Shown: one piece after another, positions 1 to 64,000 of the stretch
Layout of the letters: each line of letters begins with the position of its first letter
How positions within the stretch are numbered: position 1 is the stretch's first letter
Assembly (NCBI GenBank): GCA_965202625.1
Contig: CBDBBI010000010.1
Location: 2,528,001 to 2,592,000 of the forward strand
From: a bacterium
GTDB lineage: Bacteria; UBA8248
Length of the DNA: 64,000 bases
Reading direction: 5' to 3'
Position numbers and translations under genes: made by a program
Notes under the pieces: model-generated
The model's database searches: none
Told to the model about the DNA's origin: nothing
The model's input: only the letters and a program-made list of their open reading frames with translations

Positions 1-1
1 C

Positions 2-688
2 CCCTCGTTCAAATCGCTGATCGCCCCTGAAGCGAACCTCGCGTTCTTGTTCCCCCTCATGATCGCCTCACAGCTGCTCTTGCGCGTGTTGCAGGTGTTT
101 TTGTTCATCCTTTTGATTCTAAGGGTGGAATCAGAACGTAAGGGCGAAGGCGGTGTTTGGGACGTCGCTGAGACGATGCGTCGCCTGAAATCCGTCGCCA
201 AGGTGGACCTCGCATATACCTTTGGTTTGCAGTTGCTGGGCGCCGTTGGTTTCGCTGCAGGATTGTTCGTCATTGATTTCCTGTTCGCCTCCGCGCCCAT
301 CGGGCTTCCGTTCGCGTTTGCCATAACGGTTTTTCTCGTTCTCGCCCCCGCCGTGCGTTATTATTTTTGCACCTTGACCGCGATGTTGTATAGCGACGGC
401 TTCGTCGGGGCTTTTCGGCGCGCCGGCGTGATTTCCAGCGGCGGTGAGAGAGTTGTCGTTGCGCTGGCGATGACCTATCTCTTGGTCTGGTTCATCCTCT
501 GGCAGTTCATACAGGGCATTTTTGGAGGCGGTCTCTTGGGCCAGGTTTTGTTGCAAACGGGCGTGATGGTGACCTCGATCTCATATTATCTGGCGGGGTA
601 TCTGTTGTTTTCCGATCTTTGCCAGGCGGCGAGCGCGAATCACATAGACGAATCAAGGGAAATTTCGGAGGAGACGGGGGACTCCTAG
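2..688 (+). CDS. Hypothetical multi-pass membrane protein, 5' end outside the window
   Basis: Frame is open from base 2 to TAG at 688, with several hydrophobic segments. Confidence 0.7.
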   Translation, partial: PSFKSLIAPEANLAFLFPLMIASQLLLRVLQVFLFILLILRVESERKGEGGVWDVAETMRRLKSVAKVDLAYTFGLQLLGAVGFAAGLFVIDFLFASAPIGLPFAFAITVFLVLAPAVRYYFCTLTAMLYSDGFVGAFRRAGVISSGGERVVVALAMTYLLVWFILWQFIQGIFGGGLLGQVLLQTGVMVTSISYYLAGYLLFSDLCQAASANHIDESREISEETGDS

Positions 689-700
689 TTCCTCCCCCCC

Positions 701-1486
701 TTACAGGAAAACCTCGAAACACAGCCCGTCATACGCGAGTTCCACGCCTCTGGGCAGGCGTCGGTTGGTTTCATGGTATTCTAGCTCGTAGTTCGTGTGG
801 GTGAAGTACGTTCTCTCCGGTTTCAGCGCATCGACGATCTCCAGCGCCTGGGCGACCGTGAAGTGAGAGGGATGCTCCCGGTGCCGCAGGGCATCGAGGA
901 TGAGGACGCGCACCCCTTTGAGAATTTCCATGGATTTTTTCGGAATGGCGTTGCAATCCGTGGCGTAGGCGAAATCGCCTACCCGCAGGCCCATCACCTT
1001 CATGCCGGCGTGTTCGAGTTCAAAGGGGACGACGTCTACGCCGGCCGCTCCAAACGTCGCGCCATTGATTTCTTCCATCCTGAGTTGCGGCCTGAAGCCA
1101 TGATCGGCGCCTCCTGCATCATGGAAGATGTATCTGAAATTTTGGCGGAGAATCCGCACCGTATTGGGGTAGGCGTAGCAGGGAATCGGCTTTTGCATCA
1201 GGAAGTTGAAGGCGCGCAAATCGTCGATGCCATGGGTGTGATCCGCATGAAAGTGGGTGTAGACGACGGCGTCCACGCGGGTGATCCGGTGCTTGAGTGC
1301 CTGCGCGCGCAAGTCGGGGCCCGTGTCCACCAGCAGGTTTCTTCCCTCGCTTTCGATGAGGATGCTCGGGCGCAGCCGCTTGTTTTTCGGATCCTCGGAA
1401 AGACAGGCGGGGCTCGTGCACCCGATGGAGGGGACGCCCGTGGAGGTACCGCAGCCCAGGACGGTGACGCGCGCGCGCGCACTCAC
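701..1486 (-). CDS. MBL-fold metallo-hydrolase (PhnP-like phosphodiesterase)
   Basis: LGCGTSTGVP N-terminus, THFHADH metal motif, DTGPDLR and AYDG C-terminus. Confidence 0.9.
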   Translation of the reverse strand: MSARARVTVLGCGTSTGVPSIGCTSPACLSEDPKNKRLRPSILIESEGRNLLVDTGPDLRAQALKHRITRVDAVVYTHFHADHTHGIDDLRAFNFLMQKPIPCYAYPNTVRILRQNFRYIFHDAGGADHGFRPQLRMEEINGATFGAAGVDVVPFELEHAGMKVMGLRVGDFAYATDCNAIPKKSMEILKGVRVLILDALRHREHPSHFTVAQALEIVDALKPERTYFTHTNYELEYHETNRRLPRGVELAYDGLCFEVFL

Positions 1487-2580
1487 CGCGCCGCCTCCGC
1501 TAAAACCTGAGCGGCGGTTTGCGCGTCTTCCCTCGAGACGTCCAGGTGGGTGACGGCGCGAAGCGTTTTCGCGCTCGGAGTGGAGAAGGCGACGCCGTTC
1601 TCGGCCGTCACCTCGTTGATCGCGCCGGATGTTTTTCCGGTTTTCGAGACGTCCAGGAATACGATGTTGGTGGGCGTCGTGTCGTAGACCGGTCGAATGC
1701 CAGGGATGCCGGCGGTAAGTTCAGAGAAAAACTGGGCGTTGGCGTGGTCATCCGCTAAACGCGCCACGTGGTACTCCAGGGCGTGGATTCCGGCGGCGGC
1801 CAGAAGGCCCGCCTGACGCCAGCCGCCGCCCCACATTTTGCGATACCGCCGCGCTTCTTGAATGAACGTTTTTGTCCCGAGCAGGAGAGAGCCCACGGGA
1901 CAGCCCAGTCCCTTGGAGAGGCAAAAGCACATCGAATCACATCGCATCCCCCACTCGTGGGGGGGGACGCCCGAGGCGACGACAGCGTTGAATATGCGTG
2001 CGCCGTCGATGTGAAGGGGGATGTTCCGCTCTCGAGAGAACGTGCGCAATGCGTCGAGACGCTCCAGGGGAAACACGTTGCCGCCGCCCTGGTTGTGCGT
2101 GTTCTCCACCCAGAGCAGGGCGCTTTTGGGATGTCCTTTGGGACGAAGCCACTCCTCGGCGTCTTCTCGCCCAAAGACTCCGCGCGTCGCCGAGACCAGG
2201 GCGAATTGCACTCCGGCGAGGAAGGCGCCGGCGGCCAACTCGCTTCGAAAGGGATGACAATGGGAATCGGCGATGACCTCATCGCCGGGGTTGGTGTGGG
2301 TTTTGATAGCCAACTGGTTTGCCAAGGTTCCGGATGATACGAAGAGTCCGTCTTCCTTGGCGAAAAGCGATCGGGCCTTCTCGATGAGTTCGTTGACGCT
2401 CGGATCCTCCCCGAGAACGTCGTCGCCCACCCGGGCCTCGGCGATGGCCGCGCGCATGAAAGGAGTGGGGCGCGTTGCGGTGTCGCTTCTCAAGTCAATG
2501 AGACGGCGGGACACAGAGGAAACCTCCAGGGATTTTGGCTCTCGCTCCATGAGTCGGATTTCACGCGTTCGGTTTTTCAC
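1483..2580 (-). CDS. ltaE: Low-specificity L-threonine aldolase (start uncertain)
   Basis: IDLRSDT, GDDVLGEDP, ENTHN, HIDGARIFNA and SKGLG (PLP lysine) motifs. Confidence 0.9.
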   Translation of the reverse strand: MKNRTREIRLMEREPKSLEVSSVSRRLIDLRSDTATRPTPFMRAAIAEARVGDDVLGEDPSVNELIEKARSLFAKEDGLFVSSGTLANQLAIKTHTNPGDEVIADSHCHPFRSELAAGAFLAGVQFALVSATRGVFGREDAEEWLRPKGHPKSALLWVENTHNQGGGNVFPLERLDALRTFSRERNIPLHIDGARIFNAVVASGVPPHEWGMRCDSMCFCLSKGLGCPVGSLLLGTKTFIQEARRYRKMWGGGWRQAGLLAAAGIHALEYHVARLADDHANAQFFSELTAGIPGIRPVYDTTPTNIVFLDVSKTGKTSGAINEVTAENGVAFSTPSAKTLRAVTHLDVSREDAQTAAQVLAEAAR

Positions 2581-2683
2581 GCCTTTTTACGACCTGGCGG
2601 CGCGCTTTCTCCGGCCAAAGGAGAGAGCATATTTGCACAATCGCGAGTGATTTGCCAAATTATCGTCCCGTCATTTTCAGCTT

Positions 2684-3850
2684 TTGGAATTTCAACGCGA
2701 GAGAGATCAGACCGACGTGCGAAACTTCGACGCGCTTGTGATTTTTGGGGATGACTTTCTGAGGCGCGCGCGTTCATATCAGATGCGGCGTCTGTATGCG
2801 GGTCTCCTCTCCTCGCTCCTGGAGTTCGGCGTCCTGCTCGCGTTTTTGCTCTGGCGTCTTCGCGCGGACGCCGGGACTCCGTCAGGCGGCGCGTTCCTGG
2901 CCGGATTCGGGCTCTTCTGCCTCGTCGCGCTCGCAAGGACGCTGGTCTCCCTGCCCTTTGATCTCTATGCGGGCTACGCGCTCGCTCACAGGGAAAACCT
3001 GTCGAACGAGTCGCTGCGCGGCTGGTTGTGGGACAAGTGCAAGGGAGTCACGCTCTTGCTGCTTTTGGGCGGGGCGGCCAGCGGTGGTTGCCTGACGCTC
3101 ATGGCTGCGTGGCCGCAGCGCTGGTGGTGGATGGCCGCCCTCGCTTCGATCGTCTTGCTGGGCTTCATCTCCCTGATCGCTCCCGTCCTGCTCGCGCCCC
3201 TGTTTTTCCGCTTCAAGCCCCTGTCGGATGAAAGCCTGAAAGCGCGGCTCCTCGCCTTGCTGGAGAAGACGAAAGCGCGCATATACGGCGGCGTTTGGGA
3301 GATGGAGCTGAGCGCCAAAAGCAAGACGGCGAACGCCGCCCTTGTGGGCTGGGGGCCGTCCCGAAGGGTGGTTCTCTCCGATACGCTGCTTGATTTCACG
3401 CCCGATGAGATCGAGGCAGTACTGGCTCATGAAATCGCGCATCACGCGGGACGTCATATCGCGATTCTTCTGGCGATGAGGAGCGCGGCGCTGGCCGTTG
3501 GCGCGTATCTCTCCTACAAAGTCCTGGAATGGCTGGGCGAATGGACGCACCCCGCTCTCGCGCAGCCGGGAGAGCCCGCGGGCATTCTGGTGATATGGGT
3601 GATGCTGACCCTCGCCGGAGTCGTCATCTCCCCTTGGGCTTTGGCATTTTCTCGCGCGCTGGAGTATCGCTGCGATCGGTATGCCGTTCGGCACGCGCGG
3701 GCACGAGGCGGCTTGGCCTCCGCCCTTGTGAGGCTGTGCAAGCAGAACCTGGCGGACCCCATGCCGCCCGGCTGGGTGGTCGCGCTCTTTCATTCGCACC
3801 CATCGGTCTTTGATCGATTGGTGCGAATCGAATCGTGGGAGAGGGGATGA
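2684..3850 (+). CDS. M48 family (Ste24-like) membrane zinc metalloprotease
   Basis: TM helices, ANAALVG, AVLAHEIAH (HExxH), SRALEYRCD and HSHP motifs. Confidence 0.9.
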   Translation: MEFQRERDQTDVRNFDALVIFGDDFLRRARSYQMRRLYAGLLSSLLEFGVLLAFLLWRLRADAGTPSGGAFLAGFGLFCLVALARTLVSLPFDLYAGYALAHRENLSNESLRGWLWDKCKGVTLLLLLGGAASGGCLTLMAAWPQRWWWMAALASIVLLGFISLIAPVLLAPLFFRFKPLSDESLKARLLALLEKTKARIYGGVWEMELSAKSKTANAALVGWGPSRRVVLSDTLLDFTPDEIEAVLAHEIAHHAGRHIAILLAMRSAALAVGAYLSYKVLEWLGEWTHPALAQPGEPAGILVIWVMLTLAGVVISPWALAFSRALEYRCDRYAVRHARARGGLASALVRLCKQNLADPMPPGWVVALFHSHPSVFDRLVRIESWERG

Positions 3851-4006
3851 CGGGCGGTTTTGTCGCGGGTTCGCAGGAGCCTTGAAAAGCAGAAAGCGGC
3901 CCCGCTTCAAGGCGGCACAAGCGCATTTGCCAAAACCAGTCAGTCCGAACCCCGCCGCTGGATGGGTTTTGGTTTATTTGACGAAATGGGGCCGTGTAGC
4001 GGGGCG

Positions 4007-4969
4007 TCAGCGCGCCTGGAGCGTTTTCTTGACGTAGGGGATGACCCACTTTCCGACGTTCGGGCGCCTGGATAATGCGAGGGGGCTTTGCCCGCCCAGA
4101 CGCCGGAGTTCCGCTCTCCCGCCTTTTTCCTTGAGAATTTTCACAAAACGCTCGGCACCGCTCAGGGGATAGGATGCTTTCTGGTTGTGCAGAAAAAGAG
4201 CCGGCGCCTTTATGCGGGCCGCCGCCCGGACGGGAGAGCGCGCTCGATAGGCGTCCATTCTTTGCGCGGGCGGGCCGCCAAGCGCCGCGCGTATTCTGGC
4301 TCTGCGCAGGGCGGGGGAGCGCGTGTAGGCGCTTTCCAGGTCATAGAATCCGTTTTCCAGAATGAGGCCCGAAACGCCTTCGTCCTTGGCGGCCGCAAGG
4401 GCGGCCACCGAAGCGCCTTGTCCGACGCCATAGACGAAAATACCGTCTTTTCTCACGCCGGATCTGGCCCGTAAATAATGAACCGCGCCCAGAGCGGCCT
4501 CCACGCTTCTGGGCCCGGCGAAATCCTCCGGCCCCGTGGACGCGCCAAAGCCGGGCAGCGAAATGCTGATGAGGAAGAACCCGTCTCGCGCGTGCGTCCA
4601 CATGGCGCGCTTGAACCGTTGGGCCCGGGCGTTCTCTCCGTGGAGGAGGAGTATCGCCGGGTAGGGACCTGCGGAGGAGAACCCCTCGCCGGAAGGCCAA
4701 ACGGCGTAAGCCTCCACGCGCCCCCATGCGAACTCCAGGAACCATTCCCGAATTCCCTCCCCGCGCGGGGTTCGCGTCTCATGGTCATGGCCCCCGCCGC
4801 AACCAGTGAGCAAGAGCAAGGATGAGAGAAGGAAGGGAAACACTCGGCGGCGAAGGTTTGGCGAGATGCTCTTCAGATCCACGGCGCGTTCCTTTCTCCA
4901 TCTTTCGGCAAGCGTCCGCAAAGCGGACTGCGGAGCGAGGACGCGAAAATAACGTCCTGTCGCGTTCAT
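4007..4969 (-). CDS. Alpha/beta-hydrolase-fold lipoprotein (S9 peptidase-like), nucleophile apparently lost; true start uncertain
   Basis: LLLTGC lipobox, PAILLLHG, SLPGFGASTG and RSP motifs. The elbow reads GVGQG instead of GxSxG. Confidence 0.75.
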   Translation of the reverse strand: MNATGRYFRVLAPQSALRTLAERWRKERAVDLKSISPNLRRRVFPFLLSSLLLLTGCGGGHDHETRTPRGEGIREWFLEFAWGRVEAYAVWPSGEGFSSAGPYPAILLLHGENARAQRFKRAMWTHARDGFFLISISLPGFGASTGPEDFAGPRSVEAALGAVHYLRARSGVRKDGIFVYGVGQGASVAALAAAKDEGVSGLILENGFYDLESAYTRSPALRRARIRAALGGPPAQRMDAYRARSPVRAAARIKAPALFLHNQKASYPLSGAERFVKILKEKGGRAELRRLGGQSPLALSRRPNVGKWVIPYVKKTLQAR

Positions 4970-5192
4970 ATCACGGCGATTGGTGTATCAAAAATAAAAA
5001 ATTGCGTTTTTTGCACTTTCGCATTATATTTGTTTTTCATGAGAAACCTGAAATTTTTCTATGGACAATACATATTTAACACAGTTTTCGCACAAAATGT
5101 AGTGCGTAATGGCGAAATAGGCACTATATATAGTAAAATAGAGGTGTTCCCCGTTCCTATGCCGAGAGGTGAGGCGCGAAAGGAGGCCCGTC

Positions 5193-5420
5193 ATGATGAC
5201 AGAGCGAAAACCCGGACGCAGGATGAAGGGGACGAGCCACGTTTCAAAGCATATCCACCGGGCTTGTATGCGCAACCTCGCCCTGTATCTAAAGGGGCAA
5301 ATCTCTTACCAGGACTGGCAAGGTCGGCAGGAGGAGCTGGAATCAAGGCTTACGCCCGCCCCCGAGCTCCCCTTGGCCGCATGGAAACCCAAAGCTCCAA
5401 GGACGCCCGAAGCCGCCTGA
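5193..5420 (+). CDS. Small hypothetical protein (75 aa)
   Basis: AAGGAGG RBS at 5180-5186 before ATG 5193, downstream of an AT-rich promoter-like region. Confidence 0.55.
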   Translation: MMTERKPGRRMKGTSHVSKHIHRACMRNLALYLKGQISYQDWQGRQEELESRLTPAPELPLAAWKPKAPRTPEAA

Positions 5421-5688
5421 TTCCCTTCTCCGATGGGGCGTAAGCGTCCAGCACCCCTTGACGCGCTCGGCCCCTCTCTCCGCGTATCGTCTCGCCCGTG
5501 GGCGGGGCAGGGTCTGAAGTCCGACGCTCCCATCCGGATGAAGCCAGGCACCGAAGAGGTTCAGGCGCAAAACGTCACTACGCTTGAGCACTTCGCCCAG
5601 CGTGCGGGGAAAATGGCGCCGCGCCCTTCCCGTCTCCTCCCTCCCGGGGTAATCTTCTCCCTGGTTTTTCCAGGGGGGAGATTGTCTG

Positions 5689-7728
5689 ATGAAGCGTCCC
5701 GTGCTTGAGATGAGAAGAAACATCGGGGTCATATCTCACATTGACGCCGGAAAGACGACGACCACGGAGCGCATGTTGTTCTGCTCGGGCGCCGTGCACC
5801 GAATCGGCGCGGTGGACGAGGGATCGGCCACCATGGACTGGATGCGTCAGGAGCGCGAGCGCGGCATCACCATCACCTCCGCGGCCATCACCACGACCTG
5901 GGCGGATCATGAGATCACCATCATCGACACGCCCGGCCACGTGGATTTCACGATCGAGGTGGAAAGAAGTTTGCGCGTTTTGGATGGGGCGGTCGCGATT
6001 TTCAGCGCGGTGGAGGGCGTTGAACCCCAGAGCGAGACCGTCTGGCACCAGGCGGACAAGTTCAGCGTGCCGAGGATCGCCTTTATCAACAAGCTGGATC
6101 GTCAGGGCGCTGATTTTGAGCGCGCCGTGGAGATGATGGTCGAGAAACTGGGGGCCAAGCCCGTGCTCATGCACTGGCCCGATGGAGAGGGCGAGGGATA
6201 TACCGGCCAGGTGGAGGCGTTGAGCGGCGATTTTCTCACTTGGAATGGCGGGGAGAGCGCTCGCAGCGCGCCCCCTGACGCGCTCAAGTCCAAAGCGCGG
6301 GCGCTGAGGGACGCCCTCGTCGAGGCGGCTGCGGATTATGACGAATCCCTGATGGAGGCGTATCTGGAAGGGGGCGTCATTCGCGCGGAGGTCGTGAAGG
6401 CGGCGTTGAGGCGCGCGGTGATCGCCGGCGCGCTCGTTCCCGTCTTTTGCGGCGCATCCTTGAGGAACAAAGGGGTGCAGCCTCTGTTGGACGCCGTGGT
6501 GGATTATCTGCCGTCCCCTCTGGACGCCCCCCCCGCGCGCGGTCTCTCTCCCGGGAATGCGGAGCCCATCGCGCGTCCGCCCGCCGAAGACGCGCCCTTC
6601 TCCGCCCTGGCGTTCAAGGTGCAAATGGATGGAGGACGGCGCCTCACCTACCTGCGTGTGTATAGCGGAGTGGCGAAGGTAGGCGATATCCTGTGGAATC
6701 CCGCGCGAGGGGGGGGCGAGCGCCTCGCCAGGCTTTTCAGAATGTATTCCCACAAGCGCGAGCGCTTGGAGACCGTGGAGCCGGGCGATATCGTCGCGGC
6801 GGCCGGCATGAAGGAGGCGGCCACGGGCGACACCCTTTGCGATGAGAAAAATCCGATAGCGTTTGAGCCGATTCACGCGCCCCGGCCCGTCATCTCGGTC
6901 GCGGTGGAGCCTCAGGACGCCACGGGCGCCAAAAAATTGGGCGAAACCTTGATGAAGCTTCAGGCGGAAGACCCCACGTTTCAGGCGCGGGTGGATTCCG
7001 GGTCGGGTCAAACGGTGATGAGCGGCATGGGCGAGCTGCATCTGGAGGTGCTCGCGCGCCGCATAGACGAGGAATTCGGCGTGAGCGTCCGCGTCGGCAC
7101 CCCCCGGGTCGTGTATCGGGAGACGCTCGCGCGAGAGGCCGACGCGGAGTTCACCTTCGAGAGGGAGCTGGCCGGCGTCCCGCAGTTCGCGCGGGTGCGC
7201 GTGGGCGTGGCGCCTCGGCCCGGCGCCGGCGTTTCGTGCGAGAGCGAAATAGGGGATTCTACGATTCCTGCTCGTTTGATCGCCGCCGCGCTGGAATCTC
7301 TGAAGGCGTCCACCTCGAGTGGCGTCATGGCGGGATATGAGATGACCGATCTGCGCGTCAGTCTGCTTGAGGCGGATTACGACCCCGATCGCGGCACGGA
7401 GGCCGCCTTCTCTGTCGCGGCGGCGAGCGCGTTCACGGAAGCCTGCCGTGCGGCGGGCGGCCAGCTTCTCGAACCCATCATGGCGTTGGAGGTCGTCACG
7501 CCCGGAAAGTTTCTGGGCGGGACCATCGGCGACGTCAACGCGCGCGACGGGCAGGTCTCCGGCGTGGAGGAGCGCGGGGGCGTCTCGCCGGTGAGTGTCG
7601 TCCGCGCCTTGATGCCCCTCGCCAGAACGTTCGGCTACGCCACGGCGCTGCGCTCCATCACCCAGGGCCGCGCCATCCACTCCATTCGCTTCTCGCATTA
7701 CGCCCCCTGCGAGATGCCGGGCGCGTAG
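5689..7728 (+). CDS. fusA: Elongation factor G (stand-alone paralogue)
   Basis: RNIGVISHIDAGKTTTTER, ERERGITI, DTPGHVDF, NKLD, GMGELHLE and YATALRS motifs. Confidence 0.93.
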   Translation: MKRPVLEMRRNIGVISHIDAGKTTTTERMLFCSGAVHRIGAVDEGSATMDWMRQERERGITITSAAITTTWADHEITIIDTPGHVDFTIEVERSLRVLDGAVAIFSAVEGVEPQSETVWHQADKFSVPRIAFINKLDRQGADFERAVEMMVEKLGAKPVLMHWPDGEGEGYTGQVEALSGDFLTWNGGESARSAPPDALKSKARALRDALVEAAADYDESLMEAYLEGGVIRAEVVKAALRRAVIAGALVPVFCGASLRNKGVQPLLDAVVDYLPSPLDAPPARGLSPGNAEPIARPPAEDAPFSALAFKVQMDGGRRLTYLRVYSGVAKVGDILWNPARGGGERLARLFRMYSHKRERLETVEPGDIVAAAGMKEAATGDTLCDEKNPIAFEPIHAPRPVISVAVEPQDATGAKKLGETLMKLQAEDPTFQARVDSGSGQTVMSGMGELHLEVLARRIDEEFGVSVRVGTPRVVYRETLAREADAEFTFERELAGVPQFARVRVGVAPRPGAGVSCESEIGDSTIPARLIAAALESLKASTSSGVMAGYEMTDLRVSLLEADYDPDRGTEAAFSVAAASAFTEACRAAGGQLLEPIMALEVVTPGKFLGGTIGDVNARDGQVSGVEERGGVSPVSVVRALMPLARTFGYATALRSITQGRAIHSIRFSHYAPCEMPGA

Positions 7729-7944
7729 AGCTCCCCTGGGGGGGCGAACCCTCCATAAGATTTTCAGGATTTTTTGGCTTCTTTATCCGCTTCTTCAGCG
7801 GGAAGGTAAGGGCGGCGCCTCGAAGGACTTTCCCGCCCTCGCTTCGGGCCGATTTCCTGGAGAAGGCGCGCCCGCGCGATTTTGCATGGCGCATCTGCTA
7901 CCCTCGCCGCCTGGAGTTTGACGTGAGAAAAAGGCGGGTTTCGC

Positions 7945-8826
7945 ATGAGCACCTCCACCCTTTCGGTTCTCTTCTCGCTGTCCACCGCGTTGGTGGTCGG
8001 CTCCTTCTCCTTGTTCGTCAGAAGCGGACAGCGGCACGCGAACGCGGTCTCCGGCGTTCTCATCGGAATCATCGTCTCTTTTCCGGCACTCCTCGCAGGA
8101 GCGGTCTGGACATGGGAGAGCGCGCATTACCAGCCTGTGGCCTGGGCGTTTTTCGGGCTGGCCGGCGTCATGGGCCCCGCGGTGGGCAGGGTGTGTTTTT
8201 TCCATTCGATTCATCGGCTGGGCGTGGCGCGCGCGGTGCCGCTCAACTCCACAATGCCGCTCTTCTCCGCGATGATCGGCATGCTCGTCCTGGACGAGGA
8301 GCCGGGGACATACGTTCTGGCCGGCACGGCGCTCATCGTCCTGGGGTGCGTGGGCATCACCTCAAGGGGGGGAGAGGCGCAGCCCGTCGGAGGGCGGCAC
8401 CTGCTCGTCGCGCTGGCGAGCGTGGTTTTTTTCTCCCTCTCGCACGTGCTGCGGAAGCTGGGCGTGGGGCCCGCGCCCAATCCGTTTTTGGGGATATCCA
8501 TCATGAGCGTCTCGGGCGGCGTATGCCTCTACGTTTTCGGGCAATATCTGCCCGCGGCCCTCAGACCTTCCCTCAACGTGAAAAGGGCCTGGGCGGCATA
8601 CAGCATCGGCGGCGCGCTGAACGCCCTTGCGGTTCTCTTCCACCTCTATGGCCTTCGCTACGGAGACCTCACCATCGTCATTCCGCTCTCTGCGACCGCC
8701 CCCTTGTGGGCGCTGCTGTTCACGGCCATCTTCTTGCGCAAGCGCGAGCGCATCACCTGGCCGATCCTTCTGGGCACGGCGGCGGTGGTCGCAGGCGGCG
8801 TCCTGGTGGCGGGCCGCGCCCTCTGA
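7945..8826 (+). CDS. DMT/EamA family transporter
   Basis: About 10 TM helices in two EamA-like repeats, 293 aa. Confidence 0.85.
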   Translation: MSTSTLSVLFSLSTALVVGSFSLFVRSGQRHANAVSGVLIGIIVSFPALLAGAVWTWESAHYQPVAWAFFGLAGVMGPAVGRVCFFHSIHRLGVARAVPLNSTMPLFSAMIGMLVLDEEPGTYVLAGTALIVLGCVGITSRGGEAQPVGGRHLLVALASVVFFSLSHVLRKLGVGPAPNPFLGISIMSVSGGVCLYVFGQYLPAALRPSLNVKRAWAAYSIGGALNALAVLFHLYGLRYGDLTIVIPLSATAPLWALLFTAIFLRKRERITWPILLGTAAVVAGGVLVAGRAL

Positions 8827-8998
8827 GGAGGCGAAAACCCGCGCGTTTTGGTATAAGCCGGGCTCCACGACCGGTTTCTTCCGGTCCGCCGGCGGCGCAC
8901 GGTGGGGTGTCTCTCAGAGCAGCGTCCAGGCGAAAGACTGCCCTGCGCGTATTGACGCAAGGGGGCGTTTTTAAAAATTTTTCGAGGGGGAATGCGCA

Positions 8999-9382
8999 AT
9001 GAAATACGTCTGCAGGGTTTTTGGAGTTTTTGCGTTAGGCGTTTTTTTTGCGGCGACTCTCGCCATGGGCGCGGATGCGGTCGGCGGCCGCATCGCGCTC
9101 CACCTCGCGGGCGGGGAGGTGCAGGGCGGGCGAAAGGTGGTGCGCGTGAAGCAGGGGGAGGGGGTGCGGCTTGCGCTGACGTCCGATCTGCGCGCCGAAG
9201 TACACCTCCACGGCTACGACCTGGAAAGGGAGGTGCGGCCGGGCGAGGTCGCCGTGATGGAATTTCGCGCCAGAGTGGCGGGCCGGTTTCCCGCAACCCT
9301 GCACGCTTCCCACTCCCATGAACCGGCAAAGGGCGGTGCCCACGGAGAGAAAGTGCTGTTCTATCTGGAGGTGCATCCATGA
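8999..9382 (+). CDS. Secreted cupredoxin-like domain protein
   Basis: Signal peptide, VRVKQGEGVRL, EVHLHGYD, GRFP and a His-rich C-terminal loop. Confidence 0.7.
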   Translation: MKYVCRVFGVFALGVFFAATLAMGADAVGGRIALHLAGGEVQGGRKVVRVKQGEGVRLALTSDLRAEVHLHGYDLEREVRPGEVAVMEFRARVAGRFPATLHASHSHEPAKGGAHGEKVLFYLEVHP

Positions 9383-10851
9383 CGCGGGCGGGCTTCATGA
9401 GGCTTTTCGTTCTGGCTGCCGGACTCGCCGCCGCCGTTTCTCTTCCCTCCTTCGCGTCGGCCCATGGGTTCGGCCAAAGATACGATCTGCCCGTGCCTCT
9501 GGGGTTGTTCATGCTCGGGGCGGGCGCGTCCGTTGCGCTCTCGTTTCTGGGAGTGGGTCTTTTCGTGCGCGCGGGGCGCAGAGGCGCGGATTATCCGCGC
9601 TGCGATCTCCTCGGTTCCCCGTTCACCTCGTGGATGGGCGGTGCGCGTCTCCTCTCGTCTATCAGGGCGCTTTCCTTGCTCTTGTTTGTCCTGACGCTGG
9701 CGGCGGGTCTGTGGGGAACCGAAAATCCGGAAAAAAACCTCGCTCCCACCATGGTCTGGATCGTCTGGTGGGTGGGCCTGGCCTACGTCTGCGCGCTGGC
9801 GGGGAACCTGTGGGCGCTGGTAAATCCCTGGGAGATCGCGTTTTCCTGGGCGGAGGCGCTCTACCGAAAAATGCGTCCGGGCGATTCCCTCTCGCTCGAG
9901 CACCCCTACCCTGAACGCCTGGGCGCCTGGCCGGCGCTGTGCCTGTTCCTGTGGTTCGCCTGGGCCGAGATCGTCTGGCCGTATAACGACCTCCCCCGTA
10001 ATATCGCGCTCGCCGCTCTGGGCTATTCCGTCATCACCTGGGCGGGTATGTACGTCTATGGCAAAAGGGCGTGGCTCGAAGGGGGCGAGGCGTTCTCCGT
10101 CATCTTCGGCGTGATGAGCCGCTTCTCCAGCACCGAGGCGGGTGCGAACGGGGATGGGGACGCGCGCGGGCGGTGGCGGCTCAGACCCCCGGCCGTGGGG
10201 CTGCTCGATGAGGATGGCGTGAGCGATTCCATGGTGGCTTTGGTGGTGTTGATGCTGTCGACGGTGAGTTTTGACGGCTTTACCGAAACCCCGCTTTGGC
10301 ACGTGATCCGCGCCGGAATATACGAGGGAGTCGCCTGGGCGGGGCGCGACGCCCTGCTCCTTGCCGACACGATTGCCCTCCTCTCCGCTCCGGTGCTGTT
10401 TCTGGGCGCGTACTACGGCTTCTGCGCCTTGATGCGCGCCATGAGCGGAAGCGCGCTCTCCACGCCTCAATTCGCGCGCCTGTTCGTGCTCTCCCTCGTG
10501 CCCATCGCGGTGGGGTATCACGTGGCGCATTATTTCTCTTTTCTTCTCGTTCAGGGGCAGCGCGTCATCGCGCTTTTGTCCGATCCTTTCGGGGCGGGCT
10601 GGAACCTGTGGGGGACGGCCGCCTACGAGATCGACATCGGCGTCATCGGCGCGAGGACGACCTGGCGCGTCTCGATAGCGGCGATCGTCATCGGCCACGT
10701 CTGCGCCGTCTATCTGGCCCACCGCACGGCGCTTCGCGCTCTGGAGAACCGCTTCGCCGCAGTGCGCAGCCAATACCCCATGCTCGTCCTCATGGTGGGC
10801 TACACCATGGCGAGCTTGTGGATCGTCGCCCAGCCGATAACGGGGGGATGA
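9379..10851 (+). CDS. Large integral membrane protein of unknown function (resembles the family often mislabelled fenitrothion hydrolase)
   Basis: AHGFGQRYDLPVP, VNPWE, STVSFDG, LVPIAVGYHVAHY and SDPFG motifs; ATGA overlap with the upstream gene. Confidence 0.75.
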   Translation: MTRAGFMRLFVLAAGLAAAVSLPSFASAHGFGQRYDLPVPLGLFMLGAGASVALSFLGVGLFVRAGRRGADYPRCDLLGSPFTSWMGGARLLSSIRALSLLLFVLTLAAGLWGTENPEKNLAPTMVWIVWWVGLAYVCALAGNLWALVNPWEIAFSWAEALYRKMRPGDSLSLEHPYPERLGAWPALCLFLWFAWAEIVWPYNDLPRNIALAALGYSVITWAGMYVYGKRAWLEGGEAFSVIFGVMSRFSSTEAGANGDGDARGRWRLRPPAVGLLDEDGVSDSMVALVVLMLSTVSFDGFTETPLWHVIRAGIYEGVAWAGRDALLLADTIALLSAPVLFLGAYYGFCALMRAMSGSALSTPQFARLFVLSLVPIAVGYHVAHYFSFLLVQGQRVIALLSDPFGAGWNLWGTAAYEIDIGVIGARTTWRVSIAAIVIGHVCAVYLAHRTALRALENRFAAVRSQYPMLVLMVGYTMASLWIVAQPITGG

Positions 10852-10932
10852 CGGCTTGCGAGGGCGCGGGTCTTCTCTTTCGCCCCTCGCGCGCCATGTC
10901 ATGGAGAGGGGGGCACCAGCCGCCGCATCGGT

Positions 10933-12225
10933 TCAGGGGAGTTCGGGCAACGCCATCCCTTCGCGTTTCGATTCCGGGAATTGTCTGCGGTAGTCCTCCA
11001 GCAATGCGCTCTTTTTCTTCGCATCCATCCTCTCGCCGGCGAGGTGGGCGATGAGATCGGTCGCCAAATTGCGATTTTTGGTGATGATTCTGCCGTCTGC
11101 GGCCCCGCCCGTCCAAAGAACGCCCTCCCACACTTTCTCGATGTTGTCTTCGGTGATCCCCCAGGGCAGGGCGTTCAAACTCTCGCACGCTTGCTGGTCG
11201 CTCATGTTGGTGGGAGCACCCGTGAGACGCAAAAAGGCGCGTACGAGACATTCCTGCCCCACAGGTTTGCCCAGCAGGTTCGCTTTCCGTATTTCTCGAC
11301 GCTTTTCGTCTCCCGATTCTCCCGATTCCTCTCGATCGCTCAGTGCATCGGCGAATACGTCGATTTCTTCCACCAGCGTTTCCCACACGCGCCGCACTTT
11401 ATCCCGGTAGAGGTGTTGTTCTTTCTTATCGGGTAGGTTGGTCGTGTCCAGTTTACCTTTAGGAAATGTCGTCTCGATAATCGCCTTGTTGCAGTTGTAG
11501 ATGATGGCCAGAGTGGTGAACTCCGGATCTCTCGGACGCAAGGTGTTGCTGGTGTATTTTGCGAGGCGTCCATCAAGCAGATCGTTGGTTATTTCGCGCG
11601 CGAGCACAGCGGCGAAATCGTCATCGTCTGTAACGATGTTTTGACCGGTCGTGATTTTTCTGGCGTATCGGTTGACGCGCGTGAAAATTTTGCGCGCTTT
11701 TTGCGGTTCGTAGGCGACCAGAATGACGGTAACGTCCTCTCGCGCCAGTTGCGCGCATGGCTCGATGCCGGAAATGTCGCGCGAAAAACCATTCTGGTCT
11801 CGCCCGGTAACGGCGAACTCAATCGCTTTCAGCCGGTGCTGTCCATCCAGTGGGACGAGCATCTCTCCTCCGGTGAAAGTGAGAAAACCCATGCCGGAAG
11901 CGGCTGTGCGATACAGGTTGGGCAAGCCTTTCGTCGTCATGTCAGATAAAGGCTCGAATAAGATTTCCTCCCCAAAGTTCATCGCTGCGACAATGATGGC
12001 GCCGAAAAAACGCGATTCATCGTTGGCCAGATACGGAGCGATTTGTTTTTTGACGCGGTTGTAGTTGATGTCGGATTGGTAGCGCTCCTCAATGGACATA
12101 TCGTCCCAACCTTCCATCTCTTTGGGAATTCTGACGCTGCTTATCAATTCCCCCGCCTTCATCGTGAGAATATAATAATCCGTGTCGCCCAACCGAGCCT
12201 TCATCGCGGCAATCGCTTTGGCCAT
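10933..12225 (-). CDS. DndB-like DGQHR-domain protein (DNA sulfur modification regulator family)
   Basis: LDGQHRL motif, YQSDINYNRV..IAPYL, FFGAIIV and IFTRVNRYAR; AAGAGG RBS. Confidence 0.85.
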   Translation of the reverse strand: MAKAIAAMKARLGDTDYYILTMKAGELISSVRIPKEMEGWDDMSIEERYQSDINYNRVKKQIAPYLANDESRFFGAIIVAAMNFGEEILFEPLSDMTTKGLPNLYRTAASGMGFLTFTGGEMLVPLDGQHRLKAIEFAVTGRDQNGFSRDISGIEPCAQLAREDVTVILVAYEPQKARKIFTRVNRYARKITTGQNIVTDDDDFAAVLAREITNDLLDGRLAKYTSNTLRPRDPEFTTLAIIYNCNKAIIETTFPKGKLDTTNLPDKKEQHLYRDKVRRVWETLVEEIDVFADALSDREESGESGDEKRREIRKANLLGKPVGQECLVRAFLRLTGAPTNMSDQQACESLNALPWGITEDNIEKVWEGVLWTGGAADGRIITKNRNLATDLIAHLAGERMDAKKKSALLEDYRRQFPESKREGMALPELP

Positions 12226-12267
12226 CCGGAACCTCTTAATGGTTGTGATGCTCGTTTTTTCTGGCCG

Positions 12268-12579
12268 CTAAAGCCGGATTAAGCGTCGCTCAAAGCGGTC
12301 AATTCTCCTTGGCTCTGGCTCCATGCGCATATAGCATATGTCCAGAAATGCGCCAAATTCCGCGATCCACAACCTGAGCGTTTCATTGTGGGAGCCGCGC
12401 CAGTGGTCCTTGAGTCGCTTTTGTATGGGTTGCCTGGGTGCCTGGCTTACGTAAACGCACTTGCCAGTCTTTCGAGACCAAAAAGCGTAAACGTCATGTG
12501 CCGAGCGCGGTATTCTGTCGATGGTGTTGTAGTCCCACCTGAAAACTTCGCGGTGCTTATCCTTCTTTTGTTGACGCAT
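12268..12579 (-). CDS. Small GIY-YIG-like endonuclease, probably damaged
   Basis: VYAF...CVYVSQA...IQKRLKDH...ERRLIRL pattern. YVG is changed to YVS and the protein stops at TAG where W-x-P-x-x-N would be expected. Confidence 0.55.
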   Translation of the reverse strand: MRQQKKDKHREVFRWDYNTIDRIPRSAHDVYAFWSRKTGKCVYVSQAPRQPIQKRLKDHWRGSHNETLRLWIAEFGAFLDICYMRMEPEPRRIDRFERRLIRL

Positions 12580-14360
12580 GAATCAAAAAGACCACACTTT
12601 CTTTGCGGCGATTCTCTCCAGCTTTTCTGCTTGGCGGCTATCGCGTCTGGCGACCACTCTTCGTGAGCAATCTGTCGGGTAAGCGCGACGGCACTACGCC
12701 CGAAAATCTCTTTCTTTCGGGCAAAGCTCGCGTTGTCGCTTTTGCCTGGCCTGTTGTCTTTCTGCCCGATCAGAGTCAGATTGCCTATCCGATGAATCCA
12801 ATGCTCAGGTTTTTGCTCCTTGAAATTCTTCCAGTCTGCCCAATGCTCTGGCGACTTGGGAAGAATATGCTCCACCGTGCAGTGGGCTTCGTTAATCAGG
12901 TCGCTGTCGCTTTGCATGTGATGGTTCACGCTGAGCAGAAAACGCTTGCTTCTTCTTCTCGCATCGCGGATTTCGATAGATTTCATTTTCTCGATGAATG
13001 TATCGTCGTCGATGATTCCGTAGGTTCCGTCGAATTCTTCTAAGGCGGCCATGACGTCAATATCGTCCAGTTTTTCGGTGGCCATGATTTTTTTCGCCAG
13101 GGCCGAAAACTCGCTCTCGAAATGCGAAGGCTCAAATTTGGGGGAGACGAAAGCCGTCCGCATGATGAAAGAGGTGATGCGTTTGAGATCAGCGTGAATG
13201 CGTTTCGCCAAACGCCTTTTTTCTCTTGTATCCGGTTCTATGACGTAGCGGCTCAACAGTGCGAACACCATCGGTTGTGCCACCTTGTAGGTTTTCAGTT
13301 CCTGAAGAAAAACGGACAGGTTTCGCTTGCGGTTATTCGAGTGGGAATGCTTTTGAAAAATTTGGATAAAATCACCCGTCATGCTTGGACTTGTGATTGT
13401 CTGGAAAAGCTCCACGCTGTCCGGGCGGGAGAATTCACTCACCAAATTATAGATATAGTTCGCTGGATTTTTGGAATCAATTACGGAGCGAATGGTGTTG
13501 CGGGTCGTCCGGTAAAAACTTTTTTGGGGCAAAAAGCCGTATTTGCACTGAAAATAGCATCGTGCGTATTCGCCCGCCTTCATGTCGTTCCTCAATTGCG
13601 CGCGCATATTTTCCAGGTTCTCGTGTACCGTGTCGCGCCGTGCTTGTTCCTCGGGTGCGTTGAAATAGGAATACATGAAATTGCGAATCAGATCCCAATC
13701 CTCAAGTTGCTTGCCTCGGCAGTTGATCGTCTCATACACGGAGTTCGGGTCTACTGCATCTGGTATGTAGAGGCACGCGACTTCAATTTTTTTGAGCAAA
13801 AATTCCATGAATCGTTTGGCGTTTTCTGGTTCCATAAGAGAGATGAATTGATCGATCTCCCGCCACGCATCGGTGAGTTTGCCGTTTGTTCCGATGCTGT
13901 CTCCGCGAATCATCAGGTTGTAGCGTGTTTTGTCGTCTCTCGGCGGCGTGAGGCGGGGTTCAAATTCGCTGACGTCGTCAAGCCGCGCCGCGTTGGTCGC
14001 ACCCAAATCGAACAAAACCTTAAGCGCGAAATACTCATATATTTGTTCGTTCGCCTCTTGAAACAAGCGACTGAGGCGCGCGCAAACGAGGGAGACCGTC
14101 ACCATGCGTTGCTGGCCGTCGTTGATTTCCCAAACTTTCGTTCCTTTTTCCACTAGCATGATCGCACCGAGAAAATAACAGTTGCGATTTTCTTTGATGG
14201 CTTCATCTATGTCCTCAAGCAATTCCCGAACGTGCTCTTTCGTCCAGTCGTATCGCCGTTGATGCCAGGGCACGACGAACTTTCCCGCGTGAAACAGGTG
14301 CGAGAAAACCCTCTGCCTCGTTGTGATGATGGTTTCTTCGGCGGCGGGCGTTGTGCTCAC
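12447..14360 (-). CDS. DUF262 (DGQQR NTPase) plus DUF1524 (HNH) nuclease, GmrSD/SspE-like; native stop probably 12583 after a 1-nt frameshift near 12623-12626
   Basis: VPWHQRRYDW, YFLGAIML, INDGQQR, YETINCRGKQL, TVEHILPKS and HRIGNLTL motifs. The GTG start overlaps the dndC-like stop (GTGA). Confidence 0.88.
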   Translation of the reverse strand: MSTTPAAEETIITTRQRVFSHLFHAGKFVVPWHQRRYDWTKEHVRELLEDIDEAIKENRNCYFLGAIMLVEKGTKVWEINDGQQRMVTVSLVCARLSRLFQEANEQIYEYFALKVLFDLGATNAARLDDVSEFEPRLTPPRDDKTRYNLMIRGDSIGTNGKLTDAWREIDQFISLMEPENAKRFMEFLLKKIEVACLYIPDAVDPNSVYETINCRGKQLEDWDLIRNFMYSYFNAPEEQARRDTVHENLENMRAQLRNDMKAGEYARCYFQCKYGFLPQKSFYRTTRNTIRSVIDSKNPANYIYNLVSEFSRPDSVELFQTITSPSMTGDFIQIFQKHSHSNNRKRNLSVFLQELKTYKVAQPMVFALLSRYVIEPDTREKRRLAKRIHADLKRITSFIMRTAFVSPKFEPSHFESEFSALAKKIMATEKLDDIDVMAALEEFDGTYGIIDDDTFIEKMKSIEIRDARRRSKRFLLSVNHHMQSDSDLINEAHCTVEHILPKSPEHWADWKNFKEQKPEHWIHRIGNLTLIGQKDNRPGKSDNASFARKKEIFGRSAVALTRQIAHEEWSPDAIAAKQKSWRESPQRKCGLFDSCVNKRRISTAKFSGGTTTPSTEYRARHMTFTLFGLERLASAFT

Positions 14361-15508
14361 GTGCACGCCTCGATCAGCGCTAGCCTCCCGTTTTCGCGCA
14401 CCTTGTCCACGCGCCATATCTCCTCGATCATCTCGATTTCAGACGGCAAAACGAGCCGCTCTCCGACCTCTCCCTCCAGTTCATGGAGACGGCGGAGAAT
14501 TTCGCTGCGCACCTCGAACCGAAACGGGCCCCGGACGAGGTTCCCGTTGGGCTTGAGTTTGGCCTTGCCGTCCCGTCGCACGGGCATTCGGTTCTCGTTG
14601 TTCTCGCGCAATTCGATGAGCCATTCCCGGAAATCCGCCAATGCCTCGAATTTCTCCTCCTCTTCATGCCCGGCGGCGATGATGCCGCGCAGGCTCCTGT
14701 CTTTCTTGATGACGGTACACGTCCAGCAACCAAAACGCGGCGAGGTCGTTCCGCACGATGGCGCGTCCTCTTTCGTCAGCACGAGCGGGCAGTCGCCGCC
14801 GCCTGCGTTGCGATAGAGGGTGATCAGGTTGCGGTGGGTGCCGCCCCAGGGCGGGTTGAGCTGCGGTAGAATCATCCACACCTCGTCGTCGCGGAGATCG
14901 GCGAGAGGTGCCCACGTGCGGCACCCCTCTATCGTTCCGTGCGGCTGCGTTTCTTCGGCCTGCACTCCGTGCTTTTCCATGTTGCGGCGTCTGTTCTGTG
15001 ATTCGCTTCTGCGCGTGCCGATCAGCAGCACTGCGCGCTTATGTCTGCGCAGGAGGTTTTCCAGTAGATGCTCGGTGGGGCGGATTTTCATCCTGTCCGT
15101 GCACCAGCGGAAATTGCGCGTGGGCGGAACGTATCCCCGGCCGATCACGTTCACCCAGAAGGTCTGATCAACGCAGGGTTTCGTAAGAGCAACGCGGACG
15201 GGCAGCACGTCCTTCTCCGCCGCCGCCCTGATGGCGTCGAGACTCTCTTTCAGATGCCGAATCACGAGGGGCGATTCGACCAGCGTATCGTTTCCGATGA
15301 CGTGCATCTCGCGTCTGCGCTCCCCTGGAGGGCAGGAAAGCATGGCTTCCCAGGCGAGATGAAGGAGCAGGGTAGAATCCTTGCCGCCCGAGTAGGCGAC
15401 CATCCACGGGTCGGCGGGCGCCTTGCGATATTCCGTCCGCATGACTTCCCGGATGGATGCAAGCCGCGCGGCTGTCTCATGGACGTTGAGCTGCGGCCCC
15501 GCGCGCAT
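14357..15508 (-). CDS. dndC: DndC-like DNA phosphorothioation sulfurtransferase (PAPS-reductase family)
   Basis: WMVAYSGGKDS PP-loop, NDTLVESP, FWVNVIGRGY, FRWCTDRMKI, GTRRSES and SCG..SPRFGCWTCTV Fe-S cysteines. Confidence 0.88.
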   Translation of the reverse strand: MRAGPQLNVHETAARLASIREVMRTEYRKAPADPWMVAYSGGKDSTLLLHLAWEAMLSCPPGERRREMHVIGNDTLVESPLVIRHLKESLDAIRAAAEKDVLPVRVALTKPCVDQTFWVNVIGRGYVPPTRNFRWCTDRMKIRPTEHLLENLLRRHKRAVLLIGTRRSESQNRRRNMEKHGVQAEETQPHGTIEGCRTWAPLADLRDDEVWMILPQLNPPWGGTHRNLITLYRNAGGGDCPLVLTKEDAPSCGTTSPRFGCWTCTVIKKDRSLRGIIAAGHEEEEKFEALADFREWLIELRENNENRMPVRRDGKAKLKPNGNLVRGPFRFEVRSEILRRLHELEGEVGERLVLPSEIEMIEEIWRVDKVRENGRLALIEACT

Positions 15509-15706
15509 TTCGTCCTCGCTGGGCGTGAACAACCCGGCTTTATGATAAAAGATTGGATCGAACCCTTAAAACCTGAATATAAGGGGAGAGGGGAGGGCGA
15601 ATCAAACGGCGCATGGCTTCAGCCCATTCCCTTGTTCGCAGGCCAGGCACGCGCGCGCCGTTTTAAGCGGAATGGATTTTCGCCCTTGCCGGGCGGAGGA
15701 GGCGCC

Positions 15707-16588
15707 ATGAACGACGCGCTGCTGGCGGCGGGTTTCGCACTGGGCACCGCGTCCATGTCCTCGGCCTTCAGCCTCGTCGCCAGGCGCGGGCAGCAGCATG
15801 GCTCGGCGATGACGGGCGTCGTCATCGGTTTGCTCGCCAACGTCCCCTGGTTGATCGTGCTCACGATTCTCACCTGGGAGCCCGCCTACTGGAGCGGAGA
15901 AGCCTGGTTTTGGTTCTTCCTATCGGGCCTCACGGGGCCCTCGCTCGGCCGCGTGTTCATGTTTCGGGCGATACACAGCCTCGGGGTGTCGCGCGCGATT
16001 CCCCTCATGGCGGCGAATCCGCTTTTCTCCGCCGTCTTCGCCTACTTCTTCCTCGGCGAGCGGCCAGGGGCTTACGTCTGGGCGGGAATCGTCCTGGTCG
16101 TCCTGGGCTGCGTCGGCATCACCTATCAGCGCAAGAGCGACGCACCCTGGGACAGGCGCGCCATCTGGCTGCCCCTGATGGCCGTTTTAGGGTTCTCCAT
16201 CTCCAACATATTCCGAAAGGTCGGAATCGATCTCGTCCCCTCGGCGCTTCTGGGCATCACGCTCACCAGCGTTTTCGGTCTCGCCGCCCTGCTCGCCCTC
16301 CTGCCGCTTTTGCCCAAAGCCCAGCGCCCATCTCTGGGGTGGGGACGCGCCTGGCATTTTTACGGTCCCTGCGGGTTGCTCAACACCCTGGCGTTTCTGA
16401 GCCATTTCGCCGCCTTGAAGTATGGAGACGTATCGGTCGTATCGCCGCTTTCCTCCACGGCACCTCTCTTCGCGCTCCTGTTCACCTGGATGTTTTTGCG
16501 CGATGTGGAGCGCATCACGCTCCCCATCGTGCTGGGGACGGTCTGCACCGTGGCGGGAGGGGTGCTCATCGCTCTGCAAGCGATGTAG
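15707..16588 (+). CDS. DMT/EamA family transporter, paralogue of 7945..8826
   Basis: GGAGGAGG RBS before ATG 15707, 293 aa, motifs shared with 7945..8826. Confidence 0.85.
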   Translation: MNDALLAAGFALGTASMSSAFSLVARRGQQHGSAMTGVVIGLLANVPWLIVLTILTWEPAYWSGEAWFWFFLSGLTGPSLGRVFMFRAIHSLGVSRAIPLMAANPLFSAVFAYFFLGERPGAYVWAGIVLVVLGCVGITYQRKSDAPWDRRAIWLPLMAVLGFSISNIFRKVGIDLVPSALLGITLTSVFGLAALLALLPLLPKAQRPSLGWGRAWHFYGPCGLLNTLAFLSHFAALKYGDVSVVSPLSSTAPLFALLFTWMFLRDVERITLPIVLGTVCTVAGGVLIALQAM

Positions 16589-16591
16589 CGC

Positions 16592-17137
16592 TCAGCCCGT
16601 GAGGAGCGCCCGTATTTCGGGAGCGACGTTCCGGGCGCGCTCCCGAAGCTGCGCGTCCGTCAGGCTGCCCACCGGATGGGGGACGTAGGCCACCGGATAG
16701 CCCGGCATTCCGCGCACCCTGGAGACCATCTCGACCGTGGGCCGAAAGGGTTCGGTGCAGATGACGGCGGTGGGGACGCCTCGTTTCTCCAACTCGATTC
16801 CATCGTGCACACTGCACGAGGAGCAGGAGCCTCAGTCGCCCACCGCGGTGATGGCGAGGTCGCATTTCTCGGCCATCTTCGCATACATCTCCGGCTTCGC
16901 CGGTCGGGTGTCATATTCCTTCGACAGCGCAACGGCGAGGTCGGGGTCCGCTCCGTCCGTCCGCAGTTCCTCAAGCACGTAGCGCATGAGCTTGTCCGCG
17001 CCCACCTTGGAGTTCCAGAGCAAGCCGATCCGCTTGCCGGCCAGTGCGCCGTCGCGCTCGATGCGCCTCTCGTCTTCGATCTCCGGCTCCACGGTCGGAT
17101 CGTAAATCGGTATCGCCGTATCCACTGCGGAATTCAT
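16592..17137 (-). CDS. UGSC-family selenoprotein (181 aa, Sec at TGA 16834-16832)
   Basis: ORFs 16832..17137 and 16592..16810 are in frame. Read-through gives AITAVGD-U-GSCSSCSVHDGIELEKRGVPT, and a hairpin follows the TGA. Confidence 0.88.
16799..16822 (-). promoter_or_regulatory. Putative bacterial SECIS element
   Basis: Perfect stem TCGTGCA-GTG-TGCACGA begins 12 nt after the TGA and extends by TCC/GGA pairing; G-containing apical loop. Confidence 0.7.
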
Positions 17138-18213
17138 CGAGCACTCCCTCCCGTCAGTTCGCCATCGTTGGATTCTGTATTTTTACTTTTCCTCTCCGTC
17201 GCGCTCAGAACCGGGCGGGTGACGGCCTCCCCGTTTCGCCTCCTGCTCCACGAGGGCACCCATGAGGAATGTCCTCCGGCCTCTCCGCCGGCGACCACGA
17301 CGTGGACGTCCTCGGGGGTGAGCGCGTGGCGCACGTTCCCGTTCTCGTCGGCGGCGATGGGCTTGTCGATCTTGCCGGTTTTGAGGAGCAGGCGTAAGGG
17401 GAGCGTCGCGTTCTCGAACAGGTATTCCCTGAGTTCCCTCTTCGTGGGGAATTCCTGCCCCAGAAGATGCGCGTGCTCGGGCGCGAAAACGAAGAAGGAT
17501 TGTCCCTCGCTCATGCTGCCCAGGCCCGTCATGGTGGCGGCGGCGGTTTCGGCGATTCCCCGTCCGCGTCCGTAGTGGTTCTGAATGTTGTGTGGCCCCT
17601 CGGCGGCGAGCAGGGTGACCGCGCTCCTCCCCTCGGCATGTCCCAGATCTACGCTCAGCGGCTCCCAGGGGCTTTTCTCTTCCCATTCGGCGAAGGTGAA
17701 ACTGTATTTGCCCGGATTTCCCTGGGTGGAGCGATCCAGCAGCCCCGGTTTCGAGCCCAGGCAGTTGATGATGACGAGTCGAAGCGCGCGGCCTATCGTC
17801 GCGCCCGCGCGGTTGCCCGGTCCGTAGATGTTTCCCGCCATGTGGAGGTCTATCTCGTGGCGCACCGGACCGTTGACGACCATGAAGGGCGCCGCCCCGC
17901 CCGTGCTGGTGGCGCTCGAGTGCAGGTTGTAGGCAGGGTCGGCCATGGCCTCCAGCGCGGCGAGAATGACCGGCATGTAGGAGGGCAGACACCCCGCCAT
18001 GATGGCGTTGAGCGCCACCTTCTCAGCGCGCACCGTCCTTTTTCGCTCCGCCAGGCGAAATACGACGTCCTCCGCCTCAAGGCCCGAGGCTTCCAGAAAG
18101 CGCTCAAGCAGGTCCGGTCTGGGCGGAACGACGGGCAGGCCGTCCGTCCATCCCCTCGCGTGATAAACCTCCATCGCCTCGTAGAGATCCACAGCCTCGC
18201 TCACCGCGTCCAC
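17134..18213 (-). CDS. Conserved hypothetical protein, partner of the UGSC protein
   Basis: GWTDGLPVVPP, VALNAIMAGC, NRAGATIGRA and QGNPGKY motifs; ATGA overlap with the UGSC gene. Confidence 0.8.
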   Translation of the reverse strand: MDAVSEAVDLYEAMEVYHARGWTDGLPVVPPRPDLLERFLEASGLEAEDVVFRLAERKRTVRAEKVALNAIMAGCLPSYMPVILAALEAMADPAYNLHSSATSTGGAAPFMVVNGPVRHEIDLHMAGNIYGPGNRAGATIGRALRLVIINCLGSKPGLLDRSTQGNPGKYSFTFAEWEEKSPWEPLSVDLGHAEGRSAVTLLAAEGPHNIQNHYGRGRGIAETAAATMTGLGSMSEGQSFFVFAPEHAHLLGQEFPTKRELREYLFENATLPLRLLLKTGKIDKPIAADENGNVRHALTPEDVHVVVAGGEAGGHSSWVPSWSRRRNGEAVTRPVLSATERKSKNTESNDGELTGGSAR

Positions 18214-18439
18214 TGAAGCCTCCTGTGCTCAGATACACTCTCTCAAGACGCAGAATATCCCAGAGAGGCGATTTTGAAAACGCGCGCCCCGGAAACCAGG
18301 GCGGTCCTCTCCCGCCGGCGGAGGAGGGACGCCGCGCCCTCGCGGCTTCGGAGACGACTTACGTTTGGTGTATCATTCTCCCATCCCGCCCCGCGCTCGC
18401 CCTGGACGATTGGTGGGCGCAACCAGAAGGAGCGGCTAG

Positions 18440-19048
18440 GTGAATATAGACTTGATACGCGCGGTGAACGCGCATTTTCAACCCTTCTACGCTTACGTGG
18501 CGGAGGAGGTGCACGCCGAATACGGGCGAAATGCAGGATGCGTTCTGGAGGTCGGCCCCTATGGCCCGGGCGTGGCGCTCGCCCTGGCCGAGCGGTGTCC
18601 CGAGATGCGCTTCACGTGCGGGGACGAGGCGGACGCCGTGAACGATTATCTGGCCGAGCGGATAGCCGAGGCGGGAATGCCCTCGCGCGTGCGGGTGCGG
18701 CGGCTGGACAAGCGTTGCCTGCCGTTCGACCCGGCTTCGTTCGACCTCGTCGTCTTTCGGGGCGGGCTTTTCTTCTGGGATGGGCAGGAGAGGATCATCG
18801 CGGAGATGCACCGCGTTTTGCGGCCCGGCGGCCTGGGCGCCCACGGCGGCGGGTTCGGCGCCGGCGCGCCGGACGCCCTCATTGAGGCGCTGCTGCCCAG
18901 GGCGCGCGCGCTGAACGATAGGCTGGGCAAAAAGCGCCTCTCACGCACCGAGACGGAAAGGATCGCCCAAAGCGCAGGCATCGGAGATTCCGCCCGCATC
19001 AAGGCGAAGCATGGACTCTGGATGTATTGGAAGAAGGACGTTGAATAA
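18440..19048 (+). CDS. Class I SAM-dependent methyltransferase
   Basis: LEVGPYGPG, LPFDPASFDLV and EMHRVLRPGG motifs. Confidence 0.85.
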   Translation: MNIDLIRAVNAHFQPFYAYVAEEVHAEYGRNAGCVLEVGPYGPGVALALAERCPEMRFTCGDEADAVNDYLAERIAEAGMPSRVRVRRLDKRCLPFDPASFDLVVFRGGLFFWDGQERIIAEMHRVLRPGGLGAHGGGFGAGAPDALIEALLPRARALNDRLGKKRLSRTETERIAQSAGIGDSARIKAKHGLWMYWKKDVE

Positions 19049-19122
19049 GCGGATAGTCCGCCGTCATGACGGGCGGGAAATTTGTCCGGCGGAGGGATGG
19101 GAGATGGCGGCCGGCCTCTTCG

Positions 19123-22100
19123 CTACGCTTCGGAAAGAGCCTTCTGAATCGCTCGTAATTCGGCGTCGGTGATGCTCCAGATGGCGGCCGCCGCCCTGTC
19201 GATTTCAGCCTCCAGTTCCATCATCACGTCTTTCTGGCCGTTTTCCGCCGCAACGTGACATTGGCGCGAGAGTTCCGCCAGCCGCGCATGGATGCTGTCC
19301 CTCTTCCTGAATCGAGGAACGGCGATGTTCTTCATGATATGTGGTGAGGGATGGAGAACGACATAAGCCGCCGCCGCCGCTTGGGCAGGTGAAGAATTGA
19401 GCATTCCAGCGATGAAGTGGGCCTCATGCTCGTTGTCGGAAGAGACCAAAACGATTGAATGATCAGGCAACGAGGGCTTCATGTTCTCCACTGTTGAGGA
19501 ACCGCACACGCTTGCGCGGACCGTGTGTCCGACTTCGGGCCAGAGCACTTTCCATTCCGTCATGGTATATGGCCCGACGTTGTACATGGAGTAGAAGGGA
19601 TCAGAAGGCTTGAAATACCGGCGGTAGCCTGAGCGCCCGCGCAGCGTTCCACGTTCAGGTTTTTTGGGGTCGCCCTCGAATCGCTTCAAGTAGGCGAAGG
19701 TCTTCGGCCAGCGGCGTTTCATTTCCGCTTCGGGAATGCCTTTTCTCGTTTGCGGATCCTGCGCAAGGATGATGTATGCGGAAGGCCGGGCGCGCCAGCG
19801 TTTGACGTCCCGACCGCGCAGCAGGGGATAGACCAAATCCGGCTCGATGGCGGCCTGCGTCCGCTCGACCTTGATCTTGCCGACGTCGTGCAGGTTTTCG
19901 ATCAGGAGTTCGCCATTGGGTCGTTTCTCCAGGATACGAATCCAGTACACGCCGTTCAGCCACGTGCAGCAGCCGGCGTTCGCCCGATAGTCACTCGCCC
20001 CGATCACTTTTTGGATACCGGGGAGCGCCTGTTTTGGGGCCGTGAGCCAGGGGGACGAGTCTTTGGAAGGGATAACCGGAATCGCCTCAATTCTCCTTTG
20101 CTCCGTCGCTTTGAGAACGCTCGCAAGAGACTCCTCTTGCGCAATGCGTGAAGCGCCTTTCCATGTCGTGTATCTTGCAGGGTAGGCAAAGGGTCGTCTC
20201 GTTTTTTCACAGATAAAGATGGCGGTGCGGTTGGTCGCGCCCTCAAAGACTTGCATTGCGCTCATGTCGTGGACCATGAGTGGTTTGAGGTGCCACGTCA
20301 TGCGAGGCTTGTCTTGAACGTATCTCAGTTGTCTGAAGCCGTCGCCCGCGCCCTGCGTCTTGAACACGCTCTGCGTGATGACGAACCCGAGTCTCCCGCC
20401 TTTTTCCAGATAATTGTCCACCGAGGAGTAGGTGAACAGCATGGACAAGTCTTTCTTGCCTCCTCCCAGACGACCCTCCGACCCCGACAGCGTGAAGAGA
20501 TTGTATTCCTGCCAGAGAGGTTTCATGTCGTCGCGGTAGCCGTCGGGCAAATGCTCCCAGTTCACCCAGGGCGGATTGCCCGTCACGTAGTCCACCTTGC
20601 CGATGAACAGGGGCGCAAAGGCGTTCTTGATGATGCGCGCCCAGACGCCGTTCTTGTTCTCGGCGTCGAGTCGCTGAAGTTCGCGATAGAGTTGCTTGTG
20701 GAGTTCGGCTTCTCCCGCTGGAATGGCTTCGATCTCGCAGCGCTCGAGGAATTCGTCGGGCGAATAGCCGTTGCCGATGCAGAACTCGAGCGCGTCGGCG
20801 TAGCGGCCGATATGTTCCCGATTTCCGGCGACTTCCACCGGTATGTTGAAGTCTCCGGCGCTGGTCTTGAGTCGCCGCACGCGGTCCAGTCTTCCGACGG
20901 AGAGGTCGCTATATTCCGAGGGCGTCATGATCGAATCGCACAAATAGACGGGCAACTCGACCGCATCCGCATGGCGCAGCAAATCGCGGACAGCCATGAG
21001 ATAATTGGCGCGCGCGGCCATGACGGCCAGCGGATTCAGGTCAAAGCCGATGACGTTGCGCAGAATTTTGCGCAGCAACCCGTCCTCGCTGAAGCCGCAT
21101 TCGTAGCGGTGTTCGCCAAACCAGCGTTTGACGCGATTCAACGCCATCACCAGAAAGGTGCCCGAACCGCAGGCGGGGTCGAGCAAACGCTTGTCGGGGT
21201 CACCGTCATAGCCGAGTTCGTCGAGCACGAGTTCGGCGAGCCAGTCGGGCGTGTAGTATTCTCCGAGATCGTGCCGGACGGATTTTGGAAAAAGCTGCTG
21301 GTAGAGTTGCTTGAGCAGGTCGCGGGATTCTGCGGGATCGACGCTGAGCGTGGTGGGGTCGAATTCGTCAAGGTATTTTGTCATCGTGCGCACTGCGTCC
21401 GCGCATCCCTCGTCCCATGCGTCGAGATACCAGGAGAAGAGGTCGCCTTCGAGGAAGTTGCGAATGCCGATCTGCGACCAGATGCCGCCGTGTTCGAGAT
21501 TCCGCAGTTCCTCCCGTAATTTGGCCGAAGTAGGCGCGGAGACGAGTCGCCTCAGCGTTGAAGTCCCCAGGGGCGAGAAGGAGGCGACTATCTCGGCGGC
21601 AAGCATTTTCATGAATATGGCGTAATAGGTATGAACGGCGAAGAGAAGCTGGGCTGGACGGGGCCCGGGTATCGAATAATGGTCGGCCAATGCTCTGACC
21701 TTGTGACTCCGACCATGGATGTCATAGCCGCAAACCTCGCCGAATAAAATTTGCCATTGGCGGAAAAACGTTTGCGCCTTGGGGCTGTTGGTCGTGCGGA
21801 TGAGGTCATGGATGAGGCGAACGCCTTTTTGGGCACTCGGGCTCTCAGAGCCAAAATAGTCGCTCAGGTTCTTCGGCGTGAAGGAAAGCCCCCGCGCGCC
21901 CACCGACACGATTGCCCGCAGCAAACGCTGGACGGTATGCGCCGTGACCGGCTGCGGACTCTCGACGTCGAACCTGGCCCCATGTTTCCGCACGAACACG
22001 AGAACGTCGCCATCGCACCCCACGCCGAGGATGCGATCCATGCCGACGTGCTCTTTCGCCTCAAAGTCCCTGAAGCGTTTTTTGAGTTGCTTCACAACGG

Positions 22101-22386
22101 CTTTGGCGCCCGGTGCGTTCTCATTCTCCGTAATTTTGCCTGCGCCCTTGGGGTCCTTGTACTCAATGACCACGCCGCCATATTTCGAGTCGATGCGTCC
22201 GCCCGCCAGGTCGTATTCATGTCGGCCCTTGAGGGTGAGTTCCGCTTTGTTGATGAACTCGTCGATCAGATTGTTGCACGCATGGCGCACGTCTTCCTCC
22301 GAGCCGGCCCCTTGAGCCGCCCCGACCATCTGCTTCGCCATCACCTCAGCGTGCGTTTGAATCAACGTTTCGAGGTTCGTATCCAT
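19123..22386 (-). CDS. Type IIG-like fused restriction endonuclease / N6-adenine methyltransferase
   Basis: N-terminal RID...IEYK PD-(D/E)xK motif, GEYYTP, LDPACGSGTF (motif I), GNPPW (motif IV) and a C-terminal TRD. Confidence 0.9.
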   Translation of the reverse strand: MDTNLETLIQTHAEVMAKQMVGAAQGAGSEEDVRHACNNLIDEFINKAELTLKGRHEYDLAGGRIDSKYGGVVIEYKDPKGAGKITENENAPGAKAVVKQLKKRFRDFEAKEHVGMDRILGVGCDGDVLVFVRKHGARFDVESPQPVTAHTVQRLLRAIVSVGARGLSFTPKNLSDYFGSESPSAQKGVRLIHDLIRTTNSPKAQTFFRQWQILFGEVCGYDIHGRSHKVRALADHYSIPGPRPAQLLFAVHTYYAIFMKMLAAEIVASFSPLGTSTLRRLVSAPTSAKLREELRNLEHGGIWSQIGIRNFLEGDLFSWYLDAWDEGCADAVRTMTKYLDEFDPTTLSVDPAESRDLLKQLYQQLFPKSVRHDLGEYYTPDWLAELVLDELGYDGDPDKRLLDPACGSGTFLVMALNRVKRWFGEHRYECGFSEDGLLRKILRNVIGFDLNPLAVMAARANYLMAVRDLLRHADAVELPVYLCDSIMTPSEYSDLSVGRLDRVRRLKTSAGDFNIPVEVAGNREHIGRYADALEFCIGNGYSPDEFLERCEIEAIPAGEAELHKQLYRELQRLDAENKNGVWARIIKNAFAPLFIGKVDYVTGNPPWVNWEHLPDGYRDDMKPLWQEYNLFTLSGSEGRLGGGKKDLSMLFTYSSVDNYLEKGGRLGFVITQSVFKTQGAGDGFRQLRYVQDKPRMTWHLKPLMVHDMSAMQVFEGATNRTAIFICEKTRRPFAYPARYTTWKGASRIAQEESLASVLKATEQRRIEAIPVIPSKDSSPWLTAPKQALPGIQKVIGASDYRANAGCCTWLNGVYWIRILEKRPNGELLIENLHDVGKIKVERTQAAIEPDLVYPLLRGRDVKRWRARPSAYIILAQDPQTRKGIPEAEMKRRWPKTFAYLKRFEGDPKKPERGTLRGRSGYRRYFKPSDPFYSMYNVGPYTMTEWKVLWPEVGHTVRASVCGSSTVENMKPSLPDHSIVLVSSDNEHEAHFIAGMLNSSPAQAAAAAYVVLHPSPHIMKNIAVPRFRKRDSIHARLAELSRQCHVAAENGQKDVMMELEAEIDRAAAAIWSITDAELRAIQKALSEA

Positions 22387-22387
22387 C

Positions 22388-22954
22388 TCACTCCGCACCC
22401 TTCAGCAAACTCGTTTTGGTGAACACCGCCTCAAGGGCGAAGCCGCGCGCGGCGAGGTTCTTCCGTCCGCCTTCCTCCCTGTCCACGAGGCAGATGACCT
22501 GCGCGATTTCGAGACCTGCGGAGAGTGCCGCCTCAATCGCCACGAGGCTGGAGGCGGCGGTGGTCACCACGTCCTCGACGATGGCGACACGCATTCCCGC
22601 TCTCAGGTTTCCCGCCCCCTCGATGCGGTTTTGCATTCCGTGTCCCTTCTCCGCCTTGCGAATGATGAAGGCGGGGACGTCGACGCCTGAGAGCGCGGCG
22701 GTCATCGAGACGGCGGTCACCATCGGGTCCGCCCCCAGGGTGGGTCCGCCTACGGCCTGTGCCCCGCTTTTCCGAATGCGCTCGAGAATCACCCGCCCCA
22801 CGAGCCGCGCCCCCTCGCCATGGAGGGTGACCTGGCGGCAATCGACGTAAAAATCGCTCTCCTTGCCCGAGGCGAGCCGCACCTTTTTCTTCTCATACGC
22901 CTTCTCCAGCAAAAGCCGGCGCAGGGCTTCCAGGTCTGCGTCATCCCTCCTCAT
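22388..22954 (-). CDS. pyrE: Orotate phosphoribosyltransferase
   Basis: LASGKESDFYVDCR, IRKAEKGHG and VEDVVTT PRPP-binding loop. Confidence 0.93.
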   Translation of the reverse strand: MRRDDADLEALRRLLLEKAYEKKKVRLASGKESDFYVDCRQVTLHGEGARLVGRVILERIRKSGAQAVGGPTLGADPMVTAVSMTAALSGVDVPAFIIRKAEKGHGMQNRIEGAGNLRAGMRVAIVEDVVTTAASSLVAIEAALSAGLEIAQVICLVDREEGGRKNLAARGFALEAVFTKTSLLKGAE

Positions 22955-23122
22955 GGCGTCGCCTTTCTCGTCGAATCGTGGTCGGTCGGGTGTGGTCGTT
23001 CTTCTTGTTGCGCATGGCGTGTGTTTTGGCGTTGTTGAGGACATGGATGGATGGGGCAGCCCGAGCGTTTCGCCGCCCCGTGAAGCGCGAGGGCGCACCT
23101 GTGCGGGTGCGGGAATGCCCCC

Positions 23123-23410
23123 TCACTCGGGCGCGTCGTCGCTCCCCTGAATCTTTTGGCGGATGTGAAGCGCCGCCGCCTCAAAGGCTTCGGGCACCAT
23201 GACGTGCACCGCGCCCAGGTGGGTCTGGCTGAATCCGTAGACGGCGCCCGCCGAATCATAGCTCAGGTGCACGGGTATGCGCTCGGCCTCCAGCCTGCTC
23301 TTGAGGATGAGCGCCTCCATCTGCCCGCCCACCGTGGCGATGCGCCTTAAATTCGATGATCCCCTCACGCCCTCCGGCGGTTCCGCGCTCCACAAACTGG
23401 CGCTCCTCAA
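23123..23410 (-). CDS. DUF2007-like putative signal-transducing protein (start uncertain)
   Basis: EALILKSRLEAERIP...GAVHVMVPE pattern. Confidence 0.65.
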   Translation of the reverse strand: MRSASLWSAEPPEGVRGSSNLRRIATVGGQMEALILKSRLEAERIPVHLSYDSAGAVYGFSQTHLGAVHVMVPEAFEAAALHIRQKIQGSDDAPE

Positions 23411-23530
23411 GCCGTTTCACCGTTGCATATCGCGTCTGCAATACGGAATCCTCCCTTATGTTCGGGTATATTTCTCATCAGCGCAAGGGTGGCGCGCGTC
23501 CTCGCTTCTGGTTGGTTTCCCGTTCCCTGA

Positions 23531-24409
23531 ATGGTAATTTGGCGGAAGCGAATGGGAGGAGAGGTTTTGGCTTTGCGGCGACCTGCGTTCTCGTATCTGT
23601 TTCCGCTTCTGGCGGTGTCGTTTCTGACGCTCGGCGTCGTTTGCGGCGACGCCCTGTGGGAATCCGCGCGCGCGCAGGCTCCCCCCCGCCGGGCGCTCTC
23701 CCCAGGGGAGGCGTCCCGGGCGAGCGGTTTCAGTTCCCCCTTCGTCGTGGTGATCGACCCGGGCCACGGAGGACAGGACGCAGGGAGTCGAGGCGCGCTG
23801 CTTCTGGAGAAGGATTTTACCCTGCGCGCGAGCCGCCTGATAGCCGCGCTTCTCTCGAAGCGGCCGGACGTGAAGGTAGTCCTCACGCGGGAGGCCGACA
23901 CGCAGATGAGCGCCGCGCAGCGGGCCGCCGTGGCGAATTACAACGGCGCGTCGTTGTTCCTCACCCTCCACGCGGACGCCTCCTGGCGATCGGGGGCGCG
24001 AGGGGCCCGCATCATGGTGGCGGCACCCCGCCGCCCGCCTCGCGTGAAGGGCGAGGCGCCCGAGGCCGTCGCCCTTCGCTGGCAGCGCAGCCAGAACGTG
24101 CATCTGGCGGCGAACCGCCGCTTCGCCCTCGGGCTGCAGAGACGTTTCGCCGCAGTCGGTCAAAAAGAAAAGCTCGCCCTCCACATTCTGCCCGTGCGTA
24201 ATCTGGAGGGAGCGCAGATGCCGGCGGTGTATCTCAGCCTGGGCGTCATCAGCACGCCGGAGGAGGAGGCGAGGCTCAGCGAGATGGACGAGGAGGACGC
24301 CTGCGTCGTGGGAGTCGTCCGGGAGATACTGCGGTTCGCCAAACTGTCTCGGGAGCCTCCAGCTCGATCTTCCGCGCCCCCGGCGCGACGCGCAGGGGCG
24401 CGCCCCTGA
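23531..24409 (+). CDS. N-acetylmuramoyl-L-alanine amidase (Amidase_3) family protein
   Basis: VVIDPGHGG, EKDFTL, LTRE and LTLHAD motifs; PAVYLSLG lacks the usual Glu. Confidence 0.8.
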   Translation: MVIWRKRMGGEVLALRRPAFSYLFPLLAVSFLTLGVVCGDALWESARAQAPPRRALSPGEASRASGFSSPFVVVIDPGHGGQDAGSRGALLLEKDFTLRASRLIAALLSKRPDVKVVLTREADTQMSAAQRAAVANYNGASLFLTLHADASWRSGARGARIMVAAPRRPPRVKGEAPEAVALRWQRSQNVHLAANRRFALGLQRRFAAVGQKEKLALHILPVRNLEGAQMPAVYLSLGVISTPEEEARLSEMDEEDACVVGVVREILRFAKLSREPPARSSAPPARRAGARP

Positions 24410-25173
24410 TGGACAGGAGGGCTAGGGTGGTCAAGAGGCTTCTTTTCGCGATCCTGCTCGTGCTCGTGAGCGGTGCTCTCGTCTGGACGTTTCAGGACGC
24501 CGTCCTGGACCTGATGGAGCGGAGCCGGCGCGTCGCTTTCGGCCCCAAGCCGGAAGACTCCGCGCATGGGCACAGCGTGAGGAAGACGCTGTATTTCGCC
24601 GGTGCGAAGGAGGACCTGTTGGTCCCCTATAGCGTGGAGGTGGAGGTCGGAGAGGACGAGTTCCACACCCTTCATAACCTGCTGGGGGCGCTTCTGGAGG
24701 GACCGCAAAAGGAAGGATACGCGCCGATTCTGCCGAAAGGGACGAAGTTGCGCGCCGCCTTTCCAGGTCCTGCGGGGATCGCCTACGTTGATTTCGACAA
24801 AACCTTTCGGGACGCGCATCCGGGCGGCGCATGGGCGGAGCTGATGACCGCCTACGGAGTCGTCAGCACCGTCGTCAAGAATTTCCCCGATCTTTTTGAT
24901 CGTGTCGTCTTGCTCATTGAGGGACAGGAGGCCCGAAGCGTCGCCGGTGCTCTCGCCATTGCGGGTCCGCTCAAGGTGCGGGAGGAATTGATAGCGCGTG
25001 TGCCCCGCGCGGGAGTCGGCATCGCCCCCGAGGGGGGTCGCACCCCCGCCCCTGCGGCGAGTCCGCCTGTGGTGGGAAGTCCGCCGGCGGGCCAGGAGCC
25101 GGTGGAGGCCGTGGGCGTTCCGGATCGCAAACCGGCCGTCGGTGCCGTAGGCGTACCGGGAGAGTCCCCCTAG
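24409..25173 (+). CDS. GerMN-domain membrane-anchored protein
   Basis: N-terminal TM, TLYF, LLEGP, PKGTKL, AYVDF and VVLLIEG motifs; follows the amidase. Confidence 0.8.
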   Translation: MDRRARVVKRLLFAILLVLVSGALVWTFQDAVLDLMERSRRVAFGPKPEDSAHGHSVRKTLYFAGAKEDLLVPYSVEVEVGEDEFHTLHNLLGALLEGPQKEGYAPILPKGTKLRAAFPGPAGIAYVDFDKTFRDAHPGGAWAELMTAYGVVSTVVKNFPDLFDRVVLLIEGQEARSVAGALAIAGPLKVREELIARVPRAGVGIAPEGGRTPAPAASPPVVGSPPAGQEPVEAVGVPDRKPAVGAVGVPGESP

Positions 25174-26543
25174 CCGGAGGCGCACGCTTCGCGTATCGAC
25201 TCGTCCAGAACGTCCACCATTTGGGTGATCTCCTCGTTTGTCACGCAATAGGGGGGCATGAGGACGATGACGTCGCCCAGGGGCCTGAGGGCGAGGCCGC
25301 GCTTTCTCGCTGCCAGTATGACCTCCCTGCCTTTGCGCTCGGCGGGCGCGTAGGGTTCTTTCTTCTCCTTGTCCTTGACGAGCTCCACTCCGACCATAAA
25401 GCCCAGGCCGCGCACGTCTCCCACGCGGGGCGCGCTTTTGAGCCTCTCAAGCGCGGCCCAGAGATGCGCGATCTTTGGCCCGTTGCGCTCAATGGTCTTC
25501 TCCCGCTCGAAAATTCTGAGGTTCGCCAGCCCCGCCGCGCACCCCAGGGGGTTTCCCGTGTAGGAGTGTCCGTGAAAGAAGGCGCGGCCCTTCTCGGGCG
25601 CCCCCCGAAAGGCGTCGAATATCTCCTCGGTGGCCAGCGTCGCCGCCAGCGGCAGGTAGCCGCCCGTGAGGCCCTTGGCCAGGCACAGAATGTCCGGCGC
25701 CACGTCCTCGTGCGCGCAGGCGAACATGGGGCCCGTGCGTCCAAACCCCGTGGCCACCTCGTCGGCGATCAGGAGCACGTCGTTCTCCGTGCACGCCTGG
25801 CGCACTTTTTGAAGAAAGCCGGGCGGCTGGACGATGACGCCCGCCGCCCCCTGCACCATGGGTTCGAGAACCACTGCGGCGAGGTGCGGCGCGTTTTCCT
25901 GGATGTGGTGGACTATCTCATCGCCCCCGCACACCGGGCAGGGGGGACGCTCCGCCCCCCTTGGGCACCAAAAGCAATAGGGCGTTTCCGCCCGCATGGC
26001 GCGAAACAACAAGGGACCAAAGATGCTGTGAAACAAGTCGATTCCGCCCAGCGACACCGCGCCTATGGTGTCGCCGTGATAGGCGAGGTTCAGCGCGAGG
26101 AACCTGTCCTTCGCAGGTTGTGGGTTCCTCCTCTGCTTTTGATACTGAAAGGCCATCTTGAGGGCGACTTCCACCGCCGTGGCGCCTGCATCCGAATAAA
26201 AGACGCGGGTGAGGTGGGCGGGTGCGATCTCGACGAGCTTTTCCGCCAGCGCGATGGCCGCCGGATTCGACATGCCCAACTGCGTGGTGTGGGCGATCAT
26301 GTCGAGTTGCGCCCGAATCGCCTCGTTGATCTCCTCTTTGCGATGCCCGTGGAGGTTCACCCAAAGGGAGGAGACGCCGTCGAGATACCGGTTGCCCAGC
26401 GCGTCGATGAGATACGCGCCCTCGCCGCGCTCGATGATGAGCGGCGGGTCCTCGCTCTCCCATTCGTCCATGGACGTAAAGGGGTGCCAGAGGTTTTTTC
26501 GGTCCGCAGCCGCCAGGCGGGCGAGGCGTTCCACCTCGTCCAT
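25170..26543 (-). CDS. bioA: Adenosylmethionine-8-amino-7-oxononanoate aminotransferase
   Basis: LWHPFT, DGVSSLWVNLHGH, YHGDTIGA, DEVATGFGRTG, AKGLTGGYLP and HGHSYTGNP motifs. Confidence 0.95.
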   Translation of the reverse strand: MDEVERLARLAAADRKNLWHPFTSMDEWESEDPPLIIERGEGAYLIDALGNRYLDGVSSLWVNLHGHRKEEINEAIRAQLDMIAHTTQLGMSNPAAIALAEKLVEIAPAHLTRVFYSDAGATAVEVALKMAFQYQKQRRNPQPAKDRFLALNLAYHGDTIGAVSLGGIDLFHSIFGPLLFRAMRAETPYCFWCPRGAERPPCPVCGGDEIVHHIQENAPHLAAVVLEPMVQGAAGVIVQPPGFLQKVRQACTENDVLLIADEVATGFGRTGPMFACAHEDVAPDILCLAKGLTGGYLPLAATLATEEIFDAFRGAPEKGRAFFHGHSYTGNPLGCAAGLANLRIFEREKTIERNGPKIAHLWAALERLKSAPRVGDVRGLGFMVGVELVKDKEKKEPYAPAERKGREVILAARKRGLALRPLGDVIVLMPPYCVTNEEITQMVDVLDESIREACASG

Positions 26544-26545
26544 GC

Positions 26546-27325
26546 CTAGGCGGGCCGCTCGGCCAGAATGACGGCTTCTCGCTCGTCGAAGACGTACGCG
26601 CCGTCCTCCTCGCGCGGGTTAAGCCAATATGCGATGGCGGGCGAGGCGGTCTCCAGATATTTCCGAAGCGCCGCTTTCTCCTCCTCTGCCAGGTGGGGAC
26701 GGTTCACCCACTCGGAGAGCACCATCTTCTTGCGTAGGCTCTCGGAGTAGATGACGCGAAAACCGGCCGCCTCGAGCATCTCCACCAGGGCGGGCAGGCT
26801 GTCGCAGCGGTTGTGGCTCGGGTCGCGCAGACGCTCGAAATCGTTGTAGCGCGTCTGTTCTCTGGGTTCTTCAGGCGCGATGTTGTCGATATAGACGAGT
26901 CTTCCCCCCGGTTTCAGAACCCGAAACATCTCGTGAATCGACGCTTGGGCGTCGGGGAAGTGGTGGGGGGCGATGCGCACCGACGCCGAATCGATCGACG
27001 CGTCCAGAATGCCGATGTTCTCCGCATCGGTTCTGAGGAACGAGACGTTCTCCGCGCCCCTCCGCTGGCCGAGCCTGCGCGCGGAGGCGAGCATTCCTGC
27101 GGTCAAGTCGCTCGCGATGACGTGGCGGCACCTGTCCGCCATCTGGTAGGCGGTGTGGCCGGCGCCGGTGGCGACGTCAAGGTGGACGCCGCCCCTCGGG
27201 TTCAGCACCTCGGCGGCGCGCGAGAGAGAGCTGCTGCGCGCGTGGGGCGTGCTGGTGACGTAGTAGTCCGAATCCTGGTTGTATATGCGCTGCACGGCGT
27301 CTCGCTGTTCCCTGGACGTGTTCAT
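26546..27325 (-). CDS. Class I SAM-dependent methyltransferase (UbiE/YcgJ-like)
   Basis: LDVATGAGHTA, RIAPHHF and RDPSH motifs. Confidence 0.85.
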   Translation of the reverse strand: MNTSREQRDAVQRIYNQDSDYYVTSTPHARSSSLSRAAEVLNPRGGVHLDVATGAGHTAYQMADRCRHVIASDLTAGMLASARRLGQRRGAENVSFLRTDAENIGILDASIDSASVRIAPHHFPDAQASIHEMFRVLKPGGRLVYIDNIAPEEPREQTRYNDFERLRDPSHNRCDSLPALVEMLEAAGFRVIYSESLRKKMVLSEWVNRPHLAEEEKAALRKYLETASPAIAYWLNPREEDGAYVFDEREAVILAERPA

Positions 27326-27386
27326 ACCGCTCCTGTCGAGAATAGATGGTCGCGCGTCGGGAGAAGTATTTCCCCAAAATGGAATT

Positions 27387-28028
27387 TCAGGCAAGCGGCG
27401 GGAGCGTTCTGAGAATCGCGCGGGCCGGGGCGCCGTCGCGCCCTGTGAACAGGGCGGGCAGGGCGATGAGTTCATAGTCGCCCTCTGGCGCGTTCGCCAG
27501 GTTCAATCCTTCCAGTAGGACGACCCCCTCGGGCATCAGAAGCAGGTGGACGGGGCCGCCGCTTTTGGGCGCGTCCACGGAGAGGTAGTCCACGCCCAGG
27601 AGCGCCATTCCGTTTTCGAGCAGCAGCTGGGCGGCTTCGCGCGTCATGTGGCAAAAATGGGGGTCGAACGGCTTTTCCCACCACCTGTTTTCCGAGTTGC
27701 GCGTCTTGATCAAAAAGCGCGTCGCGCCGCTGAGGTTCTTGGTCTTCAGCTCCTCCGCGCTCACGCGTTCGGGATTTTCTATCTCTATCACCCGGGCGGG
27801 GCCCGCCAAGGTTTCCAGGGGGAGCGTCTCGATTCCGCCCGCACCCGGCAAATAGTGCATGGGCGCGTCCAGATGCGTGCCGGTGTGCGCGCCGAAGACG
27901 GCTTCCGTGAGGCAGACGGAATCCCCCGCCTCGAAGGATGCGTGAAAGCGCATTTCCAGCCCCGGATTCCCCGGCCAGATGGGCATTTTTCCTTGCCGCA
28001 CGGGAACAGAGATGTCGATGATGTTCAT
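27387..28028 (-). CDS. Cyclase family protein (kynurenine formamidase-like)
   Basis: HTGTHLDAP, GVDYLSVD and DGAPARA motifs. Confidence 0.88.
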   Translation of the reverse strand: MNIIDISVPVRQGKMPIWPGNPGLEMRFHASFEAGDSVCLTEAVFGAHTGTHLDAPMHYLPGAGGIETLPLETLAGPARVIEIENPERVSAEELKTKNLSGATRFLIKTRNSENRWWEKPFDPHFCHMTREAAQLLLENGMALLGVDYLSVDAPKSGGPVHLLLMPEGVVLLEGLNLANAPEGDYELIALPALFTGRDGAPARAILRTLPPLA

Positions 28029-28217
28029 GCGCGCTCCTCAGGTGGGATCAAAAACAATCAGAGTAGCATTAGAATATCAAGAATATCAAAAAACGGCCGA
28101 AAATTTCCAGATAGCGATTTTCGCACGCGCTCCGCATCCGATTCTTTGTCCTGATTTTCAGTCTTGCGTAAGAAAAAGTTGAGTTGAGAGACTCGTCAAG
28201 GAAGGTTTGGCAACAAA

Positions 28218-28712
28218 TTACGCATCTGCATTCTCATATACGACTTTCCCGTTTTGTTGTGCCCATTTCACGGACAGGCTTACATGCGAGATAGCGTTTC
28301 TACTTTTGTCTAATTGACGTTTGGTTTCGTTAAGGACAATTTCTGGCGCTATCTCATATATGATTTTGCATTTTATTTGGTTCGATTCATAAAATACGGC
28401 TAAATATATTTTTGAATTTCTGGTTATTCTGTTTAAGGATTCGTTCCGTTTGTTCAGTGGCTCCTTGAACATTCTATCAAATTGGCCGCTTCCGTCTTCT
28501 TTGCAAGAGAGATACTCATATTTCTTGTTCGGGTCATCGGGAGCGTGGGCGTCCGCATCGCGTTTCGAGTGAATTAACTCGTGTCCCAATAAATCGGCGA
28601 TGATCATTTCTTTTACCAGTCCTGGTTGCAATAGGTTAGGAATACCTATCAATCGCGCCTGCTCCGCCGCTTTTAATATAAGATTTATGATTTCATGATA
28701 TATTTTTCTCAC
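28218..28712 (-). CDS. Putative PvuII-like type II restriction endonuclease
   Basis: 164 aa. GIPNLLQ..K, DA..YE and SLSVKWAQQNGKVVY recall R.PvuII; AT-rich and directly downstream of an MTase. Confidence 0.6.
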   Translation of the reverse strand: MRKIYHEIINLILKAAEQARLIGIPNLLQPGLVKEMIIADLLGHELIHSKRDADAHAPDDPNKKYEYLSCKEDGSGQFDRMFKEPLNKRNESLNRITRNSKIYLAVFYESNQIKCKIIYEIAPEIVLNETKRQLDKSRNAISHVSLSVKWAQQNGKVVYENADA

Positions 28713-28719
28713 GGTAGAG

Positions 28720-29514
28720 TTAAAGTAAACTCTGTATTGATTGACGCTTTGCTTCTTTCAACCTTTCGTTTGCAATGGCAACAAAAGGTTCGTGTTTTTC
28801 AATGCCAATAAATCGTCTGCCAAGTTTCTGGCATATTACGGAACACGTCCCCACACCCGCAAACGGATCGAGCACAAGTTCACCCTTCCTTGAACTTGCT
28901 CTCACCAATCTTTCCATCAACTTCTCAGGTTTTTGTATGGTGTTTAGAACTTTGCGACTCGCAAGCTCCTTTGACTTGTAAGTTAATTGTTTAATATCTC
29001 CCCAAACGTCTCCAGGGTTCTTTCCTTGAGCGTTGAATTTTGTTTTGCCGAATTTTCCGTTGGCAACGGAAGGGACACGTTCGCACCTAAGTCTGTGTTC
29101 CAGTTCCACAAGCTGTTTCACCCGAATTGCATCGAGATCAAAAATCTTTGGTCTGTCCCCTTTGATGAAGTAGCATATTATGTCGTAGTTGTTCGTATAG
29201 TTGATTCTGCCTTGAGACAATCTGCCAGGCTGAAACCAGACAATTTTTGATTGCAGGTTGAGATATGGCCGATAATCAATGAAGTCTATGCAGTTTGGTT
29301 TTCCAAACAGATACAATGCGCCACCATCTTTTAATTTTGAGGCAAATATCTTGATCAGGCGCAGGTTGAACTCTTGAACGTCGCTTACCTTGTCCCATTC
29401 ATTCGTAGTTACGCCATAAGGCCCATCACAAATGATCAGATCAAAAATTCCATCATTCATTTTTGAAAACAAGTCGAACGCGTTGGCATGGTAAACGCGA
29501 TTCACTTCCATCAT
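28720..29514 (-). CDS. Beta-class N4/N6 DNA methyltransferase
   Basis: DLIICDGPY (variant motif IV), NPGDVW, QKPEKL and LDPFAGVGT (motif I). Confidence 0.9.
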   Translation of the reverse strand: MMEVNRVYHANAFDLFSKMNDGIFDLIICDGPYGVTTNEWDKVSDVQEFNLRLIKIFASKLKDGGALYLFGKPNCIDFIDYRPYLNLQSKIVWFQPGRLSQGRINYTNNYDIICYFIKGDRPKIFDLDAIRVKQLVELEHRLRCERVPSVANGKFGKTKFNAQGKNPGDVWGDIKQLTYKSKELASRKVLNTIQKPEKLMERLVRASSRKGELVLDPFAGVGTCSVICQKLGRRFIGIEKHEPFVAIANERLKEAKRQSIQSLL

Positions 29515-29561
29515 GGTTTCACCTTCTGCTGAAGAATAACGCATAAGCAAATTCCGGGTTT

Positions 29562-30662
29562 TTACTCGTGCACCACGACACTGCGCGCCACCTCGCCGTT
29601 GATCAGCGCTTGATACGCCTCGTTGATCTGCTCTATCGACCACTCCTTCGTGAGGAGGTCGTCAAGGTTCAGTTTTCCGGCCATATACAGGTCGATGAGC
29701 CGGGGCACCTCGAGGCGCGGGTTGCAGGAGCCATACAGCGAGCCGATCAGGCGTTTCTCCTCCGTCACCAGCGCCGTGGGGTGTATCGACACCTTTGATT
29801 TCACGTCGGCGATTCCCACGATGACGGCCGTTCCGCCCGTGCGGACGCTCTGAAACGCGGTCGCCATCACCTCGGGCAAGCCGATAAGCTCAAAGGCGTA
29901 GTGCGCACCCTTCCCCTTCGTGATCTCCCGAATGGCCTCGACGGCGTTCTCGTCCGAGGAGTTCACGACGTGGGTTGCGCCGAAGGTTTTTGCCATCTCC
30001 AGCTTGTTCTGCATCAGATCGACCGCGATGATAGGCTCCGCCCCCACGAGCGCCGCGCCCTGGATGGCGTTCAGCCCCACGCCTCCGGCGCCGAACACGG
30101 CCACGCTTTCGCCCGGACGCACCTTCGCCGCGTTCGTCACCGCGCCCACGCCGGTGATGACGGCGCAGCTCACCACCGCCGCCTTCTCGAGCGACATGTC
30201 CTTCCTGATCTTCAAAACCGATTTTTCCGAGACTACCGAATGGGAGCTGAAGGTGGAGACGCCGAGGAAGTGGTGCACCTTCTCGCCGTTTATCGTGAAG
30301 CGCGTGGTCCCGTCCGAGAGCGTCCCGTCGGTCCGCATGCGAATGCCCTCGCCGCAGATCGCGGGCCGGCCCGAGAGGCACAGCTCGCAATTCCCGCAAC
30401 TGTAGCGCCAGACGGAGACCACGTGATCGCCGGGCTTCACGGAGCGCACGCCGGGCCCCACCTCCTCCACGACGCCCGCCCCCTCATGCCCCATGACGAT
30501 GGGCGTCGGCACCGGAAACACGCCCGCCATGGCGTGGTGGTCGCTGTGGCAGACGCCGCCCGCGCGGTAGCGCACGAGCACCTCCCCCGTCCTGGGCGGG
30601 GCCACCTCGATGGGTTCGATGGTCATCGGCTTGCCGACTTCGTGGAATATGGCTGCTTTCAT
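29562..30662 (-). CDS. Zn-dependent alcohol dehydrogenase (class III-like)
   Basis: GVCHSD, GHEGAG, CGNCELC structural Zn, SCAVITGVGA and GAGGVG motifs. Confidence 0.92.
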   Translation of the reverse strand: MKAAIFHEVGKPMTIEPIEVAPPRTGEVLVRYRAGGVCHSDHHAMAGVFPVPTPIVMGHEGAGVVEEVGPGVRSVKPGDHVVSVWRYSCGNCELCLSGRPAICGEGIRMRTDGTLSDGTTRFTINGEKVHHFLGVSTFSSHSVVSEKSVLKIRKDMSLEKAAVVSCAVITGVGAVTNAAKVRPGESVAVFGAGGVGLNAIQGAALVGAEPIIAVDLMQNKLEMAKTFGATHVVNSSDENAVEAIREITKGKGAHYAFELIGLPEVMATAFQSVRTGGTAVIVGIADVKSKVSIHPTALVTEEKRLIGSLYGSCNPRLEVPRLIDLYMAGKLNLDDLLTKEWSIEQINEAYQALINGEVARSVVVHE

Positions 30663-30924
30663 GGGCACACTCCCTGGTGGATGAGCCTCGTGGATATGTC
30701 ATGCAATTTTCACGTTCATACCTGAAATGCGGATGAATTGCACCCGGCTTCGCGCCGCTCGCCTGCGCGTTGCGACGCGGGAGGCGTCCCTGGGCGCTTT
30801 TGGCAATTCCAGGGCAGGGAAGGGGGAAGGAACGGGGGATGTGGCCTGCGAGACGATGCGGAATCGCCCAAGGCGGCGCGCGCGGGCGAAAGAAGCGCGT
30901 CTTGCATTCTCCCGTGAGGGGGAA

Positions 30925-30952
30925 TTGCGCGGAGGCGTCGATCCCCTATAAT
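30925..30952 (+). promoter_or_regulatory. Putative sigma70-type promoter for the thi operon
   Basis: TTGCGC, 16-nt spacer, TATAAT. Confidence 0.4.
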
Positions 30953-30997
30953 CTGAGGCGGCGAGGCGTCCGCCAATTCTTGGGGGGAGATGAGCGC

Positions 30998-31198
30998 TTG
31001 CGGGTCCGGGTGAACGGAGAGGATAAGGAACTGGACGAGGGCGTGAGCGTCGCGTCGCTTCTCTCGTCCATGTCGCTGGAGCGCAACGGCATCGCCGTGG
31101 CGCTGAACATGGAAATCGTCCGTCGCGGCGCATACGGCGATACGCGTTTATCGGATGGGGATGAGGTCGAAATCGTCCGCGCCGTGGGCGGGGGCTGA
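30998..31198 (+). CDS. thiS: Sulfur carrier protein ThiS
   Basis: [13 protein letters not shown] and C-terminal VGGG; upstream of thiG. Confidence 0.92.
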
Positions 31199-31254
31199 AT
31201 CTGGAGCAGAAACGGGCGCGGGCCTTTGTCGCCCTGTGCCGGGAGGTTCACAAG

Positions 31255-32028
31255 ATGAGCACGTATGAAATCGGGGGCAAAACGTTTGCTTCCCGCCTGT
31301 GGGTGGGATCGGGCAAATATCCGAGTTTCGCCGTGATGCGCGACGCTCTGGAGGCGAGCGGGACGGAGATGGTCACCGTTGCAGTGCGGCGTGTGGATTT
31401 GGCCGATGATTCGGCGGAGGGCTTCTGGGCGCATTTCGACAGGGATAGGTATACCATTCTCCCCAACACGGCGGGCTGCTATGACGTGAAAAGCGCGGTG
31501 ACGACGGCGCGGCTGGCGCGCGAAGCTACAGGCTCTGACTTCGTGAAGGTTGAGGTCATCGGGGATGAGGACACCCTTTTTCCGGACAACGAGGGACTGC
31601 TTGAGGCGTGCCGGATTCTGCTTGAGGACGGCTTCATCGTTCTGCCCTATTGCATTGACGATCCGGTGGTCTGCAAGAAGCTCGAGGACCTGGGCTGTCA
31701 CGCCGTCATGCCCCTCGCCGCGCCGATTGGTTCAGGTCTCGGAATCCGCAACCCCTACAACCTCCAGATCATCCTGGAGCAAATCTCTGTTCCCGTCATC
31801 GTAGACGCCGGAGTGGGCACGGCTTCTGACGCCTCGGTGGCCATGGAGCTGGGCGCGACGGCCGTCTTGACGCAGACGGCGGTCGCCGGCGCCGACGATC
31901 CGGTGAAGATGGCGCGCGCCATGAACCTGGCGGTGGAGGCGGGCCGCCTCGCCCACGAGGCGGGGCGGATTCCCATGAAGCTCTACGCCACGGCGTCAAG
32001 CCCGTTGGCGGGCGTCATCGGCTCCTAG
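31255..32028 (+). CDS. thiG: Thiazole synthase
   Basis: [34 protein letters not shown] and ATASSP motifs. Confidence 0.96.
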
Positions 32029-32049
32029 GTCTCCGGCGGCGAAAAAATC

Positions 32050-32673
32050 TTGAAGCCCCGCCTCGACCCGCTGTATCTCATCACCGACAGAAACGCCCCT
32101 GAGTCGGGCGATCTTCTGGGCGCACTGGAGGCGGCCCTCGCCGGCGGAGTGCGCTTCGTCCAGTTCAGAGAAAAGGATTTGCCCCCTCTGGAACGGCTGA
32201 AACTGGGAAGGGAGGTCGCCGCCCTGGCGGAGAGATACGGCGCGTTCATGCTCGTAAACGGGGAGCCCGCGCTGGCCGAGGCTCTCGGCGCGCCGGGACT
32301 CCACCTGGGCAGGGCTACGGTTTCCGTCTCGGTGATGCGGGCGCGGGGGTATCGGGGCGTCATCGGCTATTCCGCCCACGGCGGAGAGGAGGCGGCGGAG
32401 GCACTCGCCGCCGGCGCGGATTTCGTCACCCTCAGCCCCGTCTTTCCGAGCGTCAGCAAATTCTCCTCCGGCCCCGTCCTGGGGCTTGACGCCTTCGAGC
32501 GCGCCCTTGGCGTCTGTGAGGGGCCCGTCTATGCCTTGGGTGGCGTGGGGGCTGCGAACGCGGCGGCTTGTCTGGCGAGAGGCGCGCGCGGCGTCGCGCT
32601 CATCGGCGCGATTCTCGGAGCGGACGATCCGGTCCGGGCGGTCCGGGAGGTGCGCGCGGCCTTGTCCGTTTAG
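32050..32673 (+). CDS. thiE: Thiamine-phosphate synthase (ThiE/TenI family)
   Basis: LYLITDR, VQFREKD, GLHLG, SPVFPSVSK and YALGG motifs. Confidence 0.8.
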   Translation: MKPRLDPLYLITDRNAPESGDLLGALEAALAGGVRFVQFREKDLPPLERLKLGREVAALAERYGAFMLVNGEPALAEALGAPGLHLGRATVSVSVMRARGYRGVIGYSAHGGEEAAEALAAGADFVTLSPVFPSVSKFSSGPVLGLDAFERALGVCEGPVYALGGVGAANAAACLARGARGVALIGAILGADDPVRAVREVRAALSV

Positions 32674-32783
32674 GCGCGCGGTCAAGTTGCGCGCCAGCCC
32701 CTTGAGAAATCCGCCTGAATGCTCAACAATGGCGCAAAATTTCCATTCTCATGGTTTTCACGCGACCGACTGGGGGGACTCTC

Positions 32784-34739
<1,956 letters not shown>

Positions 34740-34765
34740 AGGGAAGGCGTCGCACGACATAAGCC

Positions 34766-34873
34766 CGTCATTCCGGCGAAAGCCGCAAACCATGAGGGGC
34801 GAGAAATATACGGCCCCTGGATTCCGGCCCGTCGCCCAGGCGTCGCGGAATCCGCTCTTGCACTGGAATGACG
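34766..34873. repeat. Degenerate REP-like palindromic element
   Basis: Terminal inverted repeat CGTCATTCC...GGAATGACG, internal CGGC-GAAA-GCCG hairpin and GGATTCCG/CGGAATCC pair. Confidence 0.55.
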
Positions 34874-35089
34874 ACCCGCCAGAGCGTGAAGGAGAACGGC
34901 TGGCCCTCGCCCGCGTTGAAAAAGAGGGGATAGCGGCTCGGTAGCCGGAATGGGCGATGCAGGCGAATTATGGGACGGCCTCGTCGCTCTTTTGCAGGTC
35001 GCTGCTCTTGATCGGAAAGACGTGCGCATCATCCTATGCGCTACTTCTGCCCAACTCCCCAAAGGATGGGATTTACTGGAGGTTTGAAA

Positions 35090-35536
35090 ATGACGGGAAA
35101 AACACGCAGAAAAAAAACGCAGCTTGGCAGGAAAATCGGAGGAATCCTCGCTAAAATAGACATGAAGCGAGAAGACCTCGAGAGCGGCGCCGGAATAACA
35201 AAGTATAAGATGGGAAAAATCATGTTTGAGAAGAGATATGACAGGATCGCTCTCGAACGTCTTATGTCCTTCCTGGATGGACATTTCACGGACGAGGAGA
35301 AATCTCTTTTTATGGAGGGCGCTAGTTCTTCAGTGAACAGGAAATACCGCATTATTGAATTCAGGGTTAAAACAGATTCCTGGGAAGAGAAGGTGTTGAA
35401 TACCTTTAACGCATACCTCACATCTGAAGTAGAAAAGGAAGGATACGGCAAAAGGAGCCTGTATTTGCTTTTGCAGTTGATCGGAGACAGGGTGAGCGAT
35501 GGACGTCCCGAAGCAAATGTGACATCGGTTAAGTGA
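35090..35536 (+). CDS. Uncharacterised HTH-like (XRE-like) protein, island family copy 1
   Basis: GGAGG RBS; TQLGRKI...REDLESGAGITKYKMGKI resembles an HTH; homologous to two other island segments. Confidence 0.65.
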   Translation: MTGKTRRKKTQLGRKIGGILAKIDMKREDLESGAGITKYKMGKIMFEKRYDRIALERLMSFLDGHFTDEEKSLFMEGASSSVNRKYRIIEFRVKTDSWEEKVLNTFNAYLTSEVEKEGYGKRSLYLLLQLIGDRVSDGRPEANVTSVK

Positions 35537-36114
35537 ATCTGCATCCGTTCCAAAACGACATAGTGGAGAATGTGTCGAGGAGCTTTCGTTCGGTCAGATC
35601 GGTTTGCATTGTTTTGCCTACGGGTGCGGGCAAGACCATCATCGCCGGTGAAATATCCCGTCGCATATTTCGGCAGATGCAGGGACAAAAGGGCGTTGTC
35701 TGCCTTTACCTCGTCCACCGACAGGAGCTTTTATGGCAGACGGTGCGCACGCTGAAACAATTTGGACTTGACCGATATGTCGGCATTGTCGCCGCTGGAC
35801 AGCACGTAATTCGCCAAATGGTGTATGACGATCGCTACTCCCCCGACGTGCTCGACAAACTTGTCGCCGCCTTTCCGACGTTTTTTGACGAGGAAAACAT
35901 CCATCGTTTTCGCGCAAAAGCACAATCCGGAGAGGCGTCGCAGCCTGGGCTTCTTGATAAGATGTGGGATTTGATGGGATATGTGGGCGGATGGGCAGCA
36001 TGTGCCCGGAAACCCGGTATTTTCAAACCATCCTCTGGTCCGCCCGATACAACAGATCAACAAGAATTCACCGATGCAACAGATGAAGAATTAAAAGAGT
36101 TGATGGCATATTAG
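35533..36114 (+). pseudogene. Truncated SF2 helicase N-terminus fused in frame to a fragment of the island HTH-like family
   Basis: LHPFQ Q-motif, LPTGAGKT Walker A and LVHRQELL motif Ia, then no DEAH box; continues into RQMVYDDRYSPDVLDKL. Confidence 0.7.
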
Positions 36115-36179
36115 GAAGATATTGATGACGTTTCCGCTTCTCCGCCACCAGATCCAGAAGAAGAGGAGCTGTCTGGGTG

Positions 36180-37274
36180 ATGCGTCTGGAAGAAACCTTG
36201 AAAAAGGCGGTCGCTCTCATTCGCTCCGGCGTGCTGAACAACGAGGCGGGAGTCAAACTGTCGGTGATTTTGCCGATTCTGCGCGCCCTGGATTGGGAAG
36301 ACGATAATCCAGACGAAATCAGGCCGGATGTTTCCATCGCCGGCGGCAAGGTGGACTATCTATTGCTCCGCAGGCATGGCGAACCGCTGGCTTTCATGAA
36401 AATCAGACGTTCTGGCTCTATGGACGCTGCGGATGAGAAGTATTTGTTCGCATATGCCTCCAAAAATAAGATTCCGTTCGTCATTTTGACGGACGGCAAC
36501 CTGTGGGATTTTTATCTCAGCACGGCGAACGGCACCCTCTCCGAGCGCCGATTCTACCGAGCGGAATTGAAGCGCGAGGAAAGGATTTCCGAATACGTAG
36601 AGTCTCTGGAGATATTTCTTTTCCGGAGTCGCGTTGTCTCAGGCGAAGCGAGGCGCGCGGCGGAGCAACGGCTCAGGGAACGCTGGGGCGACGCGATGCT
36701 GCGCGCCTGGCGGAAGCTGGTGGACGCTTCAAATCGGGCGCGTGGAGAGAGGCTTCGCAACCTGCTTACGGAAGAGGTGGAGGACGAATGCGGAACGAGG
36801 CCGCACCCGGACGATGTAAAGAAGTTTTTGAAGGGGCTTATTCCCGATGTCCCGCCACCTCCTCCGCCACCCCCACCCCCGCCGAAACTTGGTGAGTTGA
36901 GGCTGATTGAAAAGAACTCCAAAATTATCGGCTTCATTCTGGACGGCAAGCGCGTGGAAACGGGCGTTGGTAGTCGAACCCTGGCCGAAGTGATAAAAAA
37001 GTTCGCCCGCCGCGATTCTGGTTTTATGGAGCGCTTCGCCGCTCAAACGGTGAGCAAAAGCAAGCAAGGGGATGGGACTCCAATACAACGATTGGTGGCG
37101 CGGAATCGCCAGGACATTAACGTCAGGCCCGATTTGGCGGTGAAACACTCCCGAGACTTGGAAAATGGATGGTGGCTGGGGACTTGTCGCAACATGAGCC
37201 AAATACGAAACTACATCAAAATCGCTTGCGAGATCGCGGGCGTGAAGTTCAGCGCGCAGTTTGAAGCTGATTGA
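36180..37274 (+). CDS. HsdR_N-type nuclease domain (degenerate), poly-Pro linker and putative DNA-binding C-terminal domain
   Basis: ILPILRALDW, VDYLL and ILTDG motifs; FMKIRR replaces FIEAK; C-terminal RLVA..GWWLGT resembles SeqA-C-like domains. Confidence 0.7.
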   Translation: MRLEETLKKAVALIRSGVLNNEAGVKLSVILPILRALDWEDDNPDEIRPDVSIAGGKVDYLLLRRHGEPLAFMKIRRSGSMDAADEKYLFAYASKNKIPFVILTDGNLWDFYLSTANGTLSERRFYRAELKREERISEYVESLEIFLFRSRVVSGEARRAAEQRLRERWGDAMLRAWRKLVDASNRARGERLRNLLTEEVEDECGTRPHPDDVKKFLKGLIPDVPPPPPPPPPPPKLGELRLIEKNSKIIGFILDGKRVETGVGSRTLAEVIKKFARRDSGFMERFAAQTVSKSKQGDGTPIQRLVARNRQDINVRPDLAVKHSRDLENGWWLGTCRNMSQIRNYIKIACEIAGVKFSAQFEAD

Positions 37275-37349
37275 AATTTGACGCGCGCCTAGGGGAGGGC
37301 AGCGAACCTTTCACGTTTTCACGCTCTTTTGTCGAGGAGGTATCTGCGG

Positions 37350-39794
37350 ATGTGTCTGGAAGAAACCTTGAAAAAGGCGGCCGAGCATTTCCATCCTGAT
37401 ATGATGGAAGCGCAAGTCAAGCAGGCAGTTGTCCTGCCGATTCTGCGCGCCCTGGATTGGGACGATTCTGACCCGGCCGAGTTCGTGCCGGAGTTTTCTG
37501 TGAGTGAGGGCTACGTAGATTACGCGCTGCTTTGCGCGCCGGATGGTCCGCTGGTTTTCATCGAAGCCAAAAGACCCGGTGGGGTGGATGTAAAGGCTGA
37601 GGAACAGCTGTTTCGATATGCGAACAACAAGGGCGTCCCCCTCCTTATTTTGACGGATGGCGACGCTTGGGATTTTTACCTCAGCATGGCGGTCGGCGAA
37701 CCCGCCAATAGACAGTTCTGCAGAGTGGAGTTGACGCGCGAGGAGAGGATTCCCGAATACGCCAAATTTTTTGAAGTATATCTACGAAAAAGCAACGTCG
37801 CTTCCGGTGAAGCCAAGCGCACTGCGGAGGAAAAACACAAAAACAATAAGGACAAGACGAAAGCGCACAGGGCCATTCCGGGCGTTTGGAGAGAACTCCT
37901 GGAGACTCCGGATGGGAAGCTGTGCGATTTGCTCACCGAAGAGGTGGAGAGCGCCTGCGGAACCAAGCCGCACGCAGACGATGTAAAGCAGTTTTTGAAG
38001 GGGCTTATTCCTGATAAGCCTCCGCCGCAGACCCCGACCTTAAAGAACTCCAATAGGAGATCTCGAGACATTCAGAGCTGTGGAGCCGCAAAAAAGCCGA
38101 AAGAGATAATCCATTTTGAACCCATGTCGGAAACCGAGCATTTTCGCGTCCTTGGATTGCCCGACTCTACAAATGTGGCGATACAAATCAAGGCAACGCA
38201 CGAAATACAGGTCATCCCGCGAGACACGATCCAGCAGGAAGGCAATCTGATCACCATTGCACCGCTGCAATGGTGGATCGAGCAGGCGGGAGGGCAGGGA
38301 TTCGGAAAAAAGGGGATAAGACTGGCTTTTGCAGACTCGATCATTCGCGCGGCAGAAAAAAAGGGAAGCATCAACGTTTCGGAAAGAATCAGGGCGCGCG
38401 GTGCAGCCGTATCGCCAAAAGGCGTCACCTATAACGTTGGCGATGGAGTTCTGGTTGCCGGGCCCGATGGGCGGCTGTCGGATAAAAAGCTGTTCTCGGA
38501 TATGGATGACGAGTACCTGTATGTGCCTGGCCCCAAAATTAAACTCAAGGAGGACGTGCGCGCCGAGCGATGGTGCAAAGAGCTCTATGACGCCGTGATG
38601 GCTTACAGGTGGAACGAAGCGATAGACGGTCGAGCGTTTATGGGATGGATCGTGTCCAGCATAGTGGGAGGCGCACTGGATTTCAGGCCTATGGGGTGGC
38701 TGATAGCCCCCGCATCTACAGGCAAGACTTTCCTTTTGGAAAAGGTATTGACCACAACGCTGGAACATATGGTTTCCGCTTTTGCAAACGCCACGGAAGC
38801 GGCGCTTCGCGCTGTGATGAAATCGGATTCCCTGCCCTGCTATTTCGATGAATTTGAACCGCATGAAGGCGAGGGGCAGAAGTGGGGAAAGATATTGAAC
38901 CTCATTCGGTTGGCTTCTGGCGGAACAGACGCTCATATCAGAGGCACTGCGTCAAACAAGCAGGCTATTATGCACCGTCCACGTTTTTCGATGCTTGTGG
39001 CGAGCAGGATGATGCCGAACCCCTCCACTACTGACGGTTCACATTTTTTCACCATGCGTTTATCGGAAGAGCCTGTAGTGGATTGGCCAAAGGTGCGAGA
39101 TTCCATCCTTGCCGCCACCACTCCTGAAAAGACGATAGCCATCCGAACGCACGTCATACGCAACACTCCATCTATTCTTGCAAGCGTGAACCGAATACTG
39201 GACGACATGTCCCGCGTATTTGGCAAGAAGATGGACATGAGGTTATCCATGATGACTGCGGCGCTCACGGCAGGGGCAGGCTTCATGGGAGGCGATTACA
39301 AGCCATATGTCCTGCGCGATGAGAATAATCCCAACGACACCTACTCCGTCCTCTCCACGCTGCTTACGTCGCTTGTGTACGTCCCTGGCGAGGAAGGCAT
39401 AACGCTGGCCGAGGTGCTGAGGGTGGCGTATTTCACGGAGGATGGGACGTTCATGCCGACTGGAGCGAACCAGATGATGTTGGGCATTGCGAGCCGTCAT
39501 GGTTTTCGCATGGACGGCCCGGAAAGGATGTTTGTAGCGGGCAACCTTGAACCGCAAAACGCGATCATCCAGAGAACGAAATACAGGCATATCGGACTGC
39601 AAGATTATTTTAAGCGGCTGCCTGGCGCAAAGCTCATAAGGGACAAAGACGGATCGTCTATGCGCCTTCGTTTTGGTGGAATGCGCAGGGTCGCCTACGA
39701 ACTTGGCCCAGAAGCCCTTGAAGAGGCGGGATTCACGCCTTCAAAGGGAAGGATAGGAGATGACGACACCATGCCAGTGTATATGCAAAGGTAG
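37350..39794 (+). CDS. HsdR_N-type nuclease fused to a phage primase-helicase-like ATPase domain
   Basis: GAGGAGG RBS; intact PEF..VDYAL..FIEAKR; C-terminal APLQWW, RARGA, APASTGKT (Walker A) and YFDEFE (Walker B). Confidence 0.72.
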   Translation: MCLEETLKKAAEHFHPDMMEAQVKQAVVLPILRALDWDDSDPAEFVPEFSVSEGYVDYALLCAPDGPLVFIEAKRPGGVDVKAEEQLFRYANNKGVPLLILTDGDAWDFYLSMAVGEPANRQFCRVELTREERIPEYAKFFEVYLRKSNVASGEAKRTAEEKHKNNKDKTKAHRAIPGVWRELLETPDGKLCDLLTEEVESACGTKPHADDVKQFLKGLIPDKPPPQTPTLKNSNRRSRDIQSCGAAKKPKEIIHFEPMSETEHFRVLGLPDSTNVAIQIKATHEIQVIPRDTIQQEGNLITIAPLQWWIEQAGGQGFGKKGIRLAFADSIIRAAEKKGSINVSERIRARGAAVSPKGVTYNVGDGVLVAGPDGRLSDKKLFSDMDDEYLYVPGPKIKLKEDVRAERWCKELYDAVMAYRWNEAIDGRAFMGWIVSSIVGGALDFRPMGWLIAPASTGKTFLLEKVLTTTLEHMVSAFANATEAALRAVMKSDSLPCYFDEFEPHEGEGQKWGKILNLIRLASGGTDAHIRGTASNKQAIMHRPRFSMLVASRMMPNPSTTDGSHFFTMRLSEEPVVDWPKVRDSILAATTPEKTIAIRTHVIRNTPSILASVNRILDDMSRVFGKKMDMRLSMMTAALTAGAGFMGGDYKPYVLRDENNPNDTYSVLSTLLTSLVYVPGEEGITLAEVLRVAYFTEDGTFMPTGANQMMLGIASRHGFRMDGPERMFVAGNLEPQNAIIQRTKYRHIGLQDYFKRLPGAKLIRDKDGSSMRLRFGGMRRVAYELGPEALEEAGFTPSKGRIGDDDTMPVYMQR

Positions 39795-39819
39795 AAGAAG
39801 GAAGGGGGCGAGGTCCATT

Positions 39820-40253
39820 TTATAGTGTTTGCTCTTCCTGTTCTGTTTCTAGTGTTTCATCTTTTGCGGCCAAGCGCCAATCTTGCAAATGGGCTATCAA
39901 ATCCTTGAACATATTGTTATCTTTACGTTTCTGTTTCAAGGTTTTCTGCAATTCATCTAGCATTTTTTCTTCAAATGAACCCCGCCTCACCGTAAAACGA
40001 AAATGCCGCCATGAGTTGTGCGATTGTGCGGTTTCGCGAAAATGTTCCTTATCTTTGTCGTCAAAGTATGCAGGGAACAGTTCAAATATCTTTTCAAGCG
40101 CAGACGGATTCTAACTGTCACTGAAAAGCATTTGACCTAGTTGATATCGCGTTAGTCCAGTTGCGCGAAGCATCTCCCCTCGCAATATATTCATGTCCAC
40201 GGCGGCATTCATAATTTTTTTGCCCAGTGTTGTGTATTTCCTTTTTTCCGTTG
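39820..40253 (-). pseudogene. Island HTH-like family copy 3, in-frame TAG at 40113-40111
   Basis: Manual translation KRKYTTLGKKIMNAAVDMNILRGEMLRATGLTRYQLGQMLFSDS*NPSALEKIFELFPAYFDDKDKEHF...GSFEEKML aligns with 35090..35536. Confidence 0.7.
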
Positions 40254-40428
40254 CTTATCCGGTATGTCAAATCTCCAATGTAGCCAAACAAAAATCATTG
40301 CGAAACGCTTGGGGGAAAGGATGTTTTTTCGTGCGTAAACGGCCCGTGAAAAGGCGTTGCAAAAAAAGCCGTTCAAGGCAGGTCGTCGAGCGTGCTGGGG
40401 GCGAGGGCGTCCGCGTCCTCGCCGCCTC

Positions 40429-42144
40429 TCAGTCCGCCTTCCCCAGCATCTCCCGCGCGTGCTGGCGCGCCGCGTCCGTAATCGCAAGCCCCGCTCCCAT
40501 GCGGGCGATCTCCTCCACCCGCTCCTCATCCGCCAGAGCGTGAATCGTCGTGGCGGTGCGGTCGTTCACGACCCGCTTCTCCGCCCGAAAATGGCGATCC
40601 CCCAGGCTGGCCACCTGCGGCAGGTGAGTGACCACGAGCACCTGATGGTTTTCCGACACCGCCTTGAGTTTTCTTCCCACAACCTCGGCTGCGGCCCCGC
40701 CGACGCCGGCGTCCACCTCGTCGAAGATGAGCGTGGGGATGAGGTCTGCGCGTCCCAGGACGGATTCGAGGGCGAGCATGAGCCGGGAGAGCTCCCCGCC
40801 CGAGGCGACGCGGCGCAAGGGACGCGGGGGTTCGCCCGGATTCGGGGAGAAATGAAACTCCGCGCGGTCAACGCCGTCGGCGCGAAGCGCGACCGTTTTC
40901 TGATCGCGCCGGATGAAGCCCGCCGCCGTCTCCTGGTGCGTGATGCGCGTCTGAAACGCAGCCCCCGCCAGCCCCAGCTCGTCCAACCCTCTCTCCACTC
41001 CCGCATCGAGCCCTCTGGACGCCTCTTCTCTTATTCTGGAGAGGCAGAGGGCGATTCGCGCGATCTTCTTTTGCAGCCCGTCGCGCTCCTCCGCAAGGCG
41101 CGCTTCGGTTCCCGCTTCGTCCGCAACCTCCTCGAGGTCGTTTCGGCGCCTCTCCAAAAAGGCGAGACATTCCGCCTCGTCGCTCCCGTATTTCCTGATC
41201 ATCTCTCGAATGAAGGCGCGTCTCGCCTCGAGGGACTCCAGGCGTTCGGGGTCGTCGGCTATCCCCGCCGCGTAGTCTCGAAGCGCGTCCGCCAGGTTTT
41301 CCAGCTGCGCCTGGGCGGAGGCGGCCTCATCCAGAAGCGGACGCAGGGATGCGTCTAGACGGACCATGCCTTCGAGTTCCCTGCGGATTTCGCCCGTTTT
41401 CTCGACGACCGCACCCTCCGCTCCATACAGCCGCTCGTAGAGCGATGCGGCGACCCCTCCCAGAAACTCTGCGTTTTTCAGTTTGGGCAGCTCACCCTCA
41501 ATCTCCGCCAGCTCGCCGGGACGCAGGCGGGCGCTTTCCAGCTCCTCCACCTGGAAGCGCAACAGGTCGGCTCTCTGGGCGCGCTCCCGGACGCCCTCCT
41601 TGTGCGCGCGGAGTTTTTCCTCGACCGCGTGAAGCGCCCTCGCCAACGGGCCCAGGGAGTCTCTTTGCGCGCGCGTCCGCGCGAAGTCGTCCAGCAGTTC
41701 CAGATGGGTGGCGGGGCGAAGGAGGCTCTGGTGCGCGTGCTGGCCATGGACGTTCACCAGACGCTCGCCCACGGCGCAGAGCAAGGACGTCGGCCCCATC
41801 GCGCCGTTCAGATACACCCGGCTTCTGCCGTTCTTGGCGACCCGGCGCCGCACGATGAGCTCGCCCCCATCCGGAACGTCCACGCCCGCCTCGCCGAGCA
41901 GGGCGCGCGCCGCGAGACCGCCTGCGGCGTCCGGTATCTCGAAGGCGGCCTCGACGATGGCCCCGGCCGCGCCCGCGCGCACCATGTCGCTTCGCGCGCG
42001 TGCGCCCAGAGTGAGGCCCAGGGCGTCGAAGACGATGGACTTGCCCGCGCCCGTCTCCCCCGTCAGGACGTTGAGCCCCGGCCCGAAGGCGACCTCGAGA
42101 TCGTCGATGATGGCGAAGTTCGCGATTCTCAGAACGCGGAGCAT
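40429..42144 (-). CDS. recN: DNA repair protein RecN
   Basis: LTGETGAGKS, HGQH, ASGGELSR, IFDEVDAG and VTHLPQVA motifs. Confidence 0.96.
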   Translation of the reverse strand: MLRVLRIANFAIIDDLEVAFGPGLNVLTGETGAGKSIVFDALGLTLGARARSDMVRAGAAGAIVEAAFEIPDAAGGLAARALLGEAGVDVPDGGELIVRRRVAKNGRSRVYLNGAMGPTSLLCAVGERLVNVHGQHAHQSLLRPATHLELLDDFARTRAQRDSLGPLARALHAVEEKLRAHKEGVRERAQRADLLRFQVEELESARLRPGELAEIEGELPKLKNAEFLGGVAASLYERLYGAEGAVVEKTGEIRRELEGMVRLDASLRPLLDEAASAQAQLENLADALRDYAAGIADDPERLESLEARRAFIREMIRKYGSDEAECLAFLERRRNDLEEVADEAGTEARLAEERDGLQKKIARIALCLSRIREEASRGLDAGVERGLDELGLAGAAFQTRITHQETAAGFIRRDQKTVALRADGVDRAEFHFSPNPGEPPRPLRRVASGGELSRLMLALESVLGRADLIPTLIFDEVDAGVGGAAAEVVGRKLKAVSENHQVLVVTHLPQVASLGDRHFRAEKRVVNDRTATTIHALADEERVEEIARMGAGLAITDAARQHAREMLGKAD

Positions 42145-42215
42145 GGCGGACTAGAATCTCCGCCCGCCGCTCGCACCGCTCGCATCTTTGAAAAATCTTG
42201 TGTTGACGCTCCTCG

Positions 42216-43133
42216 TCATGCCGAGGTTTTCCGGTTTTTTCTCCCGCCGCGTGGGTGCGTCTCCCACAGGAGCTTCTCCCGCAGGGTCTGGAAGAAATCC
42301 ACCCCCATCGGGCGGATGATTCGCACGGCGAAGCGGCTTTTGCGGATTCTCACCGAATCGCCCGCCTCGAGTGCGCCTCCGGCGAAGCCGTCGAGGGTGA
42401 GGAGCACCTCCCGTCCTTGGTCCCTGGTGTACGGAAAGATGGTGATCTCCAGTTTCGCCTCCGCAGGGACGACGATGGGCCGGTTGCTGAGGGTGTGCGG
42501 GCATATCGGGTTGATGAGCATCACGTTGAGTTCCGGCAGGACGAGCGGCCCGCCCGCGGAGAGGGAATAGGCCGTGGAGCCGGTCGGGGTGGCGACGATG
42601 AGGCCGTCCGCGCGGAAGTAGCCCAGATGCCGTCCTTCCATCTGAATCTGGTATTCGACCATGCGCGCTAGGGGCCCGGTGGTGAGCACCACGTCGTTCA
42701 GCGAGTCGGATAGTTTCAGCGGCGCGTCGTTTTTGCGCACCGAGGCGCTGAGCCGCATTCTGGATTCGATGGAGAACTCCTCGTGAAGCAGTATGCGCTC
42801 AAGCGCCGGATAGAGGTCCGCCTGGGGGACGTCGGCGAGAAACCCCAGATGCCCCGTGTTGATTCCCAGGAGCAGAGGAGATTCTCCCTTGACGTGGTGC
42901 GCGGTGCGCAGCATGGAGCCGTCGCCGCCGAACACGATGACGAGGTCGGCCCGCCTGACGACCTCCTCTCTCTCGCGTCCCGTTTTTTCTCCCGCCATTC
43001 TGGCGGCGTCAAGGTCGTGCTCCACCTCAAAGCCCTTCTCTTGCAGCCAGGCGGTGAGTTCTGCGAAGTCGAGCGGGTTGTTCTGGGCCTCCGCCCATGC
43101 GGTCAAGGCGATGCGCTGAATGTTCGCAGGCAA
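42216..43133 (-). CDS. nadK: NAD(+) kinase
   Basis: FGGDGS, GHLGFL, LND and DGLIVATPTGSTAYSLSAGGP motifs; upstream of recN; start inferred. Confidence 0.92.
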   Translation of the reverse strand: MPANIQRIALTAWAEAQNNPLDFAELTAWLQEKGFEVEHDLDAARMAGEKTGREREEVVRRADLVIVFGGDGSMLRTAHHVKGESPLLLGINTGHLGFLADVPQADLYPALERILLHEEFSIESRMRLSASVRKNDAPLKLSDSLNDVVLTTGPLARMVEYQIQMEGRHLGYFRADGLIVATPTGSTAYSLSAGGPLVLPELNVMLINPICPHTLSNRPIVVPAEAKLEITIFPYTRDQGREVLLTLDGFAGGALEAGDSVRIRKSRFAVRIIRPMGVDFFQTLREKLLWETHPRGGRKNRKTSA

Positions 43134-43209
43134 ATGGGAATCCCCCGAATCCGTGTCGGTCGGGAAAAAATATCCCAGGGCGTTCAAGGGGGCAAGCACT
43201 CTCCGGGGT

Positions 43210-44127
43210 TCAGGCGCGCGCGCCCCGCCTCGCGGCCTGCTTCCTTCGCCTGGGCAGACGCCGCCAGTATCGGCAGGCGTCCTGAAGGGGGCAGCCCGCG
43301 CAAAGCAGAACGTCTTTTTTGCTCGGACAGCGCTTGAGGATGCCCATTCGGGAGATGGCAAAATCGTAGCGTACCGGATCCGCAGGGTCGATGCGCTTGA
43401 GATTTTTCGTGATGTCGAGCGCCATTTTGAGGTTCGGCGTCTTCCTGTCGGTGAGCCCGAGGAGGCGGCCAATGCGAGCGACGTGGGTGTCGAGGGGAAT
43501 GACGAGCTGATGCGTCCTGGGCGTTTTCCACAGGCCGAGGTCCAGACCGTCGGCGGGCCGTATCATCCAGCGAAGGAACAGGTGGAGCCGCTTGCACGCG
43601 CCCACCCCCGCCGGATCGGGCAGAAGGTAGAGGAGGCCGCGCTTGGCGTCCCCATCCTTCGGCATCGGAAGAAAGTCAAGCAGATGGTCCCGAAATTCCT
43701 TGAGCGTCCCGTGCAGGGTTTCCGCATTCGGGCGGTAGTGCCGCAGAAACAGCGCTTCAAGCGAGCCCTCGCTTCTCAGCGCGGCCCCGAGTGCCTGGGC
43801 GAGAAGCCCGATGGCCTCCGGCCCCACCCAGCGGTGGCGCAGCCCCTGAAAAAGGCGCGCGCTTCTCTCTGGAGGGTGGCGATGCAGCGCGCTGGCCGGA
43901 TGGCCCCCCACCCGCTCCAGAACGCGTTGGACGCTCGTCCGTATGGCCGCCGCGTTGCCGAAGGCCAGCGACGCGCTGAAAAACGCGGCGATCTCCCGAT
44001 CCGGTTTCTCTTCGTAGGCGTGCGCGATTCCCAGCGGGTCGGTGGCAAGGTAGGATTCGTGATACGCGCCGGCGAGCGCGTCGAGCTTCTGCTTGAGGAG
44101 GGCGACGTTTTTGTCCGTGAGTCCCAT
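43210..44127 (-). CDS. TIGR02757/DUF2400-like HhH DNA-glycosylase-fold protein
   Basis: DP..DREIAA, ACKRLHLFLRWMIR, IPLDTHV, DPVRYDFA and C-terminal Cys cluster. Confidence 0.85.
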   Translation of the reverse strand: MGLTDKNVALLKQKLDALAGAYHESYLATDPLGIAHAYEEKPDREIAAFFSASLAFGNAAAIRTSVQRVLERVGGHPASALHRHPPERSARLFQGLRHRWVGPEAIGLLAQALGAALRSEGSLEALFLRHYRPNAETLHGTLKEFRDHLLDFLPMPKDGDAKRGLLYLLPDPAGVGACKRLHLFLRWMIRPADGLDLGLWKTPRTHQLVIPLDTHVARIGRLLGLTDRKTPNLKMALDITKNLKRIDPADPVRYDFAISRMGILKRCPSKKDVLLCAGCPLQDACRYWRRLPRRRKQAARRGARA

Positions 44128-44576
44128 CAAAACGCCCCGTTGGTGTCGAGCATCAGGGTGACGGGCCCATCATTCACGATTTCCACTTCCATCGCCGCGC
44201 CGAAGCGGCCCGTTGTGATCCGGACCCCCCGTTTTTCGACCTGGGAGATGAAGCGCGCGTAAAGAGGCTCCGCTTTCTCGGGCGGGGCGGCGGCGGCGAA
44301 GCTGGGACGCCTCCCCTTTCGGCAATCCCCCTGAAGGGTGAACTGGCTGACGATGAGCATCTCCCCGCCCAGGTCAAGCAGCGAGAGGTTCATCTTTCGC
44401 GCCGCATCCTGAAATATCCTGAGACGGGAGATTTTCTCCGCCAGAAGATCGGCGTCTTCTTCCGTGTCCTCACGGCCCACCCCCAGAAAGACGACCATCC
44501 CGCCCGCAATCTCTCCGGTAATTTCTCCCTCCGCCTTGACGCTTGCGCGCCGCGCGCGCTGAACGACGGCTCTCAT
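44127..44576 (-). CDS. dtd: D-aminoacyl-tRNA deacylase
   Basis: MRAVVQR, SQFTL, KGRRPSF and NDGPVT motifs. Confidence 0.95.
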   Translation of the reverse strand: MRAVVQRARRASVKAEGEITGEIAGGMVVFLGVGREDTEEDADLLAEKISRLRIFQDAARKMNLSLLDLGGEMLIVSQFTLQGDCRKGRRPSFAAAAPPEKAEPLYARFISQVEKRGVRITTGRFGAAMEVEIVNDGPVTLMLDTNGAF

Positions 44577-44750
44577 GTGCGCTCCTCCAAAGAGGCGTCC
44601 TTTTCTCAAGGGGCGGCTGCTCCCTCCGCGCGCTGCGGGCCGCCGGGCGAGAGGGAGAATATACGGTGATGCGCCTGAAATTCAACGCCCGCCATCCAAG
44701 CGGCGCTTTTCGGGCGCGCAGGGTGCTTTCCGGTTGAAATGCGGGGGAGG

Positions 44751-45235
44751 ATGTGTGACGTCTCGCCCGTGACGATTCAAAACTGGATAGACAAGAGCTG
44801 ACTGCGCGCTTACCGCACGCACGGAGGGCATAGAAGGGTGTGTAAAGAGGCGCTTCTCTTCTTCATCGTGAACGGCGAGGAGGGGTTCGCCGCCTCTCTC
44901 AAGGAGGCTCTGCTGTTCGACAAGCCGGCCTATGAAGTGCAGGTGGCGCGCGATAGATTTAGCGCGGGCGTCCTTTACGCCAGGGCGAAGCCGGATGTCG
45001 TGATACTCGTTCTGAATCATCCAGAGGTGGACGGCTATGAAGTGTGTCGCCAGATCAAGCAGGACGGCGCGAATGGAGACATGCTCGTCCTCATCATCAG
45101 CGACCGCGCCGATGGAGACGGCCGGAAGCGCATTCTGCGCCTGGGCACAACGCGCTGTCTCTCAAAGCCGGTGGGGATGCAGCGGAACTTAGTGCCTTGG
45201 TGCGGGAGTCGGTGGCGAATCGCGCCTGTTCTGAT
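44751..45235 (+). pseudogene. Decayed excisionase/MerR-like HTH plus response-regulator receiver gene
   Basis: MCDVSPVTIQNWIDKS*LRAYRTHGGHRRV with TGA at 44799-44801; receiver KPDVVILVLNHPEVDGYEVC lacks the phospho-Asp; end approximate. Confidence 0.65.
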
Positions 45236-45320
45236 GAGACGCCCTCCGGAATTACCGGGCGGCGCGGCCGCTCGCTGGTCGTTTCAGCACCCTCGCGTCC
45301 GTTGGCGGAATACGTCTGCG

Positions 45321-46202
45321 TTAGTCGTTCTTGCCCGAGTCGGTGCCGCGGTTTCTGAGGAAGCGCTCCAGCTCCTTCGCCAGTTCGTCTCCTGATGGCA
45401 ACTCGCCCGGACCGATTTCCTCGTCGTGCTCCTCCTCCTTGCGCTTCAACTGGTCCACGTAGTCTCGCACCGACTTGTTCTTCTCCAGCGCCTCGTCGAC
45501 CTTGTCTTCAAACTCATGGGCGCCCGCCTCGAGTTCGGAGAGGTTGAGGGGGTAGGAGAGAAAATCGCTGAGCCGCTCCACTAGGGCGAGCGCGGCTTTC
45601 GGGTTGGGCGAGACGTTCACATAGTGGGGAACGTTCGCCCAGACGCTGACGGCGGGCAGGTTCTCGTCCCGAAATAAATTGTTCAGCACGCCGACGATTC
45701 CGGTAGGTCCCTCATAATGGGAGGGCTTGAGGCCGAGCTGTGCCGTCAGATCCGGGTTTGTGGAGGTGCCGGTGATTCGAACCCTGCTTCGGTGGTAGAC
45801 GTCGGCGAGGAGCGCCCCCACGGTGACGGCCATACGTATCCGGCATTCCTGAATCATGGACAAGATGATTTTGGAGAAACGCCCCCACTGCAGATGAGGC
45901 TCCACCCCCAGAAACACAACTACGTCGTGTTCGAGGTTCGGCGTTTCACATGCGTAGAACGTATTTGCAGGCCAGGTGATCTCTCTGCGGCTGTTCTCAT
46001 CGAAGCGCACCTGAGGCCGCATGTCCTGGAAGTTGTAGAACGGGTCGGAGTCGATTTGGGCGAATTCCAGCCCCCCCATTTTCTCGGTCATGAAGCTCGC
46101 GGCCGTCGTGGCGGCACTGCTCGCGTCGTTCCAGCCTGCGAAGGCCATGAGGAGAGTGGGATCTCTGAGGTTCGGCGTTTCCTTGAGGTCCAGGTGTTCC
46201 AT
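45321..46202 (-). CDS. PAC2 (proteasome assembly chaperone-like) family protein
   Basis: AFAGWNDAS, RP, GVEPHLQW, YEGPTGI, WANVPHY and ELERFLR motifs. Confidence 0.88.
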   Translation of the reverse strand: MEHLDLKETPNLRDPTLLMAFAGWNDASSAATTAASFMTEKMGGLEFAQIDSDPFYNFQDMRPQVRFDENSRREITWPANTFYACETPNLEHDVVVFLGVEPHLQWGRFSKIILSMIQECRIRMAVTVGALLADVYHRSRVRITGTSTNPDLTAQLGLKPSHYEGPTGIVGVLNNLFRDENLPAVSVWANVPHYVNVSPNPKAALALVERLSDFLSYPLNLSELEAGAHEFEDKVDEALEKNKSVRDYVDQLKRKEEEHDEEIGPGELPSGDELAKELERFLRNRGTDSGKND

Positions 46203-46469
46203 AGAATGGTCTCCTCTAGACCGCATGACGCCCCAAAGGCGTGAGAAGTCCTCCTATTGTATGGGGTATCGGGCGGTGGTTCAACAAACAAACCCTCGCT
46301 TGGCGATTTTCCGCGCAGCGTTTGATGATGGGGAGCTTCTGGGATATAAGCTTTCGGTCCGGACGTTGCCGCCGTGCTCTGTAGTGAGGTGTGCGCTCTT
46401 GCGAGGGGAGAGGCGCTCTCCCTTTGTCGTGCGAGAGAGCCGGAACACGCAGGCGATGGGAGATGAGCG

Positions 46470-47252
46470 ATGGGCGCGCTGGAGACGCTTGGGATGAAGG
46501 ATAAAGTCGTTTTGGTGACGGGCGGATCGCGCGGGGTTGGCGCCGCCATTGCGAGGCGCTTCGCCCAGGATGGCGCGCGTCTGGTTTTGAACCATCGGGT
46601 GGGAGGAGGGAGAGCTTCGCGCATGGCGGACGCGCTTTGTCGAGAGGTTGATGCCGCCGGCGCGCGCGCCGTCGCCATTCCCGCGGACATTTCCCGAAAA
46701 AACGCCGTCAAGACCATGTTCGCGCAGCTGGAGGATGAATTTGGACGACTCGACGCCCTGATCCTGAACGCGGCGCGCGCGCCCTTCAAGCCGTGGGAGA
46801 AGCTCCTGGAGCGTGACCTGAGGCTCCTGGTGGAGACGAACTTTCTGGGCAACGTGTTCTGCTTGCAGGAAGCACTTCCGCTACTCGCGCGCCGAGGGGG
46901 AGCGGTCGTGTTCATCTCCAGCCTGGGGAGCCGCTTCTATCATCCGGAGTATCCGCTGGGCCCAATGAAGGCGGCCATGGAGGCGGCGGTTCGGCATTGG
47001 GCGGAGAGTTTTGACGAGGCTGGCATATCGGTCAACGCCGTTTGCGCGGGCCTCGTCAAAACTGATTCGTTCAAGACGCTGCGAATGGTGCAACCGGATC
47101 TGGACGCGCTGCCGGAGCGTTATTTCGTATCGCCCGAGGAGGTGGCGGAGGCTGTCTTCTTTCTCGCCGGCGCGGGTGCTGATTCCATACGCGGGCAGAC
47201 GCTCGTGGTGGATAGGGGACTCAGCAACCGGCTGAACCGTCCGTTGAAATGA
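46470..47252 (+). CDS. SDR, enoyl-ACP reductase FabL-like
   Basis: TGGSRGVG, LNAA, SSLGS and YPLGPMK motifs; first gene of the FAS cluster. Confidence 0.75.
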   Translation: MGALETLGMKDKVVLVTGGSRGVGAAIARRFAQDGARLVLNHRVGGGRASRMADALCREVDAAGARAVAIPADISRKNAVKTMFAQLEDEFGRLDALILNAARAPFKPWEKLLERDLRLLVETNFLGNVFCLQEALPLLARRGGAVVFISSLGSRFYHPEYPLGPMKAAMEAAVRHWAESFDEAGISVNAVCAGLVKTDSFKTLRMVQPDLDALPERYFVSPEEVAEAVFFLAGAGADSIRGQTLVVDRGLSNRLNRPLK

Positions 47253-47395
47253 TGGAATCGACCAAAATTTCCGCAGGCGGTTGATTTTCACGCTTCTCCC
47301 TGATTGTATAGACTTTGACGAGAGCGCGTTTTCACGGTGTCCGTCCCGATAAAAGAATAGAGAGTCGCTTCAGCTTCTTCGTGTAGAGGGAAACG

Positions 47396-47959
47396 ATGTC
47401 CCAAAACCTGATCTCGGACGATACGATACTGGAGGAAGTGAAAAAGGCGATTGCCCACACTACGGGAATCGACGAGGAGACCATTGGGCCGGACAGCTCC
47501 TTGGTGGATGATCTGGACGTGTTGTCGCTGGATTTTCTGGACATCAATTTTCGTCTGGAGCAAGTGTTCGGTATCAAGATGGCGCGGAACTTCGTTCTGG
47601 AGCACGTGGAGGAGATGTTCGGCGAGGGTGTGGCCATCAGTGAGGAGAGCGAAGTGACGGAAAAGGGGGTGGAGGTCCTGAAATTGCGCCTGAATGAAGC
47701 GGCCAGGGACCTGAAGTCGGGAACCCCCGTGGACGAGCTTCCCGCCCTCGTCACGCCGAGAACGCTGGTCGGTGCGGTGCGTGAGGTTTTGGACTGCCTG
47801 TCTGAGAAGAGCCCGGCGGCGGAGGCTTGGAAAACCGAGGACCGGACGCGCATCGTGTGCTCCAAGACGGGCGATCCCGCGTCTTTGCCCAGCGGGGATG
47901 AGGTGGTGCAAAACTGGCTGAGCGAAGTGCAAGCGCAAAGGCGGCTCTTCTCCCCCTGA
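47396..47959 (+). CDS. Acyl carrier protein with insertion and C-terminal extension (187 aa)
   Basis: DDLDVLSLDFLDINFRLEQVFGIK phosphopantetheine-site region; about twice the normal ACP length. Confidence 0.8.
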   Translation: MSQNLISDDTILEEVKKAIAHTTGIDEETIGPDSSLVDDLDVLSLDFLDINFRLEQVFGIKMARNFVLEHVEEMFGEGVAISEESEVTEKGVEVLKLRLNEAARDLKSGTPVDELPALVTPRTLVGAVREVLDCLSEKSPAAEAWKTEDRTRIVCSKTGDPASLPSGDEVVQNWLSEVQAQRRLFSP

Positions 47960-48003
47960 CGCGGCCTGCGTCCTCTCGCCCGTCTTGTCTGGAGAGCGTG
48001 TGA

Positions 48004-49314
48004 ATGGCCGGTTGCGGCAGACGAGTCGTGATCACCGGATACGGAGCGATGACGCCCCTGGGCGCGGGCGTCACCACCACGTTCGACTCCATGCGAGAGG
48101 GGCGCTCCGGAATTGACGTCATCCGACGTTTCGATCCCGAAAAACTTCCCTGCCAGATCGCCGGAGAGATAGAAGACGAGTGGATCGCCTCCCAGGAAAA
48201 CGTCGAGGGGCGCAGACTCGATAAGTTTTCTACGCGCGGAGTGCGCATGATGCGCGTCGCCGTCTCGCAGGCCGCCAGGGCGGCGCGCCTTGATGAGGTG
48301 TCTCAGAGAAGACGGGTTGGCGTCGCGCTCGGCTCCCACGGCGAGCACCCCCAGATCGAGGATTTGCTGCGCGTTTTCCCCTATTGGAAGCCCGAGGAGG
48401 GGGCGCCCTCAGGGGGCGGGTGGGACGTTGAGGCGCTCAGGCGTCGCGGCGCCTATGACTTCATGGGGTTTTTTAGAAGAAAATCGGATGTGGCGACCTC
48501 GGTAGTCGCGCTGGATTTCGACTGCCGGGGGCCGATGGTATCCATCTGTTCGGCCTGCGCGGCGGGGGCGCAGGCGATTGGCGAGTCCGTGCGTCTCATT
48601 CGGGACGGAAGGGCTGACGTCATGGTGGCGGGCGGCTGCGAGGCGACCATCACCTACGTCGGGTTTCTCGGGTTCGTCTTACTCACTGCGCTGGCGGAGA
48701 GATACGAGACCCCGCAGACCGCGTCTCGTCCCTTTGACAGGAAGCGAAACGGCTTCGTGATGTCCGAGGGGGCGGGGGCGATGATACTCGAGCGCTACGA
48801 GCACGCGCGCGCGCGCCGCGCCGACATTCTGGGCGAAGTGCTCGGCTATGGCGATTCCTCGGACGCGTTTCGCATCACCGACATGCACCCGAAGGGGCTG
48901 GGGGCGGTATTCGCCATGAAAAGAGCGCTGGCCGACGCGGGCGTCGCGCCCGAGTGCGTCGAATACGTCAACGCGCACGGCACCTCCACGCCAAAGAACG
49001 ACACGACGGAGACCAAGGCCATCAAGGAGGTGTTCGGCGCCCACGCGGAGAAGGTGCCGATCAGTTCCAATAAGTCCATGATCGGACACACCATTGGCGC
49101 GGCCGGTGCCGTCGAGGCGATTTTGACCCTGGAGGGAATGCGCCGCTCCGAAATCCTGCCCACCATCAACTATCGAAACCGCGATCCGAAGTGCGACCTA
49201 GACTACGTGCCCAATGAAACTAGGGCGCAGGCCCACCGCGTAGCCCTCTCCAATAGCTTTGGCTTTGGAGGGCAGAACGCCTGCCTGTGCCTGGGCGGCC
49301 CCGAGATCGCGTGA
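48004..49314 (+). CDS. Beta-ketoacyl-ACP synthase (FabF-like), intact Cys-His-His
   Basis: SACAAG, NAHGTST, KSMIGH and SNSFGFGGQN motifs. Confidence 0.92.
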   Translation: MAGCGRRVVITGYGAMTPLGAGVTTTFDSMREGRSGIDVIRRFDPEKLPCQIAGEIEDEWIASQENVEGRRLDKFSTRGVRMMRVAVSQAARAARLDEVSQRRRVGVALGSHGEHPQIEDLLRVFPYWKPEEGAPSGGGWDVEALRRRGAYDFMGFFRRKSDVATSVVALDFDCRGPMVSICSACAAGAQAIGESVRLIRDGRADVMVAGGCEATITYVGFLGFVLLTALAERYETPQTASRPFDRKRNGFVMSEGAGAMILERYEHARARRADILGEVLGYGDSSDAFRITDMHPKGLGAVFAMKRALADAGVAPECVEYVNAHGTSTPKNDTTETKAIKEVFGAHAEKVPISSNKSMIGHTIGAAGAVEAILTLEGMRRSEILPTINYRNRDPKCDLDYVPNETRAQAHRVALSNSFGFGGQNACLCLGGPEIA

Positions 49315-50495
49315 GATCTTCCCCCCTTCCCATCACCGGAGCGGGTCTGGTGACGGCGGCGGGAATCGGCGTCGCGCCCGCCTGGGAGGCGCTTTGCGCG
49401 CGCCGCTCCTTTTTGGTACTTGACCCGGACTCAGAGCTCGCCGGCTTCGCGCCGATAAGAACGGCGAGATGCGGGCGGATAGACCCGGAATCCCTCGGTG
49501 CGGATCGCCGGGCGGCCAAGCTCATGCGCGGTCATACCCACATGCTTCTGGCGGCGGTTCACGACGCGCTCAGGGACGCTCCCCTCGCTCCGGAGATGGC
49601 GGGGGCGGAGGTCGCCTTTTTCGCCGGCATGGATTCGGTCGATCCGGCGAGCGATGATTTGATGGGGGCGGTTCATAAATCAGGGGCTGAAGTGAATCTC
49701 AGGCGTTTTTTTGGCGAGGAGATGGATCGCATTCCTCCGCTTTGGCCGCTCGAGCTGTTGAACGCGATAGGTTTCAGCCAGGTGGCGATTCAACATCAAC
49801 TTCAAGGGGAGAACGCTGTTTTCAGCGCGGGTCCAGAGGCGGGCGCGCGCGCCATCTGCGAGGCGGCGGCGTCCGTTCGTTTGGGCAAGGCGAGGCTTGG
49901 GTTGGCCGCCGGAGTGAGTGGACGGATTTCCGCTCGAATGCTCGCCCGCGCGGCGATGTCCGGCGCGTTGCCCGGTGCTTGGGGGCTGGGCGAGGGTGCG
50001 GCGGTGGTGCTTTTCGGGGAGACTGTGCAACCGGAGGGAATACGCGGGTGGCTCAAGGGGCAGGCTTCGGTTCGCGCGCTTGCTAGAAGAGGGGGCCTCG
50101 CCCGGGCGATTCAAAGATCGGCCGAGACCGCGCTGTCGCTCGCTGGCCTGAGACCTGATGAGGTGGACCTTCTGGTGATTTGCGGGGAGGGGCGCGCCGA
50201 GGCGGATAGGGCGGAGGCGGAGGCGCTCTCCGCCATTTTCAAGGCGGGCAGACCTCTCCTGCTTGCCACGAAGGGCGTATTCGGCCACCTTTGGGGGGCG
50301 AGCCCGGCGCTGGACCTCATCATCGCGGCGAAGGCGTTGGCGGAGGGGGAGGTGCCCCCGCCTCACGGAATCGCGGATGAGGCGTTTCAGGGCGTAGAGC
50401 GAACGTCTGGTCGGCGCGAGATGCGAGACGCGCTCCTCCTTCTTCAGGGCTTCGGCGGCGTATGTGCGGCTTTTGTGGTGGGGAAAAACCCTTGA
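49311..50495 (+). CDS. Degenerate KS / chain-length-factor-like subunit
   Basis: KS fold (ITGAG, GEGAA, KGVFGH, GFGG) but SAGPEAG at the Cys position and no first His. Confidence 0.78.
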   Translation: MRSSPLPITGAGLVTAAGIGVAPAWEALCARRSFLVLDPDSELAGFAPIRTARCGRIDPESLGADRRAAKLMRGHTHMLLAAVHDALRDAPLAPEMAGAEVAFFAGMDSVDPASDDLMGAVHKSGAEVNLRRFFGEEMDRIPPLWPLELLNAIGFSQVAIQHQLQGENAVFSAGPEAGARAICEAAASVRLGKARLGLAAGVSGRISARMLARAAMSGALPGAWGLGEGAAVVLFGETVQPEGIRGWLKGQASVRALARRGGLARAIQRSAETALSLAGLRPDEVDLLVICGEGRAEADRAEAEALSAIFKAGRPLLLATKGVFGHLWGASPALDLIIAAKALAEGEVPPPHGIADEAFQGVERTSGRREMRDALLLLQGFGGVCAAFVVGKNP

Positions 50496-50510
50496 CGGGG
50501 GAATGGCGGA

Positions 50511-50963
50511 TTGCGTTTTCTCTTGTTCGATCAAATCCAGGAGGCGGTGCGCGGGGAGCGTATTCTGGGCCTCAAGACGTTTCCTTTGTCCGAAATCTAT
50601 CTGAACGCGCATTTTAGGCGCGCGCCCCGGATTCCCGGATCCATTCTGATAGAGGCGATGGCGCAGATTGCGGGTTGGCTCGTAGTCTATACGTATGATT
50701 TCAGGACCTCGTGCGTCATCTCGCTCATCAATGGCGTGGAGGTGGCGAGCGACCTGCGTCCGGGAGTTTCTTTGGAGATTCATGGGGAGATGATTGATAC
50801 GAACGAGCGGGCGAGCCTGTGCCGCGCGCGGGTCGAGAAAGACGGTGTCGTGTTGGCCAGGGTGGAGCGATTCGTGTATCCCCACTTTCCCAACGATGAT
50901 CCCAAGTCGCTGAAAGAGCGATTCAGGCGCTACGGATGGTTGGGGTTCGAGGCGGGTTCATGA
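50511..50963 (+). CDS. FabZ/FabA-like 3-hydroxyacyl-ACP dehydratase
   Basis: MRFLLFD and HFRRAPRIPGSILIEAMAQ motifs. Confidence 0.85.
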   Translation: MRFLLFDQIQEAVRGERILGLKTFPLSEIYLNAHFRRAPRIPGSILIEAMAQIAGWLVVYTYDFRTSCVISLINGVEVASDLRPGVSLEIHGEMIDTNERASLCRARVEKDGVVLARVERFVYPHFPNDDPKSLKERFRRYGWLGFEAGS

Positions 50964-52225
50964 GCACCCAGACGCTCGTCACCGGTCTCGGCATGGTGAC
51001 CTCTCTTGGGGCGGACGTTGAAACTTCATGGCGAGGGGCATTGGCTGGCGAGTCGGGTTTAAGGCCGATTGCGTCCTTCGACGCGAGCGCGCTGCCCATC
51101 GCCGGGGCGGGCGAGGTTTCTGAGGAGGCGATGCGCCTCATCAGGGAGAGATTGCCTGAGGAATACGCGGGTGAGGGGGAGCGCAGGACGCTGTTCGCGC
51201 TTGACGCTGTGCGCGGCGCGATGGAGGACGCCGGTCTGCGTGTCGGGGATTATGCTCCCGAACGCGCCGGCGTGGTGATGGGGACCGGTCTGAGCACTTA
51301 TCGATTGGAGGATTTCTGCGCTTGGGCGGACCCTGAAAATGGGTTTGACGCTGCGCGTTTTGCAAAGGAATTCCACAGGACGCAAGATTCAGGTTACTTC
51401 AAGAATCCGCCCGAGCGCGCGACGTCCCGAATTGCCGAATGGTTTGACCTCGCCGGTCCCAGCGCTACTATCACCTCCGCCTGTGCGGCGGCGGCGCAGG
51501 CGATAGGCCTTGGAATGCGTATGATTCGCCGGGGAGAGGCGGACGTGATTCTTTGCGGCGGGGCTGACTCGATGATCCATCCTATCGGGATGGCTATATT
51601 CCTTCTGCTGGGTGCCGCCTCGAAATCGCGGGTCCCGATTTGCCGCCCATTTGACAGGAAACGCTCTGGCCTTGCTGTTGGCGAGGGGGCGGGCGTCGTC
51701 GTCCTGGAATCTGCGGCGCACGCGCGCGCGCGCGGTGCGGCGCCTTATGCCATTCTTTCAGGTTATGGCGCGAGCATGGACGCCCACCAGGTCACGGCTC
51801 CGCATCCGGCGGGCCGCGGCGCCGCTCGATCGATGAGCGAGGCGTTGAAGGATGCGGGCTCCGCTCCCCACGATATCGCCTACGTCAACGCGCACGGCAC
51901 GGGCACGAAGCTCAACGATCCGGCCGAGACCCGGGCGATTCGCGAGGTTTTTGGGGCGCGGGCGGATGCGCTAGCCGTGAGTTCTTCCAAGTCCATGATC
52001 GGGCACCTGATCGCCGCGTGCGGCGCGCCTGAGTTCATCTTTACGACCTTGAGCGTGGCGCGCGATATGGTGCATCCTACGAGGGATTTGGAGAATCCGG
52101 ATCCGAAGTGCGATCTCGACTATGTGTCTGAGGGAGCGAGAAACATGCCTGTTCCGGCCGCCATGACGAACTCCTTTGGCTTCGGCGGGCAAAACGCCAC
52201 TCTCCTCATCAGAAAGGCGGCTTAG
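50960..52225 (+). CDS. Beta-ketoacyl-ACP synthase (FabF-like), intact Cys-His-His
   Basis: SACAAA, NAHGTGT, KSMIGH and NSFGFGGQN motifs. Confidence 0.92.
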   Translation: MSTQTLVTGLGMVTSLGADVETSWRGALAGESGLRPIASFDASALPIAGAGEVSEEAMRLIRERLPEEYAGEGERRTLFALDAVRGAMEDAGLRVGDYAPERAGVVMGTGLSTYRLEDFCAWADPENGFDAARFAKEFHRTQDSGYFKNPPERATSRIAEWFDLAGPSATITSACAAAAQAIGLGMRMIRRGEADVILCGGADSMIHPIGMAIFLLLGAASKSRVPICRPFDRKRSGLAVGEGAGVVVLESAAHARARGAAPYAILSGYGASMDAHQVTAPHPAGRGAARSMSEALKDAGSAPHDIAYVNAHGTGTKLNDPAETRAIREVFGARADALAVSSSKSMIGHLIAACGAPEFIFTTLSVARDMVHPTRDLENPDPKCDLDYVSEGARNMPVPAAMTNSFGFGGQNATLLIRKAA

Positions 52226-52978
52226 ATGAAGATTGACTTGAGTGGAAAAATTGCGCTGGTGACAGGAGGCGGCCGGGGCATCGGTCGCGCCTGCTGTGTG
52301 GGCCTTGCCGAGGCGGGAGCGTCCGTGGCGATCAACTACAGCCGCTCGGCGGAGGCCGCCGAGGAAGTGAGAGGAGAGATCGAAGCGGCGGGCGGCGAGG
52401 CGCGCGCCTACCGGGCCGACGTCTCCTCCTTTGACGCGGTGGGGGAGATGTTCGAGAAGGTGAAGGCGGATTTCGGCACGCTCGACATTCTGGTGAACAA
52501 CGCGGGCGTGGTTCACGATGCCTTGCTGCTCACGATGAAACCCGCCGGCTGGCGCAAGGTGATCGGCGTAAGTTTGGACGGCACCTATCACTGCACGAAA
52601 CTCGCCGGCGAGATCATGCTCAGGAAACGTTCTGGCAAGGTGATCACCATCTCCTCGGTCATGGCGATCTCGGGCGGGGGCGGCCAGACGAACTACGCCT
52701 CCGCCAAGGCGGGGCTGGTCGCCTTCACGCGCGCCTGCGCCGCCGAGATGGGAAAGCGCGGGATACAGTTCAACGCCGTCTTGCCGGGGATGATCGTCAC
52801 CGACATGAGCGAACGTGTGCGCGAGAAAGCGGGAGAGGCGATTCTGGCGCGCATTCCGGCGGGCCGCTTCGGCACGCCTGCGGACGTGGCCAGGCTCGTA
52901 TTGTTCTTGGCGTCTTCGGAATCGGATTACATCAATGGCCAGGCGATAGCCGTGGACGGCGGCATGCTCACTGGATGA
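52226..52978 (+). CDS. fabG: 3-oxoacyl-ACP reductase (FabG-like)
   Basis: TGGGRGIG, NNAG, GQTNYASAKAG and IPAGRFG motifs. Confidence 0.85.
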   Translation: MKIDLSGKIALVTGGGRGIGRACCVGLAEAGASVAINYSRSAEAAEEVRGEIEAAGGEARAYRADVSSFDAVGEMFEKVKADFGTLDILVNNAGVVHDALLLTMKPAGWRKVIGVSLDGTYHCTKLAGEIMLRKRSGKVITISSVMAISGGGGQTNYASAKAGLVAFTRACAAEMGKRGIQFNAVLPGMIVTDMSERVREKAGEAILARIPAGRFGTPADVARLVLFLASSESDYINGQAIAVDGGMLTG

Positions 52979-52996
52979 GGACGGGGGTTTTGGCGA

Positions 52997-53413
52997 ATGC
53001 GCCTGTATCAGGGGGTGGATTTGGTAGAGGTGGCGCGCTTGCGAAAAGCCTGTGAGCGTCACGATGCGTTTCAGGAGGACGTATTCACTGAAGCCGAGCG
53101 CACCTATTGCGAGAAGCACCGAAATCCTTATCCCCATTTCGCCGCCCGCTTCGCGGCGAAAGAAGCCTGTCTCAAAGCCTTCGGCGTTGGTCTGTCAGGG
53201 CCTGACGGCCTGGGCGGAAGAGGTCGCCTGCGCGAGATCGAGGTGGAATCGGCGGCGTCGGGCAAGCCTGCGCTGCGGCTGCACGGCTCAATGGAGCGCA
53301 TGCGCGTGCGAAAGAGGATCACCCAGTCCACCATTTCGATGAGCCATACTTTGGAGCTAGCTATGGCGCAGGTCATTCTCGTGGGAGATGGCGCGCCGGA
53401 GGGGTTGCGCTAG
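52997..53413 (+). CDS. acpS: Holo-ACP synthase
   Basis: GVDLVEV, FTEAE, ARFAAKEA, GKP and SMSH motifs. Confidence 0.9.
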   Translation: MRLYQGVDLVEVARLRKACERHDAFQEDVFTEAERTYCEKHRNPYPHFAARFAAKEACLKAFGVGLSGPDGLGGRGRLREIEVESAASGKPALRLHGSMERMRVRKRITQSTISMSHTLELAMAQVILVGDGAPEGLR

Positions 53414-53468
53414 AGGTGGTTTCGGCAACCCCGCCGCGCGAGGGGTGAGTGGGTCGGAGGAATCATTT

Positions 53469-53921
53469 TTGAGATATATGTTGGTGGACAGGGTGGCGGA
53501 GTGGAAGGCGGGAGAATCCATCCAGGGGGTGAAGAACATCACCATGAGCGAGGATTTTTTAGAGTTTCATTTTCCGCGGTTTCCCGTCATGCCGGGCGCG
53601 CTGATATTCGAGGGGTTGGTCCAGCTCGCTGGCTGGCTCGAGGCGGCCAGCTCGGATTTCACGAAATGGGTTCTTTTGGAGAGGGCCCGCAGTGTGAAAT
53701 ACTATGGATTCGCCTTTCCCGGAGATCAGGTTCTCCTGAGAGTGGAAGCGTGCGCGGAGGAGGGGGGATGGAAGGACTTCAAGGGTATGGCCGCCGTGGA
53801 GGGAGAGCGTCGGGTGGCCGTTGAGTTTAGCGGAAAGCTGGTGGCCCTCGCGGATTACGAGGACCCTGAGGAGCAACGCCATCACTTCCGCGTTCTCAGC
53901 CGAGAGATTCGGCTGGGTTAG
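53469..53921 (+). CDS. FabZ-like 3-hydroxyacyl-ACP dehydratase
   Basis: YMLVDRV, KNIT, HFPRFPVMPGALIFEG and PGD motifs. Confidence 0.87.
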   Translation: MRYMLVDRVAEWKAGESIQGVKNITMSEDFLEFHFPRFPVMPGALIFEGLVQLAGWLEAASSDFTKWVLLERARSVKYYGFAFPGDQVLLRVEACAEEGGWKDFKGMAAVEGERRVAVEFSGKLVALADYEDPEEQRHHFRVLSREIRLG

Positions 53922-53933
53922 GCGGAATGCGCG

Positions 53934-55232
53934 ATGGAAGGCAGAGAGGTTTGGATCACGGGGGTGGGGCTGCTCACCTCTCTGGGCGCGAGCGTGTCGG
54001 AGAACTGGAAGGCACTTTGCGCCGGCAGAAGCGGTGTCGCCTGTCATCGGGACGGAGAGTGCGCGTCCTTGCCGAATCATCTCTCCTATCACGGCAGGGT
54101 CGCCGGCTATGAAGACCCACCCGAGGTGCCGTCCGGGCTCGCGAGCCAGCGTAAATTCTTGAACAGAAGCTCCATCCTCGGGCTTCATGCGGCCAGGGAG
54201 GCGGCCTCTTGCGCTGGCCTCGATATGGGCGAGATTGCCCCGGAGCGAAAAGCCCTCTACGTGGGCTCCGGTGATTTCACGAAGATGGGCTATGAGGATT
54301 TCTACGCTCCCTTGAAGGAGACGGCCGGCGAAGCATGGAACTTTCCAAAAACGGAGGACCTCAACCAAGCGGTGCTCCACGGAGTGAGCCCCTTTTTTTT
54401 ACTCGAGGGCCTGTCCAACAATCTTTTTAGCTATCTCTCGGCCATTTATAAGTCCATGGGGCCAAACGGCAGTTTCTCTAGTCTCTCCTCTTGCGGGGCG
54501 CAGGCACTGGAAAACTGTGAGCGCGTGGTGCGCTCCGGAGAGGCCGACGTTGGTTTGGTCGTGGGCTGCGGGAGCTGGGCGCATCCTATGATGCTTTTGG
54601 AACTCGACGGTCTGGGCGTTCTCTCTCAGGCGAAGGAGGGTGCTGCGTCGTTTCGGCCGTTTGATAGGAGGCGCGATGGATTCTTCCCCGGCGAGGGGGG
54701 GGCCGCTCTGGTGATGGAGGCGGCCGAACGCGCCCGGGCGCGAGGCGCGCAACCCTTGGGCCGCGTCGTTGGAACGGCGAATTGTCAGGAATTCTCGCGG
54801 GAGCGTCACATTCCCGTTCCCAAGGGAGCGGTGGGCTTCTCCGTGGAATCCGCTATGGCTGAGGCGGGTCTTGGCCCTGACGCGCTTGCTTTCGTCCTTC
54901 TCCACGGAAGCGGGACGCCGAGAGGGGACGCGGGCGAGTTGTCCGCCTTGCTGGAATACCGGGACAAGGCGGAGACTTTGTGTCCTCTCGCCGGTTGGAA
55001 GCCCTACACGGGGCACATGGGTTCGGCCAGTGATTTGGGAGAAATCATTCTGGGGTTGTCCGCCCTGAGAGAGGGCCGTCTTCCTCCCACGCCGGGCCTT
55101 GAGCGCAAAGACGATGCTTTCGCCGCTCTTTGTATTCCTGATGAGGAGTGCTCCGTCGTCGGAAGCGCGTTTTTGTCCTTGAGCCACGGCATCGGCGGGC
55201 AATCCTCCGCTACCGTCGTCGTAGCGCGGTGA
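53934..55232 (+). CDS. KS-like protein with Ser at the catalytic Cys position
   Basis: GPNGSFSSLSSCGAQA versus GPMVSICSACAAGAQA in the first KS; LHGSGT and TGHMG histidines retained. Confidence 0.8.
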   Translation: MEGREVWITGVGLLTSLGASVSENWKALCAGRSGVACHRDGECASLPNHLSYHGRVAGYEDPPEVPSGLASQRKFLNRSSILGLHAAREAASCAGLDMGEIAPERKALYVGSGDFTKMGYEDFYAPLKETAGEAWNFPKTEDLNQAVLHGVSPFFLLEGLSNNLFSYLSAIYKSMGPNGSFSSLSSCGAQALENCERVVRSGEADVGLVVGCGSWAHPMMLLELDGLGVLSQAKEGAASFRPFDRRRDGFFPGEGGAALVMEAAERARARGAQPLGRVVGTANCQEFSRERHIPVPKGAVGFSVESAMAEAGLGPDALAFVLLHGSGTPRGDAGELSALLEYRDKAETLCPLAGWKPYTGHMGSASDLGEIILGLSALREGRLPPTPGLERKDDAFAALCIPDEECSVVGSAFLSLSHGIGGQSSATVVVAR

Positions 55233-56212
55233 ATAAGTCCACAAGGCGAAACAAGAGAAAGCGCAGCAAGGACAAGAGCGCGTTTCACCAGTGGGTGGAG
55301 TACGCCTTGGCCATCTCGCTGCTGAAACTGATTCGTCTGCTGCCTTATAGGGTTTGCCGAGCGATTTCCGTCGTAGGGGGAGAGATGATTTTTCGCCTCA
55401 TCCCGAGAAGAAGACGCATCGCGCGCGCCAATCTGCGCCTGGCGTTTCCCGATCTCGGCGAGGCGGAGCGTCTGATCCTGGCGAGGCGCAGTTGCCGTTC
55501 GTTCGTCCTCACGTGTCTGGAAGGAGCGAAATTTTTCGCCCGTTTCGAGCCGGAGCGGGCCAGAGCGATGCTGACAAATGCCGTCGACGGGGCGGAGGAA
55601 ATTTTGAAAAAAGTACGCGCTGCTCATGAAGGCGCACGCGGGTGCGTCTTCGTCACGCCGCATCTGGGAAACTGGGAATGCCTCGTCCATGCGGGCGCGC
55701 TGGCGGGCGTCCCGCTAACCATTCCCGTGAGGTCCCTGGACAATCGAAGGCTGGAGAGCGCGCTGCGCAAGATGCGCGCGGCTTCCGGACACGAGATCAT
55801 CTCTAAGAGGAACGCTTTTTTTCATCTGCGAGAGGCACTCCGCAAGGGCCGCTCGGTGGCGATTCTGGCGGATCAGAACGCGGGCGCAGAGGGAATCGCC
55901 GCGCCGTTTTTCGGCGAGCCGGCCAGTACGACGCCCGCCCCCGCCGCACTCGCGATTCTTTACGACCGCCCCATCGTTTTGGTCGCGTGTCTGAGAGGGG
56001 AAGGCGATGGCCGGCGCTACGAAGCCTTTTTGAGCGAGCCGATAACGCCCGACGTGGGCGCGCGAAGCGCGAAGGAGGAGATCGCAAGGCTCACGACGGC
56101 GGTGAACGAGGAGATGGAAAGCATGATTCGCAAAGGACCGGACCAGTATCTATGGCTTCATGATAGATGGAAGATCGCCAAGGGTGGCGGGCCGGCTCAC
56201 GAGGCGGGCTGA
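55229..56212 (+). CDS. LpxL/HtrB-family lipid acyltransferase
   Basis: NLRLAFP, TPHLGNWE, LADQ, FFG and PDQYLWLHDRWK motifs. Confidence 0.88.
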   Translation: MNKSTRRNKRKRSKDKSAFHQWVEYALAISLLKLIRLLPYRVCRAISVVGGEMIFRLIPRRRRIARANLRLAFPDLGEAERLILARRSCRSFVLTCLEGAKFFARFEPERARAMLTNAVDGAEEILKKVRAAHEGARGCVFVTPHLGNWECLVHAGALAGVPLTIPVRSLDNRRLESALRKMRAASGHEIISKRNAFFHLREALRKGRSVAILADQNAGAEGIAAPFFGEPASTTPAPAALAILYDRPIVLVACLRGEGDGRRYEAFLSEPITPDVGARSAKEEIARLTTAVNEEMESMIRKGPDQYLWLHDRWKIAKGGGPAHEAG

Positions 56213-56604
56213 GGGGAGGACGCGGATTTTTTCAGGCGCGCGAGGAAGGGGACGCCCAGTTTGTCGAGTTTCGCCTCGAGTTTTTTCGTGCAGTCGCAAT
56301 CGCCGCAAACGGGATATCCCTCGCAATCCTCAGGCTTTCGGGCAAAGCGCACGTCGATCTGCTCGAAATACGCCTCCCAGTAAGGCAATTCCTCATATAG
56401 CTCATAGCCCGGTCCGAACGCCTCTCGGCAGTAGCAGACCTCAACCCAGCGCGTCTCGCCCTGCTCCGTGAGCCTCGCCTCTTTCATGCACTTCAAGAAG
56501 GTTTCGTGCGCGATGGAGCCGCGCCCGAGGGCGCCGGATTCGATGGCTTCGAGCAGAGCCGCGCTTTTGCCCTCAATCACTTTCCCCCGCACGAGGTATC
56601 GCAT
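56197..56604 (-). CDS. Small Cys-rich hypothetical protein
   Basis: GGGAGAG RBS; WVEVCYC, ELPYWE and CEGYPVCGDCDC motifs. Confidence 0.75.
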   Translation of the reverse strand: MRYLVRGKVIEGKSAALLEAIESGALGRGSIAHETFLKCMKEARLTEQGETRWVEVCYCREAFGPGYELYEELPYWEAYFEQIDVRFARKPEDCEGYPVCGDCDCTKKLEAKLDKLGVPFLARLKKSASSPQPAS

Positions 56605-56742
56605 CGCTCTCCCCCTTAGTTTCTATAGACGCAGCATTTAATTATAACATAACCTTCATCGTTCATGTATATGATGGGGGGACGCGGCTTCGCCTGCCCG
56701 CGCCCTTGGAGTGGAGACGAACCCGTGAGCCTAGGAGCCGGC

Positions 56743-58203
56743 ATGGACAAATCGATCAACATCGTCATGGTGGCGAGCGAAATGTTCCCCTTTGCGAAGT
56801 CGGGCGGACTGGGGGACGTCATCGGCGCGCTGCCGCTGGCGCTGCGGCGGATGGGGCATGAAGTTTCCGTTTATCTGCCCGCCTACCGCGCCGTTCTTCG
56901 CGAATATGACCCGCGAGCCTCCTTTCAGGTTGCGGACGTCTTCACCAACGCGCGCTATGAGATATTCTCGCTCGAACGCGAGGGCGTTCTCGTGCACCTC
57001 GTTGCCGCTGACGGCTTGTTCGACCGCGATGGCTTTTACGGGGATGCGCGCGGGGCCTTTCCCGACAACGCGGAGCGTTTCGCCCGCTTCACCCGAGGCG
57101 CGCTCTCCCACATGGAGGAGGGAGGGACGCATCCTCTCCTCATCCATTGCCACGACTGGCAAGCCGCTCTGATACCGCCTTTGCTGAGGTGGCGACGCGC
57201 GGACCATGGGGCGTGGGGGGGAACCTCTACCGTCTTCACAATTCACAATCTCGCGTATCAGGGGCGGTTTCAAAAAGAGGATTTCGCGCATACCTGCCTG
57301 CCCGACGAAGCGATGGCTGTTGAGGGATTGGAGTTTCACGGCGACGTGAATTTCCTGAAGGGCGGCATTTTGTTCAGCGACGTCTTCTCGACCGTGAGCG
57401 AGAGGTATGCGCGGGAGATTCAGACGAAAGAGCAGGGAGAGGGGCTGGAGGGCGTGGTCGCTCTAAGATTATCCGCGCTGTTCGGAATCATGAACGGCAT
57501 TGACGACGCGGTATGGAACCCGGAGAGCGACGTTTGGATTCCGGCACCGTTCTCGATCGCGTGCCTGGAGGGAAAGGCGAGGTGTCAAGCGGCGTTGAGG
57601 GCGGAGTTAGGACTCGATGCGCGTGGGGACGGACCTTTGTGCGTCGTCGTCTCGCGGCTGGCCTCCCAGAAGGGGATCGACCTTCTGCTCGATACCATGG
57701 ACGAGTTGATGGAGCTGGGAATCAGCCTGGGTGTTTTGGGCACCGGCGAGAGAGAGCTGGAGGAGTCCCTCGCCGAGGCGGCCGCGGCCAGGCGGGGCCG
57801 GGTGGCGTTCGTATCCGCCTATGACGAGGGACTCGCCCACCGCATGTACGCGGGCGGAGACGTCTTGCTCATGCCTTCTCGATATGAGCCTGCGGGTCTG
57901 AACCAGCTCTACGCCATGCGCTATGGCGCCCTGCCCTACGTGCGGCGAGTGGGCGGCCTTGCGGATTCCGTTTTCTCGTCTTCGCCCGTGCCTGACCCGC
58001 GCGCCGACACGGGCTTTCATTTCGATGCGTTCGCCCCGGCCGATTTTCTGGCTGGAATGGGGAGGGTTTGCCAGGCGTTTCAGAATCAAGGGCTTTGGCG
58101 TAGGATGATGCGCAACGCCATACAGAAGAACTTCGGCTGGCATGAGATCGCCCCCCGCTACGTTGAGCTATACGAGAGGGCGATGCGCGCGCCGGCAGTT
58201 TGA
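56743..58203 (+). CDS. glgA: Glycogen synthase
   Basis: KSGGLGDV, HCHDWQ, TIHNLAYQG, SRLASQKG and MPSRYEP motifs. Confidence 0.95.
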   Translation: MDKSINIVMVASEMFPFAKSGGLGDVIGALPLALRRMGHEVSVYLPAYRAVLREYDPRASFQVADVFTNARYEIFSLEREGVLVHLVAADGLFDRDGFYGDARGAFPDNAERFARFTRGALSHMEEGGTHPLLIHCHDWQAALIPPLLRWRRADHGAWGGTSTVFTIHNLAYQGRFQKEDFAHTCLPDEAMAVEGLEFHGDVNFLKGGILFSDVFSTVSERYAREIQTKEQGEGLEGVVALRLSALFGIMNGIDDAVWNPESDVWIPAPFSIACLEGKARCQAALRAELGLDARGDGPLCVVVSRLASQKGIDLLLDTMDELMELGISLGVLGTGERELEESLAEAAAARRGRVAFVSAYDEGLAHRMYAGGDVLLMPSRYEPAGLNQLYAMRYGALPYVRRVGGLADSVFSSSPVPDPRADTGFHFDAFAPADFLAGMGRVCQAFQNQGLWRRMMRNAIQKNFGWHEIAPRYVELYERAMRAPAV

Positions 58204-58219
58204 GAGACGAGGAGGACGA

Positions 58220-59452
58220 ATGGTGGATCCGCATGGTTCTCGGGTCATATCCTTCGTCATGGCGGGCGGCGCCGGAAGCAGGCTGCACCCCCTGACGGTC
58301 GCCCGCGGCAAGCCCGCCGTTCCTTTCGGGTCGAAATACCGGATCATTGATTTCGTGCTGAGCAACTTGGTGAACTCAGGCTATCAGTCCATTTATGTGC
58401 TGGTGCAGTACCTGGCCCAATCCCTGATCGATCATCTGCGGCGTTCCTGGAACATCAGCGGATCGCTGGATCGCAACTTCGTGACCGCCGTTCCGCCGCA
58501 GGGACGCTCCGGAGAGTTCTGGTTCAAGGGAACGGCCGACTCCATTCATCAGAACAGAAACTTGGTGACGGACCACGCGCCCGACATCGTGCTGGTGTTC
58601 GGGGCGGATCACATCTACCGCATGGATGTAAGACAGATGGTTCGCTTCCATCTCGAGCGCGGGGCGGACGCGACGATATCGGCCCTGCCCGCGCCGCTCG
58701 ATGAGGCGTGCGGCTTCGGGGTGCTCGCAGTGGACGAGGAGGGACGGGTGGAGCGCTTCGATGAAAAGCCTCCACGCCCCCGGCCCATACCGGGCGACTC
58801 CTCACGCGCCCTTTGTTCCATGGGGAATTACGTATTCTCCGCCGGCGTGTTGATGGACGCGCTCATCAGCGACGCAGCGCGCGAGGGAGAGCACGATTTC
58901 GGGCGCACCATCATTCCCGCCTTGCTGGGTGAGCACAAGAAACTCTACGCCTATGATTTTTTCAAAAACGAGATTCCCGGCGTCAAGGTGAGCGAGGAGA
59001 GGGGCTACTGGCGCGATGTGGGAACGATCAAGACCTATTGGGAGACGCAGATGGATTTGCTCGGGGAGACGCCGCGCCTCGATCTGGGGAATCCCGACTG
59101 GCCGATACGCACCGGAGCCTATCCGGGGCCCGGTAGTCGCGTCGTGTCCACGCAGGTGGAAAGCGCCCTTATCGGCGAGGGGTGTCGGATCGTGGGCGCG
59201 CGGATTGAGCGCTCCGTCATCGGACGCGGCGTGATAATCGAAAAAGGGGCGGAAATCACGGATTCCATCGTTATGGACCACACCCACATCGGGGTCGGAG
59301 CGAAGCTGCGCAAGGCGATCGTGGATCGATTCAATCAGATCGAGGCGGGCGCTTGCGTCATGGATGCGAACGCCGACGCCCACCCCGGCGCCCTGTCCGA
59401 TCCTTCCGGAGTCATCGTCTTGCCGCGCGGCTTCACCCGCCCTGTCATATAG
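58220..59452 (+). CDS. glgC: Glucose-1-phosphate adenylyltransferase
   Basis: AGGAGSRL, KPAVPFG, GTAD, DHIYRMD, SMGNY and YWRDVGT motifs. Confidence 0.95.
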   Translation: MVDPHGSRVISFVMAGGAGSRLHPLTVARGKPAVPFGSKYRIIDFVLSNLVNSGYQSIYVLVQYLAQSLIDHLRRSWNISGSLDRNFVTAVPPQGRSGEFWFKGTADSIHQNRNLVTDHAPDIVLVFGADHIYRMDVRQMVRFHLERGADATISALPAPLDEACGFGVLAVDEEGRVERFDEKPPRPRPIPGDSSRALCSMGNYVFSAGVLMDALISDAAREGEHDFGRTIIPALLGEHKKLYAYDFFKNEIPGVKVSEERGYWRDVGTIKTYWETQMDLLGETPRLDLGNPDWPIRTGAYPGPGSRVVSTQVESALIGEGCRIVGARIERSVIGRGVIIEKGAEITDSIVMDHTHIGVGAKLRKAIVDRFNQIEAGACVMDANADAHPGALSDPSGVIVLPRGFTRPVI

Positions 59453-59462
59453 GATACGTCTC

Positions 59463-60950
59463 ATGCGCCTGGCGGACGTTCGGACGCGCGCGGAGGATTT
59501 TCTCGTCGAATTCCGAAAGGATGGCTACGAAGTCGGTGCGGGTCTGAGGGCAGAGACCCGCCTCGGCGAGATACTCTTCAAATACGCCGATCTCTTCACG
59601 CGCGAGAACGTAGAGGCTCTCCACTCTCTCTCGGACTTTGAGGATGGGGAGGAAGAATCCGCGCGTCTCTGCGCGCTCCTTGGTTTTTTGGCCTTTGGCA
59701 CGATACGCGGAGCGAGCAGGGAATGGAGCGAGCATGCGCTTCGCTTCGAGATGCGAACCATGGTGAGGACGGCTGAGGGTACTTACATTCCCTATCGACA
59801 GAGTGCCGTCACGCTTTTGAACGAACCGCGCCGGGAGAGGCGGATTTTTCTGGAAAACGCCCGCTCGGAGGTTTTGGCGGAGAAGAACGGGTTTTTGGAG
59901 AAAATGCACCGCATTGCTCACGAGATGGCGGAGAGCCTGAATTTTGGCGGCTACCTGGGGATGATGGCGAGACTCAAGCCCTATCCGCTTCTGCCGATTC
60001 GTGAGGAGATGCGCCGGTTTCTCGCGCGGACGGAGATGCTTTACGGAGAGGCGATGGAAGAGGCGATGAGAGGGACGGGCGTCCCCCCCGCATCCGCGCA
60101 TCGCCACGACGCCCTCCGTCTTTTCCGGGGCGTGGAGTTCGATCGCCTATTTCCGGCGGAGAAGATCGAACCCTCGGCGCGGCGGGTTTGCAGGGCGATG
60201 GGTCTCGACCTCTCGGCGCGAGGCAGGGTGTGCCTGGACTTTGCGGAGCGTCCTTTGAAGAGTCCACGCGCGTTTTGCGCCTCCGTGCGCGTGCCGCAGG
60301 AGGTCTATCTCGTCATCCGGCCCCGGGGCGGCCATGATGATTATCGCGCGTTCTGGCACGAGCTGGGCCATGCCCTGCACTTCGCCAACGTGGCGGCGGA
60401 CGCGGATTTCGAGTCGAGGCGCCTCGGCGACAACTCCGTGACCGAGGGTTTCGCCATGCTCTTCGATCATCTTTTGCTGAACCCGCTCTGGCTCGTCGAC
60501 GTCCTCGGCGGAGAGGAGCGCGACTACGCGGCGTTCTTGCGCCGCCACGCGCTTTTTGAGTTGTACATGTTGAGACGCTATGCGGCGAAAATAGATTATG
60601 AACTCACCCTTCATGAAGACGCGGAACTCTCGGGCAAGGACGTCGCGTATCGGAAGAAGCTGAGTGCGGCGACGGGAGTGGATTTTCCTGCAGTCGCCTA
60701 TCTCGACGACGTGGACCCGTTTTTCTATTGCGCGAATTATCTGCGGGCGTGGATGCTCCAGGCCCAGATGGCGGAGGTCTTGAAGACGAGGTTTGGGGAG
60801 AAGTGGTGGTGCGAGGCGGGGAGCGGCGGCTTTTTGATGGATTTGTGGAGGGAGGGACAACGCTTCGACGGCGACGCCCTCTCCCGGCGTCTCGGCTACC
60901 GGCGGCTCGCCACCGAGCCGCTGGAGGCGCAGATCAGAAGCTTGATGTGA
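59463..60950 (+). CDS. Gluzincin metallopeptidase-like protein (M3/M32-related)
   Basis: KSPRAFC, HELGHALH and TEGFA motifs. Confidence 0.75.
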   Translation: MRLADVRTRAEDFLVEFRKDGYEVGAGLRAETRLGEILFKYADLFTRENVEALHSLSDFEDGEEESARLCALLGFLAFGTIRGASREWSEHALRFEMRTMVRTAEGTYIPYRQSAVTLLNEPRRERRIFLENARSEVLAEKNGFLEKMHRIAHEMAESLNFGGYLGMMARLKPYPLLPIREEMRRFLARTEMLYGEAMEEAMRGTGVPPASAHRHDALRLFRGVEFDRLFPAEKIEPSARRVCRAMGLDLSARGRVCLDFAERPLKSPRAFCASVRVPQEVYLVIRPRGGHDDYRAFWHELGHALHFANVAADADFESRRLGDNSVTEGFAMLFDHLLLNPLWLVDVLGGEERDYAAFLRRHALFELYMLRRYAAKIDYELTLHEDAELSGKDVAYRKKLSAATGVDFPAVAYLDDVDPFFYCANYLRAWMLQAQMAEVLKTRFGEKWWCEAGSGGFLMDLWREGQRFDGDALSRRLGYRRLATEPLEAQIRSLM

Positions 60951-60997
60951 CGCCGCGCGCCGAATGCAAAAGACGGCCTAGGGGGGAATCGCCCCGC

Positions 60998-61594
60998 TTA
61001 AAACGCCTTGGCTTCCTCTTCGCTGATTTTCTTCTCGCAGGCAGTGTTTGACGCAAGATGAAACTCCACTGCTGCGTATCCGCTTCTCGATACTGCTTGT
61101 GCGGCCACGACAAGCCTTATGACGTTTTCGACAGGACGGAATCCGTCTTTCGTCCGCCAGACGTAGGCGTAAAGTCTTTCGTTTTTTTCTATTGCTATCG
61201 TCCATTCATTTGCCTTATCCCAAATGGAGCCGGTTTTCAGAAAATCGTTTTTTTCCCCCGTCCCATATTTTTTGGCGAGTTGGCCGTGCAGTTCGTCGAT
61301 TTTGGATCGCAGGCTTGTGCCGTAAGAGTCATTCTGAATTGTCGCGCCAATTCCTTTGATGATGCAGATTCCGACGCCTTCAACGTATTGGAGCAAGTAA
61401 GTTTCAAATGCGCTGTGGGGGCGTGGGGCCGACGCACAATTCCACCAATAGCTGTTCTTTTTCATCTTTTTGCAGAACCCGTAAGTTTTGGGGTGTTTGC
61501 CGACGTCGAAACCGAAAGGCTCTCCGGCGAATGCTGGGTTCGCCGTTGCGAAAATCATCCAGGTCGTTATCCATCCCACAAGCAAGCGTTTCAT
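60998..61594 (-). CDS. Secreted hypothetical protein
   Basis: AGGAG RBS, signal peptide MKRLLVG...AFA, PFGF motif, lower GC than its neighbours. Confidence 0.7.
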   Translation of the reverse strand: MKRLLVGWITTWMIFATANPAFAGEPFGFDVGKHPKTYGFCKKMKKNSYWWNCASAPRPHSAFETYLLQYVEGVGICIIKGIGATIQNDSYGTSLRSKIDELHGQLAKKYGTGEKNDFLKTGSIWDKANEWTIAIEKNERLYAYVWRTKDGFRPVENVIRLVVAAQAVSRSGYAAVEFHLASNTACEKKISEEEAKAF

Positions 61595-61696
61595 GGCGTT
61601 TGTTCTCCTTTGACAGACTGGGGGTCCGCGCCTCGCGCTTATCCGCCATTCGATAGCCACCAAAGCGGCAGATATATTTCTCCCGTTCTATCTCCT

Positions 61697-62761
61697 TTAC
61701 AGTTTTACGGCCTGTCGCTCCCTGCACGAGCGGTCCGCCGCCATGGTGAGGGCGAGCACCTCTCTGGCGTGCGCGCCCGTGGCGAGTCCCACGCCGCCGA
61801 TTCCCAGAACATGGCGCACGAAAGCGTCCGTCTCCTCCTTCATGGGGCCAAAGAACTCGCCCATCACAAAATCCCCCGGCATGGCGGAGCCGAGGAAGGC
61901 GACGTTCACCTGATGCTCGGGCGTGTAGGGGCAGGGAATCGCTTCTTCGGGGGCGAGAATCACGTCCCTGTGCGCGTCGTCTATGTTCATCGACCCGCGC
62001 GTGCCTTGCAGGTCGATCTCCATCGTCGCCGTATAGGCGGGCCAGTGGTGGGGCGGAAGCCAGCTGGTGCCCAGCGTGGCCACGCTCCCGTCGTCGAAGG
62101 TGACGATCATCCACTGAAAATCATCGCGATTGTATTTTTGAAATACGAAGCTCGCCGAGCGGGCATAGACCTCGACGGGTTTTTTCCCCTCCATGTACCA
62201 GAGGATCAAGTCCACCATGTAGGTGAGCGTGTTGATGGAAGGCGTGGTGTTGGGCGAGCGCTTGGCCACCGCCTCGCCCACGGCGCGCGTCACGTAGATT
62301 TTTCCGAGCGCCATCACGATGTCGCCGAGCTGCCCGGCGAAGGCGGCCTGCTTGGCGAGCAAAAAGCGCCTTCTGTAGCGTTGGGTGTAACCCACGAAAA
62401 CCTCCGCGCCCGATTTCTCCGCCTTCGCCAGTATGTCGTCCGCCTCGTCCAGGTCGAGGACGAAGGGTTTTTCGATGAGCGTGGGCTTGCCGAGCTCGGC
62501 CGCCAGTGCCGCCGGCCCGTGGTGGAACTCCTCGTCCGAGGAGACGATGACGGCGCCCACCCGCTCATCCCGTATCGCCTCTTCGTAATTCTCCGTCGCC
62601 ACGTCTGCACGAACCGATTCCGCCAGTCGATCCAGCTTCTCGGGTACGATGTCGCACACCGCAAGGTAATCTACCTGGGGAATCTGCGCGCAAGAATGCG
62701 CCCTGAGCGTTCCGATTCCGCCTGTGCCAATGACGGCCACTCCTGTCGTTTTCACAATCAT
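61697..62761 (-). CDS. Gfo/Idh/MocA family oxidoreductase
   Basis: IGTGGIG, IEKP and GYTQRY motifs. Confidence 0.9.
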   Translation of the reverse strand: MIVKTTGVAVIGTGGIGTLRAHSCAQIPQVDYLAVCDIVPEKLDRLAESVRADVATENYEEAIRDERVGAVIVSSDEEFHHGPAALAAELGKPTLIEKPFVLDLDEADDILAKAEKSGAEVFVGYTQRYRRRFLLAKQAAFAGQLGDIVMALGKIYVTRAVGEAVAKRSPNTTPSINTLTYMVDLILWYMEGKKPVEVYARSASFVFQKYNRDDFQWMIVTFDDGSVATLGTSWLPPHHWPAYTATMEIDLQGTRGSMNIDDAHRDVILAPEEAIPCPYTPEHQVNVAFLGSAMPGDFVMGEFFGPMKEETDAFVRHVLGIGGVGLATGAHAREVLALTMAADRSCRERQAVKL

Positions 62762-62844
62762 CTCCTCATATCGTTTGCGTCCAGGCTGTTCGGGAGGGGA
62801 TAATCCTCGGCTCCGCCGTTCCCATCATGCATCGGGAGAATCCC

Positions 62845-63822
62845 ATGCGCATTGATGTTCAAACCCATCACGTGCCGCAAGCCTATGTCAAGGCGCTCGC
62901 CGCCCGCTCCGATTTTCCGCGTTACGAGAGGGCGGAGGATTTCTGGTGGGCGTGGGCGAGTCCGGATGAGAAACTCCCCATGCGCTCTCCCGCCCTGGAC
63001 GTCTCGATCAAACTCGCCGAAATGGACGCGCAGGAGATCGACCTCGCAATCATGAGCATCAACATTCCGGGCCCGGACCTCGCGAAGAACCCCAAGGAGG
63101 CGGATGCGCTCGCGCGTATCGGCAACGACGCTCTGGCCGAGGCCGCAGCCCTTCATCCAGGGCGGTTCCGCTGCATGGCATCGCTCGGCTTCGGGGAGAT
63201 CGACGCGACTTGCCGGGAACTCGAGCGGTGCGTGGACGCGCTGCGTTTCGTCGCCTTGCAGGTGTTCGCCTATGTGGGCGGTAGACGCTATATCGACGAC
63301 CCCGCGCATGAGCCCTTGTGGAGTTTATTGGCCGAGCGCGGCGTGCCGCTCGTGCTTCACCCGGGGCCTTCCCCTTCGGGCCCGCATTATCGGGCTCACT
63401 GGCTGGGGCCGATGATCGGCTTCATGTTCGATGAGTGTCTGGCGGCGCTCAGGCTCATTCTGGGCGGCGTGCTGGAGCGCCACCCCGACCTCAAGGTGCT
63501 TTTGCCGCACGGGGGGGCCTCCCTCCCGCTCTTCATCGGGCGGGTGGACAATCTGAGCGCGCGCTACCGAGACGAGCAGGATCTCATTACCCGGCCCCCG
63601 AGCGCATACTTCGAGCGTTTCTGCACGGACACGGTCGCCCACTCGCAGACGGCGCTTGCGTTCGCTCTGCAGGAGATGGGGGCGTCCCGTATGATGTTCG
63701 CCAGCGACGCTCCCTGGGTGCCCGTGAAGCGCCACGTGGAGCTGGTGAACGGGCTGTCCCTATCTCCCCATGAGGCCGAAAAAATCTGGAGCGGCACGGC
63801 GCAGACGTTTTTTGAATTGTAG
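62845..63822 (+). CDS. Amidohydrolase_2 family protein (ACMSD-like decarboxylase)
   Basis: IDVQTH, VLHP, PHGG and MFASDAP motifs. Confidence 0.85.
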   Translation: MRIDVQTHHVPQAYVKALAARSDFPRYERAEDFWWAWASPDEKLPMRSPALDVSIKLAEMDAQEIDLAIMSINIPGPDLAKNPKEADALARIGNDALAEAAALHPGRFRCMASLGFGEIDATCRELERCVDALRFVALQVFAYVGGRRYIDDPAHEPLWSLLAERGVPLVLHPGPSPSGPHYRAHWLGPMIGFMFDECLAALRLILGGVLERHPDLKVLLPHGGASLPLFIGRVDNLSARYRDEQDLITRPPSAYFERFCTDTVAHSQTALAFALQEMGASRMMFASDAPWVPVKRHVELVNGLSLSPHEAEKIWSGTAQTFFEL

Positions 63823-63856
63823 ATTTTCCGCATTGCGGAGACGACGAGATGTGCCC

Positions 63857-64000
63857 TCATCCGTCGCTTCTGAGCGGCATCCGTTTCACGTCGTATTCGA
63901 GCACGACCTCGTCTCTTTGGTTCCTCACCCGTTGGCGCGTGGAGACGACGTCCCGGTCGTGCCTGCTTCTGGAGGTACGAACTCCGATCGTCTCGACCTC
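63857..64000 (-). CDS. MaoC-like dehydratase, C-terminal fragment (5' end outside the window)
   Basis: Manual translation EVETIGVRTSRSRHDRDVVSTRQRVRNQRDEVVLEYDVKRM, a typical MaoC hot-dog C-terminus. Confidence 0.65.
   Translation of the reverse strand, partial: EVETIGVRTSRSRHDRDVVSTRQRVRNQRDEVVLEYDVKRMPLRSDG

Follow-up and report, generated by a model that had tools for sequence, protein, structure and literature searches.

Every characterised writer of DNA phosphorothioate (PT) except Tdp requires an ATPase together with a nicking or DNA-recognising partner (PMC12707154). In TdpABC, PT synthesis is said to proceed without DndD and DndE and to need only the DndC homologue TdpC, tdpC alone being sufficient (PMC12914056). 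The IscS-DndBCDE-DndI system of Salmonella enterica Cerro 87 combines a DndC-type writer and sulfur from a cysteine desulfurase with a single partner made up of DUF262 (DGQQR) and DUF1524 (HNH) domains (PMC11662687). DndI, SspE and HEC-06, the characterised relatives of this partner, are all effectors (PMC11662687; bioRxiv 10.1101/2024.01.29.577857). The locus described here was initially annotated as an architecture outside Dnd, Ssp, Pbe and Tdp. This was too strong, since DndI is a characterised Dnd partner (PMC11662687) and dndC in the neighbourhood of DUF262 has already been pointed out as a possible PT system awaiting description (PMC12914056).

Four co-oriented ORFs make up the locus on the minus strand of the window, the 64,000-nucleotide stretch of DNA analysed here: 14357..15532 (391 aa, TTG start), 12447..14417 (656 aa), 12268..12579 (103 aa) and 10933..12225 (430 aa). 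The motifs reported earlier are all found in the translations, with SGGKDS, RWCTDRMK and RFGCWTC in the first, DGQQR, EHILP and GNLTL in the second and DGQHR in the last. From the ATG at 15508 the first gene encodes a compact DndC-type PAPS-reductase/PP-loop sulfurtransferase (14357..15508, minus strand) of 383 aa, equal in length to its counterpart in the collection (P0001). Its stop codon (TGA 14359-14357) overlaps a GTG at 14360-14358 in the GTGA described in the initial annotation, and this GTG starts the GmrSD-like gene (12447..14360, minus strand). The cassette lies between unrelated genes, for EamA transporters to either side and for two proteins without a Pfam family, and is thus complete as seen; GC content falls to 0.49-0.55 across 11000-14500 in surroundings of about 0.65. 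A weak promoter-like site (TTGATT-18-TATATT; 15576..15605, minus strand) lies upstream of DndC; two such sites were found against 2.1 expected from shuffles, no excess over chance.

The DndC protein scores 319.4 bits with TIGR03183 (cut-off 290.4; profile positions 11-346 of 447) and 1.8e-104 with the PADLOC DndC profile (positions 10-376 of 481), and has no counterpart to roughly the final 100 positions in the profiles of the DndC family. The writer is DndC-type, the PADLOC SspD profile giving only 29 bits. Its SGGKDS PP-loop and Cys144, 248, 260, 269 and 272 are invariant in 22 homologues (63-78% identity). The nearest solved folds to the predicted model are TtuA, NcsA and PAPS/APS reductases, matches to [4Fe-4S]-dependent thiolases and PAPS reductases, and we infer the substrate from homology. 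Compactness by itself does not account for independence from DndD and DndE. The nearest cultured relatives, on Mesorhizobium amorphae pM0123d and a Burkholderia glumae plasmid, have equally short DndC proteins (355 and 375 aa; 49% and 42% identity) that adjoin DndD-like, DndE or FtsK-like genes, so that a short DndC does not speak for autonomy. In pM0123d a cysteine desulfurase precedes DndC, as in the family studied here, but an AAA ATPase and a DndE-family protein follow it; in the B. glumae plasmid a gene annotated as DndD and an FtsK-like translocase follow. The GmrSD-like gene is missing from both, and both carry a module of small protein, AAA ATPase and FtsK-like protein.

Searches for the usual partners of DndC support the initial annotation in part. 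DndD was not found by profile search in the genome itself (99.7% complete), nor over the cut-off in any of 10 related genomes, and SspC was not found by searches; the DndE and SspB/DUF4007 searches were silent in this genome, but equally so in control genomes. None of the 80 closest loci has DndD or DndE at this position, and with the Mesorhizobium plasmid DndE as tblastn query there was no match in 84 sequences, which hold no bona fide DndD either. The two outcomes named beforehand as damaging, dndD/dndE here in homologous loci and an arrangement recurring nowhere else, thus did not occur. The cassette is no isolated remnant, with 80 related loci drawn from 11 named phyla.

Across these loci the GmrSD-like gene lies directly downstream of DndC, co-oriented and without dndD/E, in 66 of 80 (65 full length). 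A DndA-like cysteine desulfurase gene, which the initial annotation missed, stands upstream of DndC in 57. Sulfur had been attributed to a host IscS; the usual relatives have a DndA/SspA-like desulfurase in cis, and the window, with none in cis, would need one of two IscS/NifS-like enzymes encoded elsewhere in the genome. Distance-matrix correlations are 0.83 (C-G), 0.86 (C-A) and 0.43 (C-B). Behind the core there is almost always an additional nuclease or helicase module. This third slot holds GIY-YIG+DGQHR in 23 loci and an SNF2/ParB/MBL module in 40, never both, and its content changed 10 times or more along the DndC tree; its occupants score as the effector families PbeC, SspH, HEC-01A and MzaB. 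In L028 and L048 the small protein, AAA ATPase and FtsK-like module of the cultured relatives follows the desulfurase-DndC-GmrSD core. The exact form seen in the window occurs in 7 loci. Within the genus DndC occupies one chromosomal site at which the downstream partners vary: congener L002 has an intact DndC without the GmrSD-like gene, and in L093 only a DndC remnant is left.

The GmrSD-like protein joins DUF262 (DGQQR, ParB/Srx-type NTPase) to DUF1524 (HNH), scoring 87.2 bits with GmrSD_N (cut-off 33.2) and 79.0 bits with GmrSD_C (cut-off 23). PADLOC profiles match it as HEC-06 (221 bits, full length) and 'Orf5' (184 bits), whereas the SspE profile gives 60.8 bits in two stretches, the better one N-terminal. 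Its best sequence match among solved structures is DndI (9JFL, E 6.5e-7), confined to residues 38-121, followed by SspE (6jiv, E 7.7e-6). The cassette differs from IscS-DndBCDE-DndI in lacking DndD, DndE and a true DndB, in placing the partner directly behind dndC and not in a dndFGHI operon, and in its extra GIY-YIG+DGQHR pair. SspABCD-SspE likewise couples a PAPS-reductase-family writer to a DUF262+DUF1524 PT-sensing nickase, but its writer is of another type and SspE models fit weakly. Domain architecture and the DGQQR and EH...N...N motifs are shared with the HEC-06/GmrSD/BrxU Type IV restriction family, whose members target modified phage DNA by themselves or next to BREX, whereas the gene here is locked to a DNA-modifying enzyme.

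This is the fastest-evolving part of the cassette (mean distance 0.55 vs 0.37 for DndC), and of the 73 loci with this gene, 8 show a visible disruption of it. In the window, homologues ending in VW(S/T)F and a stop are followed only as far as ...WSPDAIAA; one additional A in the A4 run at 12623..12626 (minus strand) restores the family C-terminal helix and the stop TGA 12585-12583, which had been correctly proposed as the native stop 3 nt before the GIY-YIG gene (ATG at 12579). As read, the ORF extends to 12447, the frameshift exchanging the final ~18 residues, with a 58-residue tail overlapping the next gene. The extra base is present behind 12622 in one minor X1 contig (depth 2 of 7.1); the major X1 contigs and the X4 and X6 contigs (three runs, two studies) carry the frameshifted form.

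The small GIY-YIG nuclease-like gene (12268..12579, minus strand, 103 codons) scores below the Pfam cut-offs (19.3 vs 22.4 and 18.6 vs 22.6). Its catalytic pattern is kept, with Y43, R55 and E97 invariant in a 22-sequence alignment and Y31, H59 and the Asn of PEAN nearly so, and Atlas feature matches to GIY-YIG clusters (0.94-0.96) serve as leads only. A feature missed earlier is that the gene ends at a TAG (12270-12268) where homologues have Trp (TGG), with 10 further family-like codons up to TAA 12237-12235. The adjoining DGQHR-domain protein (10933..12225, minus strand, 430 aa; Pfam 'DndB' in a broad sense) appears intact and had been called a DndB-like regulator. It reaches 87.4 bits with TIGR03187 (cut-off 58.85) and is rejected as a DndB orthologue by TIGR03233 (44.1 bits, cut-off 328). 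Its model has an N-terminal ParB/Srx fold (PadC, Z 7.3, rmsd 3.0 over 98 aligned; KorB, Z 6.2; SspE, Z 5.0) and a C-terminal helical domain without clear structural match. The GIY-YIG and DGQHR genes adjoin in 23 of the 80 genome loci. Of the 34 closest metagenome loci 29 could be evaluated, and all 29 have the two side by side; their distance correlation is 0.80. Ten metagenome loci offer 4 kb of flank or more, and in 9 of them SspB/C/D stand beside the pair. Failure of the DndB equivalog, the pairing with GIY-YIG and the association with SspBCD point to part of an effector or sensor module, and not to a DndB repressor. Weak support for a predicted GIY-YIG/DGQHR complex comes from a score of 0.46 (best control 0.00; runs share at least 73% of contacts, partner pLDDT at least 80); among 80 solved complexes 58 reach the mark for such scores, as do 2 of 110 mismatched pairs, but only 7 of the 80, and both mismatches, do so at 0.60 or below.

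How could these proteins work together? Our best reading, which has about an even chance of being correct, is that a PT writer independent of DndD/E is joined by a reader nickase of the DndI/SspE kind and by another pair of reader and nuclease. The cysteine desulfurase would supply persulfide sulfur, and DndC, with its PP-loop ATP-pyrophosphatase site and Cys-ligated Fe-S cluster, would activate the backbone phosphate and insert sulfur unaided by DndD/DndE. The translationally coupled GmrSD-like protein (ParB/Srx NTPase and HNH nickase) would read PT status like DndI and SspE and nick unmodified incoming DNA, a role in keeping with its effector relatives, its fast divergence, its disruption in several loci and the intact DndC that stands without it in L002. 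GIY-YIG+DGQHR would be a second, separately mobile module of ParB-like sensor and nuclease, serving both SspBCD and this DndC writer. To our knowledge TdpABC is the only precedent for such DndC-only writing; its hosts are reportedly extreme thermophiles, and its restriction partners TdpA and TdpB are said to be a hexameric ATPase and a nuclease, not GmrSD-like. Against this reading count the ATPase, DndE-family, DndD and FtsK-like neighbours of the short DndC proteins in cultured relatives, and the ability of HEC-06-type proteins to defend alone, so that homology does not demand PT coupling. So do the ATPase and further partner required by all characterised PT writers but Tdp, and the module that nearly always comes after the core, which by analogy with Dnd and Ssp operons would place the GmrSD-like protein in the constant writer module.

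In the main rival reading the GmrSD-like protein would instead belong to the writer, its NTPase and HNH nickase replacing DndD/DndE or SspC/SspB as the partner that provides DndC with energy and with nicking or DNA recognition, with restriction left to the third slot (GIY-YIG+DGQHR, SNF2/ParB/MBL, or small protein, PbeC-like ATPase and SspH-like translocase). We consider this somewhat unlikely, and know of no GmrSD-family protein that takes part in a modification reaction. Its gene does take the dndD/dndE position behind dndC, with a stop/start overlap, and is co-inherited with desulfurase and DndC (correlation 0.81-0.86), while the repeated third-slot switches bring in effector-like occupants. 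The small protein, AAA and FtsK module that follows this core in L028 and L048 follows a full desulfurase-DndC-ATPase-DndE set in the Mesorhizobium plasmid, and GIY-YIG+DGQHR adjoins complete SspBCD writers in the SspE/SspFGH slot. Where the GmrSD-like gene is missing (L002, L080, L039), another HNH gene adjoins DndC, twice with an AAA ATPase. However, in L028 the GmrSD-like gene occurs together with a DndD/PbeC-like ATPase, breakage of the gene next to an intact DndC is frequent, in the window as in the 8 disrupted loci, and Tdp is cited as a DndC homologue writing alone (PMC12914056).

A defence island in which a solitary (epigenetic or orphan) DndC lies next to a HEC-06-type Type IV restriction enzyme acting by itself and to an unrelated nuclease system of two genes, with no functional coupling among them, is very improbable. 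In E. coli HEC-06 gives defence by itself (bioRxiv 10.1101/2024.01.29.577857), DndC has a GC content of about 0.62 vs 0.49-0.55 for the three downstream genes, and congeners differ downstream at the same site; but DndC and the GmrSD-like gene adjoin in 66 of the 80 loci, from 11 phyla, with start/stop overlap and correlated divergence, far more than co-location in an island would give, and GIY-YIG+DGQHR stands beside PT writers of two different kinds. A decaying, non-functional remnant (desulfurase lost in cis, GmrSD-like frameshift, GIY-YIG truncation), or a short DndC making a non-PT modification, is distinctly unlikely as the explanation. DndC occurs in just 5 of 44 genomes of the order, this one included, L093 keeps residues 6-114 only, and of the two lesions the frameshift recurs between studies. 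Yet both spare the recognised domains (final ~18 and final 10 residues lost), neither DndC nor the DGQHR gene is shortened, X1 holds a minor allele that is intact, and DndC exceeds its equivalog cut-off.

Returning to the reading of a DndD/E-independent writer with two reader-nuclease modules, the window copy has an intact writer and DGQHR gene and 3' lesions in both nuclease genes, so its restriction arm is probably weakened or decaying; with no desulfurase in cis and two damaged genes, it may not be functional at all. In the family, GIY-YIG+DGQHR and the other third-slot genes appear to be swappable nuclease modules, and the cassette, judged from sequence comparison, to be a widely shared, so far uncharacterised variant of sulfur-marking DNA defence that operates without two usual helper genes.

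The cassette consists of four tightly packed, co-oriented genes whose open reading frames (ORFs) span 10933-15532 on the minus strand. The DndC-type protein is encoded at 14357-15532 when read from a TTG codon; from the ATG at 15508 it has 383 aa, as does the copy in the protein collection (P0001). Next come a GmrSD-like protein with DUF262 and DUF1524 domains (12447-14417 as listed; Pfam GmrSD_N and GmrSD_C), a small GIY-YIG ORF of 103 codons identified from the ORF listing and an alignment of homologues (12268-12579), and a protein with a DGQHR domain and a Pfam DndB match (10933-12225). The initial annotation had proposed this operon from sequence alone, and its outline stands: every motif that it quoted is found in the ORF translations, the DndC stop codon shares bases with the GTG start of the next gene in a GTGA overlap (14360-14357), and unrelated genes, EamA transporters among them, flank the cassette. 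GC content is 0.49-0.55 across 11000-14500 compared with ~0.65 in the surroundings, and a promoter and terminator scan returned no more than chance. Paralogous EamA-family transporters at 7945-8826 and 15695-16588 bracket the variable region, and three genes of host GC content (7945-10851) are missing at the same site in a congener (L002). Elsewhere in the window, GC content dips sharply a second time at ~27500-29500 (0.41-0.42 vs ~0.65 around it), perhaps marking a further acquired island. An unusual "tRNA-???" with a two-base anticodon, called by ARAGORN at 18655-18746, falls inside the span of an ORF (18440-19048, Methyltransf_25) and is probably spurious.

The copy in the window has suffered partial damage. 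In its homologues, the GmrSD-like protein closes with a conserved helix and ...VW(S/T)F; in the window this reading frame is lost after ...WSPDAIAA. Reading on in the other frame restores the family ending and leads to a TGA at 12585-12583, three nucleotides before the next ATG, as had been suggested for the native stop. The cause of the frameshift is an A4 run at 12623-12626. In contigs (not reads) of the public sequencing run X1, which may be the source sample, a minor form carries one extra base behind 12622 (depth 2 of 7.1); the frameshifted form is that of the major contigs of X1 and recurs in contigs, again not reads, of X4 and X6, runs of a second study labelled sponge metagenome. The second lesion was missed by the initial annotation: the GIY-YIG ORF stops at a TAG (12270-12268) where homologues have Trp, and the frame beyond it continues for ten family-like codons to a TAA at 12237-12235. 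This TAG is confirmed in contigs of X1 only, the possible source sample. Parts of the window are also found in contigs of runs labelled sponge metagenome at 90-99% identity.

DndC passes the equivalog model TIGR03183 (319.4 bits, cut-off 290.4) over profile positions 11-346 of 447 only, scores 29.2 bits with the PADLOC SspD model and, like the DGQHR gene, is full length relative to its homologues. Its predicted structure (pLDDT 69, with a Cys-rich stretch at 238-281 of low confidence) has PP-loop enzymes as nearest folds, namely the PAPS domain of FAD synthase, TtuA, NcsA and APS/PAPS reductases (E 3e-5 to 1e-4). The fold search returned no DndC or TdpC structure, and querying the PDB with the DndC sequence, alone or as a profile, gave no meaningful match. 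Homologues of greater length (~450-550 aa) in a 50%-identity library cover query residues ~24-376 and extend at least 100 residues beyond the alignment, and the library has many other short homologues too. Plasmids of two cultured bacteria encode DndC proteins of 355 and 375 aa (49% and 42% identity). The Mesorhizobium amorphae plasmid pM0123d has, in order behind DndC, genes for an AAA ATPase, a DndE-family protein, a small protein, a second AAA ATPase and an FtsK-like protein; on a Burkholderia glumae plasmid, the genes behind DndC encode a small protein, a protein annotated as DndD and an FtsK-like translocase. Shortness of DndC was considered as a mark of independence from DndD/E and rejected, since equally short relatives adjoin DndD/E-like genes.

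The window's own genome (3.09 Mb, 99.69% complete) holds one DndC and, in agreement with the proposed absence, no DndD: none of 18 candidates scored matches TIGR03185. Among ten genomes holding related cassettes none has a DndD over the TIGR03185 cut-off, the best sub-threshold match reaching 116.8 bits far from the locus, and tblastn found no bona fide DndD in 84 sequences. The DndE of the Mesorhizobium plasmid, used as tblastn query, matched 0 of 84 sequences. Searches of the own genome for DndE (TIGR03184) and for DUF4007/SspB gave no match, which proves little because control genomes were likewise silent. A cysteine desulfurase is not present in cis in the window; two strong ones lie elsewhere on the chromosome, both under the TIGR03235 equivalog cut-off (426 and 373 bits vs 480), so that sulfur would come in trans.

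The protein collection contains more than 6000 homologues; the 120 best range from 361 to 416 aa in length and share 64-100% identity with the DndC of the window. A scan for related loci with the single DndC sequence as query returned no relative; an alignment query succeeded and, with one genome per species, gave 130 relatives. Eighty loci were kept, from 11 named phyla (five loci carry no phylum label), and their gene content was determined by ORF clustering and tblastn. In 66 of the 80 loci the gene immediately behind DndC is GmrSD-like (65 full length), and 73 loci hold a GmrSD-like gene in some form (eight copies disrupted); immediately upstream of DndC, 57 loci carry a cysteine desulfurase gene (Pfam Aminotran_5, 4e-80; PADLOC SspA 488 bits, DndA 480 bits). 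No DndD-sized family recurs among them. The third slot, behind the DndC-GmrSD core, holds the GIY-YIG and DGQHR pair in 23 loci and a four-gene SNF2 module in 40, and the two occur together in none of the 80. The exact arrangement of the cassette recurs without a desulfurase in seven loci (L003, L004, L006, L011, L013, L024 and L067), and with one in 13 more. The view that this locus is a canonical dnd operon reduced by deletion is rejected, as the 80 closest loci are without DndD/E and DndC is highly conserved.

The four-gene module (L007, L017, L020 and 37 other loci, e.g., L054:11006-14981) encodes an SNF2 helicase (~470 aa, PADLOC DpdE/ZorD-like), a ParB_N protein (~275 aa), a ParB-HTH-like protein (~240 aa) and an MBL-fold-like protein (~345 aa, HxHxDH). 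It looks like an uncharacterised phosphorothioate (PT)-linked effector module; its assignment to PbeABCD was rejected, since the Pbe domains given in the accessible text of PMC6459918 differ. The third slot of L028 (11094-14836) and L048 (~8240-11934, opposite strand) is occupied by a small protein, a 678-aa ATPase with PbeC/DndD-like scores and a 499-aa SspH/FtsK-like protein with SspH-like scores. This small, AAA and FtsK module is homologous to the second module of the M. amorphae pM0123d dnd cluster, and the FtsK-like protein of L028 contains a borderline Pfam DndE domain (25.1 vs 25). An HNH_4 endonuclease of 381-384 aa replaces the GmrSD-like gene behind DndC in L002 (9203-12137) and L080 (9181-10332), and L002 also encodes a 546-aa AAA ATPase.

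Of 44 genomes in the window's order, five contain DndC; all five belong to the window's genus, and one has only a remnant (G031/L093, DndC residues 6-114). Four of the five share the same site, with a UGSC-family gene, EamA, DndC and its partners, and an EF-G-like gene; the flanks of the fifth, G019/L092 on a 22-kb contig, were left out of the site comparison. Behind DndC, the window and G019/L092 carry GmrSD-like, GIY-YIG and DGQHR genes, G026/L091 carries an intact GmrSD-like gene and then ParB_N, HTH and MBL genes without the SNF2 helicase, and G037/L002 carries the HNH_4 endonuclease and AAA ATPase in a region of 37-50% GC. The nucleotide identity of DndC (78%) compares with 80-82% for its flanks; DndC diverges like its surroundings, so the writer is resident at the site and it is the downstream genes that are exchanged. 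Mapped onto an 81-row DndC tree, the third-slot label, GIY-YIG/DGQHR pair or SNF2 module, has to change at least ten times. Distance matrices correlate at 0.81-0.86 within the desulfurase-DndC-GmrSD block, at 0.80 between GIY-YIG and DGQHR and at 0.82-0.87 between SNF2 and its partners, but DndC correlates weakly with DGQHR (0.43) and GIY-YIG (0.51); all of these values are inflated by kinship, and the contrast between blocks is what counts.

The GmrSD-like protein passes both Pfam models (GmrSD_N 87.2 bits, GmrSD_C 79.0 bits), and 29 homologues show no variation in its DGQQR and EH/N/N columns. It has the domain make-up of the DndI type, DUF262 with DGQQR and a DUF1524 HNH. The best PADLOC model is HEC-06 (PDLC04157; 221.1 bits, residues 30-599 against profile positions 6-546 of 558), followed by "Orf5" at 184 bits. 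SspE has these two domains and motifs as well; its models are far weaker (60.8 bits, best stretch N-terminal), and SspE in the PDB is matched at E 7.7e-6 in the HNH part only. The GmrSD-like protein is the fastest-evolving of the cassette (mean distance 0.55 vs 0.37 for DndC). A second, distant GmrSD-like gene in the own genome (G000:C10:613369-615050) appears split into ORFs of 226 and 437 aa.

The GIY-YIG ORF scores under the Pfam cut-offs (19.3 vs 22.4; 18.6 vs 22.6); the catalytic pattern GIY...YIG...R...H/Y...E...N is conserved in 22 aligned homologues, and the window's copy ends 10 codons early, before the conserved Asn. The DGQHR protein passes the generic domain TIGR03187 (87.4 vs 58.85) and Pfam PF14072 (DndB). 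The initial annotation had called it a DndB-like regulator, a label that does not survive comparison with the DndB equivalog TIGR03233 (44.1 bits vs a cut-off of 328), and these scores indicate that the gene is probably not the DndB regulator. In its predicted structure (pLDDT 87.6) the N-terminal domain has a ParB/Srx fold, matching PadC (Z 7.3, rmsd 3.0, 98 aligned), KorB (Z 6.2) and SspE (Z 5.0) in VIA-align; Foldseek returned no match at E <= 0.001. A complex predicted for the intact pair of a congener scores 0.46 against 0.00 for the best control, with at least 73% of contacts agreeing between runs and a partner pLDDT of at least 80. Among solved complexes the score mark is reached in 58 of 80 cases, and among mismatched pairs in 2 of 110; at values up to 0.60, only 7 of the 80 solved complexes reach it, along with both mismatched pairs. 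The prediction lends weak support to binding between the GIY-YIG and DGQHR proteins.

A metagenome scan with a DGQHR alignment gave 80 loci that were kept, and among the 34 closest a GIY-YIG gene lies directly upstream of DGQHR in all 29 that are evaluable. In eight long loci PADLOC finds SspB/SspC/SspD, with or without SspA, adjoining the pair in seven and PbeA/PbeC/DndA in one. HMMs built from the PADLOC-found ORFs detect Ssp genes in nine of the ten loci that hold the pair with 4 kb or more of flank, and a short contig (L100) repeats the order desulfurase-DndC-GmrSD-GIY-DGQHR. As these Ssp, Pbe and DndC neighbours show, the pair attaches to different kinds of PT writer. Neither SspE nor SspFGH was detected by PADLOC (E <= 1e-5, ORFs of at least 140 aa) in the seven loci with SspB-SspC-SspD clusters, with or without SspA, beside the pair (L097, L098, L101, L102, L109, L113 and L115). 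The pair takes the slot held elsewhere by SspE or SspFGH and may be a new partner that provides restriction to "orphan" SspBCD. Its assignment to SspFGH itself was rejected, as it has no PADLOC Ssp hits and its components differ from the Walker-A protein, protein of unknown kind and FtsK-like protein described in the accessible text of PMC8092258. A distant DGQHR subfamily with two to three tandem paralogues (L143, L145, L147, L148, L154, L157 and L159) adjoins divergent dndA and canonical-length dndB-dndC and lacks a GIY-YIG partner.

Several elements of this system have precedents, as far as the accessible portions of the sources go. DndI is a DUF262 and DUF1524 partner of IscS-DndBCDE (PMC11662687), and a dndC-DUF262 neighbourhood has been named as a potential undescribed PT system in a survey that required a neighbouring P-loop NTPase, whereas the GIY-YIG/DGQHR form is without one (PMC12914056). 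The same paper states that tdpC alone is enough for PT in Tdp. Of 2,678 sspBCD clusters, 2,211 lack sspE and sspFGH, and further partners are expected (PMC8092258). An enrichment of PT genes in sponge metagenomes, "even though not functionally complete", has been described (PMC5099237), and dnd-like and DUF262/DUF1524 genes have been noted in sponge archaea (PMC6790972). No description of a DndC and GmrSD system without DndD/E, or of the GIY-YIG and DGQHR pair, was found in the literature covered, which is largely outside subscription journals.

The DndC cassette is real, recurrent and testable, and its function is putative. The preferred reading, which we judge about evenly balanced, is that DndC would write PT without DndD/E, with the GmrSD-like protein reading it and the GIY-YIG/DGQHR pair as a second reader-nuclease. 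Sulfur from a cysteine desulfurase would be loaded onto DndC, which would activate the backbone phosphate with ATP and insert the sulfur with neither DndD nor DndE. The coupled GmrSD-like NTPase/HNH nickase would then read PT status like DndI or SspE, and the pair would act as the second reader-nuclease. A reader role for the GmrSD-like protein is suggested by the roles of all its characterised relatives, as given in the available parts of PMC11662687 and bioRxiv 10.1101/2024.01.29.577857, by its fast divergence, by its frequent disruption beside an intact DndC and by the survival of DndC without it in L002. The main rival, a rather unlikely reading, casts the GmrSD-like protein as a stand-in for DndD/E within the writer and assigns restriction to the modules of the third slot. 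In its favour are the place of the GmrSD-like gene right behind dndC, the co-inheritance of that gene, and the analogy with the Mesorhizobium operon and the loci where SspBCD adjoins the pair.

Two further explanations are less probable. The lesions of this copy could be those of a dead remnant, or DndC could do another chemistry; set beside the full-length DndC, this is distinctly unlikely. That the cassette genes are independent neighbours is very unlikely, given the recurrent gene order and the correlated divergence.

PT is, to our knowledge, the only known natural DNA-backbone modification, and two questions that it raises are by what route the sulfur enters and how a partial modification can mark "self". 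A family spread over 11 phyla, in which DndC is highly conserved and DndD/DndE are lacking, offers a clean genetic test between a DndC-type enzyme that writes PT alone and a ParB/HNH protein that replaces the ATPase and nicking partners. The cassette family may also explain the remark on functionally incomplete PT systems of sponges in the accessible text of PMC5099237, and the GIY-YIG and DGQHR pair is a concrete candidate for the restriction partners of many "orphan" sspBCD clusters. A broader and rather unlikely proposal is that the conserved desulfurase, DndC and GmrSD-like trio would be a new minimal PT writer, in which a fused ParB-type NTPase/HNH nickase replaces DndD/DndE (or SspB/SspC), and that the pair would be a hitherto unrecognised, portable PT-reader nuclease for SspBCD and DndC writers, the kit having spread by gene transfer through symbiont communities across at least 11 phyla. 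If this were true, the sspBCD clusters without sspE and sspFGH, about 84% of the total according to PMC8092258, would have in the pair one of their "missing" restriction partners.

Follow-up and report, generated by a model that had tools for sequence, protein, structure and literature searches.

The segment 17137-16592 (minus strand) is very probably a single gene that encodes a genuine selenocysteine (Sec)-containing protein of the UGSC family, as judged by comparison with related sequences. It lies in a window of 64,000 nucleotides, the whole stretch of DNA analysed here (positions 2528001-2592000 of contig 10 in a genome of 3.09 Mb); the features of the locus are collected in Table 1. The gene is an ordinary member of an already described family and provides one more clean example of it. 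'UGSC-containing protein' has been in print as a family since at least 2008 (Zhang and Gladyshev, PLoS Genet 2008, PMC2398784), and in Table 2 of that paper, with 255 Sec and 21 Cys forms, it ranks with the commonest selenoprotein families of the GOS metagenomes. Where a 2026 review (PMC13188914) enters the family, under NF041046, the functions of such proteins are described as largely uncharacterised. The novelty implied by a preliminary description of this DNA was thus overstated, since the gene is a typical representative of a family already known. The correction to the annotation, in which one selenoprotein gene replaces a truncated 101-aa fragment, is valid but minor.

Table 1. Features of the UGSC locus, given as positions in the window, and of related loci in the same genome, given as positions on the contigs named
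Feature	Position	Strand	Remarks
UGSC family selenoprotein gene (very probable)	16592..17137	minus	181 aa; predicted Sec is residue 102; ATG at 17137
In-frame UGA, predicted U102 of the U-G-S-C motif	16832..16834	minus	TGA conserved in homologues
Putative SECIS hairpin inside the coding sequence	16800..16822	minus	Core stem and lower extension; comparative conservation
True stop codon (TGA) of the UGSC gene	16592..16594	minus	Both family profiles end at residue 180/181
Partner gene, 359 aa, of a large unnamed family ('Unknown_1')	17134..18213	minus	Upstream of the UGSC gene and coupled to it
GRDB/PrdB-like loci L105-L108	contig 10: 1926832-1927296, 1777000-1777509, 2152050-2152493; contig 2: 12883-13326		

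Under translation table 11 the UGSC frame is split into an ORF of 101 aa (16832..17137) and another of 72 aa (16592..16810). When TGA is read as U, the two become a single protein containing ...TAVGD-U-GSCSSCSVHDG..., which ends at the second TGA. The preliminary description, in which two short ORFs were joined by read-through of the TGA at 16834-16832 into a 181-aa protein, was correct to the base, and the motif it named, GD-U-GSCSSC, is present in the read-through translation. A Shine-Dalgarno-like run, GGGAGGGAG, lies upstream of the ATG. The protein matches Pfam PF24696 (UGSC) with 185.5 bits against a cut-off of 25, over residues 11-180 and profile positions 2-171 of 172. Its score on the equivalog model NCBIfam NF041046, 'UGSC family (seleno)protein', is 146.9 bits against a cut-off of 125, over profile positions 2-147 of 147. 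Both alignments cross the TGA uninterrupted, and the family assignment made at the outset therefore passes both curated models. The accompanying statement that standard gene callers miss such a gene holds in part: the N-terminal 101 aa have been called as a protein in NCBI/ENA, but NCBI has a dedicated model in NF041046. The same look-up, which cannot find records written with U, returned no public record of a full-length Cys-substituted form.

The in-frame TGA is conserved wherever the family was examined. A scan of one genome per species identified 171 stretches encoding relatives, of which the best 80, with 41-90% identity, were kept. These derive from metagenome-assembled genomes (MAGs) labelled as Nitrospinota, as Dehalococcoidia/SAR202/Chloroflexota and, in one case, as Acidobacteria; the closest loci among them, at 85-90% identity, belong to MAGs whose label is Nitrospinota or 'bacterium'. 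With the window's own copy, a paralog (L022) and a second copy in one of the loci (L102) counted in, the set comprises 84 copies. Although the search pattern at the U column would also accept Cys codons or other stops, the codon is TGA in 84 of 84 copies, which derive from two phyla. A third paralog (GG-U-GSC) likewise carries TGA at this position. The U-G-S-C column is invariant in an alignment of 25 sequences, and the motif was found in all 80 related loci. In a survey of the phylum the family occurs in 43 of 51 genomes, and all 150 of the matches listed contain exactly one TGA (there are 89 further matches). An alignment of homologues had been proposed as a check on the Sec assignment, with copies lacking both Cys and Sec at this column to count against it; every copy examined, the third paralog included, has the Sec codon at exactly this column.

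The codon that ends the frame behaves differently. Among 85 homologous copies, 32 have TAG as the first stop beyond the Sec codon, 29 have TGA and 24 have TAA; in 83 of the copies this stop is 79-85 codons past the Sec position. A column that is always TGA, followed by a real stop that uses all three codons, is a pattern characteristic of recoding, as opposed to termination or decay. The TGA is also seen in three metatranscriptomic contigs, X7 (16702-17163), X8 (16687-17033) and X9 (16744-16924), which extend across it by 88 nt or more in both directions and show zero differences. They come from three RNA libraries of one study. The contigs rule out an assembly slip as the source of the TGA; since DNA may be present in such libraries, they are not proof of expression.

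The second feature of the locus is a hairpin directly downstream of the TGA on the same strand. The TGA is followed by 12 nt, GGCTCCTGCTCC (16831-16820), and then by the 5' arm TCGTGCA (16819-16813), a GTG loop (16812-16810) and the 3' arm TGCACGA (16809-16803). The 7-bp stem, its loop and its distance from the TGA had been described exactly. At its base this core is extended by 2-3 bp (16822-16820 with 16802-16800). The minimum-free-energy fold of a 66-nt stretch includes the hairpin, but that fold is no better than chance (z = -1.22, with 25 of 200 shuffles folding at least as well), and the single sequence alone is thus no proof of a signal. A scan of 16400-18400 against Rfam identified no family for the hairpin, nothing being near any gathering score. 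A second 7-bp hairpin (CATCGCT, loop TGCAG, AGCGATG) is found at 16560-16591 (minus), 6 nt past the terminal TGA. It overlies the 3' end of a convergent transporter-like gene (15068..16588, plus) and may be a shared terminator or a chance occurrence.

Comparison among relatives is more informative. The region of the first hairpin is gap-free among them, so that its codons are directly comparable. Codon choice was examined at 38 degenerate codon positions at which the amino acid is at least 90% conserved, and the five lowest normalised synonymous entropies fall at codons +5 to +9 after the UGA (TCG TGC AGT GTG CAC). At these positions Ser is TCG in 75 of 77 sequences, Cys is TGC in 77 of 78, Ser is AGT in all 77, Val is GTG in 73 of 74 and His is CAC in 74 of 77. 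The normalised entropy of the five codons is 0.00-0.22 compared with a median of 0.83 (Mann-Whitney p = 2e-4, which is descriptive only because the relatives are not independent). In absolute terms their synonymous entropy is at most 0.24 bits, against 1.4-1.9 bits in the flanking four- and six-fold degenerate codons. Codons +1 to +4 (Gly, Ser, Cys) use all synonyms freely. The amino acids of the segment, CSSCSVHD, are themselves conserved, and the nucleotide conservation is hence partly at the level of the protein; the synonymous-site analysis addresses this.

The pairing itself was examined in an alignment of 83 sequences, 76 of them distinct. For every pair of the seven-pair core, 75 or 76 of the 76 distinct sequences have standard pairing, and only two cells are unpaired. 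The changes observed within core pairs are GC to AU (2), CG to UA (1) and GC to GU (2), and compensatory double changes occur in three distinct sequences. A shuffle control showed that the proportion of paired cells (91.4%) is not above that in shuffles (91.6%). Pairs changed on both sides were the only measure to stand out, being matched in 2 of 500 shuffles; the covariation is thin because the hairpin hardly varies. Three loop positions, G32, U33 and U35, do not vary among the 83 sequences. In the paralog L022 the closing A-U pair is replaced, and from this sequence the functional form may perhaps be a 6-bp stem with a 5-nt loop, N-G-U-N-U. Across two phyla, then, the hairpin shows hardly any change, in contrast to the freely varying wobble positions beside it, a pattern in keeping with the SECIS role first proposed for it. 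Its conservation, together with the Sec machinery of the genome, supports a putative SelB-dependent SECIS element.

That machinery is complete in the same genome. The selA gene (565.5 bits) adjoins selB (361.4 bits), selD scores 332.6 bits and has one in-frame TGA of its own, and a tRNA-Sec was identified with 75.8 bits against Rfam RF01852, which ARAGORN also calls as tRNA-SeC with anticodon tca. All four are above their cut-offs. The preliminary description had concluded that the organism uses selenocysteine and had named selA, selB, selC and selD as the genes to look for, their absence being what would speak against it; all four components were found. The genome carries three UGSC paralogs, namely the copy in the window and two more, with one TGA each. 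In addition, there are four GRDB/PrdB-like loci (Table 1), each with one in-frame TGA. One of these (L105) has the motif A-U-GLC and scores 23.7 bits on PF07355, and two others (L107 and L108), located on two contigs, have identical motif contexts. From these loci, together with a SelD that contains Sec, the organism appears to use selenocysteine widely, and its selenoproteome is rich and probably under-annotated.

Copy number in the lineage is higher still. Most genomes of the same genus (G014-G035) have 7-9 UGSC matches, with one TGA in every match that was listed. The window's genome and one other (G023) have only 3-4 copies compared with the 7-9 in most genomes of the genus. The UGSC family has thus undergone a marked expansion of copy number in this lineage.

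In the E. coli fdhF model, a complex of SelB, GTP and Sec-tRNA(Sec) binds the SECIS hairpin and delivers Sec at the UGA. By analogy, the UGA at 16834-16832 would be decoded as Sec with the hairpin 12 nt downstream serving as a bacterial SECIS. SelB with GTP and Sec-tRNA(Sec) would bind the apex of the hairpin, where the G-U of the loop is invariant, and Sec would then be delivered while the UGA occupies the A site of the ribosome. Translation would end at the second UGA (16594-16592), which is without such a conserved element.

Other explanations of the split frame can be weighed against this evidence. The TGA could be a real stop that makes the gene a pseudogene, or a sequencing or assembly error in a gene of the Cys type (CGSC). 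The frame is indeed broken under table 11, the public gene calls hold a truncated fragment of 101 aa, and Cys homologues exist (21 Cys forms against 255 Sec forms in GOS; PMC2398784, Table 2). However, a stop would be expected neither at the same column in all 84 copies, drawn from two phyla, and singly in all 150 of the phylum matches listed, nor ahead of a frame that is under protein-level selection as far as the normal end of the family. An error is contradicted by the independent RNA-library contigs, which show the same TGA. We regard decay or error as extremely improbable, and the conservation of TGA among related sequences effectively refutes both. No greater weight can be given to two separate small proteins of 101 aa and 72 aa, the second initiated at the GTG at 16810. 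Both pieces are open frames with possible starts, but the TGA is crossed by a single Pfam domain (2-171 of 172 positions) and by a single alpha/beta domain in the predicted structure, and the GTG at 16810 is a Val codon inside the loop of the hairpin. Two proteins would also divide the UGSC motif itself, and the probability of this arrangement appears negligible.

Somewhat less improbable, although still very unlikely, is read-through of the UGA that does not, or does not only, insert Sec. This could take the form of near-cognate insertion of Cys or Trp, of insertion of Cys via the Sec pathway when selenium is scarce, or of a genome-wide reassignment of UGA. Since Cys homologues exist (PMC2398784, in the forms counted there), Cys can functionally replace Sec in the family, which lends such read-through some plausibility. 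The genome nevertheless contains a complete Sec pathway, and near-cognate read-through would not need a hairpin conserved at the nucleotide level. The UGA is also the ordinary stop of the partner gene, of the UGSC gene itself and of 29 of 85 homologues; this ordinary use as a stop argues against reassignment across the genome. Insertion of Sec at a single recoded UGA is accordingly the reading preferred here.

The protein that would result from Sec insertion was modelled with AlphaFold2 from an alignment of 25 sequences (pLDDT 88.2, pTM 0.82). The model shows five strands and five helices in a single doubly wound alpha/beta domain. U102 is placed at the start of a helix (103-118), directly after a strand (94-98), and Cys105 lies one turn further on. 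In the same alignment U102, Cys105 and Cys108 are invariant, and Cys92 and Cys127 are at least 90% conserved. As modelled, the geometry of Sec102 and Cys105 suits a selenenylsulfide/selenol redox couple. Matches to the fold are generic and of the flavodoxin or Rossmann-like kind (Foldseek E 5e-5 to 7e-4 with TMq 0.33-0.48; VIA Z 8.1-10.6), and no thioredoxin is present among the best 50 rows of either fold search. The passage on UGSC in the 2008 paper (PMC2398784) assigned it a 'likely Trx-like fold', which is not borne out by the predicted model but may still be right. Sequence and profile searches of the PDB yielded nothing meaningful for the protein. One chain of the methyl-coenzyme M reductase activation complex, 8s7v_H, appears in both fold lists (Foldseek rank 21, TMq 0.47; VIA rank 2, Z 9.8, with 131 aligned residues and 18% identity). 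As a special relative of UGSC it was rejected, the match not being distinct from unrelated rows and reflecting, perhaps, only a common alpha/beta fold.

The gene immediately upstream encodes a partner whose stop codon overlaps the UGSC ATG at 17137 in the sequence ATGA. A homologue of this partner flanks UGSC in 78 of 83 loci; it is upstream on the same strand in 76 and on the opposite strand in two. Three of the five loci without a partner homologue lack upstream sequence. The partner has no match in Pfam or NCBIfam, nor in sequence or profile searches of the PDB. Its family is large, with 6618 clusters at E <= 1e-5 among 8000 scored, and every name given by the sources of the 120 relatives listed is 'hypothetical protein'. 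A protein atlas returned unnamed clusters and one automatically named 'Thioredoxin family protein'. The partner has a conserved block, A-x-N-A-x-M-A-G-C-x-P-x-Y-M-P...E-A-M-x-D-P...N-G-P, which matches the 'Unknown_1' domain drawn in Fig. S1A of PMC2398784. That figure depicts 'Unknown_1' fused to UGSC in ocean reads, marks one conserved Cys and lists a Methanothermobacter homologue of the domain. The marked residue corresponds to Cys75 of the partner, which is at least 90% conserved in an alignment of 36 sequences.

Some relatives of the partner are much longer. Among 42 of these (630-2000 aa), 28 carry a domain of the Pyr_redox_2 type, nine carry PF24696 and five have other or no domains. 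Several sources name the relatives with Pyr_redox_2 thioredoxin reductase. In other organisms, to judge from their predicted domain content, UGSC and the partner are fused into one chain. The structure of the partner was modelled with pLDDT 84.4 and pTM 0.87. Foldseek gave nothing at E <= 1e-3, the best match being a class I fumarate hydratase (E 7e-3, TM 0.25), and the best match in a wide VIA search had Z 5.8, under the tool's stated background of 7-8. The RNA-library contigs leave large stretches of the partner uncovered, and none bridges the junction of the two genes with 31 nt on both sides; this tells nothing in either direction.

Beyond this pair the genomic context varies. When 56 ORFs in the flanks of 10 loci were scanned against Pfam, no conserved third gene emerged, and nothing recurs beyond the pair. 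One of the ten loci (L081) has an AhpC/thioredoxin-like gene downstream, and it is alone in this. No thioredoxin or thioredoxin reductase gene adjoins the pair within the window. On the side of the UGSC gene away from the partner, the window contains a DndC-type sulfurtransferase at 14357-15532 (minus; TIGR03183, 319.4 bits against a cut-off of 290.4) and a DGQHR/DndB-like protein at 10933-12225 (minus; TIGR03187, 87.4 bits). Between these two genes is an ORF of 656 aa (12447-14417, minus) that is without an NCBIfam match. The region 10933-15532 (minus) looks like a DNA-phosphorothioation-like set of genes. An ORF of 1091 aa at 19123-22398 (minus) has weak matches to DNA methyltransferases of the BREX PglX type and the MADS type (E ~5e-12), far below the cut-offs. 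The UGSC pair may thus be located inside a stretch that resembles a defence island, with the Dnd-like genes on its other side.

The co-translated partner, and relatives of it that are fused to UGSC or to flavoproteins resembling thioredoxin reductase, make a selenol-bearing subunit of a two-subunit reductase the likeliest role for the UGSC protein. Whether UGSC and the 359-aa 'Unknown_1' partner are indeed the two subunits of a widespread and undescribed selenium-dependent reductase is a question on which we place even chances. In this scheme UGSC would be a small subunit acting together with the co-translated partner, and the Sec102/Cys105 couple would be its redox centre. The partner would hold the substrate site, and its nearly invariant Cys75 is a candidate relay residue. 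Electrons would pass from NAD(P)H to a flavoprotein disulfide reductase or thioredoxin, from there to Sec102/Cys105 and finally to a substrate bound by the partner. Sec102/Cys105 would carry out the reductive step and would then be recharged via a flavoprotein resembling thioredoxin reductase.

Few selenoprotein families are as abundant as UGSC in aquatic metagenomes, and the present observations make its function approachable by experiment. The family is paired in a nearly obligate manner with one huge unnamed family, members of that family are fused to domains resembling thioredoxin reductase, and the partner has no convincing relative among solved structures.

The proposed recoding element shares several features with bacterial SECIS elements of the fdhF type. 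Both are hairpins that directly follow the UGA within the coding sequence; the apical loop starts at a distance of 20 nt from it, and the loop has an invariant G and U. The window's element differs in being very short, with either a 7-bp core and a 3-nt loop or 6 bp and a 5-nt loop. The predicted protein may or may not belong with the UxxC selenoproteins of the thioredoxin fold; its model is a doubly wound alpha/beta domain, and no thioredoxin stands among the 50 rows listed by each fold search.

Glycine, sarcosine and betaine reductases and D-proline reductase pair a selenoprotein with a second, separately encoded subunit. The UGSC protein was compared with four models of selenoprotein B, TIGR01917, TIGR01918, TIGR04483 and PF07355, which cover GrdB, GrdF, GrdH and PrdB. 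As in that family, Sec is located in a U-x-x-C motif. The window's UGSC protein scores 20.7 bits on TIGR01917 against a cut-off of 602.2, the matched region of the model being 317-399 of 431, and 14.9 bits on TIGR01918 against a cut-off of 65.45; PF07355 is absent from its Pfam matches. Matches below threshold are common in the UGSC alignment, with 24 of 25 sequences matching TIGR01917 (best E 3.3e-7) and TIGR01918, and 13 of 25 matching PrdB. Membership in selenoprotein B was rejected, these scores being far below the curated cut-offs. No significant alignment between UGSC and a GRDB-like selenoprotein of this genome was obtained with hhalign (probability 0.4%), BLASTP or hmmsearch, and none of the three methods brings the U-G-S-C motif into register with A-U-GLC. 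UGSC also differs in size from the selenoprotein B models, with 181 aa compared with about 430 positions, and the partner matches no family. The relation to GrdB and PrdB is accordingly one of functional analogy with a possible distant kinship, and not of membership. The proposed logic of UGSC and its partner would parallel that of protein B of glycine and proline reductases, without demonstrable membership in that family.

The closest comparison remains that with the UGSC family itself (PF24696/NF041046). The window's gene shares with it a full-length match, U-G-S-C at the conserved column, the in-frame UGA, a downstream hairpin and the association with 'Unknown_1'. Whereas the 2008 description has UGSC and 'Unknown_1' in fusion, the partner in the window is a separate, translationally coupled gene. 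In other respects this member, which comes from a Nitrospinota-like genome, shows no essential difference from the family.
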